NCBI GenBank assembly: GCA_050250855.1
Contig: JBFWNW010000002.1
Location: 1-64,000 of the forward strand
Direction: 5' to 3'
Length of the DNA stretch: 64,000 nt
Origin: Candidatus Babeliales bacterium
GTDB lineage: Bacteria; Babelota; Babeliae; Babelales; JACPOV01
Shown: positions 1 to 64,000 of the stretch, piece after piece
Layout of the letters: each line of letters starts with the position of its first letter
How positions within the stretch are numbered: position 1 is the first letter of the stretch
The notes under the pieces: generated by a model
The model's input: only the letters and a program-made list of their open reading frames with translations
Told to the model about the DNA's origin: nothing
The model's database searches: none
Position numbers and translations under genes: made by a program

Positions 1-703
1 CACCAACACTCAACGTTATAGTAAGATTTTCAAGAACGGTGTAAATACCATTAATATCAATATCTATTTTCTGCAGTGCAGACCAAGTGAATTCAAATTT
101 CTCACAGATTATTGTTTGTGTATCATAAAAATCAAACTCAAGCGCTGTAAATATGCCTGATAAATCTATGGTTGGACATTCTATCGCATCTAGTGCTGTA
201 TAGATACCATTAATGTCAATATCTAATTTATTTAATATTGACCATGTAAATTGAAATTTTTCACAAATCTCTTGCTCTATTTTGATAAGAATCTTTTTAA
301 GCATTCCCAAGAAAGTTATTACCTGACTAAGATCACAATCACTTTTGCCTACAACGGCATCATTTGTCTGAAAAGATGGTGCTGTAGGGCGAGGAACTCT
401 TCTATAACTATCAAGTTCAGATAGAGCATCTACAATTTCTTGAACTTTGAGAGTTTTTGCTCCCTTTTTTAACTTTTGTTCAATCTTCTTTAGAGCAGGA
501 AAATCTTTATCTTCTTGTTTTAAAATAGATTCAATTGCTGGCAAAAGGTCTACATCTTGAATAGCAAATTCATAAGTATTAAACTCTTTTAGATGAGAGT
601 AGGATTCAGAAAAAGCAGAGAAGAAACTACAAAAAAACATTAAACAAAATAAAACATACCTATTAAAAAAGGCATGCTTAAACTGCCCTTTAGGCTTCTT
701 CAT
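1..703 (-). CDS. Putative secreted protein with internal 53-aa-period repeats (3' end runs off the window)
   Basis: Not in ORF track because it is truncated. Hand translation from ATG at 703 (AAGGAG RBS upstream): MKKPKGQFKHAFFNRYVLFCLMFFCSFFSAFSE..., open to base 1. Repeats ICEKFQFTWSILNKLDIDINGIYTALD and ICEKFEFTWSALQKIDIDINGIYTVLE. Confidence 0.85.
   Translation of the reverse strand, partial: MKKPKGQFKHAFFNRYVLFCLMFFCSFFSAFSESYSHLKEFNTYEFAIQDVDLLPAIESILKQEDKDFPALKKIEQKLKKGAKTLKVQEIVDALSELDSYRRVPRPTAPSFQTNDAVVGKSDCDLSQVITFLGMLKKILIKIEQEICEKFQFTWSILNKLDIDINGIYTALDAIECPTIDLSGIFTALEFDFYDTQTIICEKFEFTWSALQKIDIDINGIYTVLENLTITLSVG
29..268 (-). repeat. Intragenic imperfect direct repeat, units 188-268 and 29-109, period 159 nt
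   Basis: Trp codons at 242-244 and 83-85 are 159 nt apart; shared CEKFxFTWSxLxKxDIDINGIYT. Confidence 0.85.
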
Positions 704-967
704 CTACTTTCTCCTTTTTTTCTTTTTTTACGATCTTTATCAAAAAAAATAACAAAATCGGTATAAAATTTTTTGATAAATAATCTTTATCATTAAAAGC
801 ATATGTGATTCTAATTGTCAATAGTTCACTAGGAAAATTCTTGAATAATTTATTATTACAGATTGATTACAAAAACTTTAACTCTAGAAATCCACCGTTG
901 ATTTTATATACACTAAATAATGAATGCCTATTATCTCTAGATTAAAAATAAAAAAAAGGAAAATACT

Positions 968-1660
968 ATGTTCTTTTATAGAAAAGATACCTTAGAACAT
1001 GCAAATGATGCCAGTTCATCTCTTAAAATATTTATAATGACATCTCTTTTTATCATTCTTGCTTTTCTCGGGGCAACAGTCCTCACCTTACTGCCAAAGA
1101 TATATTTCTACTCCTTTACCTATGCAAAAATATACTTAGATAAAAGAGTAAATTCCCCCCAGCTCATAGTAAAAGTTTATAGTGACTTTACAGAATTATT
1201 TTTAGCAATAAATATTTTTCTTCTTGTTCTTGGCTTTTTATTTTGTTTTTCTATATCAAAAAGCTCTGTTAAAGATTTTTTAAAAAAAATAATACCTATA
1301 ACTTGGCGAATTCATACTAAAATTATTATTGTTTCAGGATTACTTCTTACTTTATGTATTGCTTTTTTTACGTTATATTTTAGTTATAAATTTCTTTTGC
1401 TTCAAAAAGAATCTGCGCCAAAAGCACCTCTTCCCTTTCTTCCTTTTAAACTCCTATCTAAGCTAACGGGAACTTATCCTAGCTTCAAAAATTTATGGAA
1501 CCAAATACATGCACTTCCAAAAGCACAAAAGATATTTAATCAAATAAATAAAGTAAGCCTCTACACCTATTGGGGGTGCCAAATAGGAAGCAGTTTATCA
1601 ACTTTATGGTTGGTATTAAATGTACAAGAAAAATTAAGAATTATGCAGAAAAAGATATAA
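968..1660 (+). CDS. Hypothetical membrane protein (3-4 hydrophobic segments)
   Basis: 230-aa ORF, AAGGA RBS, several long hydrophobic stretches, no recognised motif. Confidence 0.65.
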   Translation: MFFYRKDTLEHANDASSSLKIFIMTSLFIILAFLGATVLTLLPKIYFYSFTYAKIYLDKRVNSPQLIVKVYSDFTELFLAINIFLLVLGFLFCFSISKSSVKDFLKKIIPITWRIHTKIIIVSGLLLTLCIAFFTLYFSYKFLLLQKESAPKAPLPFLPFKLLSKLTGTYPSFKNLWNQIHALPKAQKIFNQINKVSLYTYWGCQIGSSLSTLWLVLNVQEKLRIMQKKI

Positions 1661-2153
1661 AAGTATTGATAATTTGTTGTGCATGGCGCTCAACATCAAC
1701 ATCATCAAGAATTCCAACTAAAATGCCATGCTCATCTATAAGGAATGTGCGCCTTTTAGGGAAAAAACCTAGCGACCACCATATATATGTATCATAAAGT
1801 TTACTTACCTTTTTTTTAGTATCACTTAAAAGAGTAAATGGCAAAGCATGCTTTTCTTTAAATGCTTTATTTTCAGAAGGATCTGCATAGCTTATACCCA
1901 GTACAATAATATTATTTTTCTTGAATAAAGAAAAGCCCTCACGCAAGCTACATGCTTCTTTTGTGCAATAATAGCTGTCATTCTTTGGGTAAAAAACTAA
2001 AGCAACTTTATTCCCATGAAATGAACTTAGTGATCGCGTCACACCCTGCTCGTCTTTAAGCTTAAAATCTGGCGCTAAGGTCCCAATTTTTAGGGCAGCA
2101 TTCATAAATCCAATGTTAAACAAAAAAAAGAATAGTATATTAAATTTTCTCAT
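1641..2153 (-). CDS. bcp: Peroxiredoxin, BCP/PrxQ family, with N-terminal signal-like peptide
   Basis: APDFKL, FYPKNDSYYCTKEAC (PxxxSxxC), LPFTLLSD, RRTFLID. Start placed at ATG 2153, coupled to the mnmE stop (TAATG). Confidence 0.85.
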   Translation of the reverse strand: MRKFNILFFFLFNIGFMNAALKIGTLAPDFKLKDEQGVTRSLSSFHGNKVALVFYPKNDSYYCTKEACSLREGFSLFKKNNIIVLGISYADPSENKAFKEKHALPFTLLSDTKKKVSKLYDTYIWWSLGFFPKRRTFLIDEHGILVGILDDVDVERHAQQIINTFISFSA

Positions 2154-3523
2154 TATTTTCCTACGCAAAATTCTCTAAATACAGCATCCATTCCTTTTTC
2201 GGCTATACTCTTACCCGTTAGTTCTGTAAGACTCTCAAGAGCATCCTTCAAATGACATGACAATAATTCATATTCTATAGCTCCCTTGAGCATATTCTTT
2301 ATTTCAAGCAATGTACATTCTAACGAAAGCAAAAGATTAAAGTGACGTTTATTGAGTAAAAAAGGAGATGCAATAGAAGTAAATAGATCATTTATTTTGG
2401 TTTGAATAGCGGAATGTACGTTTTCTAGATTTTCATGTGTTTGGCTAGAACATCCAATTTCATCAAGGTAATTAAGCTGAGTTTTTTTAGGCAAATCTAC
2501 CTTGTGTGCAATAGTAATAATCTTATGAGCATATTGCGCATGCAACATGTCATACAGTTCACGTTCTTGTTGAATCATTACACGTGAACGATCATAGATC
2601 AGAAGTACAATATCTGCCTTCTGAGCTTCTTGCATAGAACGAGCAATGCCTTCTTTTTCTATAATATCATCAGTTTGCCTTAACCCAGCAGTATCAACAA
2701 GCGTCCAATAGTTGCCATTATTATACATACCAGCTTCAATAACGTCTCGCGTTGTTCCTGCAATATCGGTGACAATAGCTCTTTTTTGGTTGATCAATGC
2801 ATTAAACAAAGAAGATTTTCCTGCATTAACAGAACCTATTAATGCTATTCTAACTCCCTGCCTAATGTGTTGTTGCTGATCAAATGTTTTTTTTATAGTT
2901 TGGATATTAGAAATAAGACGATCAATTTCTTGAGAAATCTGGCTTCCAAATTCCATATTCTCTTCTTCAATAAACTCAAAGCTTGCCTCTGAAAAAGCTA
3001 AACATTTTACTAAAGTTTTTTCGATATCAGTAATCCAATGAGAAAAGCTTCCTTCTAGTTGAGCAAGCGATTGACGCAATGCCATCTGGTTTGAAGCATG
3101 AATAAGCTCATTAATTGCTTCTGCCTGAATCAAATCAATTTTACCATTCAAAAAGGCGCGCTTGGCAAATTCTCCTTGTTGGGCTAATCGAGCTCCACAT
3201 AGAATAGAAAGTTCAATAATTTTTTCAATAATAAAAGGATTATTATGGCACGTTATTTCAACAGTATTAAGCCCTGTAAAAGTATGTGGCTCATGCATAA
3301 CAAAAAACATGACTCTATCTACTAATTCATTTTTTTCTACTATAGAACCATAATGAATAGTATGCGTTGGCACATCAAGAAGCGCTTTACCTGAAGGTAA
3401 TACCGCGTACTGACTTACAATTTCTAGAGCATTAACCCCGGAAATTCTGATAAGAGCTAAAGCGCCACTTCCTTTTGGGGTACATTGCGCAACTATTGCT
3501 TGAGAATCTCGATCTAAAATCAT
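2153..3523 (-). CDS. mnmE: tRNA modification GTPase MnmE/TrmE
   Basis: GSVNAGKSSL, GTTRD, DTAG, AFLNGKIDL, C-terminal FCVGK. Confidence 0.97.
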   Translation of the reverse strand: MILDRDSQAIVAQCTPKGSGALALIRISGVNALEIVSQYAVLPSGKALLDVPTHTIHYGSIVEKNELVDRVMFFVMHEPHTFTGLNTVEITCHNNPFIIEKIIELSILCGARLAQQGEFAKRAFLNGKIDLIQAEAINELIHASNQMALRQSLAQLEGSFSHWITDIEKTLVKCLAFSEASFEFIEEENMEFGSQISQEIDRLISNIQTIKKTFDQQQHIRQGVRIALIGSVNAGKSSLFNALINQKRAIVTDIAGTTRDVIEAGMYNNGNYWTLVDTAGLRQTDDIIEKEGIARSMQEAQKADIVLLIYDRSRVMIQQERELYDMLHAQYAHKIITIAHKVDLPKKTQLNYLDEIGCSSQTHENLENVHSAIQTKINDLFTSIASPFLLNKRHFNLLLSLECTLLEIKNMLKGAIEYELLSCHLKDALESLTELTGKSIAEKGMDAVFREFCVGK

Positions 3524-3526
3524 ATA

Positions 3527-4150
3527 TTATCTGGTTAAAACAATTTTAAAGCCTCGCAAAGGACGCTTAAATTTACGTTTAAGAGCTTGCAACAATAAGA
3601 AAGAAAAACTTCTAAAAAGCTGGCGCTCTTTCTCTTCATCCCCTAAAAGAGGCTTTTCAAAGGTAATGCGCAGGTAATAATTATTTGCTTGAGTGCTAAA
3701 AGAAATATCCTTCTTATCCATTGCCTCTAGGGCGCTTGCAATCCAAATTCGAGCATTAGCAATCATATCGTCAGCCCATACGGTTCTCTTTTGGGTAGAA
3801 CTAGCTTGCTGAACAGCAGGTTTTTCTTCAGTTTTAATATGCTTTTTAGGCTCTTCTTGCAACGGTTTTCGTGGCTGCCTTGCTATTATTTCTGACTGCT
3901 TCTTAAGCGACTCTCTTGGGGCTTCTCGCTGCTGAGGGCGAGACTCTGGTTGTTTTTTATACGCTTGGGGCGCCATGGCTTTTTCATCAAAAAAAATACC
4001 TATTTTTGCCGATTTTACCGTCATGCCAATAAAATTTTTTTGGGGCTCTTCAAAAACTTTTACTGAAAACTCCTTTGGGCTCCCGGCACTAAGCCAGGCT
4101 TTTTCCAAGGCCTTAAAAACTGAAGAACCTTCTTGGATGATTGATTTCAT
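3527..4150 (-). CDS. Jag/EloR (KhpB)-like protein: Jag N-terminal domain plus degenerate KH-like region, no R3H
   Basis: N-terminus MKSIIQEGSSVFKALEKA...EEPQKNFIG...AKI resembles Jag_N; lies directly upstream of mnmE as jag usually does. Confidence 0.7.
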   Translation of the reverse strand: MKSIIQEGSSVFKALEKAWLSAGSPKEFSVKVFEEPQKNFIGMTVKSAKIGIFFDEKAMAPQAYKKQPESRPQQREAPRESLKKQSEIIARQPRKPLQEEPKKHIKTEEKPAVQQASSTQKRTVWADDMIANARIWIASALEAMDKKDISFSTQANNYYLRITFEKPLLGDEEKERQLFRSFSFLLLQALKRKFKRPLRGFKIVLTR

Positions 4151-4305
4151 AAAAACCTTTATGGTGAAAAAAAGAATTAAACCTGTAACTTTAAAATTTT
4201 TTCCCTATTTTATAGGTAAAATAGAGCAATATAGAAAGATCATAGCATGAATAAGAAGGTTTCTCAATGGGATAAATGACGACTGGTATATTAAAATGAT
4301 CACTA

Positions 4306-4381
4306 TGGAGCGGGAAACGGGACTCGAACCCGCAACCTTTGCCATGGCAAGGCAACGCTCTACCAATTGAGCTATTCCCGC
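4306..4381 (-). tRNA. tRNA-Gly (anticodon GCC), CCA encoded
   Basis: Reverse complement GCGGGAA TA GCTC AATTGGTA GAGC G TTGCC TTGCCAT GGCAA AGGTT GCGGG TTCGAGT CCCGT TTCCCGC T CCA folds as a 76-nt cloverleaf. Confidence 0.97.
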
Positions 4382-4394
4382 ATAAAGTAAGAAA

Positions 4395-4422
4395 AATGTA
4401 TCATAAAAAGGGCATTTGTCAA
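4395..4422 (-). promoter_or_regulatory. Sigma70-like promoter for tRNA-Gly
   Basis: Minus strand TTGACA-16 nt-TACATT, with TG forming an extended -10, 13 nt upstream of the tRNA. Confidence 0.55.
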
Positions 4423-4519
4423 CATAAAATACAAAAGAAAGAGACCCATTGTAAAAAAGAGCTTTTTTTGCAATCCTAAAAAGATAAACTTTCAAAAAAA
4501 CCCTAAAAAAGGTCAATGT

Positions 4520-5113
4520 ATGATTGGATTCATTCAAGGAACCATAAAAAAGGTTACCGATGACACACTCTTAGTATTAGCAGGTTCGTTAGGTTTTGAA
4601 ATATCAGTACCGCATGCTTCAACCTATACGGTGGAAAATTCTGTTGAACTCTATCTCCATACTCATTGGAATCAAGACCAAGGACCAAGCCTTTATGGAT
4701 TCCAAAATCAAGAAGATAAAACAATTTTTTTATTAGCTTTAAAATGTCCTGGTGTGGGACCGCGCTTATCTCTTTGCATTATAGAAACGTTAGGGGCAGA
4801 TTCTTTTATTCAAGCAATTTCTGGAGAAAACATAGCAATACTTAGCTCAATTCCTGGCATCGGTAAAAAGAAAGCAGAGCAACTTATTGTTCAGTTAAAA
4901 CACCACGTGGCAAAAGTTCTTGAAAATGGTATCATTGTACAGAAATCTAATTTTGTTGAATGGCAAAAAATATCTGAAGTTCTCAACTCTCTTAACTATT
5001 CAAGGACAGAAATTAGCTTCGCTCTTGATCGACTAAAAAAAGAGCAGCCTGAAAACATTTCATTTGATGTACTACTTCGCAAAGCATTATCATATTTATC
5101 AAAAAGAGCTTAA
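4520..5113 (+). CDS. ruvA: Holliday junction branch migration protein RuvA
   Basis: MIGFIQG, LYGF, PGVGPR and IPGIGKKKAE HhH motifs, LNSLNYS domain III. Confidence 0.95.
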   Translation: MIGFIQGTIKKVTDDTLLVLAGSLGFEISVPHASTYTVENSVELYLHTHWNQDQGPSLYGFQNQEDKTIFLLALKCPGVGPRLSLCIIETLGADSFIQAISGENIAILSSIPGIGKKKAEQLIVQLKHHVAKVLENGIIVQKSNFVEWQKISEVLNSLNYSRTEISFALDRLKKEQPENISFDVLLRKALSYLSKRA

Positions 5114-5116
5114 ATT

Positions 5117-6421
5117 ATGGATTTATTAACGTTTTTTACTCACTTAAACCAGCATTTAGCTGTTCCCACATCTTTTTTACTTTTTGGAGCAGCATTTTAC
5201 CTAACATTCTCTTTAAAGTTTATTCAATTTAGATCATTTACTACTTTCTTTAAATTAATTACACATGGTATAAAGACAAAGAAGAAGCCTGATGCAAAAA
5301 ACTCAATTACGCCTCTTGCTGCACTTTTTACTGCAATGTCAACTTCTTTAGGAATAGGAACATTAATTGGACCTTCAGTTGCTATTATAACGGGCGGACC
5401 TGGTGCAATGTTTTGGCTCATTGTTTATTGCATTGCTGCCTCTATTTTAAAATATGCAGAAGTTACCTTCGCAGTACATTTTCGTAAAAAAACAGAAGAC
5501 GGACTTATTCTTGGTGGACCAATGGAATATTTAAATGAAGTAGCACCATGGTTAGGAACTTGGTACGCTTACGCTACCGTAATTCTTTTTGGGGGATGGT
5601 CAAGCTTACAAGCAAATGTAATCGCTGAAACACTTGCTCATGAAAGTGTCCCAGAATGGATTACCGGAACTTTTCTTGCCATACTAACATTTTCAATACT
5701 CACGGGAGGCGCTAAGCGCGTTGGAGCCTTTAGTAGTAATATTGTTCCTTTCATGGGAACGCTTTACTTAATTGCAAGTATTATCATTCTTTCTATCAAT
5801 AGAGCAGGATTGCCTCAAGCTTTTAACCTTATATTTTCAAATGCATTTTCACCAGCACCCGTTTTTGGTGGTTTTTTAGGAGCATCCCTTTTTTCTGCCA
5901 TAAAATCTGGCATCTACAAGGGCGCTTATATAACAGAATCTGGGACAGGAACTGCTGCTATTCCTCATTCGATGGCAGATGTAGCTCATGCCAAAGATCA
6001 AGGCTTGCTGGCAATGGTTTCTGTCTATGTTGATACGTCTCTCTGTCTTCTTTCAGGATTACTCGTGCTCACTACTGACTTATGGAAAATTGATTATATT
6101 TCAAACACTGTTATGTATAAAATATTTAATACCAGTATGCCAATCTTTGGAAGACCAATCTTTGTTCTTACTATAGTTCTTTTTTCTATTAGTACCGTTA
6201 TTGGAAATAGCTTTAATGGCAGACAAAGCTTTGCTGCAATTACTAAATATCGCTGGATGAACATTTATTACATATTCATTAGTGCAGTAACACTATGGGG
6301 AGCCGTGACCTATGTGCCCCTTGTATGGGAAACTATTGAGGTACTACTTCCTTTAGTAATAATACCTAATATAATTTCACTCATTATTCTTTCCATTAAG
6401 TATCGTAAAATACTTATATAG
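5117..6421 (+). CDS. Alanine/glycine:cation symporter (AGCS family)
   Basis: GGPGAMFW, GGPMEY, ESGTGTAAIPH, multiple TM segments. Confidence 0.9.
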   Translation: MDLLTFFTHLNQHLAVPTSFLLFGAAFYLTFSLKFIQFRSFTTFFKLITHGIKTKKKPDAKNSITPLAALFTAMSTSLGIGTLIGPSVAIITGGPGAMFWLIVYCIAASILKYAEVTFAVHFRKKTEDGLILGGPMEYLNEVAPWLGTWYAYATVILFGGWSSLQANVIAETLAHESVPEWITGTFLAILTFSILTGGAKRVGAFSSNIVPFMGTLYLIASIIILSINRAGLPQAFNLIFSNAFSPAPVFGGFLGASLFSAIKSGIYKGAYITESGTGTAAIPHSMADVAHAKDQGLLAMVSVYVDTSLCLLSGLLVLTTDLWKIDYISNTVMYKIFNTSMPIFGRPIFVLTIVLFSISTVIGNSFNGRQSFAAITKYRWMNIYYIFISAVTLWGAVTYVPLVWETIEVLLPLVIIPNIISLIILSIKYRKILI

Positions 6422-6425
6422 AACT

Positions 6426-7802
6426 TTATCCTCTAAATCTTTGTACTGTTTCTAATAAATAAGAAACTGAAGAACGCAGAGTTCTTTCTTGTGTTTCAAA
6501 GTCTACTTCAAAAATACCATGCTTATTGGAATAGCCTTTATTCCACGAAAAACAGTCCATGAGGGTCCAATAAAAATAACCTTTTATGTTATATCCTTCT
6601 CTAATTGCCCGAGAAACCACATAAAGATGTTTCTTAATGTATTCATCTTTTATAGCAGGATTCTCGCTAGCCACACCATTTTCTGTAATATAAATGGGAA
6701 TATTAAGTTCTGAAGCTCGGACAATATAGCGATACAAACCCTCAGGATACATAACTTTAGTTCGTTCAGAGCTTTCAGATTCATCAATTATTATCTCATT
6801 AGGCCTAGTACGCGCTTCCATTTTAAAAGGACGAATATGCTTTACCGTAGTATGCGTATAATAGTTCACGCCAAAAAAATCTAATGCTTTCTTTGCATCT
6901 TTATTTTTTGCAGAAACCCAAGGTGGTAACCATCTAAATTTTCCTTTTTTAAAAAAATTAATGGTAGTTTGATTTATCAAATGACTAAATGTTTTGGTAA
7001 TAGCCTTTGCAAAAATATCCCACTTAGAATAAGCATCTAAGGGATGACACATATGAGCTATACCAATCTGTGCTGACGGATTAATTTTTCTAAATTCTTT
7101 TGCCACTTCTACATGAGCATTGAGTTGATTCAAAACTACTCTTCCTGCTAAAGCTAAACTTTTTTTGAAAGGAGGATAGACTCCTCTAAAATATCCTTCA
7201 AAAGCGTACGCAACAGGCTCATTAAAAATAATCCAGAATTTTATTTTATTATGTAAATGAGAAAAAACATAACGAGCAAAGCGTACAAAATAGGTTATAT
7301 TTTCTTGGTTTTCAAAGGTTCCTTTCTGATAAAACCATAAGGGACAGGTGTGATGAAAAAGTGTAATCATAGGCTCTATACCACGAGCTAAAAGATCGTC
7401 AACAGCATCTACATAATGCTGCATAGCCTGCTCGTCAAAGCATCCTTCAGAAGGCTCTATTTTACTCCACTCAACAGAAAAGCGATACGCATTCATGCCA
7501 ATATCTTGTAGAAGTTTGTGATCTTCTTTATAACGATCCCATCGCTGACAAGCATGGCCTACCGTAACTTCACTATTTAATAGCTTCTCGCAATGAGTCC
7601 AGCTATTTTCTATCGTTTTTCCATCAACAGTTATAATCCCTTCTGTTTGTAAGGCAGAATCTGAGCAACCCCATAAAAAATTTGATGGAAACCATATATC
7701 AAAAATATTAAGGGTGGACCAGTCCCATTTTATTTCTCGACTTAAGCTTAAAAAACATAGAGATCCTAAAGCAATTAGTAAAAAAAAATGTCGAAACTTC
7801 AT
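6426..7802 (-). CDS. Glycoside hydrolase family 1 (beta-glycosidase) with N-terminal signal/anchor
   Basis: FLWG, QTEG, YRFSVEWSKIEP, TLFHH, acid/base NEP and nucleophile ITENG, WTLMD. Start moved to ATG 7802 (MKFRHFFLLIALGSLCFLSLS). Confidence 0.92.
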   Translation of the reverse strand: MKFRHFFLLIALGSLCFLSLSREIKWDWSTLNIFDIWFPSNFLWGCSDSALQTEGIITVDGKTIENSWTHCEKLLNSEVTVGHACQRWDRYKEDHKLLQDIGMNAYRFSVEWSKIEPSEGCFDEQAMQHYVDAVDDLLARGIEPMITLFHHTCPLWFYQKGTFENQENITYFVRFARYVFSHLHNKIKFWIIFNEPVAYAFEGYFRGVYPPFKKSLALAGRVVLNQLNAHVEVAKEFRKINPSAQIGIAHMCHPLDAYSKWDIFAKAITKTFSHLINQTTINFFKKGKFRWLPPWVSAKNKDAKKALDFFGVNYYTHTTVKHIRPFKMEARTRPNEIIIDESESSERTKVMYPEGLYRYIVRASELNIPIYITENGVASENPAIKDEYIKKHLYVVSRAIREGYNIKGYFYWTLMDCFSWNKGYSNKHGIFEVDFETQERTLRSSVSYLLETVQRFRG

Positions 7803-7899
7803 TTTAATCCTTAATTTTTTATATTTTATTTTCAATAATAAAAAATAGTTTATGCTAAACTAAAAAAGAGAGTATGTAATTACTATAAAAGGTAGCTGA

Positions 7900-9093
7900 A
7901 TGAAAGACAATCCTATTAAAGAAAAAAATAATATCCTAAAGAAAAAAATTCTTATTTTTTCTTGTCATGGTGGTGGTGGTCACATGTCTGCTGCTTTAGC
8001 TATAGAAGCAAATTTAGGACAACATGAAACAAAAATTATTGATGCTATGGCAGAGCCAGTTGAACATCTTGATCCTCTTTATTACCTAAGCTTTAAAAAA
8101 TTCTCAGGCCAACGCTTTTATAATTTTTTACTACGCTATAACAAAAAAAGATTAGTTAATCTTTTTTTTCAATTCGGCTCTTTAATGATAGATTTGAATA
8201 AAAAGTCACTGTATAAAACCTTTTCTCAAGTAATTGAAAAGGAAAAGCCTGATCTTATTATTTCTGTAATTCCTCTTTTAAATCAATTTTTTGCAAAAAT
8301 AGCTGAAGAAAAAAACATACCTTATGTTCTTGTACCAACGGATCTTGATATCAAAACTTTCATAAAAAATATCAAGCTCGATCATAAATATGCAAAATTA
8401 TGTTTAGGCTTTGATTTTCCAGAAATAAAAAATTCTATAAAACCAGGACATATTCCTGGCAGCGCGATAGCTATTACAGGATTTCCCATACGCCCTGCCT
8501 TTTTTGAAAAAAAAAATAAAGATTATATAAAACAAAAATTAGCTATTACTCATAATCATCCTATTGTACTTCTTGTTATGGGAGCTACAGGATCAAACGT
8601 CACCCTAAAATATCTGTATGAACTTATAAAAATAAAAATGCCATTTCATCTTATTATATGCACAGGAAGAAGCTATTATCTTAAAAAATTAATAAAAACT
8701 ATCTCTTTTCCTGATACCATTACATTCACTATAGCCGATGGGGATGCAGAAATTTCTGATTTCATGGCAATTACTAATATATGTATTACTAAACCTGGCT
8801 CAGTAACATTTGCGGAAACTCTTTATATGGATATTCCCGTGCTTATTGATAATACAACTCCTGCCCTTTTATGGGAGCAAAAAAATATTGATATGGTAAA
8901 AAATTATGGTATTGGATCAATTATTACGCATTTACATGATGTAAAGCGTTTAGTAACTAGTTATATAATTGATAAAGAATTAAGAGTTTTAACACAACAC
9001 AATATAAAAGCCCTACCTAAAAAATATTTTAATACAGAATTTAGTACTCTGATTAATACTATCTTTACAGAACAAGAAAAGAACTCTTTTTAA
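7900..9093 (+). CDS. MGDG synthase/UgtP-like glycosyltransferase (GT28)
   Basis: GGGGHMSAA, KPDLIISV, PTD, GFPIR, ITKPGSVT. Confidence 0.88.
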   Translation: MKDNPIKEKNNILKKKILIFSCHGGGGHMSAALAIEANLGQHETKIIDAMAEPVEHLDPLYYLSFKKFSGQRFYNFLLRYNKKRLVNLFFQFGSLMIDLNKKSLYKTFSQVIEKEKPDLIISVIPLLNQFFAKIAEEKNIPYVLVPTDLDIKTFIKNIKLDHKYAKLCLGFDFPEIKNSIKPGHIPGSAIAITGFPIRPAFFEKKNKDYIKQKLAITHNHPIVLLVMGATGSNVTLKYLYELIKIKMPFHLIICTGRSYYLKKLIKTISFPDTITFTIADGDAEISDFMAITNICITKPGSVTFAETLYMDIPVLIDNTTPALLWEQKNIDMVKNYGIGSIITHLHDVKRLVTSYIIDKELRVLTQHNIKALPKKYFNTEFSTLINTIFTEQEKNSF

Positions 9094-11297
9094 AAAGATA
9101 TTTCATTTCTTGGTGCCTCTTGTGGCTCAACATAGATATCATCAGTTTTTGGATGGCTTCTATGATTTTCAATACCAAGTTGTATAATACAATCTATAAA
9201 TTCCATAGGACGCAAACCAATTTCAGCTGCTTGGTGAAATATACACGTTGCTGGCGTTAATCCTGGTAGCGTATTAACTTCCAAAATTACCACACGATCT
9301 TTTTGAGTTGGACTTTGTGCGGCTGGCTGATAAAAACAATCTATGCGCACATAACCCTTACAACCAATTACTTTAAATACAGATTCCATTTCACTTTTTA
9401 CTAATGCTAACGCTTCTGGCGCAAGAGGCGCAGGAGTTTGATTTTCACCAGCTCCCGGCAAAAATTTTTCTTCAATAGAAAGAATAGCATTACGGGTAAT
9501 TGCCTGAGAAGGAGGAAGCGCTTTAGGTTTTTCATTCCCTATAACTCCTACCGTTAGCTCCATTCCTTTTACATATTCTTCAATCAAGAGTGCATTATTA
9601 TTTTGTTTAAAAAAAGAATCTAATGCATCTGAACATGATTTTTTATCTTTTACTATCTGTACGCCAACACTACAACCATTATCACGCGGCTTTATAACAC
9701 AAGGAAAAGTAATAGTTTTTTCTATGGTAGCTATAAGAGAATTTTTATTATTAAGCCAAGCATCTTTTGCAACCAACATTCCTTGAGGTACTGCAAAACC
9801 TTGTGCCTCTAAAAATCGATTGGTTTTAAACTTATCAATACACAAAGCACTCGCAAATATACCTGAGCCATTATAAGGAATTCCAAGCATTTCCAATGCA
9901 CCTTGGAGTGTTCCATTTTCGCCTATGCCGCCATGAAGGCCAATAAAAACAAAATCTACTAATGATGGTAAATCCTGCCACAAAACTTTCATAGAAGGCT
10001 GCAACTGACTTTCAATTTCTTGAGTAGAACTTGCCACGAGCAATCGAGCATCAAGTTTATAAAGCTCTCTATCTTTATTTAAAAAAAGAGGAATAGATTC
10101 ATACTGCACGGGAGATATTTTATAGGTAATATTTCTCCCAGACTCTAACGAGATCTCTTTTTCATCAGAAATACCACCCATTATTACGCCAACACGCATT
10201 TTTTTAACTGCTGCAGAGAGCTCACTTTTTTGAGCCATAGAACTCCCCATTCCATAAGCTTGTAATTCAGTTTTTATAATATGATTAATAAATTGAGCAT
10301 GATTCAAGCCAACGTAGGCTGCCTGCTTGAAAAGAAAACTTGATGGCGCTGCACCAGAAAAACTATTGGGATCTATAATAACAACTAAACCTTCTGCTGT
10401 TAAAAATCCATCAATACGCCCTATATTACTAAACTCAAGAGCTTTCATTACTTGTATACACGTATCTTGTATCAACGTTTGAGCTTGAGACGTACAACGA
10501 GCTGGCGTATATTGTAACGATTTTCCCGGCATATATTTTTGTTCATAATCAAAAAAAGCAATATCTTTTGGCGTAACGATTTCAGTAGGAGGCAATGCTA
10601 CAAATTCTCCTGTATTATTATCTGTCATGACAATACAAGAAAATTCCATGCCCGTTATTTTTTCTTCAATAATAATAGATTGAGGCCGGCTGCTTTCCTT
10701 TATTGCTTTTTTTAGTGCTGCCAATAGTTGTTCTTCATGAGTAATAACACTCACACCCAAACTTGAACCTTCACATGAAGGTTTTACAATTAAAGGCCAT
10801 GAAAGTGTATTTATTTTTTTTAGAATAGTTTTTATATCATGTATATCCGCGGCATTAACTTCAACACCATGAGGCACAGAGATATCATGCATAGCTAAAA
10901 ACTTTTTTTGCATGCTTTTATCTATTCCTAATGCACTTGCATATACCTTTGAACCAAAATAAGGAATTTGCAAAATTTCTAACATTCCCTGTATGGTGCC
11001 ATCTTCAGCAAACTGCCCATGCATAGCTATATAAATAAAATCAATGCTATTTTTTAAATCATCCCAAGAAATACGTTGCGCTTGTGTATCAAGACGTTTT
11101 TCAAAATCAGTTATTTTTCCACGATGCAAAAAAGACCATGGCAATATATATAAAATACCTTTTATTGTTTGAAATAAGGGAACTACTTCATAAAGATTGG
11201 TATCAAGATGATCACATATTGTTCTTCCTGAATTAAAAGAGACTTCACATTCTTGTGATTTGCCTCCCATTAATACACCAATTCTAATTTTTTGCAT
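9090..11297 (-). CDS. ddl: Tandem two-domain D-alanine--D-alanine ligase-family ATP-grasp protein
   Basis: Two full Ddl units: GGKSQECEVS/HGQFAEDGTIQG/GSSLG/RIDG and GGISDEKEIS/HGGIGENGTLQG/GCSVG/RIDC/EVNTLPG. ATG at 11297 (ORF track starts at TTG 11300). Confidence 0.9.
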   Translation of the reverse strand: MQKIRIGVLMGGKSQECEVSFNSGRTICDHLDTNLYEVVPLFQTIKGILYILPWSFLHRGKITDFEKRLDTQAQRISWDDLKNSIDFIYIAMHGQFAEDGTIQGMLEILQIPYFGSKVYASALGIDKSMQKKFLAMHDISVPHGVEVNAADIHDIKTILKKINTLSWPLIVKPSCEGSSLGVSVITHEEQLLAALKKAIKESSRPQSIIIEEKITGMEFSCIVMTDNNTGEFVALPPTEIVTPKDIAFFDYEQKYMPGKSLQYTPARCTSQAQTLIQDTCIQVMKALEFSNIGRIDGFLTAEGLVVIIDPNSFSGAAPSSFLFKQAAYVGLNHAQFINHIIKTELQAYGMGSSMAQKSELSAAVKKMRVGVIMGGISDEKEISLESGRNITYKISPVQYESIPLFLNKDRELYKLDARLLVASSTQEIESQLQPSMKVLWQDLPSLVDFVFIGLHGGIGENGTLQGALEMLGIPYNGSGIFASALCIDKFKTNRFLEAQGFAVPQGMLVAKDAWLNNKNSLIATIEKTITFPCVIKPRDNGCSVGVQIVKDKKSCSDALDSFFKQNNNALLIEEYVKGMELTVGVIGNEKPKALPPSQAITRNAILSIEEKFLPGAGENQTPAPLAPEALALVKSEMESVFKVIGCKGYVRIDCFYQPAAQSPTQKDRVVILEVNTLPGLTPATCIFHQAAEIGLRPMEFIDCIIQLGIENHRSHPKTDDIYVEPQEAPRNEISF

Positions 11298-11413
11298 CAA
11301 AATCCTTTGAATAGTTCCACAACATTTTCAAGTAAAAGTATAGACAATAATAGAAATAATTGTATTGTTTTTAAGAGAATAGAAAAACAGTATGTTGACA
11401 GGAATAGGTTTAT

Positions 11414-11959
11414 ATGAAAAAAAGTAAAAATAATTTAGTTTGGGTTGATCTTGAAATGACGGGCCTTAATCCTGAAACAGATGTCATTCTAGAAATAGCC
11501 ACTATTATTACTGACGCTGAGTTAAATATTTTGGCCGAAGGTCCTGAATATGCTATTTATCAACCTGCTGAAGTACTTGATTCTATGAATGATTGGTGCA
11601 AAGAACAACATGGCCTTTCTGGTCTTACACAAAAAGTACAAGAATCCCTCATAACATTAGAGCAAGCAGAAGAAGAAACATTGGAACTTATTAAAGAATT
11701 TTGCCAACCAGAAAAAGGAATGCTTGCTGGCAACACCGTATGGATGGACCGTAATTTTTTAAAACAATATATGCCAAAAATTATTCATTATCTGCATTAT
11801 AAGTTAATTGATGTCACATCAATCCAACAGCTAATCAAGCATTGGTATCCTAAAAACCCTCATATCAAGTTTGAAAAAGCAGATACCCACCGCGCATTGG
11901 TTGATATAAAAGAATCTATAGAAGAGCTAAAACATTATCGAAAATATTTTTTTATTTAA
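11414..11959 (+). CDS. orn: Oligoribonuclease
   Basis: LVWVDLEMTGL, EIATIITD, AGN, HRALVDIKES. Confidence 0.96.
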   Translation: MKKSKNNLVWVDLEMTGLNPETDVILEIATIITDAELNILAEGPEYAIYQPAEVLDSMNDWCKEQHGLSGLTQKVQESLITLEQAEEETLELIKEFCQPEKGMLAGNTVWMDRNFLKQYMPKIIHYLHYKLIDVTSIQQLIKHWYPKNPHIKFEKADTHRALVDIKESIEELKHYRKYFFI

Positions 11960-12803
11960 TTTTTTGCAATTCAAGCAATTGAAATATTTGTTGGGCCAGG
12001 CGTGGATTCTGTTTTAAATAGCTCTCAAAAGCTTCATTTTGCTCAATTTTTTTCAATCTTCCTTCTAACACAGCAAAAAAACTTTTAAATATTTCTGAGT
12101 CAGGGCCTAAATAAAATGTTGCTCCCTTTTGCCATATATCTTCTTCACGCACTGAAACGTAATGTTTAATCCAAAAAATTAATCCTACATCATGATAGTA
12201 ATGGGAAAGCGTTTCAGCAAGTTTATAAGAGTCCTGGAAATCTAATGTCACTATTTGCTTATTATCCAAGGCTAAATATTTTTTGGATGGTTTCATTCTG
12301 CAAGGAAACATCAACGTTATTTTCCTGTCTTTTCCTGAGTCAAACGTAAAAGATTTTTTATTATACTTTTGGACTATTTGGTAAATATCACGACAAAAAC
12401 TAATAATACTATCAAAGGTCTCTAATGGGCTATACTTTTTATGGCATTTATCTACCTCTATTTGCACAGCTCTAGACTTTTTTTCCCCTTCAACAGGGGT
12501 AATGAATCTAAAAAGACATGCCTTCCTGATTTCTTTGTTTATACTATTCAAATCAATTTTATGGGCCAAATTAAAAGCAGATAATCGTGTATATTGAGTA
12601 TTTTCTTCTCCTTTGGCTATATCGTTTACTTTATAAACACTTAACCATCCATCTTGAATATCAAAATCAATAGCTTCATTATAAGGAGCTACACCAATTG
12701 CAACAGGCTTCGGGGCATCTGGCCTAACTTTATTTAATACAGGTCTTATCTCTGCACCAAAATTAGTAAACGTTATAAAAACAATAAAAAAAAGCATATT
12801 CAT
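11952..12803 (-). CDS. Hypothetical exported protein
   Basis: 283-aa ORF with signal-like N-terminus MNMLFFIVFITFTNFGAE; no recognised domain. Confidence 0.7.
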   Translation of the reverse strand: MNMLFFIVFITFTNFGAEIRPVLNKVRPDAPKPVAIGVAPYNEAIDFDIQDGWLSVYKVNDIAKGEENTQYTRLSAFNLAHKIDLNSINKEIRKACLFRFITPVEGEKKSRAVQIEVDKCHKKYSPLETFDSIISFCRDIYQIVQKYNKKSFTFDSGKDRKITLMFPCRMKPSKKYLALDNKQIVTLDFQDSYKLAETLSHYYHDVGLIFWIKHYVSVREEDIWQKGATFYLGPDSEIFKSFFAVLEGRLKKIEQNEAFESYLKQNPRLAQQIFQLLELQKIK

Positions 12804-12826
12804 AGATGTATAATTTCTTTAAAAGG

Positions 12827-14806
12827 TTAACTTAATGGATTCTGTGTTAAAAAAATAGCGCTTTTAAAAGTATCATAATGAATAGATTTTGCCAAATTTA
12901 TTATATGCATAATATCAGGAGATTTTAGATATATTTTTCTAACAAAATAATTTTTTATTTTATATATGGGCGGTAAAGCTGGTCCTAATAAGGTAATATT
13001 ATAGGCATTTTTCTTAATCTGATCTGCCAAAAACAAACTCAAACTTTGTGCTTCTCTCTCTAAAATTTTTTCATCATCATATTTTAGTTCAATCTCTGCC
13101 AAGCGTAGTGCCGGCGGATAGCCAACTGTTTTTCGTGCTTCCAGTTCTTGCTGAAAAAATTGAAGATAGTTGACTTCATGTAAATAATCAAAAACAGCAT
13201 GATCCATCATAGTTTGTACAATAACAAGGCTATTTTCTCGCTCTCTTCCTGCTCGCCCTGCAACTTGAATAAGTTGCTGCAATGCAGTTTCTGCCGCATT
13301 ATAAATAGGAAAATGCAAATTTAAATCTGCCCATAAAATACCTACTAGAGTGACTTTTGGAAAATGATAACCCTTAGTAATTGTTTGCGTTCCTACCAAA
13401 ATATCAAGATTCCCTTCTTGAAAATCATCCATGGTTTTTTGCCACTGCTTTTTATTAATCGTTGTATCTAAATCTGCACGTGCAATACGCGCCTGCGGCA
13501 AAATATACTCAAGCATAGCAACCAATTGTTGAGTGCCAATTCCTTTTTTTAAAAAATCTTTTTTATCCGCTTTACATTTTGTGCAACAAGAAGGAAGTGA
13601 AATAGCAAAATCACAATAATGACAACGCAAAATATCTGGTTCATGAAGCGTCAAACTTACTGAACAATGAGAACATTCAAAAATAAAACTACACTGCTTG
13701 CACTGCACAAAAAAGCTGTAGCCTCGACGATTCAAAAAAATAATACTTTGCTCTTTTTTTGCTAAACGATCTTTAAGAGCATTAATTAAATCTTGCGTTA
13801 ACCAAAAATGTCTTCGTTGTTTTTTATCATTAAGTGGTACAATTTTTATCTGTGGAAATGCTCCTGCAAATCTCTTTTTTAACTGAAAAAAAAGCCATTT
13901 TTTTGCGGTCACATTATATAAAGATTGTATTGAAGGCGTAGCGGAACCAAGAATTATAGGAATGTTGTAGAGCTTTGCACGCATTAAAGCGACTTCTTTA
14001 CTGTTTATTTTAGGATGCTTTTTTTCTTGATACCCAACTTCATGTTCTTCATCTATAATAATCAAACCCATATGAGCAATGGGAAGCAAAATAGGTAAGT
14101 GAACACCTATAATTAAAATAGGCTCCCCTTTAATCAGTTTTTGCCATAAAACTCTTTTTTCTTTAACACTTGTTGCTGAATGAAAACTAAAAATCTCTAT
14201 TGATTGGGGCAAATCTTTTTGCAAGCGCTGCGTAAACTGCACGGCCAATGTCACTTCTGGCAAAAGTAATATAACTGATTTTTTTAAGGAAAGAAGAGAG
14301 TGTTCAATAAGAGCTTTATATACTTCTGTTTTTCCAGAACCGGTAACACCATGAATTAAAGCTGGTTTATATTCCTGCGCAAGAAAAGGTTTTAAGCTAT
14401 CAACAATCTCTTGTTGCTCTTGGGTTAAAGCAATTTCTTGTTGCTCTTGATAATGAGGCACTAGCGGTTTTTCTTTACGCGGTCGCTCAAGTTCTTTTTG
14501 CGACAAAAACTGCCTTAATCGCTTAATAAAATAAATCTCTGGAATTTGATAATAAAAGCTCAGTTGCTTGATCAAGACATTATAATGATTATCTTGAGGA
14601 AATGCTTCCTGCATGATTGCCTCTTTAATAGCAAAAGAAACATTTGGCTTTTCTTGGCTTACCTTTTCAATAACGGCAGGCAAAAATTGTGTGCGAAATG
14701 GCACTTTAATAGTAATTCCTACTAAACCATTCGCATCCCAATCCGAGGGAACTTTATACCATAAAAGTTCTGAGAATCCTTTAAGCAATCTTACTTGGAC
14801 GTACAT
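12827..14806 (-). CDS. priA: Primosomal protein N' helicase PriA
   Basis: GVTGSGKTEVY, DEEH, SATPS, four CxxC pairs, QVAGRAGR. Start moved to ATG 14806 (AAGGA RBS). Confidence 0.96.
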   Translation of the reverse strand: MYVQVRLLKGFSELLWYKVPSDWDANGLVGITIKVPFRTQFLPAVIEKVSQEKPNVSFAIKEAIMQEAFPQDNHYNVLIKQLSFYYQIPEIYFIKRLRQFLSQKELERPRKEKPLVPHYQEQQEIALTQEQQEIVDSLKPFLAQEYKPALIHGVTGSGKTEVYKALIEHSLLSLKKSVILLLPEVTLAVQFTQRLQKDLPQSIEIFSFHSATSVKEKRVLWQKLIKGEPILIIGVHLPILLPIAHMGLIIIDEEHEVGYQEKKHPKINSKEVALMRAKLYNIPIILGSATPSIQSLYNVTAKKWLFFQLKKRFAGAFPQIKIVPLNDKKQRRHFWLTQDLINALKDRLAKKEQSIIFLNRRGYSFFVQCKQCSFIFECSHCSVSLTLHEPDILRCHYCDFAISLPSCCTKCKADKKDFLKKGIGTQQLVAMLEYILPQARIARADLDTTINKKQWQKTMDDFQEGNLDILVGTQTITKGYHFPKVTLVGILWADLNLHFPIYNAAETALQQLIQVAGRAGRERENSLVIVQTMMDHAVFDYLHEVNYLQFFQQELEARKTVGYPPALRLAEIELKYDDEKILEREAQSLSLFLADQIKKNAYNITLLGPALPPIYKIKNYFVRKIYLKSPDIMHIINLAKSIHYDTFKSAIFLTQNPLS

Positions 14807-14900
14807 GAAATCCTTGACTATCAATAGGGCAATGTGCTTGCTTTTTAGTGTAACAGAAATTTCACAAGCTATTAAAAAATATATATAAAAAGGAGTTTTT

Positions 14901-15527
14901 ATGTGTTTTTCAGCAGGATCAAGTTTTTCTGCAGCAGCAATTCTTGGTATTGTAGGGCTTGTTTCTCTTACAAAAAGTAAAAACCCTCATCGCATGCTTG
15001 CAGCCATTCCATTAATATTTGCAGCGCAACAAATCATCGAAGGTTTTTTATGGCTCTCGTTTGGTAATGCAGCAACCCTTAATATGTATCAACCCTATTT
15101 TATATATGGATTTTTATTTTTTGCCTTTATGTTTTGGCCTATTTGGGTGCCACTTTCTTTATATACAAGTGAGCAAAAAAGTGATAAAAAAAATCTCCTA
15201 AAGTACTGCTTTTTTATTGGCTGTGCAACAGCAGTTGGTTTATTAATTCAACTTATAAAAACTGGCGCAACGGCAACTATTACTCATCATCATATAAATT
15301 ACATGATACCGATGTCACAATTTTTTATTATTACAGGATCAATACTTTATCTAATTGCAACCGTTGTACCATTTTTTATTACCTCACTCAAGAAAGCATG
15401 GATTTTTGGTGTAGTACTAGCGCTTTCCTATATAGTTAGCTTTTATGCTTATTATGCAACACTTACCTCTGTATGGTGTTTCTTTGCTGCATTGCTCAGC
15501 ATATTGGTCCTTATTATAGTACGATAA
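14901..15527 (+). CDS. Conserved polytopic membrane protein (DUF6629-like)
   Basis: MCFSA N-terminus, QQIIEGFLW, SVWCFFAA; about 7 TM segments; AAGGAG RBS. Confidence 0.7.
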   Translation: MCFSAGSSFSAAAILGIVGLVSLTKSKNPHRMLAAIPLIFAAQQIIEGFLWLSFGNAATLNMYQPYFIYGFLFFAFMFWPIWVPLSLYTSEQKSDKKNLLKYCFFIGCATAVGLLIQLIKTGATATITHHHINYMIPMSQFFIITGSILYLIATVVPFFITSLKKAWIFGVVLALSYIVSFYAYYATLTSVWCFFAALLSILVLIIVR

Positions 15528-15613
15528 CACAAAAGCCTTTCTGGCCAAAATAACAAAAAAGAACTATACTTAAAATAGTATTTCTTTGTAAAAACTGACT
15601 GAAAGGCTATTGT

Positions 15614-18334
15614 GTGAAAAACATTGATCCAAAAAAAACTGCTCTTTTAATTGATGGATCATCATTTTTATATCGCGCATATTATGGCCTTAGACCTTTA
15701 CATACAAGCAAAGGATTACCGGTTCAGGCTGTTTACAGCTTTGTGCGCATGATCAAAAAACTTATCGATGATTTTAAACCTACTTATATTGCAGTTGTTT
15801 GGGACAGTAAAGGCAAAACGGTTCGTCATGAACTTTATGAAGCTTACAAAGCAACCCGCCAAGAGCCGCCAAGTGATCTTTTTACCCAAAAAGAACTTAT
15901 CATAGAATTTGCAGACCTTATTGGCCTTACCCAAATTGCACAAGCTGGGGTTGAAGCAGATGATCTTATGTACTCACTTGCTCAAGATTTAAAAAAAGAA
16001 TCAATAAATACTATTTTTATCACTTCAGATAAAGATATGGGACAAGCTCTTGATGAAAAAGTTACTATTTTTGATCCTTTTAAAGATCAAATGCTGAATG
16101 TTGCTACATTTAATGAAAAAATGGGCTTTCCTGTAGAGAAATTGCCTTTTTATTTTGCTCTTCTTGGCGATAGCTCTGATAATATTCCTGGTGTAAAAGG
16201 AATTGGAAAAAAAGGCGCAACTGATTTAGTTACCCAATTTACATCACTTGAAGATTTATATAATAATCTTGATTTAGTAAAAAAAGAAAGTACAAAAAAA
16301 GCTCTTATTGAAAACAAAGCGAATGCTTTTTTGAGTGAAAAACTTTTTCTGCTTCATTATTATCCTTTAAATCTTACAAAGCAAGATATTGTTTTTGATC
16401 CTCAAAATTGGGCAAAAGCCCTTCCTCTTTTTGAAGAACTTGATTTCAAAAGCTTAATTAAAGATGTTAAGGGAACTACTCCGCTTGAAAAAAAAGAAAA
16501 ATTATCAACGCTAAAAGGTTATAATTTTAAAACAATTACTACACCTTTAGAACTTGAACTCATATGTTCTGGTATTAAAGAAAAAAAAATTGTCGCTCTT
16601 GATACTGAGCTTGACGGCCTTAATCCTTTACAAGCAAATACTATAGGACTTTGTGTTGGCTATGAAAAAGGAACTGCGTATTATATTCCTTTTGGCCATA
16701 CCACCAAAGAGCCACAACTTTCAAAAGAGCACGTTCTTAATGCATTCAAAGATATTTTAGCTGATACTTCCATTAAAAAAATTATGCACCATGCAAAATT
16801 TGATAAACTTTCTTTATGGCACTGTGGCCTTGAAGAACATGGTCTTATTTTTGATACCTTAATTGCTGCACATTTAGTTTCTGAAGATTGGCAGCGTATA
16901 GGATTAAAACATCTTTCTAATTTTTATTTACAAGAACCTATGCTCAATTTTCAAGATGTAGTAACCGATCTTGGCTATAAAAATTTTGCAGAAGTTCCTC
17001 TTGATCTAGCAACAGAATATGCTGCTAGTGATGCTCATCAAACGTTGCAACTTTACCCTATCTTGCAAGAAGAACTAAAAAAACAAGGCATGGAGGAACT
17101 GTACAAAACTATTGAGCTTCCTTTAGTACAGGTTCTTTTTGATATGGAACGTGAAGGAATTTACCTTGATACAGCTATTCTTGCAATACTTGATCAAAGA
17201 GTAAGTAAAGACCTTGAAGAATTACGCATGAAAATCATCACCTTACTTGGCGATGCTTACAAAGATATTAATTTAAATTCACCTAAACAACTTGCTCAAC
17301 TTCTTTTTGAAGATCTAAAATTGCCACCACAAAAAAAGACAATGGGCAAAACAAGCTTTTCTACTGATGTTGATGTATTAGAAGCACTTTCTTACTTGCA
17401 TCCAATTCCTGGGCTTATTTTAAAATACCGAGAATTATTTAAACTAAAAAGTACCTATATTGATCCTTTGCCATCATATATTAATAAAGAAACCGGTAGA
17501 ATACACAGCAGCTTTAGTCAAACTGCTGTAGCAACAGGTCGCTTGGCAAGTTCTAATCCGAATTTGCAGAATATACCTACAAATACTGCACATTACAAAG
17601 ATATTCATATTCGTTCGGCATTCAAGCCCAAAGAAGGTAATGTTTTTCTTTCTGCAGACTATTCTCAGATAGAGTTGCGCGTTCTTGCGTATCTTTCTCA
17701 AGATAAAGCGTTAGTACAAGCTTTTGAAAATAATGAAGATATTCATCGCGCTACAGCAGCAAAGCTCTTTGATGTTAATTTTGATCACGTAACTCATGAG
17801 CAGCGCCAAATTGGTAAACGCATCAATTTTAGTATCTTGTATGGGCTTACTCCTTATGGACTTTCACAAGATTTAAAAATTCCATTCAAAGATGCAAAGT
17901 TGTATATAGAAAAATATTTTGCACAATATCCTCAAGTTTCGGCCTGGATGGATAAAGTTATTGAAGAAACAAAAGAGCATGGTTACGTTACCACCTACTT
18001 TAGTCGCCGCCGCTATGTTCCAGGGATTTATGAATCAAATAAAAATTTATATGATCTTGCACGACGTATTGCTATTAATACCAAAGCTCAAGGAACTGCT
18101 GCAGAACTCATGAAACTTGGCATGGTTAATTTAGATGCTGCATTCAAAAATAATAATCTTGAAGCAAAAATTCTTTTGCAAATTCATGACGAACTATTAA
18201 TCTCCGTTCCTGAATCTCAAAAAAAAGAAACAGAATTATTAGTAAAATGCATATTAGAACAAGTGGTCGCATGGAACGTACCACTTGTTGTTACAACGCG
18301 TTTTGGTGCTGATTGGCAAGATGTTACAAAATAA
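15614..18334 (+). CDS. polA: DNA polymerase I
   Basis: LLIDGSS, EADD, GDSSDNIPGV, 3'-5' exo DTE, TGRLASSNPNLQNIP, ADYSQIELR, QIHDEL. Confidence 0.98.
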   Translation: MKNIDPKKTALLIDGSSFLYRAYYGLRPLHTSKGLPVQAVYSFVRMIKKLIDDFKPTYIAVVWDSKGKTVRHELYEAYKATRQEPPSDLFTQKELIIEFADLIGLTQIAQAGVEADDLMYSLAQDLKKESINTIFITSDKDMGQALDEKVTIFDPFKDQMLNVATFNEKMGFPVEKLPFYFALLGDSSDNIPGVKGIGKKGATDLVTQFTSLEDLYNNLDLVKKESTKKALIENKANAFLSEKLFLLHYYPLNLTKQDIVFDPQNWAKALPLFEELDFKSLIKDVKGTTPLEKKEKLSTLKGYNFKTITTPLELELICSGIKEKKIVALDTELDGLNPLQANTIGLCVGYEKGTAYYIPFGHTTKEPQLSKEHVLNAFKDILADTSIKKIMHHAKFDKLSLWHCGLEEHGLIFDTLIAAHLVSEDWQRIGLKHLSNFYLQEPMLNFQDVVTDLGYKNFAEVPLDLATEYAASDAHQTLQLYPILQEELKKQGMEELYKTIELPLVQVLFDMEREGIYLDTAILAILDQRVSKDLEELRMKIITLLGDAYKDINLNSPKQLAQLLFEDLKLPPQKKTMGKTSFSTDVDVLEALSYLHPIPGLILKYRELFKLKSTYIDPLPSYINKETGRIHSSFSQTAVATGRLASSNPNLQNIPTNTAHYKDIHIRSAFKPKEGNVFLSADYSQIELRVLAYLSQDKALVQAFENNEDIHRATAAKLFDVNFDHVTHEQRQIGKRINFSILYGLTPYGLSQDLKIPFKDAKLYIEKYFAQYPQVSAWMDKVIEETKEHGYVTTYFSRRRYVPGIYESNKNLYDLARRIAINTKAQGTAAELMKLGMVNLDAAFKNNNLEAKILLQIHDELLISVPESQKKETELLVKCILEQVVAWNVPLVVTTRFGADWQDVTK

Positions 18335-18336
18335 AT

Positions 18337-18828
18337 TTAGTTACCAGATAAAGAAATAATTTTTGCATGATCAATCAGCTTTGCTAAATCTTGACTACTC
18401 ACATTAAAAACAGCACGCGGCGTTCCAGCTGCAGCCCATACATCATTAAATGTTAATAAGTCTTTATCCATAAAAATAAATTCTATTGCTTGTTTATGAC
18501 CTATTGGCGGAATTCCCCCTATAGCAAAACCCGTAATGTCTCGTGTAAAATCAGCATCAGCTTTAATAATTTTTTCTCCTACGTGTTTCTCAATAACTTT
18601 TTCATCAACTTTGTTTGGTCCTGATGCAAGTATTAAAACTGGTTTGTTTGTTAATTGAGTTTTAAATATAAGAGATTTAACTATTTGACCTACATTACAC
18701 CCTATACTAGCGGCAGCATCTTGTGCTGTTCTTGTACTTGATGAAAGTTCTACTACTTTACAAATCAATCCTTTTTCATCCAATACTTTTTGAACTGCTA
18801 TTGCACTTTTTGCTTGTAATTGATTCAT
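18337..18828 (-). CDS. YbaK/EbsC family aminoacyl-tRNA deacylase
   Basis: QIVKSL, TGFAIGGIPPIGH, WAAAG. Confidence 0.9.
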   Translation of the reverse strand: MNQLQAKSAIAVQKVLDEKGLICKVVELSSSTRTAQDAAASIGCNVGQIVKSLIFKTQLTNKPVLILASGPNKVDEKVIEKHVGEKIIKADADFTRDITGFAIGGIPPIGHKQAIEFIFMDKDLLTFNDVWAAAGTPRAVFNVSSQDLAKLIDHAKIISLSGN

Positions 18829-18932
18829 AGTGTAATCCTTTCTTCAACCTATTGGTCTTTAATAATTTTCAGACTATGATAAACATATAATCATTGTACA
18901 AGAATATCATAATTTACAGGAAAAGGGCAAAA

Positions 18933-19715
18933 GTGGAAACCAATGAGATTAAAAATAATACGCAAGGTGAAAGAGCTAACTTATATACTAAACTAGATCC
19001 TCTTGGTGATGGTATTAGCTCAGTTGAGCTCATACGTATTTCTGGTTCTGATCTTGATATTGTTAATGCCGCACGTGTTTCTTATGGAAAAGTTTCAACG
19101 GAAGTAAGTGACCGAGATAAAAACCTAATTAAATTTTTAATGGAACACCGGCACACAAGCCCCTTTGAGCACAATCAACTTTCTTTCAGAATCAAAGCAC
19201 CTATTTATGTTGTACGCGAATGGATGCGTCACCGCATGAATTCATTTAATGAAATTAGCTATCGTTTTGTAAAAGCCAAAGTTGAGTTTTATATTCCTCA
19301 AAAATGGCGCTTTCAAGATACGATCAATAAGCAGTCATCTGTAGGTGCATTTTCAGATGAACAGCTCCATGAGAAGTATAAAAAGACCCTAGAAATGGCC
19401 TATGCTGCTTATGAAGAACTTTTAGAACAAGGCGTATGCCGTGAACAAGCACGGGGGCTTTTACCCGTTTGCATCTATACAGAGTTCATTTTTACCTGCA
19501 ATTTACACTCCCTTATGCATTTTATGAAGCTTCGCCTGGGCAAGGGAGCCCAACAAGAAATCAGAGCTTATGCTTATGCCCTTTTAAAGCTGGCAGACCC
19601 CCATTTCCCTGTTGCCCTTGGTGAATGGAAGAGAACTCAAATGCCAGAGGTCAATCAGGAAGGCTGGAGCCTTGACTTCATCAGTAATTTGAGCAATACT
19701 GATAGCAGAAGTTAA
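18933..19715 (+). CDS. thyX: FAD-dependent thymidylate synthase
   Basis: AARVS, HTSPFEH, RHRMNSFNEISYR, EQARGLLP, AQQEIR. Start likely GTG 18933 (ORF track 18894). Confidence 0.95.
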   Translation: METNEIKNNTQGERANLYTKLDPLGDGISSVELIRISGSDLDIVNAARVSYGKVSTEVSDRDKNLIKFLMEHRHTSPFEHNQLSFRIKAPIYVVREWMRHRMNSFNEISYRFVKAKVEFYIPQKWRFQDTINKQSSVGAFSDEQLHEKYKKTLEMAYAAYEELLEQGVCREQARGLLPVCIYTEFIFTCNLHSLMHFMKLRLGKGAQQEIRAYAYALLKLADPHFPVALGEWKRTQMPEVNQEGWSLDFISNLSNTDSRS

Positions 19716-19761
19716 TCACTTCAAAAAAATCCCATAAAGTTAACCTATAAAGGAAACAACG

Positions 19762-20013
19762 ATGGCAACTAGTAAATCGGGTGGATCTACCCAGAATGGT
19801 CGCGATAGTATAAGCAAGCGACTCGGAATAAAACTCTTTGACGGTCAATTGGTTCAAGGAGGCGAAATTATAGTAAGACAACGTGGAACTCGCGTGCACC
19901 CTGGAACAGGCGTTGGCATGGGAAGCGACAATACTCTTTTTGCTAAAAAAGCTGGAACAGTAAAGTTTCACTTTGGGCACAAAGGAAGAAAGCACGTTTC
20001 TGTTATTGGCTAA
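19762..20013 (+). CDS. rpmA: 50S ribosomal protein L27
   Basis: [30 protein letters not shown]. Confidence 0.97.
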
Positions 20014-20138
20014 TTAAGCTTCTTTCTAGTATTCATAGAAAATTTGATTTCTGCTGCAAAACCTGCTAAAAATCGTAACTGATTATTAAATGTTTTGCCT
20101 ATGTAATTTGTTCTTCCAACCGGAGATCGGAGAGTTTC

Positions 20139-21017
20139 ATGATCAATTTTTTAAAATATCGTTATGTCTGCGCCTTTTTTTCTTTTGCTATGATGGCTAC
20201 TTTTTTTGGCGGTTTTTTCTATAAAAGAGCTACCAAGGGGCAAGCTTTTGATTATAGTGTAGAGTTTACTGGCGGCACGCAGGTCCTTTTGGGCTTTGAA
20301 AAACCTATAAAAAGCTCAGAAGTTATTGATATTTTAGAAAAAAATGGTTGGTCTGGAGCTGTAACACGAGAATTTGGACCTAAAGAGATATTGATCCGCG
20401 TAAAAGAATTCTCAAATGATGTTACCGGTCTTGCTGATCGTATTAAAAAAAGCATGGAAAAAGAAATAAATAGTACCGTAAAAGTACTGCAAACAGACAG
20501 CATAGGTCAAGGTGTTGGAGAATCTCTTGCCTGGAACTCTATGAAAGCGATAATTATAGGCCTTATTTTAATGCTTTTTTATATCGCTTTTCGCTTCTGG
20601 TCTGTTGGGTATGCTCTTGGTGCCGTTATAGCACTTTTTCACGATGCTATTGCAATTTTGCTTTATTTCATGCTTTTTGATAAAGAAATATCATCAAACG
20701 TAATTAGTGCTATTTTAGCGGTTTTGGGTTACTCAATTAACGATACAATCGTTATTTTTACGCAAATTAGGGAAAATTTGAAAACGATGAGAACGCTGCC
20801 GATTGAGCAGGTTATTAATATAAGCTTAACGCAAACCTTGCGAAGAACTATACTAACGAGCTTATCAACAGCGCTTATTGTTGTATCTTTGATAGTTTTA
20901 GGTGGAGAAGCATTGCGTGATCTATCAACGGCATTGTTGATAGGTATAATTTTTGGAACATATTCTTCCATTTATATAGCAACTACTGTCATGTTAATGT
21001 TCTATAAAGAAAAATAA
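20139..21017 (+). CDS. secF: Protein translocase subunit SecF
   Basis: EFTGGT, ALFHD, GYSINDTIV, IREN, GTYSSIYIA. Confidence 0.95.
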   Translation: MINFLKYRYVCAFFSFAMMATFFGGFFYKRATKGQAFDYSVEFTGGTQVLLGFEKPIKSSEVIDILEKNGWSGAVTREFGPKEILIRVKEFSNDVTGLADRIKKSMEKEINSTVKVLQTDSIGQGVGESLAWNSMKAIIIGLILMLFYIAFRFWSVGYALGAVIALFHDAIAILLYFMLFDKEISSNVISAILAVLGYSINDTIVIFTQIRENLKTMRTLPIEQVINISLTQTLRRTILTSLSTALIVVSLIVLGGEALRDLSTALLIGIIFGTYSSIYIATTVMLMFYKEK

Positions 21018-21079
21018 TAATTGCAAAAAAAGCAAAAAACTCTTGCAAATGTTATTTCTGTTGTACTATCCTATGAATA

Positions 21080-21184
21080 TAGGGTGTATGCTCAATACCT
21101 GCAAAACAGGTAACGATCTTTTCAGTAAAAGAATATTCTTTTAACTACACCTAAAATGCAGATTAACGTAAGAAGATGCTGCAT
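21080..21184 (+). promoter_or_regulatory. Candidate structured 5' leader of rho
   Basis: GGTGTA(21083-88)/TACACC(21146-51) encloses hairpin TACCTG-CAAAA-CAGGTA and perfect palindrome TAAAAGAATATTCTTTTA(21126-43); second stem ATGCAG/CTGCAT; -10-like TACTAT at 21064. Confidence 0.4.
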
Positions 21185-21280
21185 ATTTCCTCCAGTATTT
21201 TATTCAAAAAAGTGAACCATATATAAGAAATTCGAATATTTTTAGCTTTTCATTCTATCTTTCATAGGAGCATTGTTTTT

Positions 21281-22582
21281 ATGACCATTGAAGAACTCAA
21301 ACAGATGAATCTTCCTGAATTAAATATTCAGGCACGAAGGCTTGGCGTTGTAGGATCTAGTCTTATGACCAAGGAAGAACTCATTAAAAAAATTCTTGAA
21401 TTACAAGAAAATCCAGACAAAGAAATTCATGTTGAAGGAGTCTTAGAAAAACTACCTGATGGCTTTGGTTTTTTACGTTCAAATAAATTTGATTATGTTG
21501 CTGGGCCTGATGATATTTATGTTTCTCCATCACAAATCAGACGCTTTGGGCTAAAAACAGGTGATACCGTAAAAGGGGTCATTCGCAAGCCAAAAGAGGG
21601 AGAAAAATATTTTGCTCTTTTAAAAATAGATGATGTAAATGGCATTGATCCTGCAAAAATAAGCGATCGCCTTATTTTTGATCGACTTACTCCTTTGCAC
21701 CCTGATAAAAAATTTACGCTCGAAGCAAGCCCTACTTTCATTTCTACCCGACTTATGGATATTTTCACACCAATCGGTAAAGGACAACGTGGTCTTATTG
21801 TAGCGCCACCAAAGGCCGGGAAAACTGTGCTTCTAAAAGAAATTGCTCAAAGCATTTTGGCAAATCACCCAGAAGTATATCTCATTGTTCTTCTTGTTGA
21901 TGAGCGACCAGAAGAGGTTGCTGATATGCGCCGTACTATTAAAGGTAAACATGCTGAGGTTATCAGCTCTACCTTTGATGAAGCTGCAGAGCGCCATGTA
22001 CAAGTAGCGGAAATTGTTTTAGAAAAAGCAAAACGTCTTGTAGAAAATGGACAAGATGTTGTCATTCTCTTAGATTCCATTACTCGTTTGGCACGTGCTT
22101 ACAATACCGTAATGCCTGCATCTGGAAAAGTATTGACTGGTGGTATTGATGCAAATGCACTCCAAAGGCCAAAACGTTTCTTTGGTGCTGCACGTAATAC
22201 TGAAGAAGCTGGCTCATTAACCATTATTGGTACTGCTCTTATTGAAACTGGTTCACGTATGGACGAAGTTATCTATGAAGAGTTTAAAGGTACTGGTAAT
22301 ATGGAACTTCATATGAGCAGAAAACTTTCAAATCGTCGCTTATTTCCAGCGCTTGATCTTCTTATTTCAGGAACACGTCGTGAAGAACTTCTTCTTCCTG
22401 AAGATGAACTTAATAAATCATGGATTCTCCGTAAATTTTTGTCTACGATGAATACTATTGAAGGCATGGAATTCTTAATTGATAAAATGAAAAAACATAA
22501 AACTAATATCGAGTTTTTTGAATCAATCCAGAAAAAAGCAAGTTCAGCTGGCAGCTCTGGTAATGGCAACGGTAATCATTAG
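21281..22582 (+). CDS. rho: Transcription termination factor Rho
   Basis: [54 protein letters not shown]. Confidence 0.98.
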
Positions 22583-22656
22583 TATTACTTCATGATAAAA
22601 AATCAAAAATATGACATATTATAAAGCAAGATAAAACTACATGAGCGGAGAAAATA

Positions 22657-24111
22657 ATGTCTGAAAATACCTCAGTATTAGAAAGATACCCTGACTATGA
22701 AGTTGTCATTGGTATGGAAGTCCATGTTCAGTTAGCAACTAAAAGTAAAATTTTTTGTTTATGCTCTAATGAAGTAACAAAGGACCCAAATAAAAATATT
22801 TGCCAAATTTGTACTGGGCAACCAGGTGTTCTTCCTGTATTGAATAAGAAAGTTGTTGATTATGCTATTATGGCAGGACTGGCAACAAACTGTTCAATAA
22901 CGCAACTCTCAGAATTTGATCGTAAGCATTATTTTTATCCTGATCTTCCAAAAGGTTATCAGATTACCCAAAATGATAAACCTATTTGCACCGAAGGTTT
23001 TATTACCATTCGCTTAGAAGATGGTAGTAAAAAAAATATCCGCTTAAACCGTATTCATATGGAAGAAGATGCAGGTAAAAATATTCATGCAACAGAGCAA
23101 GAAAGTTTTGTTGATTTGAATCGTGCAGGAACACCCCTTCTTGAAATAGTAAGTTATCCTGATATTTCTAGCGCTTATGAAGTGCGTGCTTATTTGAAAA
23201 ATCTTCGCTCCATTGTACAATATTTGCATATTTGCTCTGGCAATATGGAAGAAGGTGCTTTCCGTGCGGATACTAATATTTCTGTGCGCAAAAAGGGAGA
23301 AAAAAAATTAGGCACTAAAGTTGAACTTAAAAATATTAATTCATTTAAGTTTATTAGCGATGCTGTTGAATATGAAATTGAACGTCAAATAACAGCCCTG
23401 CAAGAAGGTGAAGCTATCAAACAAGAAACACGTCTTTGGGATACTAAAAATCGTGTTACTGTTGTTATGCGTACCAAAGAAGAACTTGCAGACTATCGTT
23501 ATTTTAAAGAACCAGATTTGCCGCTTATTGAAGTAAATCATGAATTGATAAGTCGCGCCAAAGAAATGTTACCTGAACTTCCTGATCAAAAATTTGAACG
23601 ATTCATGCAAAAAGGTCTCTCTGCTTATGAAGCTGCTATTTTAGTTGAAGATCTTGACCTTGCAAACTATTTTGATGAAGCTTCACAGCATAGCTCCAGT
23701 AAACATTTAATTAATTGGATTTTACGCGATGTTATGGGATATTTAAAAGAAGAAAAAATTCCTCTTGCAAGCTTTAAAGTAACCCCTGAAAAGTTAGCTC
23801 AAATTGTTGCACTAATAGATAAGGGAACCGTTAATAATCAAGCAGCACGAGAAGTTTTTGAAACTGTTGCACAAAAAGGTGCAAACCCTGCTGATATTGT
23901 TAAAGAAAAAGGGCTTGAACAAATTGGCTCTTCAGAAGAGCTAGAAGCTATTGTTCTTGCAATTATTAAAGAAAATCCTGACAGTGTTGCACAGTATAAA
24001 GCTGGAAAAGATAAACTTTTTGGCTTCTTTGTTGGCCAAGCTATGCAAAAAACTAAGGGAAAAGGAAATCCTCAGATATTGCAAGAATTGCTTAAAAAGC
24101 ATTTGAGTTAA
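22657..24111 (+). CDS. gatB: Asp/Glu-tRNA amidotransferase subunit B
   Basis: IGMEVHVQL, DRKHYFYPDLPKGYQITQ, EEDAGK, DLNRAGTPLLEIV, YRYFKEPDL. Confidence 0.97.
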   Translation: MSENTSVLERYPDYEVVIGMEVHVQLATKSKIFCLCSNEVTKDPNKNICQICTGQPGVLPVLNKKVVDYAIMAGLATNCSITQLSEFDRKHYFYPDLPKGYQITQNDKPICTEGFITIRLEDGSKKNIRLNRIHMEEDAGKNIHATEQESFVDLNRAGTPLLEIVSYPDISSAYEVRAYLKNLRSIVQYLHICSGNMEEGAFRADTNISVRKKGEKKLGTKVELKNINSFKFISDAVEYEIERQITALQEGEAIKQETRLWDTKNRVTVVMRTKEELADYRYFKEPDLPLIEVNHELISRAKEMLPELPDQKFERFMQKGLSAYEAAILVEDLDLANYFDEASQHSSSKHLINWILRDVMGYLKEEKIPLASFKVTPEKLAQIVALIDKGTVNNQAAREVFETVAQKGANPADIVKEKGLEQIGSSEELEAIVLAIIKENPDSVAQYKAGKDKLFGFFVGQAMQKTKGKGNPQILQELLKKHLS

Positions 24112-24151
24112 CGTAATTTTTTCAATGCTGTTGTGCTAAAATTTATATATG

Positions 24152-24314
24152 CCGTTCGTGGTGAGGAGCAAACTTATTTTTAGTTTGCGTCTCGAACCAT
24201 AACGGCAAACCTATTAAAAATAGATAAAAAAATATAATTTTAATTTTGAGTTCAAATGGTTCGAGACGTCCTAGGCTTCGTCAGCAGACTCGCCGGACTC
24301 CTCACCACGAACGG
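24152..24314. repeat. REP-like/MITE-like palindromic element, copy 1
   Basis: Arms CCGTTCGTGGTGAGGAG[insert]CGTCTCGAACCAT and ATGGTTCGAGACG[insert]CTCCTCACCACGAACGG are perfect inverted repeats around an AT-rich spacer. Confidence 0.85.
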
Positions 24315-24352
24315 AATTTAGTAATTGCAAAAACAACATTGGGACTAAATCT

Positions 24353-25069
24353 ATGAAAACATTCATAATTTTTATAAGGGCATGCCTATTTTTTACACCA
24401 ATAATAGCATCTGAAAAATCGATTCATATTATTGGAGATAGTCATGCCTCTTTCTGTTTTACTCATCAAAAACCTGTTGCAACCGCTCACGAAAAATATG
24501 ACCTAAAAATAGGTAATGATATTTTTCATCTCAACGTATTCTGGCTTGTAGGCAGAACTATGTTTCGCATAGGGCGAGATGGGGTTAAAGGTATAAATTT
24601 AAGGGGTAACCATTTTATAAAAGATGGTGATATTGTGGTTTTTTGTTTTGGAGAAATTGATGTCCGTTGCCATATAGGAAAACAACAGAAACAATTTGGT
24701 AGATCCATTCAAGAAATTATAGAAAGTTTAGCGCTACATTACATTCATACCATAAAAAAAACCCAAAAACTTTATAACAATTTAACGTGTATAGTTTTTA
24801 ATGTCATTCCACCAATTTTTATTGAAAATAACCCTGAATACCCAACCGTTTCTAGTTTAGAAGAACGAATTGTATACACAAAAATGCTCAATGCTGCATT
24901 AGCAGATCTTTGCAAAAAAACAGACCTCCTATTTCTTGATGTATACGATGATTTTTCTCTTCCTTCTGGTTCTCTTGACCCTCGCTTTTCTGACGGGAAT
25001 ATTCATATTGCACCTGAATACAACCGATCTATCAAAACAAAATTATTTGAAATGATAGCTTTTCATTAA
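24353..25069 (+). CDS. SGNH/GDSL-like hydrolase with signal-like N-terminus
   Basis: IIGDSHA block I, FGEIDVRCH, C-terminal DGNIH. Confidence 0.75.
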   Translation: MKTFIIFIRACLFFTPIIASEKSIHIIGDSHASFCFTHQKPVATAHEKYDLKIGNDIFHLNVFWLVGRTMFRIGRDGVKGINLRGNHFIKDGDIVVFCFGEIDVRCHIGKQQKQFGRSIQEIIESLALHYIHTIKKTQKLYNNLTCIVFNVIPPIFIENNPEYPTVSSLEERIVYTKMLNAALADLCKKTDLLFLDVYDDFSLPSGSLDPRFSDGNIHIAPEYNRSIKTKLFEMIAFH

Positions 25070-25130
25070 TTCTATTGCATCCAAATAGTCCCATTTATTA
25101 GAATAAATACAGAAAAATAAGGAGATACCT

Positions 25131-25358
25131 ATGAAATTTTTTAAAAAAGATGCCCCTTTTGGTTCCCATGAAAAAAATGAAAATAGAACCATTCTTTCAA
25201 AAGTTCATGAACGCGTTGGCCATTTACGCAGAAAATTATCCCGCGGTGCTGCTAATATTTTTCGCATGATAAAATCCCGCAATCATTGGGGTAATAAACA
25301 ACTCTGGGGCTCTCATGAAAAAGGCCGTAATAAATCTGGCCATAAACCACCTAAATAG
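25131..25358 (+). CDS. Small basic hypothetical protein
   Basis: 75 aa, AAGGAG RBS, fills the gap between genes, duplicated [FW]GSHEK motif. Confidence 0.6.
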   Translation: MKFFKKDAPFGSHEKNENRTILSKVHERVGHLRRKLSRGAANIFRMIKSRNHWGNKQLWGSHEKGRNKSGHKPPK

Positions 25359-25364
25359 TTTTTA

Positions 25365-26201
25365 TTACTCACTGATTTCTGCTTTTGCATTAGTATTTTG
25401 CTCAGCGTCGTTAAGTTCAGAAGATGATGTCTGCTGAGCGCATATGCGGTTTATATCTTTTAATGAAGTTGTACGTTCTTGAGGCTTCTTAAAATTAGAA
25501 TTAGCTTCTAAGAGCTGATCAATTTTTTGTTCCACTACTTTACTTTTCTCAAGCAGTCTTGTTATAAATTCTCTTTTAGCCTTAATAAGCTCCAGTTCAA
25601 GCTTTGCTTGACCATATGCTGCATGAGAACCTGCATTTTCCCAAGCATTTTTAATATTATAAGCTCCAAGTAAAATAAGACCTAAATCAGTATAAATATT
25701 AAAACCTGTTGTAACGTGTTCAGAATCATCTTCATTTTCGCTAAATGAAACAAAATCAAAAATACCTTTACCAATACCAGATAAAACGCTAATTCCTCCC
25801 GCAATAAGCTGATTTCTTCTTCCTGTATTACCCGACCAAGTCAAGTTCTTCTTAGCTCCTTCAAGATTTTCTTCTGCTTGCTTTTCTGCTGTAGAAAAAA
25901 AATCATCCATTATATCTTTTCCTGATTTGCTACCAGTACTACTGTCGCTACTCTTATTACGCGCAATAGATTGCTGGTAAGTCATAAATTCAGAGGTGTG
26001 ATCAGAAATCTGCTGTAAAAGATCTGATAAATTTATATGATTCTTTTTTCTGTCTTCTAAGTATTGCTTTATATCATGCTGAGCATTTAAAACTTTCATA
26101 TGGTTTGGCAGAATGGAACTACGTTCTCTTGTTTTTTCTGGTTCCATACAAAAAATATGAGAAAAAATAACAAAACCTAAAAAAATAATCTTACTTTTCA
26201 C
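25365..26201 (-). CDS. Hypothetical exported protein with coiled-coil and hydrophobic hairpin
   Basis: GTG start with GGGAG RBS; signal-like MKSKIIFLGFVIFSHIFC followed by MEPE. Confidence 0.75.
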   Translation of the reverse strand: MKSKIIFLGFVIFSHIFCMEPEKTRERSSILPNHMKVLNAQHDIKQYLEDRKKNHINLSDLLQQISDHTSEFMTYQQSIARNKSSDSSTGSKSGKDIMDDFFSTAEKQAEENLEGAKKNLTWSGNTGRRNQLIAGGISVLSGIGKGIFDFVSFSENEDDSEHVTTGFNIYTDLGLILLGAYNIKNAWENAGSHAAYGQAKLELELIKAKREFITRLLEKSKVVEQKIDQLLEANSNFKKPQERTTSLKDINRICAQQTSSSELNDAEQNTNAKAEISE

Positions 26202-26302
26202 GGTACTCCCCTTTTTCTTTTAACAAGCATTCTTCTTTATAATAAAGTTTGGCATCAAAAGAAAGCAAGGAAATTTACAATAAAATCAATTTATTATTTC
26301 TA

Positions 26303-27121
26303 TTAAGCTATTTTATAAAGATCATTTTTTCTATGCAAAAAACCTTCTGCGCATAAATCATCAAGTATTTTTTGTATACGATCTTCTTTTCGATCAATAA
26401 GACCTATAAAATCATGATATGAAGCTATTTTTGCTTGAGTAAGAATTTTTAAGATCATGCCGCGAATTTGGCGATCTGATCCTTCAAATTTACTTTGAAC
26501 CGTGTGATGTTTACTTCTTCTGCTGGGATTAGGTATATTTTTTTTGAGCATAACGCCATAATCCATCAATGCGTAATACCACAAGCGCGGTCTTTCTTGG
26601 TCTACCGTGCGCTCAACTAAAGGAAAAAGTTCTTTGTCATGAACATCTGCTCTGTTATGAAAAAAGAACTGTATAAAAACCGTACGAATATTTGTTTCTA
26701 TAAACGTTGTAGGTTTATTAAAAGCAAAAGCACAAATGGAAGCAGCTGTTGCTTTACCAATACCAGGAAATGTTACCAAAATTTCAGGATCATTGGGCAA
26801 CATGCCATTATATTCATGCACTACTTTTTGGGCTGTTTTTTGAAGTGCCATGGCACGGCGATTGTACCCAAGTCCCTGCCAAGCAGCAAGAACATCATGC
26901 AATTGAGCTTGCGCAAGAGCTTGAAAAGTAGGAAAAAGAGTTATAAATTGCTCAAATTTACCGGCAACACGATGCGTCTGCGTTTGTTGTAGCATAATTT
27001 CAGAAACAACAATATGATACGGCTCTGCAGTTTGGCGCCAAGAAAATTGACGCCCATGTGCATTAAAATAGTCCCAAATTATAGACTTAAATTCTTGAAT
27101 ATTATTCTGCTTTAAGCTCAT
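26303..27121 (-). CDS. A/G-specific adenine glycosylase, MutY-like HhH-GPD, no Fe-S cysteines
   Basis: VSEIMLQQT, WQGLGYNRRA, PGIGKATA, ETNIRT, ALMDYG. Confidence 0.88.
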   Translation of the reverse strand: MSLKQNNIQEFKSIIWDYFNAHGRQFSWRQTAEPYHIVVSEIMLQQTQTHRVAGKFEQFITLFPTFQALAQAQLHDVLAAWQGLGYNRRAMALQKTAQKVVHEYNGMLPNDPEILVTFPGIGKATAASICAFAFNKPTTFIETNIRTVFIQFFFHNRADVHDKELFPLVERTVDQERPRLWYYALMDYGVMLKKNIPNPSRRSKHHTVQSKFEGSDRQIRGMILKILTQAKIASYHDFIGLIDRKEDRIQKILDDLCAEGFLHRKNDLYKIA

Positions 27122-27419
27122 TGCTCAACCATTCAAAGTAATCTTTATTACAGCTACCATCAATTTGTACTATGCACGGCGTTTTATAGGGGTGAATAGC
27201 TTTAATTTCTTCCTCTAAGCGTATTGCAACTTGTGGCAACGTTTTTGCAATAACAACACATTCACCCTCATGAACAATTGAACCACTATCCCAATAAAAA
27301 CTTTGTATAGGAAAAATATTAGCACAACCTATAAGATATTTTTTGAGTAAAGCTTTGACAAGATTTTCTGCAGCTTGCTGTGATTCATTCGTAATATAAA
27401 AGATTTTTAATCTATACAT
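27102..27419 (-). CDS. cutA: Divalent-cation tolerance protein CutA
   Basis: LIGCANI, SFYW, HPYKTPCI, YFEWL. Confidence 0.9.
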   Translation of the reverse strand: MYRLKIFYITNESQQAAENLVKALLKKYLIGCANIFPIQSFYWDSGSIVHEGECVVIAKTLPQVAIRLEEEIKAIHPYKTPCIVQIDGSCNKDYFEWLSNELKAE

Positions 27420-27485
27420 ATGTTAAATACCTGCTATCATTATGTAAAATTTTAATAGTATATAGTATAAACAAGAAGGAATCTT

Positions 27486-27857
27486 GTGAAAAATTTTTAT
27501 TCACTATTTTTTTTAGCAATTTTTACACTATCTATTCAGGCAATGGATAGTAGTAGTAAAGATGATGATATAAAAGACCTTATACACAAATGTTTTTTAT
27601 ATGCATGCTCTCTAGAAATAGATGGTTCACGAGAACAAACAAGCAAACCTTCAGATTGGCCATTTTACTGGGCACTTTATACAAAAAAAGACACAAAAAA
27701 AATGCTTGTTGTACTTGATTGCCTAACGAGAAAACAAGAAGCTTACCCCTTATCGAGTCAAGAAAAAGAAAAGCTAGAAAATAAATTGATTACTTCATTA
27801 CAATTAAATAGAGAAAAAGGTACAATTTCTATGCAATTGGCAGCTCATAAGCATTAA
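27486..27857 (+). CDS. Hypothetical exported protein
   Basis: GTG start, AAGGA RBS, signal-like peptide ending SIQA followed by MD. Confidence 0.7.
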   Translation: MKNFYSLFFLAIFTLSIQAMDSSSKDDDIKDLIHKCFLYACSLEIDGSREQTSKPSDWPFYWALYTKKDTKKMLVVLDCLTRKQEAYPLSSQEKEKLENKLITSLQLNREKGTISMQLAAHKH

Positions 27858-27876
27858 TATTAACTCTTAAGTAATA

Positions 27877-28761
27877 ATGAAAAAATATTTTTTTATAGCT
27901 TTACTCTTCTTTAGCACCCTCTCTAGCATAGAATCAGCTGAACAAACATTTCCGCTAGAGCACCTTCCTTTAAATGTTCAGAACTATCTTTCTCCATTTC
28001 TTGATTGGGAAAGATTTGTAGAAACAGATGAAAAATTAGAAAGGCTCGCAAAAGGATGTACTAGTAAGCTCATTCAAGGGATTTCTACGCACAGTAGCAG
28101 ACCAAGTTTTACCGAACTTGCAACAAATAAATTTAGTATTAAAAGCTTGGAGAATACTATTCTTAATATTTATAATAATAAAGGAAATCTAGGCTTTCAA
28201 TTAAACTCTAAGGAGTTTATTTTTTCTTTTAAAGTAGCTGACCAAGCAGAAATTATATCTTTTAATATATGTCCTCAAGGAAAATTTCTTTGTATTCTTT
28301 TAAAAAATAAAGAATCTAAACAGTTCTTTGAGCAGCTTAATCTAGCAGATCAAACAAGTAAAACATATAACCTTCCAGAAGAACTTCTAGATATATGGGA
28401 GTTTGCAACAGGGGGGAAACAGTATATTGCTCTTGCCACGAACACTGGCATCCATCTTTTGGATATTGCTCATAATAATAAACAACCACCTTATACTACT
28501 CTTGAAGAACATGAAGAGCCAGAACTTCCTTCTTTTAGGCGCCCAGTTATTAAACTAGAATTTAATAAACAAATAACTAAACTGGCGGCCAACTTTTACT
28601 ATGGTGCTTCTAAAAATTATGAATCAACCACAAAAATTATTCCTCTACCACAGACTCAAGAATTCCCAAAAACATTACAAGAATATTTCAGGCTTGCAGG
28701 TATTTGTAAAAATTTAAAGCATGCTGGAACTATTAATAATTCAGAAGACGATCAGAAATAA
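27877..28761 (+). CDS. Hypothetical exported protein with F-box-like and beta-propeller-like segments
   Basis: Signal peptide, then FPLEHLPLNVQNYLSPFL; beta-rich segments (SFNICPQGKFL, IKLEFNKQITKLA). Confidence 0.7.
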   Translation: MKKYFFIALLFFSTLSSIESAEQTFPLEHLPLNVQNYLSPFLDWERFVETDEKLERLAKGCTSKLIQGISTHSSRPSFTELATNKFSIKSLENTILNIYNNKGNLGFQLNSKEFIFSFKVADQAEIISFNICPQGKFLCILLKNKESKQFFEQLNLADQTSKTYNLPEELLDIWEFATGGKQYIALATNTGIHLLDIAHNNKQPPYTTLEEHEEPELPSFRRPVIKLEFNKQITKLAANFYYGASKNYESTTKIIPLPQTQEFPKTLQEYFRLAGICKNLKHAGTINNSEDDQK

Positions 28762-29872
28762 GCAATATCTCTTTGCCCAAATTATGTTTTGGGTACAGTT
28801 CAATAGCTTTTTTGACCGAAAGGCGATAGGTATCGTCTGCTAAATAATGCTCAAGCAAGGGAATTACTTGCGCATATTCTTTTACCACGGCGCCAAATTT
28901 ATGCTCTGTTATAAAGGTATGATTAAATTTTTCCCAACCAAGCAGCGCTCCTACCCCATCAAGCAACATCGGCAAATTCATATAAAGTGCTTCGCAAACA
29001 CTTACTGAACCAGATTTAGTTATAATAAGATCAGAAACTGCCATTAAATCTGCTATATTGTGCGTGAAACCAATAATTGAGCATGAAATATGTGGCGGCA
29101 ACTTAATTGTTTCTAATGCAATACGTAATGATTCGTTTTTACCTAAACAAATAATCATATGTAACGGATTTTTAAATTGAGCACTATGGCGCACATATTG
29201 CACAAGGGCATCAGAACCCATGCCGCCCATTAACAGCATAAGAATTTTTTTGCCTTCAGGGATAGCATACAGTTTCTTTATAGTCTCTATATCTTTGCTT
29301 TCAAAAAAACTCTTTTTTATAGGAAATCCTGCAATCTGAATCTGCTTAGCATTAAAAGGCTTTTTCATCCTTTTCCAGATTAAAACATCATCAAAAGGCA
29401 AGGTAAAAATGGCGTTCATATTTTTATGAAGTTTAAAATATAACGTAAACCAACGCGTATCTAAATCTGTTGGCACAATAATAAAAGGTTTTTTTAGTTT
29501 TTTGGCAACAGCACTCAGAGTACTATTTACTATGGGAATAACTGAAATGATTAAATCTGGATTTACCTTTTTAGTGTACTGCAAAAGTACATAGTACATT
29601 AAAGGTTTTGCAAAAAATGAACAGAGTATGCCAAGGCTAGAAATAAGGTTAATAGAAGAATTATATTTTCGTTTAACAAAAAAATTATACCAATCGTCTA
29701 TGGAGTAGTTACCAAAACTAAGAAAAAAAATAGGATCAACGATTGATAAAACATCTTTAAAGAGACTGACTACCTCAACCTGATGTGAGGCCGATAAATG
29801 ATCTTTAAGTGCCTCAGATGCGGCCATGTGTCCGCCACCTGCATGTACGCTAAAAACAAGAATCTTTCCCAT
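28733..29872 (-). CDS. Second MGDG synthase/UgtP-like glycosyltransferase (GT28)
   Basis: AGGGHMAAS, NPDLIISVIP, PTDLD, GFPIK, ITKSGSVS. Confidence 0.88.
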   Translation of the reverse strand: MGKILVFSVHAGGGHMAASEALKDHLSASHQVEVVSLFKDVLSIVDPIFFLSFGNYSIDDWYNFFVKRKYNSSINLISSLGILCSFFAKPLMYYVLLQYTKKVNPDLIISVIPIVNSTLSAVAKKLKKPFIIVPTDLDTRWFTLYFKLHKNMNAIFTLPFDDVLIWKRMKKPFNAKQIQIAGFPIKKSFFESKDIETIKKLYAIPEGKKILMLLMGGMGSDALVQYVRHSAQFKNPLHMIICLGKNESLRIALETIKLPPHISCSIIGFTHNIADLMAVSDLIITKSGSVSVCEALYMNLPMLLDGVGALLGWEKFNHTFITEHKFGAVVKEYAQVIPLLEHYLADDTYRLSVKKAIELYPKHNLGKEILLISDRLLNY

Positions 29873-29976
29873 ATTCCCCCCGGAAATATGTTGTATCTTG
29901 CCTTAGCGTACCTAAAAAATATAATCAAAAGCTAGAGATTAGTAATTTATATACTCTCACTAATTCTTCTTTCATT

Positions 29977-30080
29977 CCGTTCGTCCTGAGCCTGTCGAAG
30001 GATACGAACCAAAAATGATGCTTACCATTCGTATGCTTCGAGACGCAAACTAAAATAAGTTTGCTCCTCAGCACGAACGG
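29977..30080. repeat. REP-like/MITE-like palindromic element, copy 2
   Basis: CCGTTCGTCCTGAGCCTGTCGAAG ... CTTCGAGACGCAAACTAAAATAAGTTTGCTCCTCAGCACGAACGG; right arm is a near-identical reverse complement of the left arm of copy 1. Confidence 0.85.
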
Positions 30081-30094
30081 GCATTAAATTAATC

Positions 30095-32752
30095 TCAAAC
30101 CCTGCCAACTTGAATGGTAACAATTCGGCTTGGATCTAAAATCTTTTTAACCGCTTCCTGTACATCTTGAACAGTAATTTTTTCAAAGATTTTATAACGC
30201 TGTTCAAAATAGTCATGCGGCAAATCATAACGGTCCAACACTAAAAAGATATTTGCTATAGAGCTATTTCTTGCATACAAAGAATCATACCCATTAAGAA
30301 TCATGTTTTTAGCTTCTTGCAAAGATTCTTGTGTTATTGAATCTGGCACTTCTTGTATTGTTGCTAGAATAAGCTTTTTTGCTTCTTCTAAGCGGTCTTT
30401 TGATACTTTAGTACTTATGCAAGCATAACCTGGTTGTTTGCCTGAATTTTCAAGTAAATCAGCATGGATTGAATAAAAAATACCGTATTTTTCACGTATT
30501 TGGAAAAAGATAGAATTCCAGCTACTGATTATCTGTTCGGCTAAAACTAGTTTATCAAAATCTTCATGGTAGCGATCAACTGATTGTGCTGCAAATACTA
30601 GGACAATTTGGTCTCGGTCCATATAATGATTTGCCGTAGAAGATTCCACAGGAATTAATGCAGGATATTCTATTTTTTGTATTTGTGGCCCTTGCCAGGT
30701 GCCAAAATATTTTTCTAGCAATGTTGGAAGATCATGATTAGTAAGATCGCCAACTGCGGATATTTTTGCACCGCATGGTGTTACAAAGTTTTTATATGCT
30801 GCAATAATATCTTTGCGTTTAATCTTCTGTATACTTTCAACAGTTCCCAAGCTATTTTTAGCAAAAGGATGGCCTTTATATAATAGTTCTTGCATTAACT
30901 GCTGAGCTTTAGCTTGTTGACTTTCTTCATGGCGAATAATATCAGCAAGTACCCAATCTTTTACTTTAGCTAAAGCATTTTTTTCAAATTTTGCTTTCAT
31001 TAAAAGTTCTTGTAAAATTTCTAGGCCTTTTTCTAGATCTTGTGCAAGCATGGTAAGAGTTACAAAACCGCAGCCGCCAGATAATTCCATGCCGCGAGAT
31101 TCAAGCTCGTATGCCAACTGCTCTGCAGTATAGTTTTCTGTGCCACCTTCTTTTATCATAGGAATTAATAAAGAAAAAATTCCTGGCAATTCATCCGGCT
31201 CATGCGATCCATCAAATTCAAATTCTACTTTGACAGTTATTTTGGGAACATTTGCATTATGATGATAAAAAACTTTAATATCATTAGAAAGTGTAGTGCA
31301 AACTGGCTTTATATAAGTGCGTTGTTTAACTGCTTGTAAATCAATAGTATGCACATATTTTGGCGCTTGTAGCTCAGTTTCACGAATGCGCCCTTGCAAA
31401 ATACGCGCATCTTCTTTATCTGAAAGTTCTTGCAAATCAAGCCAATGTCTCTTTTCCTCTTCAGGCAAAGGAAATATATATCCTTTATGCATTAAGATAG
31501 GGCGCATATACTCTTGGACTAAACTCTTAACACTATCATTTATCTGCTCATATGATTCTGTTGGTTCTTTAAAAATATGTTCTTCATCGCCTGTTGCTAT
31601 ATAACTATAAGCAATTGATTTTGCTTGCGCATGATTACTTTCAAGCAAACGATATAGGCTTGATTTAATAAGTATTCGAGTTTTTTTATATTCCTGCAAA
31701 GAGATTCCTTCTTTGGCCAATAATAGCAACTCTTGCTCGATAACCTTTATAATAGTTTCAATATCTTCTTGCTTGCATGGCTCAAAAATACAATAAAAAA
31801 AGTTATAATCTATTAATCCCATATTTGAAGTATCAATTGAAGTAACTAATTTCAATTCATCAACCAATTTTTTATGCAAGCGAGAATCTTTGCCATCTGC
31901 TAATGCTGTATGAATAAGATCAAGAGCAAATTCATTACAATTTTTTAATCCAGGGATTGAAAAACCAAGTACTACCTGCGGCACTTTTACCGCACGATAA
32001 AGAGCTACTGTTTTTGATTCTAAATCTTTTTGTACATAAAAATCATTTTTTGGCAACTCAGGCAATGGTTTTAAAGAACCAAAATTAAGCTCTGCTAATG
32101 CAAACAGCTCATCAATATCCACATCACCTACAACAACAAGCGTAGCATTATTAGGGCCATAGTGCGTTTTGTAAAAATTAATTAACGATTCACGTGATAA
32201 GTTCCATAAATCTTGTTTATAACCAATTACTGGATAATGATATGGATGATCGGGAAATGCTGCTGTGATTAATTTAAGCGTTAAATCTTGTAAGTAATGA
32301 TCCTTATACATTTTAAGCTCTTGAATTACCACTTTTAATTCAGCATTCAACTTATCTTCATTAAAGGTACAGTTGCTCATACAATCTGCCATAATGGGAA
32401 GAAATTCTTTCCAATAAGCTTTAGGAGTATTGAAATAAAAGTGTGTATAATCAAAACTTGTTGCAGCATTCATGAAGCCAGAAACTTTATTGACTATCAT
32501 GGGCAGGTCTGCTTCAGATAATTTTTCTGTACCACCAAAAATCATATGCTCAATTAAATGAGCTAATCCTTTTTCATGCGCTTGTTCATGCTTTGAACCA
32601 ACGTTATACCACATTTGCAAGGAAACTTTATCTGATGTTTTGACTGGTCGCACCAAAATGGTAAGGCCATTATCTAAAACTTTTTTGAAAACATGCGGCT
32701 CTGCATAGAGCTGAAATGCTATACAAGAAAATAATAATAAAAACTTTTTCAT
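30095..32752 (-). CDS. M16 family zinc metallopeptidase with signal peptide
   Basis: GLAHLIEHMIFGGT (HxxEH), NAATSFDYT, IREKYGIFY. Start moved to ATG 32752 (MKKFLLLFSCIAFQLYA). Confidence 0.92.
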   Translation of the reverse strand: MKKFLLLFSCIAFQLYAEPHVFKKVLDNGLTILVRPVKTSDKVSLQMWYNVGSKHEQAHEKGLAHLIEHMIFGGTEKLSEADLPMIVNKVSGFMNAATSFDYTHFYFNTPKAYWKEFLPIMADCMSNCTFNEDKLNAELKVVIQELKMYKDHYLQDLTLKLITAAFPDHPYHYPVIGYKQDLWNLSRESLINFYKTHYGPNNATLVVVGDVDIDELFALAELNFGSLKPLPELPKNDFYVQKDLESKTVALYRAVKVPQVVLGFSIPGLKNCNEFALDLIHTALADGKDSRLHKKLVDELKLVTSIDTSNMGLIDYNFFYCIFEPCKQEDIETIIKVIEQELLLLAKEGISLQEYKKTRILIKSSLYRLLESNHAQAKSIAYSYIATGDEEHIFKEPTESYEQINDSVKSLVQEYMRPILMHKGYIFPLPEEEKRHWLDLQELSDKEDARILQGRIRETELQAPKYVHTIDLQAVKQRTYIKPVCTTLSNDIKVFYHHNANVPKITVKVEFEFDGSHEPDELPGIFSLLIPMIKEGGTENYTAEQLAYELESRGMELSGGCGFVTLTMLAQDLEKGLEILQELLMKAKFEKNALAKVKDWVLADIIRHEESQQAKAQQLMQELLYKGHPFAKNSLGTVESIQKIKRKDIIAAYKNFVTPCGAKISAVGDLTNHDLPTLLEKYFGTWQGPQIQKIEYPALIPVESSTANHYMDRDQIVLVFAAQSVDRYHEDFDKLVLAEQIISSWNSIFFQIREKYGIFYSIHADLLENSGKQPGYACISTKVSKDRLEEAKKLILATIQEVPDSITQESLQEAKNMILNGYDSLYARNSSIANIFLVLDRYDLPHDYFEQRYKIFEKITVQDVQEAVKKILDPSRIVTIQVGRV

Positions 32753-32753
32753 C

Positions 32754-33161
32754 TTAAACCTCAACCGTTTCTATTGTTAACTCATCACCATCAAAACTTA
32801 TAGTATAGCTACCAGGAATAATTTCAAAATCTTGCATAGGACTGAATTGATAACTAATTTTTGTCTCTTGCTGAGTATCTACATCTACACCCCTCAAGTA
32901 GCTTAGACCTAGAATAATCTTATTACCCCAATAAGATATTCCATTGTGTTGGAAAGAAGAAATAATTTCTGCATATTCTTGAGAATCTAATTTTTTTTCT
33001 ACTTTTATCCACTGCTCATTATTCAAATCTATCTTTGAGATAATGATACAATATATAATTTTGTTAGTAGCATTGTGTAAATACAGAGGACCAATTTGAA
33101 CGTTGCCATACAATGAAAAAATTGAACTCAATGCAATAGCAAACTTTATTATCTTAAACAT
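32754..33161 (-). CDS. Hypothetical exported protein
   Basis: 135 aa, GGAGG RBS, signal-like N-terminus, beta-rich. Confidence 0.7.
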   Translation of the reverse strand: MFKIIKFAIALSSIFSLYGNVQIGPLYLHNATNKIIYCIIISKIDLNNEQWIKVEKKLDSQEYAEIISSFQHNGISYWGNKIILGLSYLRGVDVDTQQETKISYQFSPMQDFEIIPGSYTISFDGDELTIETVEV

Positions 33162-33190
33162 AAGAAAAAACCTCCATTAAATAATCAAAA

Positions 33191-35821
33191 CTATACACGT
33201 CCTACTTTTATTTTTATCAACTTAGTTATATCCAATACTCGTTTTACCGCTGGCAATATAACATCTGCTGGCACTTCGCTTAATTGGCGAGCGCGATGAT
33301 CAAAATAATCTTCAGGTAAATTAAATCGCTCCATAAAAAGCATAGTAGCCGCAATATTGCTATTATTTGCAAAATTATCAATTAAGGTATTTGCAATAGC
33401 ATTCTTTGCTTCTTCAAGCTCATATTCATTAATATACAATGGTGATTCTTGAATAGTTTTTTCTAATGCTTCTTGTGCTTCTTTTAAACGATCAAGAGAT
33501 ACAATAGTTTTGATAAAAACCATACCTGGCTGTTCATCTGCTTGAGAAAGCAATGAACCACCAATAGTATAAAAAAGGCCCGATTGTTCACGCAGAGCAA
33601 AAAGACGAGAACTCATAGAACCTAATATGCTTCCCGCAAAAATCTGGTCAAAAAGCATAATTTTATCAAAATCTTTATCTAAGCGAGAAATCGATTGTCC
33701 TGCATAAGCAAGCACTACTTGGTCTCTATTAATTGTGTAATCAATAGTATGTGGCTTTAAAGGAACTAATGCTGGATATTCTACCGGTTTTATAACAGGT
33801 CCTTGCCATGATCCAAGCATTTTTTCTAAAATCTTTGGAACATCATAATCACGCAGATCACCTGAAATAGAAAGAATAGCATCATACGGACTGATGTAAT
33901 CATGATACGCTTTGAGAATATCTTCACGCGTAATTGCTTTAATAGATTGTGCATCGCCATATACTTTTTTACTATACGGATGCCCTTTATAAATTTCTTC
34001 GCGAGCTAGTTGCGCAATAAACGCACTTGGATTATCCCAATAATTTTTAAGCTCTACTAAAATCTGCTCACGAACCTTTTCTAAATGTTTTTGTTCAAAC
34101 GTAGCTTGCGTTAAAACCTCTAGCAACAGTTCAAGACCCATTTGAAAATCTTGAGAAAGCATGCTCATGGTAACACGCCCTGGTGTAACACTCATGCTCA
34201 TACCGCGAGATTCAATTGCTTGTGCAAGTTGTGCTGCAGTATAATTTTTAGTTCCTTCAAGCATCATAGCGGCCATAAAAGCATTTAATCCTTGTAAATG
34301 CTCAGGATCATAGTAATGTTTTGCCTTCATGCTTAAAGTAAGCTCAATCATGGGAACATTAGCATTTGAGTAGTAAACAACCTTCAAGCCGTTTGCAAGT
34401 TTTGTTTTTTGTGCGCGAGGAAATTTAAAATCTTTTGGTTTAAGTACTTCAATAGTATGAACATGATTACCTTCTTCAACCGGTATTTCACGCTGCACTT
34501 GGCCTAAAATTTTTGCATCAAGTTCATCAGATTTTTCCTGCAATGCTTGCCAACGATCTTTATCTTTTTGCTCTAGAGGCAATACAAAACCTTTATGCAT
34601 AACTGAAGGATGGCAATACTCTTTGAGCAAACCAACGAGCGTTGATTCTACTTTATCTTCTGGAAAGTTAAGATAGTTAAAGAGAAAATTTTCATCGCCT
34701 GTTGCTAAATACGATTGGCCAATTACGTACGCTTGTTTTTGATTGTCTTCTAATAAATCAAGATATTGTGCTTCTGCTTGTTTGCGCGCACGAACAAGTT
34801 CTTCAGGTTTTAGGCCATTATCAATAATTGATTGAATCTCTTTTTGAATAAGCTTAACAATAGTATCAATATCTTCTACCCGTTTTGGCTGAAAATAAAT
34901 AAAGAATGGCGAAACATCAAAAAGATCATAATTAAACGCTTCAACATTCGTCACCAATTGCAACTCATCAACAAGTAAATGATGCAAGCGAGAGCCTTTA
35001 CCTTGCGCTAAAACCCATGATAAAACATCAAGAACATAATCATTCTTTGCACGAGCACCTGGCAATACCCAAGAAAGAAGCACGATCGGTTGTTGTACAT
35101 CGCGATATAAGGTAACCGTTTTGGCAATAAGATCTGGATTATAATAATAGTCTTCCTTAGCATAATCATTATTGCGCTCAAGAGAACCAAAATATTTTTC
35201 TGCTAAAGCAAAAACATCTTCAGAATTAACGTCACCAACAACAACTAAGGTAGCATTGTTAGGCACATAATGCTTTTGGTAAAAATTAATAAGATTGTCT
35301 CGCTTTAAGCTCCACAAATCTTGCTTAAAGCCAATAATAGGAAAATGGTAAGGATGATCAGGAAATATAGTAGAAATCATTTCTTCAGTTAAGCTAGAGC
35401 CGTAATTATCTTTATACATTTTAAGCTCTTGAATAACCGCCTTCATTTCTGAAGCTAAAAGCTCTTCTTTAAAAGTACAATTGCGCATACAATCTGCCAT
35501 AATAGGCAACGCTTCTTGCCAATGGTGGGAAGGAAAATCAAAAAGGTAGCCAGTATAATCGTATGAAGTGAAGGCGTTGCAGTACCCTGACAACTTATGA
35601 GTTATCATATTAATATCTGACTCGGTAAGGGTCGCCGTTCCCTTAAAAATCATATGCTCAATCAGGTGAGCTATGCCTTTTTCATTGCTTTTTTCGTCTT
35701 TTGAACCTACGTTATACCAAAGCTGGACAGATACCTTAGGGACAATATGATTCGGGCGAACCAATACGGTCAAACCATTTTTTAGTACTTTTTTAAACAC
35801 TTTATGCTCAGAATTTTTCAT
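33191..35821 (-). CDS. M16 family zinc metallopeptidase, no signal peptide
   Basis: GIAHLIEHMIFKGT, NAFTSYDYT, SRLFALREQSGLFY. Start moved to ATG 35821 (GGAG RBS). Confidence 0.93.
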   Translation of the reverse strand: MKNSEHKVFKKVLKNGLTVLVRPNHIVPKVSVQLWYNVGSKDEKSNEKGIAHLIEHMIFKGTATLTESDINMITHKLSGYCNAFTSYDYTGYLFDFPSHHWQEALPIMADCMRNCTFKEELLASEMKAVIQELKMYKDNYGSSLTEEMISTIFPDHPYHFPIIGFKQDLWSLKRDNLINFYQKHYVPNNATLVVVGDVNSEDVFALAEKYFGSLERNNDYAKEDYYYNPDLIAKTVTLYRDVQQPIVLLSWVLPGARAKNDYVLDVLSWVLAQGKGSRLHHLLVDELQLVTNVEAFNYDLFDVSPFFIYFQPKRVEDIDTIVKLIQKEIQSIIDNGLKPEELVRARKQAEAQYLDLLEDNQKQAYVIGQSYLATGDENFLFNYLNFPEDKVESTLVGLLKEYCHPSVMHKGFVLPLEQKDKDRWQALQEKSDELDAKILGQVQREIPVEEGNHVHTIEVLKPKDFKFPRAQKTKLANGLKVVYYSNANVPMIELTLSMKAKHYYDPEHLQGLNAFMAAMMLEGTKNYTAAQLAQAIESRGMSMSVTPGRVTMSMLSQDFQMGLELLLEVLTQATFEQKHLEKVREQILVELKNYWDNPSAFIAQLAREEIYKGHPYSKKVYGDAQSIKAITREDILKAYHDYISPYDAILSISGDLRDYDVPKILEKMLGSWQGPVIKPVEYPALVPLKPHTIDYTINRDQVVLAYAGQSISRLDKDFDKIMLFDQIFAGSILGSMSSRLFALREQSGLFYTIGGSLLSQADEQPGMVFIKTIVSLDRLKEAQEALEKTIQESPLYINEYELEEAKNAIANTLIDNFANNSNIAATMLFMERFNLPEDYFDHRARQLSEVPADVILPAVKRVLDITKLIKIKVGRV

Positions 35822-36009
35822 TAAAAGCTCCATAAATTCAGTATTTTTGATATTTTTTAAGAATACCATACTTAATCAAAAAGAGCAAAAGAGAAATTTT
35901 CTATTCGAAAATAACAAACATTCATTTCAATATGAAAAATTTGACCTGATTTGACAACAAACATGCATAAAGAGAGGGTTTTAACCCAAGTCGAAGTATA
36001 AAATAAGCC

Positions 36010-36747
36010 TTAAAGCAGATCTTCCATACATTGCTCAATGAAAGTTCTTACTTGCCTCATAATATGAGCTCTGGCATCAACATTATGCAGAAAGTCCAGA
36101 TTTCCATCAAGAATCAGTAATGGACGATCAAGAAGCCATTGATCATCTATATCTTCTTTATCAATCAACCATTTTTCATGGAAGTAATATTCTTGCATAT
36201 AATAATCAAGTAGAGCTTCTTGTTCTTCTGATCTATTCCTTTTTTTAATACGCATATAGCAAACATCTGGTGTTGTGCGCAAGTAAATAAATGCTGAAGG
36301 TTTCATACTTGTGCGGGCTTGTGCATAATCAAACCACTCACTATACAAATGCCATTCTAGAGGACTAAAAATTTTCCCTTGATGTAACATTTTTCCAAAA
36401 ACATAGTAGGTAGAAAAAATAGAACGATCACCAATAAGAATATTTTTATCTGTTTCTTGCGCTACTTGAAATGCTACCTGATCTTGTAATACAAATGCAT
36501 AGGTCTGGAACGTATAGGTCCAGCGTTTATTATCTTGATAATAAAGCTCTAATAGATTTCCTTTACCGCCAACATCTTGCACTTTATCAACCGGTTCATA
36601 CACCACTTGCACTAAATCTGATAAATCTTCCTGAATTAATTTAAGTAATGTAGACTTCCCTGCACCCGTTGTTCCTTCTAATGTAATAAGAATTTTTGGA
36701 CAAGCTGCTGAATGGACAAAAAAGAATAATAATAATATTTTTTTCAT
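36010..36747 (-). CDS. Deoxynucleoside kinase (dNK family) with signal-like N-terminus
   Basis: EGTTGAGKST P-loop, YEPV, DRSIFS, RIKKRNRSEE lid. Start moved to ATG 36747 (AAGGA RBS). Confidence 0.9.
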   Translation of the reverse strand: MKKILLLFFFVHSAACPKILITLEGTTGAGKSTLLKLIQEDLSDLVQVVYEPVDKVQDVGGKGNLLELYYQDNKRWTYTFQTYAFVLQDQVAFQVAQETDKNILIGDRSIFSTYYVFGKMLHQGKIFSPLEWHLYSEWFDYAQARTSMKPSAFIYLRTTPDVCYMRIKKRNRSEEQEALLDYYMQEYYFHEKWLIDKEDIDDQWLLDRPLLILDGNLDFLHNVDARAHIMRQVRTFIEQCMEDLL

Positions 36748-36877
36748 AAGATCCTTTTTATTGTTATACATGAGCACTAGTAAAAGTAATTATTTTGAAC
36801 TAGAGTAAAATAAATTTCACAAAAGGATACGGAATGAGCCAGAAAAGTCAAATTTAAACATCAAAAAATATAAAAAT

Positions 36878-38254
36878 ATGAGTAGTAAAAATAGTTCATA
36901 TAGCCACTGGGTCAAAAAAAATAGTTATTATCACCATTACATTCTTTCTTTGTATCGCTCATTAATTCCTGCACATCAAACAGTATTGCAGGTAGGCTGT
37001 AAAAACGGTTTTGTTGTAAAAAATATTAAAGCCGCTCAAGCAGTTGGCATAGAATCTGATAGTAAAGCATTACAAGAAGCTTTGGACACTATTTCTCATC
37101 ATGCTTTTTATAGTTCATTAGAGCAAGTTCCGGTACAAACTTTTGATTATATTATTCTTTCATCATCAACACATGAAACAGATGATGTTCAAAATCTTTT
37201 GCAACAGCTGCAGCCTTATTGCTCACAAAAAACACGCATTATTGTAGATTTTTATTCATTCTTATGGGAACCAACCTTGCGGGTCTTACAAAAATTGGGT
37301 TTCAGAAGACCAACGCCACTTAAAAATTGGCTTTCTTTTTATGATATAAAAAATTTTTTATATCTTGCTGGCTTTGAAGTTATTACCCACCAGCGCAAAA
37401 TGCTTATACCTTGTTATATTCCTTTAATTTCATGGGTTTTTAATAGTTTTATTGCCAATATTCCTTTAATAAATCGGCTTTGCTTAATGGAATTTATTGT
37501 CGCTCGACCTCTTGTCCCCAAAAAAGAACCTGCTTTATTTAAAGCTTCTGTCATTATTCCCTGCCGTAATGAAAAAGGAAATATTGAACCTGCCGTACTC
37601 CGCTGCCCTTTAATGGGAAAAGAAACAGAAATTATTTTTGTTGAAGGCAATTCCAAAGATGGCACCGTTGAAGAAATTGAGCGTATTATAAAAAAATATC
37701 CTGAAAAAACTATTAAATTCTTAAAACAAGATGGTAAAGGAAAAGGGGATGCCGTACGTAAAGGCTTTGAGCATGCAACAGGTGATATTTTAATGATTCA
37801 AGATGCAGATCTTACTGCACCACCAGAAGAGCTACCAAAATTTTTCAATGCTTTAATTGAAGGGCAAGGCGAATTTATTAATGGCTCTCGTTTAATTTAT
37901 GGCATGGAAGAAAAAGCAATGCGTTTTTTGAATATGATTGCAAATCATGGCTTTGCCTTAGGATTTAGTTGGCTTTTGGGTCAGCGCGTTAAAGATACGC
38001 TATGCGGCACAAAAGTTTTATTTAAAAAAGATTATGAAAAAATTGCAGCAAATAGACACTATTTTGGTGAATTTGACCCGTTTGGTGATTTTGACCTTCT
38101 TTTTGGTGCAGCAAAACAGAATTTAAAAATTATTGATTTACCAGTACACTACAAACAACGAACCTATGGCTCTACACAAATTAGGCGCTTTTATCATGGC
38201 TTACTTCTTGTTAAGATGAGCATAATAGGCCTGAAAAAATTTAAGCTATATTAA
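36878..38254 (+). CDS. Methyltransferase-like domain fused to GT2 (polyprenol-phosphate glycosyltransferase-like)
   Basis: N-terminal VLQVGCKNG and FDYIILS; C-terminal VIIPCRNE, DADLT, DTLCGTK, DPFGDFDLLFG. Confidence 0.85.
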   Translation: MSSKNSSYSHWVKKNSYYHHYILSLYRSLIPAHQTVLQVGCKNGFVVKNIKAAQAVGIESDSKALQEALDTISHHAFYSSLEQVPVQTFDYIILSSSTHETDDVQNLLQQLQPYCSQKTRIIVDFYSFLWEPTLRVLQKLGFRRPTPLKNWLSFYDIKNFLYLAGFEVITHQRKMLIPCYIPLISWVFNSFIANIPLINRLCLMEFIVARPLVPKKEPALFKASVIIPCRNEKGNIEPAVLRCPLMGKETEIIFVEGNSKDGTVEEIERIIKKYPEKTIKFLKQDGKGKGDAVRKGFEHATGDILMIQDADLTAPPEELPKFFNALIEGQGEFINGSRLIYGMEEKAMRFLNMIANHGFALGFSWLLGQRVKDTLCGTKVLFKKDYEKIAANRHYFGEFDPFGDFDLLFGAAKQNLKIIDLPVHYKQRTYGSTQIRRFYHGLLLVKMSIIGLKKFKLY

Positions 38255-38267
38255 AAAAAGGGTTTTT

Positions 38268-40232
38268 ATGTGCGGCATAGCTGGCTACATCAACTGCTCT
38301 AATCAAAATTTTTCCTTAGATACTAACCTTCTTGAAAATATGCAAAAAAGCTTAAAGCACCGCGGGCCAGATGGCTATCGCATTTGGACTTCAGAAAAAC
38401 ATGAAATTGGTTTAATTCATCGCCGTTTGAGTATTGTTGATCTTTCTGATGCTGGTTTTCAACCTATGTTTGATACAGAAAAAACAATCGCCGTCTGCTG
38501 CAATGGAGAAATTTATAACCACAAAATCTTACGTACCGAGCTTGAAGGCTATGGTTATACCTTTTCATCCCACTCTGATACTGAAGTTATAGTATATGCG
38601 TATAAAAAATGGGGCATTGAATTTATTAATAAGCTTGAAGGTATGTTTGCCATCATTATCTTTGATCTTCCAAAAAATGAGCTGTATCTTGTCAGAGACC
38701 GCATCGGCGTAAAACCTCTTTATTTTTCACTGCAAAATGGCATTTTAAGTTTTGGTTCAGAAATTAAAGCACTATGGCAATTACCATGGAACCAAAAAAA
38801 ATTAAATGAGCGAGCACTCTATCACTACCTGACCTTTCTTGCTACCCCTGCTCCCATGACGTTATATCAAAATGTCTATAAACTCCCACCTAGTTTTTAT
38901 GCAAAACTTGATGCTCAGCGCAACCTTAGTTTTACTGAGTGGTACAATCCTATGCAACAGGCCACAATAATCAATCCTCAAGAGTATAAAAATGAAGCTA
39001 CCTGCATAAAAAATATTCGTTCAATTTTTAAGGATGCTGTTGAAAAACGTCTCATGACAGATGTTCCTTTTGGGGCATTTCTTTCTGGCGGCATTGATTC
39101 AAGTTTAATTGTCGCTTATATGGCACAATTTACTGATAACGTAAAAACTTTTAATGTATCATTTGATGATGGCCCTGAATACAGTGAAATTGGCTGGGCT
39201 CGAAAGGTTGCACGCAAATTTGGCACCGATCATCATGAAATTATTATTTCTGAAAAAGAAGCTTTTAATTTTTTTGAAAAAATGGTTCATTACCAAGACG
39301 AGCCACTTGCCGACTGTGTTTGTATCCCTCTTTATTATGTTTCAAAACTACTCAAAGATGCTGGCGTTACGGTAGCACTGGTAGGAGAAGGTTCTGATGA
39401 GCTTTTTTGCGGCTACACAACCTATGCGCAATATATAAATTTCTACAATCGTTATTGGAAGTATTCTCAAAAATTTGTTCCTGCCTTTGCAAAAAAGAGC
39501 ATGTATCAAGTTATGTCCCAGTTTTTTCCTGAACGCCTTAATCATCTTGATATTATGCGCAATTGGGCGTATAACCGAGAATTTTTTTGGAGTGGCGCAA
39601 CTTCATTTTCAGAACATTGGAAACATAATTTCGTCATAGAAAAAGATTTATCTTTTGATCCTATACTAGATGCTATTTATAAAGGCTTTAAACAAAACTT
39701 TGATAGCTATAGCATTGTTGAATATCATCTTTCTGAACTCAAAAAATACAAACCTAACGCTGATTTTCTTACCTCTATGATTTATCTTGAATTAAAGCAA
39801 AGACTTTCTGAGCTTTTACTGATGCGCGTTGATAAAATGACTATGGCAACTTCCGTAGAAGGCCGTGTCCCTTTCCTTGATAGAACTATGGTTGAATATG
39901 CACTCAATATGCCAAGTCACTATAAATATAAAAATGGCACAACAAAATATATCCTCAAAAAGGCCGCTGAAGGTATCTTGCCGCATGATGTAATCTACCG
40001 CAAAAAAATGGGCTTTGCAGCGCCAACAACACGCTGGTTTAAGCAAGGCAACTATTTTCCAACGTACTTTAAAGATATGCTTGCAAGCAAGCGCACTGAA
40101 TGGAATGAATTTATTGATATAAAAGCAATTGAAAACCTCTATACAAAAAATTTAACCAATAAGTATGAATATTCTTTGCAGTTGTGGACTATACAAAACC
40201 TACTAGCAACAGATATTGGAAATAGTTTATGA
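38268..40232 (+). CDS. asnB: Asparagine synthase (glutamine-hydrolysing) family amidotransferase
   Basis: MCGIAG, HRGPD, HRRLSIVD, NGEIYN, FLSGGIDSS, GEGSDELF, EGRVPFLD. Confidence 0.93.
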   Translation: MCGIAGYINCSNQNFSLDTNLLENMQKSLKHRGPDGYRIWTSEKHEIGLIHRRLSIVDLSDAGFQPMFDTEKTIAVCCNGEIYNHKILRTELEGYGYTFSSHSDTEVIVYAYKKWGIEFINKLEGMFAIIIFDLPKNELYLVRDRIGVKPLYFSLQNGILSFGSEIKALWQLPWNQKKLNERALYHYLTFLATPAPMTLYQNVYKLPPSFYAKLDAQRNLSFTEWYNPMQQATIINPQEYKNEATCIKNIRSIFKDAVEKRLMTDVPFGAFLSGGIDSSLIVAYMAQFTDNVKTFNVSFDDGPEYSEIGWARKVARKFGTDHHEIIISEKEAFNFFEKMVHYQDEPLADCVCIPLYYVSKLLKDAGVTVALVGEGSDELFCGYTTYAQYINFYNRYWKYSQKFVPAFAKKSMYQVMSQFFPERLNHLDIMRNWAYNREFFWSGATSFSEHWKHNFVIEKDLSFDPILDAIYKGFKQNFDSYSIVEYHLSELKKYKPNADFLTSMIYLELKQRLSELLLMRVDKMTMATSVEGRVPFLDRTMVEYALNMPSHYKYKNGTTKYILKKAAEGILPHDVIYRKKMGFAAPTTRWFKQGNYFPTYFKDMLASKRTEWNEFIDIKAIENLYTKNLTNKYEYSLQLWTIQNLLATDIGNSL

Positions 40233-41473
40233 AAAAAACAGTACTCTATCTGCGTACTGATATTTTTAATGAAGAACTTATAGCAGGAGGATCAGTAACG
40301 CATACAACCGGTGTTATTGAAGGATTTATGCATAATGGCTATGAGGTGGTATGTGCATCTTCTTTAATACATTCTATCCTTGCAGCGTTACCCATTAAAG
40401 CTCTTTATACATTAAAAAATCCACGAATAGTTAAATTTTTACGCTGGAAAATTAACTGTATCCTTTCAAACTTTTTTTTCACTTTATCAATAGCTTCTAT
40501 TCTCAAAAAACATTCTATTGATTACCTGTATCAACGCTATAGCATTTTAAACTGTTCCGGCATCCTTATAAGTAAACTAAAAAAAATTCCTTTAATCCTT
40601 GAATATAATGGCTCAGAGCTATGGGTTGATAAAAATTGGGGCAAACAAAAATGGTTTAGTTTTAATACTATCACCAGATTGATAGAGCTCTACAACATTA
40701 AAAATGCTCATTATATTATTGTTGTTTCTGAAGTGCTTAAAGATGAACTTATTGCACGTGACGTAAAACAAGAAAAAATTTTAGTAAATCCTAATGGTGT
40801 CAATACAGATAGCTATGATCCTGCAAAACTTAGTAATGAACGTACAGAAATACGAAGAAATCTCCATATAGAGGAAAAATTTGTTTTTGGTTTTATTGGC
40901 ACTTTTTCCCAATGGCATGGTATCAATATTTTACAAGAAATGATTCCCGAAGTTATCAAGAACTATACAAAAGCTCATTTTTTACTTATTGGTGATGGAC
41001 CACTGAAAAATAATTTAGAAAAAGAACTCAAAGAATATAAAAAATTTATAACATATACAGGAATTTTGCCATCACAAGAAGCACGTGCTTATTTGGCCGC
41101 TTGTGATGCTTTTTTATCACCAACACAACCAAATGCAGATGGCTCTCGCTTCTTTGGCTCCCCAACAAAGCTGTTTGAATATATGAGCATGGCAAAACCA
41201 ATTATTGCTTCTGACTTAGAGCAAATTAAAGATATTATTTATCCTGCATTACGAGTTAATACAACTTCAAATGATGCAAAGAATGACAATCTAGGCATTT
41301 TAGTGGAACCAAAAAATACAAAGGATTTTATAGCCGCCGCAACTATGCTGATTGATAGAAACAAAGAACTCTCCTGCCTAGGATTTAATGCCCGTAATAA
41401 AGCTGTTAAAGAATTTTCTTGGGATCATCATGTAAAAAAAATAGAAAATTTTATACAAAAAAGGACGGTATGA
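40229..41473 (+). CDS. Glycosyltransferase family 4
   Basis: VNPNGV, GFIGTF, IGDGP, SPTKLFEYMSMAKPII. Confidence 0.9.
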   Translation: MKKTVLYLRTDIFNEELIAGGSVTHTTGVIEGFMHNGYEVVCASSLIHSILAALPIKALYTLKNPRIVKFLRWKINCILSNFFFTLSIASILKKHSIDYLYQRYSILNCSGILISKLKKIPLILEYNGSELWVDKNWGKQKWFSFNTITRLIELYNIKNAHYIIVVSEVLKDELIARDVKQEKILVNPNGVNTDSYDPAKLSNERTEIRRNLHIEEKFVFGFIGTFSQWHGINILQEMIPEVIKNYTKAHFLLIGDGPLKNNLEKELKEYKKFITYTGILPSQEARAYLAACDAFLSPTQPNADGSRFFGSPTKLFEYMSMAKPIIASDLEQIKDIIYPALRVNTTSNDAKNDNLGILVEPKNTKDFIAAATMLIDRNKELSCLGFNARNKAVKEFSWDHHVKKIENFIQKRTV

Positions 41474-42300
41474 ATTCTATTGAAATTATAAAAAATAAAT
41501 CAAAAGAGACATGGGGATCTAGTCCTGCAGGAACCAGTTTTGCAAAACAATATCAAAAAGGAACAAAGGAATTTTTTGATACTGTTCTAGAAAAAAGATT
41601 CTCTTATGAATGTGACTGGCTTGATGATATTGTTGACTTTAAAAGCTTTAAAAACAAAAAAGTTCTTGAAATAGGATCCGGCGCTGGTTACGACGCCTAT
41701 ATGTTTTGTAAATATGACGCACATTACACGGGCATTGATATAACACCAGATAATCCTATTATAGCATCTCAACATTTAGGTTATTATGGTTATAAGCCAA
41801 CATTTATTTGTGCAGATGCAGAAAAAATTAACTTTCATGAAGAGTTTGATTATGTATATAGTTTCGGCGTTTTACATCACACGCCAGACATAGAAAAAGC
41901 ATTAAAGAATAGTTATCATGCTCTTAAAAGAGGTGGAGAGGCTCAAATAATTCTGTATCATAAACATTCATTTTTCTATTGGTTTAGCATTATTCTTACT
42001 GAATGGCTTATTAAAAAAAATTATAAAAAAAGAACCCTTGCAGAGCAACGATCTTTAATTGAATATACTGAAAGTAATGAAAAGCCTTTAGTGAATGTTT
42101 ATAGCAAGCGAGAATTCAAAAAAATTATGAAAAATGCAGGCTTTAAAATAGAAGAAATTTATATAAGAAAATTGGTTGCAGAAGATCTTGTAACGGTACG
42201 CTTTCTTGGCAAACTCGCAAAAAAAACACCTCAAAGCATTCTTTCTTTTATAGGAAAATTTTTTGGCTGGTACATATCAATTAGAGCAGTAAAAGAATAA
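41470..42300 (+). CDS. Class I SAM-dependent methyltransferase
   Basis: VLEIGSGAG, FDYVYSFGVLHH, LKRGG. Start moved to ATG 41470 overlapping the upstream TGA. Confidence 0.9.
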   Translation: MNSIEIIKNKSKETWGSSPAGTSFAKQYQKGTKEFFDTVLEKRFSYECDWLDDIVDFKSFKNKKVLEIGSGAGYDAYMFCKYDAHYTGIDITPDNPIIASQHLGYYGYKPTFICADAEKINFHEEFDYVYSFGVLHHTPDIEKALKNSYHALKRGGEAQIILYHKHSFFYWFSIILTEWLIKKNYKKRTLAEQRSLIEYTESNEKPLVNVYSKREFKKIMKNAGFKIEEIYIRKLVAEDLVTVRFLGKLAKKTPQSILSFIGKFFGWYISIRAVKE

Positions 42301-42301
42301 T

Positions 42302-45013
42302 ATGCTAAAATTTTATGTAAAAAAGGGTGCTTATAATACTTTTTTTTATGGACTCAGCTCACTTGTTTCTCGTGCATTAAGTTTTGTATTTTTACCCTAT
42401 TTTTTAGCAAAACTCACGCTTGAAGAGTTTGGTGTTTGGGATTTTTACCAAACCTTTTTTTCTATAGGAACGTTAATACTTTCATCAACAGCTGCAACAG
42501 GACTTATTAGATTTTTTTTGTTATATAAAAATGATCCTAAAAAACAGCAGGCCGTCGTTGGCAATTCATTAGCTTTTGTACTATCTGGCTGCATACTATT
42601 TCAACTAGGTAGTTTTGCAACGTTATTTTTATATTATAAGAATCATCCTAATTTTATTTTTTTACTATTAACAAGTCTAAATATTAGTCTATTTGCACTT
42701 TTTTCCCTATTACTTGCTTATTTACGCGTTAAAGAATATCTATGGTCTTATTTTTTTATATTTTGCGGGCAAAGTTCTTTGGCAATAGCGCTCACAGTAA
42801 TGGGTATTTATACTAATCAAGGAATTAATAGTTTTTTTTATGCAAACTGCGTGTCTCTTATTATATTTCTTCCCTTTTTTGCTTATTTATTTAAAAACTA
42901 TTTGACCTTTTCATTTACCATTTTTAAACAACAACTCATTTATAGTGTGCCACTGCTTGTCTATAGTTTTTTATATTCGTTCTTTTTTAGTATTGACCGT
43001 TTTTTTATTAAAGAATATGCGGGCTATGAAGCTTTAGGAACGTATGCTTTATTATGGCGCTTTGGTGCTATTTTCCAATTTTTTTCCATAGCTTTAATTG
43101 ACGCCTCACCAGTTATGCTCTTTAATGCACAAAAAGAACACAATGGTAATTTTCTTATTGCTAAATTTATTAATTATTTTTGTATAGCTATAACTTCCGT
43201 ATGCCTTATTGCCATTATCGGAGCACGCATAGGAATTGGTTTATTTTTTCCTGAAAAATATTACTTTTTAATATCTCTACTTCCTCTTTTTTTTATTCCT
43301 ATCATAATGCTTGAAGTTGCTCGTATTTTACAATTTGGTATAAATCTTTCAACAAAAACTATATATGGTCCTCTTATTACCAGTATAGGACTTAGTATAC
43401 AAACATTTATGTTATACATACTCAAAGATTTTAATATTCATGGCATCTTACTTGCAAATAGCATAAGCTTTGCACTTCTTTGCATTATTGCTTATCAGTT
43501 AAGCTCCTTTATTTATTCTAAAGCCATTTTTAATCCTAAAAAATTATCAATTCTTATCTCTTTATTTTTAGGACATACTCTGCTTTTACAGATGCTTTTT
43601 TATTATAATGCACCTTATTTTATGTTAATTCTACCGCTTGCTTCTTGGATAGCAGCATTATGGCATAATAATATTATTGAGCAAGAAGAAAAAAATTATA
43701 TAATGACTACCGTAAAAAAACCATTCAAAATTATTCACCCCAAAGAGTTAAAAACTATCTTATACTTAAAAACAGATATCTATTTTCATAAAATAAATTC
43801 TGGCGGATCATTTAGCCACACTATTGGCGTTCTTGATGGTTTTGCAAGTAATAATTGTTCTCTTATATGTGCAAGCTCTACAATGCATGAAACGTTAGAA
43901 AAAAAGAATTTTAAAGAATATAAAAAACTTTCTGCGTGGCCACTCTTTTTCTTTGCCCGTTGGAAACTTGGTTATGCACGCTGGCACTTAGATTGTTTAG
44001 TTTCTAATATTAGCTTTTTTTTCCAAACAAAAAATCTCCTTAAAAAATATAACATTGATGCTGTTTATCAACGCTATAGCTGGCTTAATGCTACAGGACT
44101 CTTGCTCAGGCTCTTTAAAAAAATTCCTCTTATTTTGGAATTTAACGGGTCAGAAGTATGGATTGCTCAAAAAGCCAAGCAAAAATCATTTGGTTTTTTT
44201 AAGCTTGCTACTTTTATAGAAAATTTAAATTTACGCTATGCAGATTATATTATTGTTGTTTCACAACCACTTAAAGACACACTTACTGCACAGGGAATTG
44301 ATGCTCAAAAAATTTTAGTAAACCCTAACGGCGTTGATACAGAAAAATTTAATCCTGCGCTGCTTGTTGCTGATGCAAAAACTATACGTGAGTGCCTTTT
44401 AATTCCTGAGCAAACCTTTATTTTTGGTTTTATTGGCACGTTCTCTTTCTGGCATGGCATTGATACTTTACAAGAAACGATAGAGCATATCCTCAGCAAG
44501 CAAAGCAATGTTCACTTTTTATTGATAGGTGATGGCCCCTTAAAAAATAAACTCCTGCACGACCTGGCTCTCTATAAAAATCACATTACCTATACGGGCA
44601 TGCTTAATCATGAGGTTGCAAAAAAATATCTTGCAGCCTGTAACGCCTATCTATGTCCAACTAAGGGAGACCAAGAAGGTGGTTCTTCTTTCTGCTCACC
44701 TACCAAATTATTCGAGTATATGAGTATGGCAAAACCAGTTATAGCAACAGCAGTGGGGCAAGTGGCAGAAATTCTTTCACCTGCTTTGAGCATTGAAGAA
44801 CTTAAAAATAAAAATATGATAACTGATCAGGTTGGCATTTTAATACCAGAAAAGAGCAAAATTACTTTTATGCAAGCTGCGGAAGCATTGGTTACTATGA
44901 ATACAGAATGGTGTACACAATTAGGCAAAAATGCTCGTAATAAAGTTAATGAAGAATTTACGTGGAAAAAACATACACAAAATATACAAAATTTTGTAAT
45001 TACACAAAAATAA
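42302..45013 (+). CDS. Wzx/MOP-family polysaccharide flippase fused to a GT4 glycosyltransferase
   Basis: N-terminal ~460 aa polytopic (LTLEEFG, IDRFFI, LGTYAL); C-terminal GT4 paralogous to 40229-41473. Confidence 0.85.
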   Translation: MLKFYVKKGAYNTFFYGLSSLVSRALSFVFLPYFLAKLTLEEFGVWDFYQTFFSIGTLILSSTAATGLIRFFLLYKNDPKKQQAVVGNSLAFVLSGCILFQLGSFATLFLYYKNHPNFIFLLLTSLNISLFALFSLLLAYLRVKEYLWSYFFIFCGQSSLAIALTVMGIYTNQGINSFFYANCVSLIIFLPFFAYLFKNYLTFSFTIFKQQLIYSVPLLVYSFLYSFFFSIDRFFIKEYAGYEALGTYALLWRFGAIFQFFSIALIDASPVMLFNAQKEHNGNFLIAKFINYFCIAITSVCLIAIIGARIGIGLFFPEKYYFLISLLPLFFIPIIMLEVARILQFGINLSTKTIYGPLITSIGLSIQTFMLYILKDFNIHGILLANSISFALLCIIAYQLSSFIYSKAIFNPKKLSILISLFLGHTLLLQMLFYYNAPYFMLILPLASWIAALWHNNIIEQEEKNYIMTTVKKPFKIIHPKELKTILYLKTDIYFHKINSGGSFSHTIGVLDGFASNNCSLICASSTMHETLEKKNFKEYKKLSAWPLFFFARWKLGYARWHLDCLVSNISFFFQTKNLLKKYNIDAVYQRYSWLNATGLLLRLFKKIPLILEFNGSEVWIAQKAKQKSFGFFKLATFIENLNLRYADYIIVVSQPLKDTLTAQGIDAQKILVNPNGVDTEKFNPALLVADAKTIRECLLIPEQTFIFGFIGTFSFWHGIDTLQETIEHILSKQSNVHFLLIGDGPLKNKLLHDLALYKNHITYTGMLNHEVAKKYLAACNAYLCPTKGDQEGGSSFCSPTKLFEYMSMAKPVIATAVGQVAEILSPALSIEELKNKNMITDQVGILIPEKSKITFMQAAEALVTMNTEWCTQLGKNARNKVNEEFTWKKHTQNIQNFVITQK

Positions 45014-45021
45014 AGGATTAT

Positions 45022-45750
45022 ATGGACTATCAAAATATACTTTTCAAAAATTATAATGCCACAAGAACAACATTCCTTGACCCAAATGATGAAATAAAAT
45101 TTGAATGGTTTAAAAATTATTATCAAAAAATTTATAAAAATTATTTTGTAAATATAAACAAAAAATCAAAAATTTTAGAGCTTGGATGTAATAAAGGTTT
45201 TTTATTAAAAACTTTTGAAGAGCAAGGGTACAGTAATCTTTATGGCGTTGATCTTTCTAAAGATGATCTAGACTCAGCTAAACTAATAATTCCTACAGCT
45301 AAGCTATACCAACAAGATGTTTTTGAATTTTTAAAAAATAACAAAAATTCATTTGATATCATCATATTAAAAGCACTTATAGAGCATATAAAAAAAGAAA
45401 AAATTTTAGAATTCTTAGAGCTTATCAATAACAGCTTAACACCCGGAGGAATGGTACTAATTGATGTTCAGAACTCTGCTTGGTTATGGGGCCTTCACGA
45501 TCGATACGTTGATTTTACTCATGAAGTAGGGTTTACCCAAGAAAGCTTAAGACAAGTTATGCTTCTGCACTTTAATAAAGTCCAAGTAACTCCAACTAAA
45601 AGTCCTTTAGGTCCAATGGGAAGAAAAGATAGAATTAAACATTTTATAGCAAAAAAAATATTTTTTTTCTTATGCAAATGGGCTGATCCAGAATCACCAT
45701 CAATTCAAGAAAGGCTTTTAATTGCAACAGGAAAAAAACAAAACCTCTAG
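45022..45750 (+). CDS. Class I SAM-dependent methyltransferase
   Basis: ILELGCNKG, GVDLS, FDII, LTPGG, DFTH. Start moved to ATG 45022 (AAGGA RBS). Confidence 0.88.
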   Translation: MDYQNILFKNYNATRTTFLDPNDEIKFEWFKNYYQKIYKNYFVNINKKSKILELGCNKGFLLKTFEEQGYSNLYGVDLSKDDLDSAKLIIPTAKLYQQDVFEFLKNNKNSFDIIILKALIEHIKKEKILEFLELINNSLTPGGMVLIDVQNSAWLWGLHDRYVDFTHEVGFTQESLRQVMLLHFNKVQVTPTKSPLGPMGRKDRIKHFIAKKIFFFLCKWADPESPSIQERLLIATGKKQNL

Positions 45751-45841
45751 CTCTTACATCATAACCCTTAAATAAAAAACACTTATAAGTTCAATACAAT
45801 AATCGTTATGGATCAGGCTTTAGTTAAAACTATACTATATT

Positions 45842-46825
45842 CTAATATATCAATGTATGTCCAAGCTCTGGATTAAAATATAATGCAGCAGTAGAAACAT
45901 TTGACAAAGTATGAATCAAATGATCACAGCAGGAAAGCAATATGGTTTCGATTAAAATCTCTTCGCCTTGTTTTGGGTGAAGCTTAGAACCATAGTAAGG
46001 GCTTGTTGTAGCAGAAAACCTTTGACAAGGATAATACATAACCTGACCCTTAAGGCATTTTTTCGCTTCTTCCAAAAGAGGTTCTTGGTCCGTTGCTATA
46101 AAAAATTTAACATTTTCTCCTGCAAACTTATTTGCCTCATCAAATATATATGGAAGAGGAACATGAATAACCTCACTACTTAAATGTTTCCCGCGCAAAT
46201 GAATACCTATTATTTTAGAATCAATCATTTCATTCTTAAAATCAGTTATTTTTTTTAAAATACTAGGTTTAATCTTTATAAAAGAGTCAATAATATTTTC
46301 TTTTACCCATTTCCTAAAACATTTATCATATAAATGGTAATTGCCTATTCTATAATTCGATGATCTAAACTGATTAAATTCTGCAGATTTATACCTTTGC
46401 ATATGATTATCAATCTCAACAAAATCTTTTTGTTCATCTTCTGGTAGTAAGTGCATATTTTCTATATACTGATGGTACCACCATAGCGTTGAAAAATTAT
46501 TATCCCTCTGATAAAAAGTCTGTCCATGCAAAACATCACCTGCACCATATGAATAGTCTGAGAGAGGCTCAAAATAATATTCCCATCCATTCAAAGCTCC
46601 GTTATAGCCATCCCTTGAATAATAAGCAAAATTATGATTACTCCAAACTACAGGAACTTTATTATTCGCCAAGCAATATTCTATATGATTAATTACCCAC
46701 AGAAATTCTGCAAAAAAACCACAAGGGCCTAGAAGCCTTACACATTTTTCTTGAGCTAGAACACTAAAAAAAAATAAAAAAACAAAGATATAGCTTTTTA
46801 CCTTCAAAATCGTTTCCCCCCTCAT
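45842..46825 (-). CDS. NodZ/GT23-like fucosyltransferase with signal-like N-terminus
   Basis: GFFAEF, WEYYFEP, IIGIHLRG, FFIATD, LLSCCDHLI..SNV, matching fucosyltransferase motifs I-III. Confidence 0.72.
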   Translation of the reverse strand: MRGETILKVKSYIFVFLFFFSVLAQEKCVRLLGPCGFFAEFLWVINHIEYCLANNKVPVVWSNHNFAYYSRDGYNGALNGWEYYFEPLSDYSYGAGDVLHGQTFYQRDNNFSTLWWYHQYIENMHLLPEDEQKDFVEIDNHMQRYKSAEFNQFRSSNYRIGNYHLYDKCFRKWVKENIIDSFIKIKPSILKKITDFKNEMIDSKIIGIHLRGKHLSSEVIHVPLPYIFDEANKFAGENVKFFIATDQEPLLEEAKKCLKGQVMYYPCQRFSATTSPYYGSKLHPKQGEEILIETILLSCCDHLIHTLSNVSTAALYFNPELGHTLIY

Positions 46826-46914
46826 GAAAATATTAAGAACTATACGATATAAAGATAAAAAATACAGTTTGAATAAATCAATACTTTGTTTAACTAATAG
46901 TGAATATTACTTAA

Positions 46915-48453
46915 TTACCGCTTGATAAATGTAGGTTGATATTCCATATGTGGAGAATTATTCTGTATTTTATATAACTTGCTAATATCTAATTTATAAC
47001 CATTCTTAAACTGTTTAAATAGCTCTTGCCATGAAATATTCATACTCAAGTTGCAGCCACTACAATTTTGTACCTGATTTAAAGGAATATTTATAATCTT
47101 TGATTGGTGAAAGCATAAACCCAGCTTATTAATATCACAGTGTGCACACCACGCCCCCTCCAAATAATTTGGATTATCAAAATCCAGTTTTTGCAAAATA
47201 GGTACAATTTCCTTGCGCGAATAAACTGTCATATCCACTGTATTAGGACAACCCCAGTCAGGGCCAGAACCTTTGAACTGCCAAGCGCCAACATCATTGC
47301 TAACAGGTATTAAATCTGGTACATCTTGGTTGCATTTATTCATATAACAATAGGTTATATTTTTGCCCAAACGCAAATAAAAACCATGCGCATGCGTCAT
47401 TTTTAAATAATTAGCACAGTCAGCAATATCAACATAATCTTTAACGATAATATCATCTACCGCAAAAACTATATAATTACTTGATCCTTTAGATAATGCT
47501 TCTAAAGTTTTTCGCTTAAAATCCACTTGAGGATTTGTAGATGATTGTTTTATAAAAATAACTGAAGAAAATCTCTTTTTTACCTTTTTATATGCTTTTC
47601 TCATGTCTTTATTGCCGGGCCGATATATAATCTGTATAGAAGCTATACCATCAATATAGCGTTCAACAGATTCCAAAAGAGCATAGAGCTGTAAGGGCCT
47701 ATTAAAAGAAAAAATAATTAAATCTGCCTTCTCACGCTTACGTAATGTTAATATTGGTTGATTCAGTGCTTTGTAAGGTTCTTTTTGTTCTAGGCCTATA
47801 AGCTCCTCATCTGCTTCATTAGCATTCTTATGTATTAAAGATGCTAAAAATAGTTTTTCATCTAATAACGCTATATGTCTTTGTGCCATTTCTATCATTG
47901 GATAAAACATTGCCTGTTTGTAGACAGACTCAAAAAAATAGTTATTGCAGGTAAGGTCTTGAAGCTTAATAACCTTAAAAAGCCATGCATAAAAAGTACT
48001 TGGCTGCTCTATAGATAATAAATTTTTTCTACAATGTAATAATTCTGTATCGCTATAGTAAGCATCTCCCGTCATCCAAACCTGATCATCTTGGTAAAAA
48101 GCATTAATTGTTCTTAAAACCTGGTCATGCGCAGGAATTTCACTAGATAATAGTGGTATTAAAATTTCATCATCAGCACAACTATGAGCAAATTGCCAAA
48201 AAGTACCGAGCAATCCTAAGCGTTCATTTAAAGAAATATAGTTAATATTTTCATGCAATGAATCATCGGGCTGACCTATGCATACAACTCTAAAGTTAGA
48301 ATAGTCTTGCTTAAAAAAATCTTGAAATTGTTCATAGGTTAAATTTGTTACTATAGTAATTTTTTTTTCATCTGCATGTAAAAGAAAGCTTGTGCTTAAG
48401 GGAATATAAATAAACAAAGTTTTAACTATTTTTTTTATATTAATTTCTATCAT
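46915..48453 (-). CDS. Two-domain glycosyltransferase-like protein (degenerate GT-A plus GT-A) with signal-like N-terminus
   Basis: C-terminal IIFSFNRPLQL, FAVDDII, NPNYLEG; N-terminal half resembles a decayed GT2 (DDEILI, YQDDQVWMT, MFYPMIEMA). Confidence 0.6.
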   Translation of the reverse strand: MIEINIKKIVKTLFIYIPLSTSFLLHADEKKITIVTNLTYEQFQDFFKQDYSNFRVVCIGQPDDSLHENINYISLNERLGLLGTFWQFAHSCADDEILIPLLSSEIPAHDQVLRTINAFYQDDQVWMTGDAYYSDTELLHCRKNLLSIEQPSTFYAWLFKVIKLQDLTCNNYFFESVYKQAMFYPMIEMAQRHIALLDEKLFLASLIHKNANEADEELIGLEQKEPYKALNQPILTLRKREKADLIIFSFNRPLQLYALLESVERYIDGIASIQIIYRPGNKDMRKAYKKVKKRFSSVIFIKQSSTNPQVDFKRKTLEALSKGSSNYIVFAVDDIIVKDYVDIADCANYLKMTHAHGFYLRLGKNITYCYMNKCNQDVPDLIPVSNDVGAWQFKGSGPDWGCPNTVDMTVYSRKEIVPILQKLDFDNPNYLEGAWCAHCDINKLGLCFHQSKIINIPLNQVQNCSGCNLSMNISWQELFKQFKNGYKLDISKLYKIQNNSPHMEYQPTFIKR

Positions 48454-48495
48454 TCTTATCCCTTTTTTATAAATTCTAAATGTGAAAAAAATAAT

Positions 48496-49332
48496 TTAAA
48501 AACCAATGGTAGTAAATATTTCCTTAATATATGCACGTTTTTCTGGATAAGATAATTTTATAGGATGATTATAATCTTTCTCTGTCGCATAGCCCCAAAG
48601 CTGGCCTATAAGAAATTCGTATTCTTCTTTAGAAGATAAACATGCGATTATAGTTGGTAAAGCAATTTCTAAAAATACTTTATTTTTTCCAAAAATTCTT
48701 GCCAATTCAATATATCTCTCTTTAAATAGAGCGGGAATATACACAACATCAGCATAAGAACCTACAACATTATCTTCCCCCCAACTTGACTCAAGAAGTT
48801 GTTTAGCTTCATCAGGAAGCTCTTCAAAAGCTATTCTAGTAGGCCAATAACCCCATTCACTACCCCACCAACACCATGAGGGAAAATGAGGATTTTTAAC
48901 ATTAATAGGAGTACCAATATCCGTTGACGCCTCATCTGTTATCCAAAAGGTTTTTGGAATCCATATTTTATTTCTATCCAACCTCAATAATCGCCATGGA
49001 TTAATAATACAATCGTCATGAACAAAAAAATATCCCTCATAATCAGGAAACCTTTCCATAGCATCTGCAATCGATAAATAGCTAAAATAACCTTTATATA
49101 GTGGTAAGTCATAAACATCAGAATGCTTCTGAGTGCCATAAAAAACTATATTTGCAAAATAAGGACCATAAAGTTCTTTTATAAAAGGAATTGATTCATA
49201 ATGAGGATGGTTATAGTTAATAATCAAAAGAATATTATCAAAGCTCTTATAACAAGGAACAGCATTAACTGCACAAATAAAAAATCCAATCAAACAAAAA
49301 ACAGAATATTTCATAATCATTTTTGCTTTCAT
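48496..49332 (-). CDS. STELLO/DUF288 C-terminal-like putative glycosyltransferase with signal-like N-terminus
   Basis: ILLIINYN, LYGPYF, GYFFVHDDCIINPW, DVVYIP, FLEIALPTI, HPIKLS. Confidence 0.55.
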   Translation of the reverse strand: MKAKMIMKYSVFCLIGFFICAVNAVPCYKSFDNILLIINYNHPHYESIPFIKELYGPYFANIVFYGTQKHSDVYDLPLYKGYFSYLSIADAMERFPDYEGYFFVHDDCIINPWRLLRLDRNKIWIPKTFWITDEASTDIGTPINVKNPHFPSWCWWGSEWGYWPTRIAFEELPDEAKQLLESSWGEDNVVGSYADVVYIPALFKERYIELARIFGKNKVFLEIALPTIIACLSSKEEYEFLIGQLWGYATEKDYNHPIKLSYPEKRAYIKEIFTTIGF

Positions 49333-49338
49333 GAAAAA

Positions 49339-50382
49339 TTACTCTGCCATTTTAATAAGCAAATATTGACCACCAACAAGAATTTTTAAAAATTTACTAC
49401 CCATTTCAGTTAGTAAAAATTCTTCCATTGCAAGTAATGCTCCTACCAATGTTGGCGTAGAGGTTGGATCCTCACAAATTATGATGCCTCCTTTAACAAC
49501 TAATGGTGCAACTTTGTTAAGAGCCTCTAGAGTTGGTTCATAAAGATCAACATCTACATTGCATACGACTATTTTTTCTATCTCTTTAGGCAATAAATCT
49601 GCACATATATTTGACTGAACAAGTTTATAATGTTGACCTGTTGTTTTTAATAAATCACTTACATAGTTCATAGTTTGCTCAACACCCCATAGTTTATGCG
49701 TATTGTCCCAAATTAAATCAGGACTTTGGTGAGCTTCTTCATACGTCATACCATCAAAAGTATCTAAAAAATATGATTTGCGTTGCATTCCTGCAAATTT
49801 CATATAATGAAGAGCAGTCAATGCGCTCCCCCCCACATAAACGCCAATTTCTACATAATCTCCTGGTAAATGTTTAGTAACTTGTAGGCATTGACAAATA
49901 ATTTCATGTACATCAATATTTTGATGACTTATTTTAGTCACAAAAGCAAATTTTTCATCAACTGCATTTAATGCATATTTATCCGTCCAAACGTAGCGAG
50001 TTTTTGGTCCAAAAAACGGTAAAGCATAAAATTTGCCAACATTATCTTTTATTTTTTTAAGGGCATGAAAGTAATCGTCATCGGTATGACAAAAAACTAA
50101 AAAAAGATTATCTTTAATATGGTTTTTATCTAAAAAATCTATACTCGATATTCCTTCAAAACCAGTAATCTTTATTGATAAATCATCGGATACAATAAAT
50201 TTATATGGATACTGATCAAATTTTTGACCTAAATCATTTTTTGCCCTTTGCACAAGCTGTATAACCTGATCAGTACGAAACCTAAGCATTTTAGGATCTT
50301 TAAGGGATTGATGCCAAATTGTTCCATATATAATAGAACAAAAAAATAAATTTAAAAAAGCAAAATTAAGAAATGTTTTCAT
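49339..50382 (-). CDS. TylF/MycF/NovP-family O-methyltransferase with signal-like N-terminus
   Basis: LPGDYVEIGVYVGGS, LDTFDG, VDVDLYEPT, GGIIICED. Confidence 0.8.
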   Translation of the reverse strand: MKTFLNFAFLNLFFCSIIYGTIWHQSLKDPKMLRFRTDQVIQLVQRAKNDLGQKFDQYPYKFIVSDDLSIKITGFEGISSIDFLDKNHIKDNLFLVFCHTDDDYFHALKKIKDNVGKFYALPFFGPKTRYVWTDKYALNAVDEKFAFVTKISHQNIDVHEIICQCLQVTKHLPGDYVEIGVYVGGSALTALHYMKFAGMQRKSYFLDTFDGMTYEEAHQSPDLIWDNTHKLWGVEQTMNYVSDLLKTTGQHYKLVQSNICADLLPKEIEKIVVCNVDVDLYEPTLEALNKVAPLVVKGGIIICEDPTSTPTLVGALLAMEEFLLTEMGSKFLKILVGGQYLLIKMAE

Positions 50383-50541
50383 CGTACTCCTTTTTAAGCT
50401 AACCTATTTTGTCAAAATCCTACCCCATATATTAAAAAAAACAATAATTGTTTCTAATTTATTTATTCAATTTTTTTTGTTAGCATTTTAAAAACCCATA
50501 AAGGATAATTGTAATGATTGAATTAAAAAAAATATAAAACT

Positions 50542-51483
50542 ATGAAAAAAATATCAATTGTTTTGCCTATTTACAACGAAGAAAAAAATATTCCTATTGT
50601 TTACCATGAACTGTTGAGCGTTTTAACGCCACTCAAAGAATTTGCTTATGAAATTATTCTTGTTAATGATGGCAGCAGAGATGCTTCATGGCAAACTATT
50701 CTGAATTTAGCAAAAGGTGATTCTTGTATTAAAGCCCTTACTTTTAGTAGAAATTTTGGGCATCAAATTGCGCTAACTGCCGGTTATGATCATGCAACAG
50801 GTGATGTTATTGTTAGCATGGATGCAGATCTGCAGGATCCTCCTTCTTTAATTCCTTCTATGCTTGAAGCATGGCACAAAGGAGCAGATATTGTCTATGC
50901 GCGCCGCGCTGACCGTAAGGATAATTTTTTAAAGCGCATGACCGCCATACTATATTATAAATGTTTATCCCATATTTCTGACGTTACTATTCCGCGCAAT
51001 GTTGGCGATTTTAGGTTAATTGATAAAAAAGTTCTTACCTATTTAAAACAGTGTCGCGAAAAATCTCGCTATTTACGCGGCATGGTTGCATGGTCTGGCT
51101 TTAATCATGCCTTTGTAGATTTCAACAGACCAAATAGACTAGAAGGAACCACTGGTTATACCTGGTCAAAAATGATCAAGCTTGCTTTTGATGGCGTAAC
51201 AGGATTTTCTTTATTTCCTTTAAAGCTTGCAGCATTTATTGGCGTTTTTGTTATTCTTACCGGCTGTTTAATGTTTACCTATATTTCTTGCGATGCTCTT
51301 TTTAATAAAGTAAATTATCCTCTTTTTAAATGGCTTGTTACTATTGTTTATATTTTTATGGGCGTTCAATTTTTGCTTATGTGGCTTATTGGTGAATATA
51401 TTGGTAGAATTTTTGAACAACAAAAAGGACGGCCTTTATATATTGTTGATAAAAAAGTTAACTTTCAGGAGAGTAGCCCGTGA
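50542..51483 (+). CDS. GtrB-like undecaprenyl-phosphate glycosyltransferase (GT2), copy 1
   Basis: ISIVLPIYNE, NDGSRD, SRNFG, MDADLQDPP, GDFRL, two C-terminal TMs, IGEYIGRI, RPLYIV. Confidence 0.92.
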   Translation: MKKISIVLPIYNEEKNIPIVYHELLSVLTPLKEFAYEIILVNDGSRDASWQTILNLAKGDSCIKALTFSRNFGHQIALTAGYDHATGDVIVSMDADLQDPPSLIPSMLEAWHKGADIVYARRADRKDNFLKRMTAILYYKCLSHISDVTIPRNVGDFRLIDKKVLTYLKQCREKSRYLRGMVAWSGFNHAFVDFNRPNRLEGTTGYTWSKMIKLAFDGVTGFSLFPLKLAAFIGVFVILTGCLMFTYISCDALFNKVNYPLFKWLVTIVYIFMGVQFLLMWLIGEYIGRIFEQQKGRPLYIVDKKVNFQESSP

Positions 51484-52181
51484 TTGAAAAAGAGTTTGAT
51501 AACTATATAGATAACTATCGCAATAATTGTAATAATGCTTTATGGCTTTCCGGTGAATCAAGCGATTATTTTGCTTTATACAAAGCACAAAAGTTGCAAA
51601 CTTGGTTTTCTAATCAGACACAAAAAAAAATAAAAATTTTAGATTTTGGTTGTGGTGATGGCATCATGACGCAGCATGTACAATCATTATTTCCTCATGC
51701 TACCGTTTATGGCGTTGATCCTTCACCAAAAAGCGTCCAAGATGCGCAAACCAAGTTTCCTTCTATAAAATTTTCAGTTAATAGCGACTCCAATACCAAG
51801 CTTGATTTTGAATCTAATAGCTTTGACCTTATTTTCACCGCAGGAACCTTGCACCATATACCGTTTTCTATGCATGCTGGGTATATGCAAGAACTTATGA
51901 GGATAGTAAAAGCTGGAGGTAGCATCGTTATTTTTGAACTTAATCCTCTTAATCCGCTCACCGTGTATACTTTTAAAACTAATCCTATTGATTATAATGC
52001 AAAAATGCTCACACCATGGTATGCCTATAATTTGGCAAAAAAATATTCTAAGCCTTCTATAAAATTTATCTGTTTTTTCCCTAAATTTTTAAAATTTTTA
52101 CGCCCATTAGAAGCATTATTTTCTAAAATTCCTGCCGGGGCACTCTATTCAATTATTATACCCAAAAAAGGAGCGGACTAA
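51480..52181 (+). CDS. Class I SAM-dependent methyltransferase
   Basis: ILDFGCGDG, GVDPS, FDLI, LHHIP, ELNPLNPLT; coupled to both neighbours. Confidence 0.9.
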   Translation: MIEKEFDNYIDNYRNNCNNALWLSGESSDYFALYKAQKLQTWFSNQTQKKIKILDFGCGDGIMTQHVQSLFPHATVYGVDPSPKSVQDAQTKFPSIKFSVNSDSNTKLDFESNSFDLIFTAGTLHHIPFSMHAGYMQELMRIVKAGGSIVIFELNPLNPLTVYTFKTNPIDYNAKMLTPWYAYNLAKKYSKPSIKFICFFPKFLKFLRPLEALFSKIPAGALYSIIIPKKGAD

Positions 52182-53344
52182 TGTTCATGCATAATGGTAG
52201 ATATCCTGATCTTGTAAAAGTTTTACGTGGATTTCAAGAAACAGGGGTTCCTCTTGTAATGCATAATGGCTCACACCCAATTCCTTACTTGACTGATGGT
52301 GCCGATGATATTGGAATATATCTTTTTATTCCTAAAATTGCTAAAATGCTCAATCTTTCACTTGATCAAGCATTAAATCTTTTTTTTTATGGCATAATTT
52401 TTGGATCAGCTTTATTAGGAATTCTAGGCTTTTGTTTACTTTATAAATCAACTAAAGCTAGAATAATAGCCTTTTTTGGCATAGCAATTTCCCTGTTTTT
52501 ACCTATAAAAATTAATGATGTTTATGCCATTGGTTCTTGTCTTTCCATTGCTATAGTGCCATTTTATTTATACTTAATAAAAGAAAAAAAACCTTCTAAT
52601 ATTATTTATATATTTCTTTTTTGTTCTGGCATAGCCATAGGACTTGCAAACAATTTAAGATCGTACTCTGGGATTGGCGTACTTCTTTTTCTACTCACAT
52701 TATTATTTACACATATTATTTCTATAAAACAAAAAATAATACTTTGTTTATTTATTTTTTCTGGTATAGCATTGCCAAACTTGTATATTACAAAACTGGT
52801 TAATAAATACACAATTTATGCAAATACCCAGTTTAAAGAAAATGTATGCTTAAATAGGCATCACCCTTTTTGGCATAATTTTTATATAGGATTTGGCTTT
52901 ATCAATTGCTTAAATAGACCTGGCATACAGTGGGATGATGGATATGCCTACAATAAAGCCAAGGAGATAGACCCATCACTAGATTTAAATGACGCCAATA
53001 AAATAGATTCTATCCTTAAAGGAGAAGTTTTTAAGTTACTACTTAATGATTCTTTCTTTGTTTTTTCTTGCTTATTTGCAAAAATAGGCGTACTTATTTT
53101 TCTTCTATTAAAATATGCTAATATTTTTTTCATAGGATCAGTTTTTTCCTTATTTTCAATAGAAAAATGGAAATTAAAACTAGCATTTATAGTTCTTATT
53201 ATTTTTAATTCATTATATCCTTTAGTAGCAATACCATTTCCAGAATATTCCATTGGATTAATAACAGCAGCAATACTTTACGGTATTCTTATTATCAATT
53301 CCTATTCAAAGGAACAAAAAAATTATAGTTATTTTTATGATTAA
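52181..53344 (+). CDS. Polytopic membrane protein, putative GT-C-like transferase, paralog 1
   Basis: DDIGIY, RSYSG, HHPFWHNFYIGFGF, WDD, FAKIG, EYSIG; multiple TMs; next to GtrB. Confidence 0.7.
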   Translation: MFMHNGRYPDLVKVLRGFQETGVPLVMHNGSHPIPYLTDGADDIGIYLFIPKIAKMLNLSLDQALNLFFYGIIFGSALLGILGFCLLYKSTKARIIAFFGIAISLFLPIKINDVYAIGSCLSIAIVPFYLYLIKEKKPSNIIYIFLFCSGIAIGLANNLRSYSGIGVLLFLLTLLFTHIISIKQKIILCLFIFSGIALPNLYITKLVNKYTIYANTQFKENVCLNRHHPFWHNFYIGFGFINCLNRPGIQWDDGYAYNKAKEIDPSLDLNDANKIDSILKGEVFKLLLNDSFFVFSCLFAKIGVLIFLLLKYANIFFIGSVFSLFSIEKWKLKLAFIVLIIFNSLYPLVAIPFPEYSIGLITAAILYGILIINSYSKEQKNYSYFYD

Positions 53345-54365
53345 AAAAAAGATATCAATTATTATTCCCATTTTAAATGAAGAAAAAAATCTTCCTTTGC
53401 TTTGGCAAGAGCTTCAAAAAATATTTATTGCTCAAGAACATACTTATTCATTTGAATTAATCTTGGTTAATGATGGCAGCAAAGATTCTTCTTGGCAGTT
53501 AATACAAAAAATTTCAATGAACTATCAATGTATTGCTATCAATTTTAGTAGAAATTTTGGTTACCAAGCAGCACTAACTGCCGGCTATGACCATTGCTCT
53601 AGTGATGCTGTTATTACTATGGATGCAGATTTGCAACATCCGCCAGCACTTATAGAGAAAATGCTTGAGCACTGGCAACAGGGTTCAAAAATTGTCTATG
53701 CACGCCGCTTAGAGCGCCATGATAGTTTTTTAAAAAAAATAACAGCACAAGCATATCACAAAATCCTTGATCTGGTTGCTGAGGTAAAAATCCCTCGTGG
53801 TATTTCTGATTTTCGTCTTTTGGATAAACAAGTTGTTCATGAAATAAAAAAATATCATGAAAAAGCTCGCTACTTAAGGGGCATTGTTGCTTGGACTGGT
53901 TTTAACTGCTCATATGTTGATTTTGAGCAACCATCACGCAAGCATGACGAAACAAGATATACCTGGTCAAAGCTTTTTAAAATTGCTTTTGACGGCATAA
54001 TAGGTTCTTCTATTCTCCCTTTAAAACTTGCAGCATATTTTGGCAGTTTTGTTATTGCAACTGGCTGTATTATGCTTGGCATTATTACCGTAGATGCACT
54101 ATTTTTTAAAGGAAATTATCCTCTTTTTAAATGGCTGGTAACTATAATTTATATTTTTTTAGGTTTTTTATTTATTTTGTTATGGTTACTAGGGGAATAT
54201 ATCGGACGCATGTATGAAGAACTTAAAGGCAGGCCTTTATATATTGTGCAAGATCTTGTAAAGACACCTAAAAAAGGAATAAGTCATGAATCTTATGAGT
54301 TGCCGGCTCATTCACTTGAAGCAAACATTTCAGGGTCTTTTAAAAACGGGAATACCCCTTATTGA
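53337..54365 (+). CDS. GtrB-like undecaprenyl-phosphate glycosyltransferase (GT2), copy 2
   Basis: NDGSKD, SRNFG, MDADLQHPP, SDFRL, LGEYIGRM, RPLYIV. Confidence 0.92.
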   Translation: MIKKKISIIIPILNEEKNLPLLWQELQKIFIAQEHTYSFELILVNDGSKDSSWQLIQKISMNYQCIAINFSRNFGYQAALTAGYDHCSSDAVITMDADLQHPPALIEKMLEHWQQGSKIVYARRLERHDSFLKKITAQAYHKILDLVAEVKIPRGISDFRLLDKQVVHEIKKYHEKARYLRGIVAWTGFNCSYVDFEQPSRKHDETRYTWSKLFKIAFDGIIGSSILPLKLAAYFGSFVIATGCIMLGIITVDALFFKGNYPLFKWLVTIIYIFLGFLFILLWLLGEYIGRMYEELKGRPLYIVQDLVKTPKKGISHESYELPAHSLEANISGSFKNGNTPY

Positions 54366-55461
54366 ATATGACGGTACTAAGCTTTTGCCAACATTTACGT
54401 CTGATGATATCGGCATTTATATTATTATTCCCAAGCTTTCTTATTGGTTTAACATTTCTATAGAACAAGCAAGCCATCTATTTTTTTATGGCATCTTATT
54501 GCTGCCATGCCTTATTGGTGTCCTTGGTTTTTTATATTATTATCAAAAAATATCTACAAAAATTATCAGCTCATTTGCTCTTATTCTTTTAATGCGCCAA
54601 GCATATAGTGTTGGTGATGTGTATTTAAGTTATTATGCCTGCGTTACCGCGCTCGTTCCTTGGTCTTTTTATTTTTCAACAAAACAATATTCAAAAAAAA
54701 CTTTATTATTTATGTTTTTAGCGGGATTGGGTATAAGCTTTTTCCATTATATAAGAGCTTATTCTGGATTAGGCGTTCTTTTTTTTATGATAGCCCTTTT
54801 TGTGCTACAGCAAAACTATACGAAAAAAGAGTTACTCTTTTCCGTTCTTGCTTTTGTAGCGGGGATATATGTTCCTGTAAGATATTTTTCATATAATTAT
54901 CATCAATCAGTTGCCTATGCACAAGAACATTTAAAAGATGTTGATATTGGTGAAAATAAACATGTATTCTGGCATAGTATTTATATTGGCTTTGGGTTTT
55001 TACAGGAAAAAAATCCTGATAATATCAAATATGATGATTCTATAGGAATAAAAAAAGTACAAAGTATCAATCCTTCTATAAAATCAATCAATATTGAATA
55101 TGAAAAAACTCTAAAACATGAAGTTATCAACTTAATAAAAAATCACTGGGAATTTTTTATTTTTACTATATTTGCAAAAATTGGAGTTCTTTTTTGGTAT
55201 CTTATACTTTTTGCTAATATAGGTCTTATTGCCGCACTATTTTATAGAAAACCGCTCTATTTAGAATATTCATTTTTTTTAGCCTTCATTGTTTATAGCA
55301 TATTTCCTATTTTAGCTATCCCAATAAAAGAATATTCTTTAGGTTTTATTTCACTAGCTGCTCTTTATGGCGTTATCAGTATTAATTATGCAATAGAGTA
55401 TACAAGTTTTTCTTTATCTTCGTTATTTTGTTCTATAAGCAAAAAAGCAAAGACTTCTTAA
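54286..55461 (+). CDS. Polytopic membrane protein, putative GT-C-like transferase, paralog 2
   Basis: DDIGIY, RAYSG, HVFWHSIYIGFGF, YDD, FAKIG, EYSLG; AAGGA RBS. Confidence 0.7.
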   Translation: MNLMSCRLIHLKQTFQGLLKTGIPLIEYDGTKLLPTFTSDDIGIYIIIPKLSYWFNISIEQASHLFFYGILLLPCLIGVLGFLYYYQKISTKIISSFALILLMRQAYSVGDVYLSYYACVTALVPWSFYFSTKQYSKKTLLFMFLAGLGISFFHYIRAYSGLGVLFFMIALFVLQQNYTKKELLFSVLAFVAGIYVPVRYFSYNYHQSVAYAQEHLKDVDIGENKHVFWHSIYIGFGFLQEKNPDNIKYDDSIGIKKVQSINPSIKSINIEYEKTLKHEVINLIKNHWEFFIFTIFAKIGVLFWYLILFANIGLIAALFYRKPLYLEYSFFLAFIVYSIFPILAIPIKEYSLGFISLAALYGVISINYAIEYTSFSLSSLFCSISKKAKTS

Positions 55462-56580
55462 ATGAATATAATGCCTTGCCGTCTCTCTCATTTACAGCAT
55501 TGTTTTATTGGTTATCAAAAAACTGGAATACCTTTAGTTGAATGGTATAAAGAACAGCTCAGTTCATTTACTGCAGCAGATGATCTTGGCATTTATATTC
55601 TCATGCCTAAATTAGCATCTTTTTTGCATATAAATGTTCTACAAGCAACACAGCTTTTTATGTATGCTGCTTTTTTTAGTGCATATTTAATAAGTATTAT
55701 AGGCTTTTTTTTCTACTACAAATCAGCTATGCAACGGATAATAAGTTTTATTGGTATTACTGCTCTTATACTTTTTTCATTAAAAATAGGTGACCTTTAT
55801 ATTTTTTATGTACTTCCTACGATAGCATTTTTGCCTTGGAGCCTTTATTTTTATAAAAAACAATCAACCTCATGGCATGCATTGATCTTTTATTGCATAG
55901 TAGGTTTTTTGTGCGCCTGGGGCCATTATATTCGGGGATACTCTTCTCTTGGCATTTTAATTTTTGTAGGCATTCTTATACTCACAAAAAAAACTACTGC
56001 TACCAGTAAGCTACTATCTTTATTATTTCTGTTTTTAGGGCTTTCTATCCCTGCACTTCAGATGCACTATTATCGTCACCAGTACACACAGTTTCTAACA
56101 CAAAACAATATAGCTGATCCTGCGGCTGGCATTAAAAATCATCTTATATGGCATGCAGTTTATGCAGGACTTGGTTTTTTATCATTCAAAAACCCTGACA
56201 ATATTAGATGGGGCGATTGCTATGCAACCCAAAAGGCACAAGAAATTTTACCTGGCGTTGCTTATAATACGGTTGAATATGAAGCGGTTTTGAAGAATGA
56301 AGTTATACGGCTTACCAAGGAACATCCTTCATTTATGATAATGACTCTATTTGCTAAAGTAGGAATCTTATTATTGTATTTACTGATTTTTGCTAATATT
56401 GGCCTTATTGCTGCATTTTTTTACCCCAAAGCGTGGCCTCTTGAACTTGCTTTTTGGAGCGCCCTTGCTGCAAGTAGTATTTTTCCTCTACTCGTTTTAC
56501 CAACAACAGAATACTCGCTTGGCTTTATCGCTTTTGCTATACTTTATGGAGTAGTCAGTTTAAACAAGGAGATAATATGA
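55462..56580 (+). CDS. Polytopic membrane protein, putative GT-C-like transferase, paralog 3
   Basis: DDLGIY, RGYSS, HLIWHAVYAGLGF, WGD, FAKVG, EYSLG. Confidence 0.7.
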   Translation: MNIMPCRLSHLQHCFIGYQKTGIPLVEWYKEQLSSFTAADDLGIYILMPKLASFLHINVLQATQLFMYAAFFSAYLISIIGFFFYYKSAMQRIISFIGITALILFSLKIGDLYIFYVLPTIAFLPWSLYFYKKQSTSWHALIFYCIVGFLCAWGHYIRGYSSLGILIFVGILILTKKTTATSKLLSLLFLFLGLSIPALQMHYYRHQYTQFLTQNNIADPAAGIKNHLIWHAVYAGLGFLSFKNPDNIRWGDCYATQKAQEILPGVAYNTVEYEAVLKNEVIRLTKEHPSFMIMTLFAKVGILLLYLLIFANIGLIAAFFYPKAWPLELAFWSALAASSIFPLLVLPTTEYSLGFIAFAILYGVVSLNKEII

Positions 56581-56960
56581 TTAAAAAACAAGCTCTTGTA
56601 GCTTTATCCTTTCTTTGTTCAAGTCTATATGCAAGCAACTATGTTGTTGAAGTAACAGATAAAAACTTTGAAGAAGTTGTCCTAAAAGCTGAAAAACCGG
56701 TCATTATAGATTTCTGGGCACCATGGTGCGGCCCCTGCAAAAATTATAAACCAAAATTTCATACCTTGGCTGAAAAATATCACACAGAATATACCTTTGT
56801 CTCTGTAGATGTAGATCAAGCACAACAAGTAGCATCAAGATATAAAATTATGTCTATTCCAACAGTTCTTGTTATAAAAAATGGTCACATAAAAGCTACC
56901 TTTGTTGGCGGACTTAAAGAAATATCATTCAAAGAAGCTGTAGATCAGGCTCTTAAATAA
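56577..56960 (+). CDS. trxA: Thioredoxin with N-terminal signal peptide
   Basis: IDFWAPWCGPCK, MSIPT; leader MIKKQALVALSFLCSSLYA. Confidence 0.9.
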   Translation: MIKKQALVALSFLCSSLYASNYVVEVTDKNFEEVVLKAEKPVIIDFWAPWCGPCKNYKPKFHTLAEKYHTEYTFVSVDVDQAQQVASRYKIMSIPTVLVIKNGHIKATFVGGLKEISFKEAVDQALK

Positions 56961-56972
56961 TATTACATAGAA

Positions 56973-57000
56973 AAGGCCCTTTTGCAGGGCCTTATTTTTT
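56973..57000 (+). terminator. Intrinsic terminator after thioredoxin
   Basis: AAGGCCCT-TTTGC-AGGGCCTT followed by ATTTTTT. Confidence 0.7.
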
Positions 57001-57066
57001 ATTCCCCCTCAATTTTATTGCAGTTAATAATTTTTTATTGATATCCTTTCGATAAAGGGGATAAAT

Positions 57067-58503
57067 ATGAACAATAAAAATATAAAAATTATTGCTTTTG
57101 CAGGGCTTTTTATCTTATGTGCGGGAATCTATACTTATTTTTCATATTTTAATACTAAACCTACACTCGAAAAAGCACTTAACCATAAAGATTTAGTTCC
57201 TGTCTTAATTGTTGGCTCAGGACCAGCGGGCCTGAGTGCTGCTCTTTATACTTCACGAGCAAAACTCCCTACTATTGTTCTTACCGGCGACCATCCTGGC
57301 GGAACCCTTGCTGATGTACGCGAAATTGAAAATTGGCCAGGAAAAAGAAAAGCTTCTGGAGAAAATGCCATTAACGATTTAAAAGCGCAGGCAACCAAAT
57401 TTGGCACACAAATTCTTAACGATAAAGTCTTATCTATAAATCTTTCTTCATGGCCTTTTGTAGTAAAAACGCGTGATGGAAGAACCTTTAATGTCATGTC
57501 TTTAATTTTGGCAACTGGTCGTATTGCAAAAAAACTTAATGTTCCGGGCGTTGAAGAATATTGGGGCCATGGTGTTGGTGTATGTACTATTTGTGATGCA
57601 CCATTTCATAAGGGGCATAATGTTGCCGTTGTTGGTGGTGGTGATACCGCCGCTGACCGTGCTCTACAACTTGCTGCCTTTGCCAAAAAAGTATACATGC
57701 TTGTAAAAGACAGTGAGCTTGATGCATCAGGATTTGTACAAGATTACGTAAAAAAGAATGATAAAATAGAAGTTTTATATAATACAGAGTTACAAGAGGT
57801 AACTGGAGAAGGGGACTCGGTAACTGGCGCAAAAATTTTTAATACCAAAACAAAGCAGGCAAGCGATATTGCTATACAAGGAATTTATTTTGCTATTGGC
57901 TGGCATCCCAATTCTGATTTAGTACAAAAACAAGTAAAACTTCAAGAAGGAGATTTTATTTGGCTTGATGGCCAAACACAAAAAACTTCTATTTCTGGTT
58001 TTTTTGCAGCAGGCGACGTTGCAGATTCTTTATATGGCAAAGCAGGCGTTGCAACAGGAAGTGGTGTAAAAGCTGGCATGGATGCTATAAAATTCATGCA
58101 ACGTCTAGGATTTGAACCAGGAACTGCTGAAAAATATAAAGATAAATTGGCAAAGCCTGAAGCAGAAAAAAGTATGGAACTACAAAATATCAACAACTTA
58201 GCACAATTAAAAAACTTAGTAAGTAATGAAACAAAACCTATTGTGGTTGATTTTTATACTGATTACTGCCCAACATGTAAAGCATTAATGCCTAATTTAA
58301 AAATGCTTGCTGCGCAATTTAAAGATCAAGTCCTCTTTATAAAAGCTAACTTTGACGAAGCGCAAAGCATTGTACAATTTTACAATATACCATCCGTTCC
58401 CTATCTTGCTCTCTTTAAAAATGGTGAACTTGTTAAGAAAACTAAAAAAATAGGCAGCAAGCAAGATATTGAAGCATTAGTACGTGAGCTTTTAGAAAAG
58501 TGA
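57067..58503 (+). CDS. trxB: Thioredoxin reductase with N-terminal membrane anchor and fused C-terminal thioredoxin domain
   Basis: GSGPAGLSAA, ILATG, CTICD, GGGDTA, FAAGDV; C-terminal VDFYTDYCPTC and PSVP; N-terminal IIAFAGLFILCAGIYTYF. Confidence 0.88.
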   Translation: MNNKNIKIIAFAGLFILCAGIYTYFSYFNTKPTLEKALNHKDLVPVLIVGSGPAGLSAALYTSRAKLPTIVLTGDHPGGTLADVREIENWPGKRKASGENAINDLKAQATKFGTQILNDKVLSINLSSWPFVVKTRDGRTFNVMSLILATGRIAKKLNVPGVEEYWGHGVGVCTICDAPFHKGHNVAVVGGGDTAADRALQLAAFAKKVYMLVKDSELDASGFVQDYVKKNDKIEVLYNTELQEVTGEGDSVTGAKIFNTKTKQASDIAIQGIYFAIGWHPNSDLVQKQVKLQEGDFIWLDGQTQKTSISGFFAAGDVADSLYGKAGVATGSGVKAGMDAIKFMQRLGFEPGTAEKYKDKLAKPEAEKSMELQNINNLAQLKNLVSNETKPIVVDFYTDYCPTCKALMPNLKMLAAQFKDQVLFIKANFDEAQSIVQFYNIPSVPYLALFKNGELVKKTKKIGSKQDIEALVRELLEK

Positions 58504-58640
58504 AGCGCTCAACGGCTTAAAAGCCGTTGTCTCGCGCGGAGTTCTTCGAAGCCAACCCTACTACGCTAAAGCTACGAAGGGTTCTACTTGCCATTCATCC
58601 CCATCCTTAAAAAGCCTTGGGGTTTTCTGGCAAAGTAGAA
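58501..58640. repeat. GC-rich composite hairpin element between convergent genes
   Basis: Hairpins CAACGGCTT-AA-AAGCCGTTG (58510-29), AACCCT..CGCTAAAGCTACG..AGGGTT (58554-83), TTCTACTTGCCA..CCCCA..TGGGG..TGGCAAAGTAGAA (58582-640). Confidence 0.65.
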
Positions 58641-58645
58641 TAATT

Positions 58646-59884
58646 CTACTTTTTACAAAGAGTAAATGCTTTACAAAGATCGGATACCGCCTTCTTTATG
58701 GCAGCAACCTTTTGCTGATTATCTCGATGCATAATGGCGTCATCTATAAGCTGTGCAATCTGTTCCATCTGAGCCTCTTTCATGCCACGAGTAGTTACTG
58801 CTGGCGTTCCTATGCGAATACCACTCGTAATCCATGGTGGCTGCGTATCAAAAGGTACACAACTACGAGAAATCGAAATTCCTACGGCATTAAGAGCTTG
58901 TTCTCCTATCTGACCATTTAAATCTTTTGAACGCATATCAACAATAAGCATATGATTATCAGTGCCACCGGCAACAAGACGATATCCCATAGTGTGTAAT
59001 GCTTGCGCTATTGTTTTTGCATTTACAAGAACCTGTTTTTGATACTGAGTAAATGGTTCTTGCAATGCTTCATGAAATGCTACCGCTTTTGCTGCAATAA
59101 TATTCATAAAGGGACCGCCCTGCAAACCAGGCATAATAGCTTTATCAACTTTTGGTCCAAATTCATTCTTGCACATAATTAAACCACCGCGTGGTCCACG
59201 TAATGTTTTGTGTGTTGTACTCGTAATAAAATCCGCAAGACCTACAGGACTTTCATGCAAACCAGTAGCAACTAGGCCGGCTATATGAGCAATATCGGCC
59301 ATAAAATAAGCACCTACACTTTGTGCTATTTGAGTAAATTTTTTAAAGTTAATAGGTCGAGAATAGGCTGATGCACCTGCTATAATTAGCTTTGGTTTAT
59401 GCTCTTGAGCTAATCTTTCAATCTCATCATAATCAAGCTGCTCTGTTTGCTTATCAACAGTATATTGAATACTTTTATAAAACTTTCCTGAAAAGCTTAC
59501 TTTATGACCATGAGTTAAGTGACCTCCTTCTGCAAGAGACATTCCCATAATGGTATCCCCAAGTTCAAGCGCTGTATAAAAAACTGCCATATTTGCTTGA
59601 GAGCCAGCATGAGGCTGTACATTAACATGTTCTGCCCCAAAAAGTTTTTTGCACCGCTCTTGCGCTAAGCTTTCAGCATTATCAACAAATTCACAGCCGC
59701 CATAATAACGCTTTCCAGGATATCCTTCGGCATATTTATTGGTTAAAACCGATCCTGTTGCTTGCATAACAGCCTGAGATGTATAATTTTCAGAAGCAAT
59801 AAGATCTAGTGTTGTTTCTTGGCGGTTTTCTTCATCTTGTATAATAGAAAAGATCTCTGGGTCTATATTTTTTAAAAAATTCAT
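58646..59884 (-). CDS. glyA: Serine hydroxymethyltransferase
   Basis: LIASEN, NKYAEGYPGKRYYGG, GGHLTHG, TTHKTLRGPRGG, SGIRIGTPA. Confidence 0.98.
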   Translation of the reverse strand: MNFLKNIDPEIFSIIQDEENRQETTLDLIASENYTSQAVMQATGSVLTNKYAEGYPGKRYYGGCEFVDNAESLAQERCKKLFGAEHVNVQPHAGSQANMAVFYTALELGDTIMGMSLAEGGHLTHGHKVSFSGKFYKSIQYTVDKQTEQLDYDEIERLAQEHKPKLIIAGASAYSRPINFKKFTQIAQSVGAYFMADIAHIAGLVATGLHESPVGLADFITSTTHKTLRGPRGGLIMCKNEFGPKVDKAIMPGLQGGPFMNIIAAKAVAFHEALQEPFTQYQKQVLVNAKTIAQALHTMGYRLVAGGTDNHMLIVDMRSKDLNGQIGEQALNAVGISISRSCVPFDTQPPWITSGIRIGTPAVTTRGMKEAQMEQIAQLIDDAIMHRDNQQKVAAIKKAVSDLCKAFTLCKK

Positions 59885-59946
59885 TTTTTTCCCTTTTTTA
59901 CAACTTTTTATAAAGTGTAAAACAGAAGAAAATCATTCGCAAACAA

Positions 59947-59981
59947 ATAAATAGGCCCAAGAAATTCTTAGGCCTATTTAT
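59947..59981 (-). terminator. Intrinsic terminator for the DUF1328 gene
   Basis: ATAAATAGGCC..AAGAA-A-TTCTT..GGCCTATTTAT hairpin; T-rich tail on the minus strand. Confidence 0.65.
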
Positions 59982-60000
59982 AAGTATTTTATTATTAAAA

Positions 60001-60180
60001 TTAATTAAGACGAGGGGGTTTGCCGCCAAACATATACACTAACAAGCTCACACCAAACAATACTAAAAAAAGCCAAAATAAGGTTTGAGCTATATTGGCA
60101 AATGCTATTGCCAAGCCACCAAAACCAAATATACCTGCTACAAGAGCTAAAACAAAAAATAACGCTACATAATAGAGCAT
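60001..60180 (-). CDS. DUF1328 / UPF0391 (YtjA-like) small membrane protein
   Basis: Below ORF-track cutoff. Hand translation [59 protein letters not shown] (59 aa); AAGGAG RBS. Confidence 0.9.
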
Positions 60181-60309
60181 ATCTTCTCCTTTAGGATTTT
60201 ATTTTTAAAATGATAGTAACTTTTATGATGCACAAACAAGAGTTTTGTATTTTTTATAAAAATCCTTGTTTATAGCACATTCATAACGGTAAAATAAAAA
60301 AGAAAAGCT

Positions 60310-60825
60310 ATGAATAAACAATGGTTATTCTTATTATTTTTTAGCATAAGTGGCATGGAAAAACCCCTAGTTACTTCTTCAAGCAAAAATGGCAATAACC
60401 TGAATGGTTGTTTTATAAAAATAACAAATAAAAATGAAGAATTTTTTGAAGCCCATTTTTCAAGTAATTATTTTTTAAATAATGAACATCTTTGGCTTAA
60501 CCGAGAAAAACCTTCTCATCCCGATGAATATCATAGATTAACATCCATATATCATTGCGTTCCCTTAGAACTTTCTTCTCAACAAATAACAAAATGGTTT
60601 GAAAGTTATGTTGAATTTATTGGCTACCAATTTACTACTGATCAAACATTAGAACCCTACTCTTTAATACAAAAAACAAAGCATTTACTTTCTCTTGCCA
60701 AGCTACATATTGCTCAACTACAACAAGCAAAAAAGAATCCACTTTATGACAAAAAATACACTATTAATAAAAGTGATCTTGAAAAAATAGAAGATAAAAT
60801 TATTGAATTTGAAACAAGTTGGTAA
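60310..60825 (+). CDS. Hypothetical exported protein
   Basis: Short signal-like peptide MNKQWLFLLFFSISG followed by MEKP. Confidence 0.7.
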   Translation: MNKQWLFLLFFSISGMEKPLVTSSSKNGNNLNGCFIKITNKNEEFFEAHFSSNYFLNNEHLWLNREKPSHPDEYHRLTSIYHCVPLELSSQQITKWFESYVEFIGYQFTTDQTLEPYSLIQKTKHLLSLAKLHIAQLQQAKKNPLYDKKYTINKSDLEKIEDKIIEFETSW

Positions 60826-60856
60826 AAAGTTGTATAGTAAGAGTAGGAGAAAAAAG

Positions 60857-61315
60857 ATGAACCTACTCACTAAAATAATAGTAGCTATTATCCTCAGTGT
60901 TACCGTCGAATTAATAGCAGCACAAGAAGCTCAACAAAAACTTGCTACATTCCTAAAAACAGATGCAAATTACAAAAAAGCAAAAACTAAAATAAAACAT
61001 TTGCTAGAAAAAGGTGCAAAATTAGATGTATCTATAGATAACCCCTTATTAATTGCTATAGAAGCTGATAGCCCTATCATGATTTTAGCTCTTCATAAAA
61101 ATGGAACTCATCTAAAAATACCTTATAATCACCAAGAAATGGAAGCACACCGCCTAGCAGACTTATTGGGAAAATCAGAAGAAACAAAGCTTCTTGTTCA
61201 CAACCTTATGCTCATTAATATATTCAAAAATAAAGCATTATCAAAAACACAAGAAAATCTCTATTTTGAGACCCTAAAAGCAATCAACAAAGTAAAAGAA
61301 ATAGGTTTGCCCTAG
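60857..61315 (+). CDS. Hypothetical exported protein with ankyrin-like segment
   Basis: Signal-like N-terminus; IKHLLEKGAKLD...NPLLIAIE. Start moved to ATG 60857 (AGGAG RBS). Confidence 0.65.
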   Translation: MNLLTKIIVAIILSVTVELIAAQEAQQKLATFLKTDANYKKAKTKIKHLLEKGAKLDVSIDNPLLIAIEADSPIMILALHKNGTHLKIPYNHQEMEAHRLADLLGKSEETKLLVHNLMLINIFKNKALSKTQENLYFETLKAINKVKEIGLP

Positions 61316-61424
61316 AATTAGTATACTATAAATAGCCTGAAAAGAGACTTCTATTGCTTTTTTCTATAGCTTATTTATACTTAATTTAAGCTATTTTTAC
61401 CATTATACATACAAAGGGGTACCC

Positions 61425-61991
61425 GTGATTTCTGCCGGAGATTTGCGCAAAGGAAGCAAAGTTCTTTATAAAGATGAGCCACATATTGTTGTTGACTTTC
61501 AACATACCAAACCTGGAAAAGGCCCTGCTTATATTAAAGCAAAACTAAAAAATTTGATTACTGGCCTATTAATTGAGGCAACCTTCCGCTCCGTAGAAAA
61601 AATCCCTACCCCTGATCTTGCGTATAGAAATATGCAATATCTCTATCAAGAAGACAATCACTATAACTTCCTTGATCAAGAAAGTTATGAACAGATAACG
61701 CTTTCTGAAGACCAAATAGCTGACGTAAAAGACTATCTTAAAGAAGAAATCGTCTATATTGTTCTTAATTTTAATGATAAACCTATTGCCGTAACTCCCC
61801 CTATTTTTGTTGAGCTTGAAGTTAAAGAAACTCAAGCCGGTGTACGTGGCGATACTGCACAAGGCGGGGCTACAAAGCCTGCAACCCTAGAAACAGGACT
61901 TGTTCTCCAAGTTCCTCTTTTTATTAATGAGGGAGATATTATTAAGGTAGATACTCGTGACGGCAAATATATCGAACGTATTAACAAATAA
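61425..61991 (+). CDS. efp: Elongation factor P
   Basis: KPGKGPA, RGDTA, KPATLETG, VPLFINEG, VDTRDGKY. Confidence 0.97.
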   Translation: MISAGDLRKGSKVLYKDEPHIVVDFQHTKPGKGPAYIKAKLKNLITGLLIEATFRSVEKIPTPDLAYRNMQYLYQEDNHYNFLDQESYEQITLSEDQIADVKDYLKEEIVYIVLNFNDKPIAVTPPIFVELEVKETQAGVRGDTAQGGATKPATLETGLVLQVPLFINEGDIIKVDTRDGKYIERINK

Positions 61992-62010
61992 TAATGAGCA
62001 AATAACACCT

Positions 62011-62496
62011 ATGTGTAACAATCATCCAGAACACGAACATCCTACATCGTTTGCTGAGCTTTCTGCCCGCGACAAACGAGCAGTACTTTTTCACATCCTT
62101 TATGCAGCAGAAAGCTATGATTATCAAGCAAGCATAGAATCTATAGTTGACAATCTTAACCGTGGCTTTGAGCTTGATATTCCTCTTGATGACCCTATTG
62201 TCATTATAGCAGCCAATATTATTGAGTTGCGCGATAATCTTGATGATACCTACAAGCCATTTCTTACTAACTGGCGTTTTGACCGCATAGGAGTTCCTAC
62301 TAAGCTTATTTTGCGCTATGCAGTATGGGAGCTTTTGCATACTACTATTCCAACAACCATTATTATCAATGAAGCCATAGAGCTTGCCAAAGCATTTGGT
62401 GAAAAAGATTCTTATAAGTTTATTAATGGTGTTTTGGATGAATTAGTAAAAAAATTACCAGCAAGACAACAAAAGGAAGGGCCTGATAATCCATAA
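62011..62496 (+). CDS. nusB: Transcription antitermination factor NusB
   Basis: NWRFDRI, ILRYAVWEL, IINEAIELAKAFG, FINGVLD. Start uncertain; ATG 62011 chosen. Confidence 0.92.
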   Translation: MCNNHPEHEHPTSFAELSARDKRAVLFHILYAAESYDYQASIESIVDNLNRGFELDIPLDDPIVIIAANIIELRDNLDDTYKPFLTNWRFDRIGVPTKLILRYAVWELLHTTIPTTIIINEAIELAKAFGEKDSYKFINGVLDELVKKLPARQQKEGPDNP

Positions 62497-62508
62497 AAGA
62501 AAGGAAGT

Positions 62509-63603
62509 ATGAAGCCTCTTTACGATCTTGAAAAATCATTTGAAGAGAATTTTTATCAAGGACCACTTTTTAATGGCGCTATTCCCGAACGCATCAAGCC
62601 TCCAAAATCTGCATGGATTTCTTTTTGTGATTATCAAATTGCATCTCCCCTTGGCATAGCAGCCTGTCCCTTAGGAACAAGTAAAGGAATAGCACTCATG
62701 TCCCAACTTGGGTTTGATGTGCTTACGTATAAAACAGTACGCAGCGTTGCATTCAAAGCCCATAAAAATCCCAATATTTGCTATGTTGCGTGCAATGAGT
62801 TTTTAAATTCCCATCATATCGGCAGCACATGGCATCAAACAGATAAACCATCTGGCATGCTTGCTATCAGCAATTCATTTGGCAATGCTTCCTATGATTG
62901 GCCGGTAATGCATGAGGATATTGTAAAAGCGCGTAGTACACTTTCTGAAGGACAAATTCTCATTGTTTCCGTTTTTGGTACAGAACAAAAAAATATTTCT
63001 TACGTAGAAGATTTTGCTTATACTGCGTCTTTGGCTCAACAAGCAGGAGCTCATATTATTGAGCTCAATCTATCCTGCCCCAATATTAAAACATGTAAAC
63101 CTATGCATGAAGAACCCGAGACTGTTTTTGCCATAGCACAAAAAGTTGCTCGCGCTATTTCAATTCCCTTTATTATAAAAGTTGGTGTTTTTTCATCGCC
63201 AGAATTATTAAAAAAAACTCTTATAGCTTCTGCAAAAGCTGGCGCACGTGGTATTTGTGGCATCAATACACTACCTATTTGCGTAATAACTCATGATAAT
63301 AAACCATACTTTGGCACTACACGAGAGGTAAGCGGTCTTTCTGGAGATCCTGTGCGTACCATTGCTCTTGATTTTGTACGCGCTGCTCAAAAAATAATCA
63401 CGCAAGAAAAGCTAGATCTCTCTATCTTGGCTACAGGAGGCACAACACAAGCTTTTCATTTTCAAGAATTTCTTAATACAGGCGCAAACATCGCTCTGAG
63501 TGCTACTGGTGCTTTATGGAATCCGTACCTTGCCGTTGAATATTATCAGCAGTATACTGCACCTGAATATAACTCCATAAAAAAAGGATCTATGTATGTA
63601 TAA
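62509..63603 (+). CDS. Dihydroorotate dehydrogenase-like FMN enzyme
   Basis: PLGIAA, YKT, ELNLSCPN catalytic loop, IIKVG, GINT, SGLSG, ATGG; coupled to pyrE. Confidence 0.8.
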   Translation: MKPLYDLEKSFEENFYQGPLFNGAIPERIKPPKSAWISFCDYQIASPLGIAACPLGTSKGIALMSQLGFDVLTYKTVRSVAFKAHKNPNICYVACNEFLNSHHIGSTWHQTDKPSGMLAISNSFGNASYDWPVMHEDIVKARSTLSEGQILIVSVFGTEQKNISYVEDFAYTASLAQQAGAHIIELNLSCPNIKTCKPMHEEPETVFAIAQKVARAISIPFIIKVGVFSSPELLKKTLIASAKAGARGICGINTLPICVITHDNKPYFGTTREVSGLSGDPVRTIALDFVRAAQKIITQEKLDLSILATGGTTQAFHFQEFLNTGANIALSATGALWNPYLAVEYYQQYTAPEYNSIKKGSMYV

Positions 63604-64000
63604 TATTAAACAAGAACTTATCAAAGAATTATATAATGCTGGCGTTTTAAAATTTGGTACCTTCACGCTAAAAAGTGGTATGCAATCTCCTTACTATATT
63701 GATTTTCGTATTATTTTTTCGCATCCTGAACTTTTTGCACAACTTCTTGAGCTTGCATGGATCAAAATAGCAAACCTTGAATTTGACGCCTTTGCTGGTG
63801 TTCCATATGCGGCAGTTCCTTATGCTACAGGCCTTGCTTTATTGCATAAAAAACCTTTTATCATGATACGTAAAGCAGCAAAAGATCATGGTACAAAAAA
63901 TATGATTGAAGGATCTATTGAAAAAAACAGTTCCTGCTTGCTAATTGAAGATTTAACAACAACAGGCTCTAGTATTCTAGAAACTACAGAAATCTTAGAA
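63596..64000 (+). CDS. pyrE: Orotate phosphoribosyltransferase (partial, runs off the window)
   Basis: Hand translation from ATG 63596: MYNIKQELIKELYNAGVLKFGTFTLKSGMQSPYYIDFR...GVPYAA...RKAAKDHGT...LLIEDLTTTGSS. Confidence 0.93.
   Translation, partial: MYNIKQELIKELYNAGVLKFGTFTLKSGMQSPYYIDFRIIFSHPELFAQLLELAWIKIANLEFDAFAGVPYAAVPYATGLALLHKKPFIMIRKAAKDHGTKNMIEGSIEKNSSCLLIEDLTTTGSSILETTEILE

Follow-up and report, generated by a model that had tools for sequence, protein, structure and literature searches.

Thioredoxin reductase (TrxR) is a textbook cytoplasmic NADPH enzyme, and the reduction of thiols in the bacterial envelope is thought to depend on DsbD/CcdA. The locus considered here lies in a window of 64,000 nucleotides (the whole stretch of DNA that was analysed) of the genome of a Candidatus Babeliales bacterium, a parasite-type member of the Dependentiae, and encodes a putative exported thioredoxin (Trx) followed by a TrxR that carries both an N-terminal hydrophobic segment and a fused C-terminal Trx domain. 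The question that it raises is on which side of the membrane such an enzyme would work, and which electron donor it would use. An earlier note on the same DNA had read the two genes as a DsbD-independent extracytoplasmic reducing system that uses NADH or another donor rather than NADPH. In the literature that we searched, Dependentiae included, we found no description of a membrane-bound, periplasmic or secreted TrxR-Trx fusion like that of the window. The features on which our analysis is based are collected in Table 1.

Table 1. Coordinates, strand and supporting evidence of the features in the window
Feature	Coordinates	Strand	Evidence
AhpC/TSA peroxiredoxin, BCP-type, signal-peptide-like N-terminus	1641..2168	-	PF00578
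Six overlapping or abutting genes 5' of trx	50542..56580	+	Profile matches, gene layout
Exported thioredoxin, 127 aa, WCGPC	56577..56960	+	PF00085 E 2.9e-30; TIGR01068 109.7 bits vs cut-off 96.8
Predicted Sec signal peptide of the thioredoxin, residues 1-19	56577..56633	+	Read directly from the sequence
Intrinsic-terminator-like hairpin then T-run, between trx and the fusion gene	56973..57003	+	8 bp stem, 5 G-C pairs
Membrane-tethered TrxR-Trx fusion, 478 aa	57067..58503	+	Profile matches, predicted structure
N-terminal hydrophobic anchor, about residues 8-28, after a short tail with K4 and K7	57088..57150	+	Sequence; AlphaFold2 helix 3-28
FAD-binding GSGPAG, residues 50-55	57214..57231	+	G50, G52, P53, G55 invariant
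Redox-active CTIC, residues 173-176	57583..57594	+	C173, C176 invariant
Dinucleotide-binding GGGDTA, residues 190-195, kept	57634..57651	+	G190, G192 invariant; G191, D193, A195 at least 90%
VKDSELD, residues 213-219, at the HRRxxxR 2'-phosphate site	57703..57723	+	Aligned to yeast Trr1 VRKDHLR
C-terminal thioredoxin domain	58204..58485	+	PF00085 E 2.4e-20, residues 380-473
CPTC of the fused Trx domain, residues 401-404	58267-58278	+	C401, C404 invariant

That a WCGPC thioredoxin with a signal peptide precedes a TrxR-Trx fusion was borne out, both open reading frames being found where the earlier note had placed them and their domains being confirmed. The architecture described for the larger protein, i.e. 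a TrxR with an N-terminal hydrophobic segment, a CTIC redox site and a fused CPTC Trx domain, is likewise real. PF07992 covers residues 46-333 of the fusion, and its TrxR part scores 305.5 bits against TIGR01292, under the curated cut-off of 343.45, and 206 bits against TIGR03140 (AhpF), for which the cut-off is 502.9. The AlphaFold2 model (pLDDT 92, pTM 0.85) has its first Rossmann strand at residue 43, and in a Foldseek search it matched TrxRs with target-normalised TM-scores of 0.91-0.94 and E-values of about 1e-35, the matches including 5mh4 (titled FR conformation) and the TrxR-Trx complex 1f6m. From codon 2 of the fusion to GSGPAG there is no in-frame ATG, GTG or TTG, and thus no alternative start before this motif, so the hydrophobic N-terminus belongs to the fusion protein. 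The invariance and conservation figures given for its motifs in Table 1 were taken from a 53-sequence alignment. The Thr at position 174 (CTIC) is specific to the derived clade of the window protein described below.

The 19-residue N-terminal extension of the exported thioredoxin contains two lysines and a hydrophobic run of 13 residues, and it ends in small residues. As read in the sequence, no downstream in-frame ATG, GTG or TTG is able to drop this extension, an AAGGAG stands 8 nt 5' of the ATG, and the orthologue in another genome (G002) has a similar signal-peptide-like N-terminus. The start of the gene overlaps the preceding stop by 4 nt (ATGA), making trx the terminal gene of a tightly overlapping glycosylation operon, in agreement with the earlier suggestion that it is co-transcribed with a glycan module. 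The six upstream genes encode a GT2, a methyltransferase, a polytopic membrane protein, a GT2 with C-terminal membrane segments and two further paralogous membrane proteins; none of the three membrane proteins of this operon matched a Pfam family above threshold. An OST3_OST6 Pfam match of the exported Trx (34.8 bits) was considered as a link to glycosylation and set aside, because the Trx domain of the fusion matches it likewise, as does the Trx of G002, and it is therefore read as a generic thioredoxin-fold match. A linkage of trx with the fusion gene is not supported. The strong terminator-like hairpin between them (hairpin proper, 56973-56993) implies that they are probably on separate transcripts; it is the strongest of the 4 terminator-like sites in the region, compared with 2.1 +/- 1.6 such sites in shuffles. 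Furthermore, an exported Trx adjoins the fusion in only 2 of 30 loci, those of the window genome and of G002, and a lipoprotein Trx adjoins it in G149.

The genome of the window encodes three TrxR paralogues. Searches for a second trxB and for a dsbD found both, namely a soluble TrxB with 371.1 bits against TIGR01292, over the cut-off, and a 585-aa DsbD (DsbD_TM, 156.5 bits) whose N-terminal domain lacks a cysteine pair. As the genome also encodes a soluble WCGPC TrxA, a classical route from the cytoplasm to the exported Trx exists, and the DsbD-independence proposed earlier is not supported. The DsbD/CcdA pathway resembles what is proposed for the fusion in that it brings reducing power to exported thiol proteins; it differs in working by thiol exchange across the membrane from cytoplasmic Trx, whereas the fusion is a flavoenzyme. 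VKOR and exported thioredoxins are present in the window genome, and DsbA (PF01323) and DsbB were not found in it. The BCP-type peroxiredoxin is the single PF00578 match over the cut-off in this genome; it has a signal-peptide-like N-terminus and might be a client of a thioredoxin system in the envelope.

TrxR matches were found in all of the 151 sampled Dependentiae genomes, and a fused form about 490 aa long occurs in most of them. The fusion architecture is shared by about 70 homologues with a length of roughly 480 aa, of which those with a name are Dependentiae/Babeliales. In a phylogenetic tree with 17 outgroup rows and no NTRC sequence among its rows, a branch with support 99 separates the tethered forms (95 rows) from the outgroups and from the soluble Dependentiae TrxB (support 100). 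The window fusion is a member of a family of membrane-tethered, NTRC-like TrxR-Trx fusions that is specific to Dependentiae, and sits in a derived clade of this phylum-wide tethered family. A survey of the architecture, which the earlier note had recommended, thus shows the tethered fusion to be spread throughout the phylum, with a remodelled cofactor site shared by the derived clade. Two proteins with signal-peptide-like N-termini, CGPC and HRR (P0073 and P0074) were considered as exported NADPH forms and rejected, as the tree groups them, on long branches, with the outgroups; they were dropped from the later family counts and are still within the 98 rows of the N-terminal tail count, in which four locus rows duplicate protein rows. 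The N-terminal counts leave out P0006, P0014, P0045 and P0072, which are truncated or without an N-terminal extension, as well as L025 and L034, which were missed by the FAD-motif pattern.

Among known enzymes, NTRC of plastids and cyanobacteria is like the window fusion in joining a low-molecular-weight TrxR to a thioredoxin at its C-terminus in a single chain, and its known job is the reduction of peroxiredoxin. Of the Chlamydomonas NTRC TrxR-domain entries (PDB 7p9d/7p9e), 7p9d matches the fusion at E 3.3e-64 with both domains aligned. NTRC is, on the other hand, soluble, with WCGPC and the arginines of VRGxxMRAS, whereas the window fusion carries YCPTC and VKDSELD behind an N-terminal anchor and is placed in a separate tethered Dependentiae clade by the above tree, which is without NTRC. 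Canonical TrxB (TIGR01292; E. coli 1tde/1f6m, yeast Trr1 3d8x) shares with it the fold, the FAD-binding GxGxxG, the GxGxxA motif and a CxxC within the NAD domain; the fusion differs in having CTIC in place of CATC/CAVC, in carrying an anchor and a fused Trx, and in lacking HRRxxxR. In AhpF a double thioredoxin-like domain lies N-terminal of the TrxR-like part, whereas the Trx of the fusion is C-terminal.

As to the side of the membrane, we are moderately confident that the fusion faces outward. The export signals on its relatives suggest that the enzyme may work outside the cell membrane. A strict lipobox rule was passed by 15 of 111 unique N-termini of the family and by none of the 30 class B penicillin-binding proteins (PBPs) of the same phylum, known to be N-in/C-out, that served as the control. 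Canonical lipoboxes occur in the taxonomic families f2, f5, f6, f10 and f12, and transmembrane anchors in f1, f3, f7 and f8; against an outward-facing window fusion, no N-terminus of the derived clade itself passed the rule. In the f12 orthologues a 14-residue hydrophobic run ends in LVGC or LIGC, and this run is, judged by its length, too short to span the membrane. LspA is present in the window genome. In 57 of the 98 family rows the N side carries the higher net charge, compared with 19 of 30 PBPs. The non-catalytic cysteines of the TrxR part number about 1 in the tethered forms, compared with 2.27 in the soluble TrxB of the phylum. Proteins of about 410-460 aa with signal peptides often adjoin the sister-type genes divergently; the four that were tested matched no Pfam family, so they give no functional lead. 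The cytoplasm of the window organism is already served by a complete soluble TrxA/TrxB pair, a circumstance that speaks for an outward-facing fusion.

The reading that best survives beside this one is a tether that faces the cytoplasm, in which an NADH-type TrxR-Trx on the inner face would feed DsbD/CcdA and thereby the exported Trx and the peroxiredoxin; we regard it as unlikely, although several observations are consistent with it. FAD and NAD(P)H belong to the cytoplasm, and no periplasmic supply of NAD(P)H is known. TatC was found neither in the window genome nor, over the cut-off, in any of the 151 phylum genomes, so that an outward-facing enzyme would have to cross the membrane unfolded by Sec and then take up its FAD outside. 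Right behind the anchor there are basic clusters, with 1.27-1.35 K/R per sequence within five residues of the hydrophobic core compared with 0.47 in the PBP control, and the window genome's own tethered paralogue (C1) has KTKKTK at this place. DsbD_TM is found in 134 of the 151 Dependentiae genomes. DsbD normally needs a cytoplasmic reductase, yet two genomes that have DsbD, G040 and G066, gave no TrxR match besides the tethered fusion. In four f12 genomes (G045, G060, G116 and G149) the fusion has a CcdA-like gene as its divergent neighbour, which equally fits a cytoplasm-facing donor to CcdA, and the sister group of the derived clade keeps the NADPH arginines. Against the cytoplasmic tether, the lipoprotein signals with their 13-14-residue runs, seen in at least five taxonomic families and in 0 of 30 PBPs, cannot anchor a cytoplasmic domain. 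The N-terminal tails of the family, which with about 2 K/R and 0.15 D/E on average resemble those of the PBPs (2.53 K/R, 0.30 D/E), are positive and acid-free and would need to be translocated. Furthermore, a 333-aa TrxR with a cleavable-type signal peptide stands in tandem with the fusion in G122, and an inward-facing enzyme would join the soluble TrxA and TrxB that the window genome already has. The extracytoplasmic catalysis claimed by the earlier note is thus plausible as far as the canonical lipoprotein signals of the relatives go, and is called into question by the lack of Tat and by the basic clusters behind the anchor.

The replacement of the arginines that bind the 2'-phosphate of NADPH was seen directly in a HMMER alignment, in which ...GGGDTAADRALQ...YMLVKDSELDAS of the window fusion stands against ...GGGDSACEEAQF...FMLVRKDHLRAS of yeast Trr1 (3d8x), and it is clade-wide rather than a one-off, the derived clade having a conserved V[KR][DEN]xxL[D/T] at the arginine site. 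Of the 33 window-type rows, counted by eye in the motif table, 31 keep K/R at the first basic position, 27 have D, E or N at the second arginine position, and at the last none has R/K and 22 have D; in the sister tethered forms, R occupies the last position in 98% of 57 rows. Fourteen more conserved substitutions are specific to the clade, among them E197D, E198R and R227Y, and E198R (80%) and A152R (63%) represent arginine gains specific to the clade. The mean pairwise identity in the derived clade is 0.557 for the NAD domain and 0.580 for the FAD domain, and in the NADPH-type sister group 0.534 and 0.561, respectively, which gives the same ratio. Since conservation in the NAD domain is not relaxed, the remodelled site looks like a cofactor switch and not decay, and the new cofactor is probably NADH. 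The loss of the motif is not peculiar to the tethered fusion, since all 30 of 30 orthologues of the phylum's soluble TrxB are without the arginines as well; moreover, NAD kinase was found in none of the 151 Dependentiae genomes. A precedent for the switch is the TrxR of Thermoplasma acidophilum (3cty), which matches the window fusion at E 1.9e-38 and which, in the part of PMC6262447 that describes it, is without HRRxxxR and NADH-dependent; it differs in being soluble, archaeal and without a fused Trx.

It is improbable, in our judgement, that the fusion is still an NADPH enzyme in which K214 together with R198 or R152 rebuilds the 2'-phosphate site, so that the motif has moved and the specificity is unchanged. 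The newly conserved R198 and the kept K214 could bind the 2'-phosphate, which makes NADPH use possible, and the K/R that most clade members retain at the first basic position, the two clade-specific arginine gains and the presence of G6PD in the window genome are all in keeping with it; however, the acidic D215 and D219 stand at the positions of phosphate-binding arginines, and the phylum genomes lack a detectable NAD kinase. Still less credible is a pyridine-nucleotide-independent TrxR of the FFTR/DTR kind, fed by ferredoxin, flavodoxin or another protein donor. Enzymes of this sort are known and HRRxxxR is absent here too, MjTR using F420 according to the relevant section of PMC6262447, and FFTR/DTR being described in the corresponding part of PMC10880999 as without both GxGxxA and HRRxxxR. 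The window fusion, in contrast, is without HRRxxxR only and keeps GxGxxA, its NAD domain is not relaxed, and among solved structures it is matched best by NADPH TrxRs, chains of the FFTR/DTR type ranking far below. Least probable of all is an outward-facing thiol oxidase, i.e. a TrxR in reverse that would pass electrons from a client dithiol through the Trx CPTC, CTIC and FAD to O2 or quinone after the model of the TrxR-fold dithiol oxidases GliT and DepH and the Trx-flavin fusion QSOX, for although CPxC is unlike the cytoplasmic CGPC, DsbA and DsbB were not found and the family has export signals, VKOR is already present for oxidation, the sister group keeps the NADPH arginines, and GGGDTA and the NAD domain, neither of which an oxidase would need, are as conserved as in the NADPH-type sisters.

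For the orientation, electron donor and clients of the fusion, which we infer from the evidence above, we offer a tentative proposal, namely an outward-facing tethered TrxR-Trx with a donor other than NADPH that reduces exported thiol proteins beside DsbD. An uncleaved signal-anchor would hold the fusion at the cytoplasmic membrane, with the flavoenzyme and the CPTC thioredoxin on the periplasmic face. Its donor would be not NADPH but another pyridine dinucleotide, with NADH as the likeliest choice, and the host would have to supply it. The electrons would pass from FAD to CTIC, to the fused Trx (CPTC) and on to exported thiol proteins, with the adjoining WCGPC thioredoxin and the exported BCP peroxiredoxin as candidate clients. 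The fusion would work alongside DsbD, not in its place. Such an arrangement, with its conserved dinucleotide motif, needs FAD and NAD(P)H outside, which weighs against it. More speculatively, Dependentiae, which on this view would be unable to make NADP, might run an outer-face thioredoxin system that is paid for with host pyridine nucleotides and comprises both NADPH-type and, as in the window, NADH-type fusions, exported by Sec and tethered by a lipid or a helix, the exported Trx and peroxiredoxin being reduced directly and in parallel to DsbD, or DsbD/CcdA being fed in reverse.

The fusion family is set in bacteria without NAD kinase and Tat. Even if the enzyme is inward-facing, it would provide a clean natural case of a change in cofactor specificity tied to lost NADP synthesis, and the remodelling of the arginine site to K/R-D/E/N...D, together with the arginine-free soluble TrxB, means that this case holds in either orientation. 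If the enzyme is truly outward-facing, phylum-wide TrxR-Trx fusions behind Sec or lipoprotein signals would challenge both of the textbook ideas with which we began, and would represent a new route by which an intracellular parasite spends host reducing power on the defence of its envelope.

The 478-residue fusion of thioredoxin reductase and thioredoxin (TrxR-Trx) and the exported thioredoxin (Trx) encoded upstream both lie where the earlier note had placed them, and the architecture it described for the fusion, i.e. an N-terminal hydrophobic stretch, a TrxR with CTIC and a fused CPTC thioredoxin domain, is borne out by profile matches and motifs. A short basic tail (K4, K7) is followed by hydrophobic residues 8-28; the TrxR part scores 305.5 bits against TIGR01292, under the cut-off of 343.45, and carries GSGPAG, CTIC (173-176) and GGGDTA (190-195), while the C-terminal domain matches PF00085 (E 2.4e-20) and contains YCPTC, with the cysteine motif at 401-404. 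No standard start codon occurs between codon 2 and the FAD motif. An AlphaFold2 model from a 53-sequence alignment (pLDDT 92, pTM 0.85) contains a helix at 3-28 and its first Rossmann strand from residue 43; its Foldseek matches are low-molecular-weight TrxRs, and among the best superpositions, at target-normalised TM-scores of 0.91-0.94, are 5mh4 (titled FR conformation), 4up3 and the 1f6m TrxR-Trx complex.

Features of the window, of the same genome and of related genomes (L, sampled locus; C, contig)
Feature	Location	Strand	Basis or remarks
AhpC/TSA peroxiredoxin (BCP/PrxQ-like)	1641-2168	-	sole one in the genome; signal-peptide-like N-terminus
Glycosylation module, six genes	50542-56580	+	Pfam matches; with trx, seven overlapping or abutting genes to 56960
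Exported thioredoxin (trx), 127 aa	56577-56960	+	PF00085 E 2.9e-30; TIGR01068 109.7 bits (cut-off 96.8); WCGPC
Hairpin, then T-run	56973-57003	+	8 bp, 5 G-C pairs; 13 bases past trx
TrxR-Trx fusion, 478 aa	57067-58503	+	TIGR01292, PF00085
Two small ORFs, 171 and 170 aa	60310-61315	+	hydrophobic N-termini
DsbD, 585 aa	C3, L004:949-2706		profile match
Soluble TrxB, 307 aa	C3:116623-117546		371 bits, over cut-off; CAVC
VKOR homologue	C1:464267-464632		
Exported Trx of G002, 267 aa	L007:3038-3841	-	adjoins fusion gene
TrxR homologue of G122, 333 aa	L026:460-1461	-	CAVC; short cleavable-type signal peptide

The replacement of the arginines of the NADPH 2'-phosphate site (HRRxxxR) is confirmed by alignment to yeast Trr1 (3d8x), in which HMMER sets MLVKDSELDAS of the window protein against MLVRKDHLRAS. 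Among 33 window-type rows tallied by eye, the last-arginine position holds R or K in none and D in 22, the second basic position is D, E or N in 27, and the first retains K or R in 31; of the 57 sister-group rows, 98% have R there. GGGDTA is kept in the window-type forms, and the NAD domain of the derived clade that holds the window protein is conserved relative to the FAD domain in a ratio (0.557 vs 0.580) comparable to that of the NADPH-type sisters (0.534 vs 0.561). There are 14 more clade-specific conserved substitutions, including E197D, E198R, R227Y, R324G and Q325K. Judging from these alignments, the cofactor site of the derived clade is remodelled under selection and not decaying. With R198 gained and K214 retained, NADPH could still be used. 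Precedents for other donors come from two sources: FFTRs lack both GxGxxA and HRRxxxR by published criteria (PMC10880999), the TrxR of T. acidophilum lacks HRRxxxR and uses NADH, and that of M. jannaschii uses F420 (both PMC6262447). Given these precedents, and since HRRxxxR is gone, GGGDTA is kept and the NAD domain is conserved, we infer that the donor is a dinucleotide other than NADPH, with NADH the most likely one.

The named homologues of the window protein belong to Candidatus Dependentiae/Babeliales. A TrxR match was found in all 151 sampled Dependentiae genomes, most of which encode one or more fused forms of about 490 residues. The present genome (1.22 Mb, 95% complete) encodes three TrxR-like genes, namely the window gene, another tethered TrxR-Trx fusion, on contig C1 (CAIC and CPSC), and a soluble TrxB. 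A maximum-likelihood tree built from 142 TrxR cores separates the 95 tethered rows, by a branch with support 99, from the 30 soluble Dependentiae TrxB rows (support 100) and the 17 outgroup rows. Among the tethered forms, the window type and short forms without a Trx domain share a clade with support 100; its basal members, as well as the entire sister grade, keep LVRxxxMRA, and V[KR][DEN]xxL[D/T]A is the pattern of a derived clade of 30 rows that includes the window protein.

The loss of the arginines extends beyond the tethered enzymes. In all 30 soluble TrxB orthologues examined (L050-L079), HRRxxxR is replaced by [HQ]-I-x-D-x-L-T, with GGGDTAMEDA retained, so that motif loss is also a trait of the cytoplasmic enzyme of the phylum; the exceptions are the tethered sister forms that retain the NADPH arginines. 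NAD kinase (PF01513) was found in none of the 151 Dependentiae genomes by a search that was positive in 14/14 well-known control genomes, so that NADP(H) has to be acquired. The present genome encodes G6PD.

The exported Trx carries a Sec-signal-like N-terminal extension of 19 residues, which contains two lysines and a hydrophobic run and closes in small residues; its ATG and the stop of the preceding gene overlap by 4 bases, AAGGAG lies upstream, and no in-frame start further downstream that would remove the extension was seen when the sequence was read directly. The gene closes an overlapping operon in the order GT2, methyltransferase, polytopic membrane protein, GT2 with C-terminal membrane segments, two further paralogous membrane proteins and trx, which makes the proposed co-transcription with the glycosylation module very probable. 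The three paralogous membrane proteins, of about 380 residues each, gave no Pfam family, and the module resembles a lipid-carrier system for glycosylation on the outer face. The fusion gene starts 64 bases beyond the hairpin and T-run and has a purine-rich ribosome site of its own; we read the two genes as separate, predicted transcription units. An exported Trx adjoins the fusion in 2/30 loci, this one and that of G002, a related genome. The C-terminus of the G002 protein has weak ankyrin-repeat matches (Ank_3 and Ank above the Pfam cut-offs, Ank_2 below), hinting that it may act on host proteins. Downstream of the fusion, between glyA and efp, the two small ORFs likewise gave no Pfam family.

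The earlier suggestion of a DsbD-independent reducing system is not borne out, as the genome encodes DsbD, a soluble TrxA (WCGPC, no signal) and the soluble TrxB. The DsbD has a signal peptide, a two-cysteine membrane domain and a C-terminal thioredoxin-like domain with CSLC; its N-terminal, alpha-like domain is without the cysteine pair. DsbD_TM was found in 134/151 Dependentiae genomes. DsbB and DsbA (PF01323) were not found in the present genome, which does encode a VKOR homologue; a 2015 TM6 comparison reports no electron transport chain (PMC4776705). Exported thiol proteins are plentiful: besides the window Trx and the peroxiredoxin there is a double-Trx protein bearing a signal peptide. 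Since the peroxiredoxin is the only AhpC/TSA member and its N-terminus resembles a signal peptide, this family's peroxide defence would be extracytoplasmic.

We lean, with moderate confidence, towards an outward-facing orientation of the tethered family. Class B PBPs are N-in/C-out proteins, and the 30 examined from Dependentiae (2.53 K/R and 0.30 D/E) match the short, basic N-tails of the tethered forms (about 2 K/R and 0.15 D/E, 98 rows); the N side has the higher net charge in 57/98 tethered rows vs 19/30 PBPs. A strict lipobox rule is passed by 15/111 unique N-termini vs 0/30 PBPs, and nearly passed by another four or five. In five genomes of family f12 the hydrophobic run is just 14 residues, ending in LVGC or LIGC before a polar linker, which indicates a lipoprotein signal rather than a membrane-spanning segment. 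Families f2, f5, f6, f10 and f12 include canonical lipoboxes, and f1, f3, f7 and f8 include helices, a swapping expected for outer-face tethering; LspA is present in the genome studied here. The signal-bearing TrxR of G122, in tandem with a tethered fusion, and the non-catalytic cysteines (about 1 in tethered TrxR parts vs 2.27 in soluble TrxB) count on the same side.

Other observations favour a cytoplasm-facing enzyme. TatC was over cut-off in 0/151 Dependentiae genomes (11/14 controls were positive in the same search), so an outward flavoprotein would need folding and FAD uptake outside, and the conserved dinucleotide site would need NAD(P)H there. Behind the hydrophobic core, K/R within five residues number 1.27-1.35 per tethered sequence vs 0.47 in PBPs, and the C1 paralogue has KTKKTK at this place. 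No derived-clade member passed the lipobox rule, and in G040 and G066 (L116, L117; genus g29), which have DsbD, the sole TrxR match is a tethered TrxR-Trx, so that an outward-facing enzyme would leave cytoplasmic thioredoxin there without a matched reductase. A CcdA-like protein of 360-377 residues, encoded divergently next to a lipoprotein-signal TrxR-Trx in four f12 genomes (G116, G060, G149, G045; L110-L112, L114), fits either orientation; on its other side the fusion of G149 is flanked by a lipoprotein thioredoxin (WCSAC). Carried over by homology, the family's outward-facing orientation is also the somewhat favoured one for the window protein.

In its mode of action the window protein would resemble NTRC, as a TrxR reducing its own fused Trx, but it has neither WCGPC nor the NADPH arginines, is not soluble, and is not an NTRC by defining features. 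It shares the fold of TrxB but scores under the TIGR01292 cut-off and lacks HRRxxxR, and it is unlike FFTRs because GxGxxA is retained. The literature searched yielded no account of a TrxR-Trx that is tethered or exported. The observation of the earlier note stands, and its interpretation stands in part, for the arginine replacement and the trx operon but not for DsbD independence. New here are a derived clade whose remodelled cofactor site is conserved and not decaying, the lack of NAD kinase and of Tat across the phylum sample, a soluble TrxB without the arginines, and the broad spread of lipoprotein-type signals in the tethered family. If the enzyme does face outward and uses host nucleotides, this would point to something more unusual than a variant TrxR-Trx.
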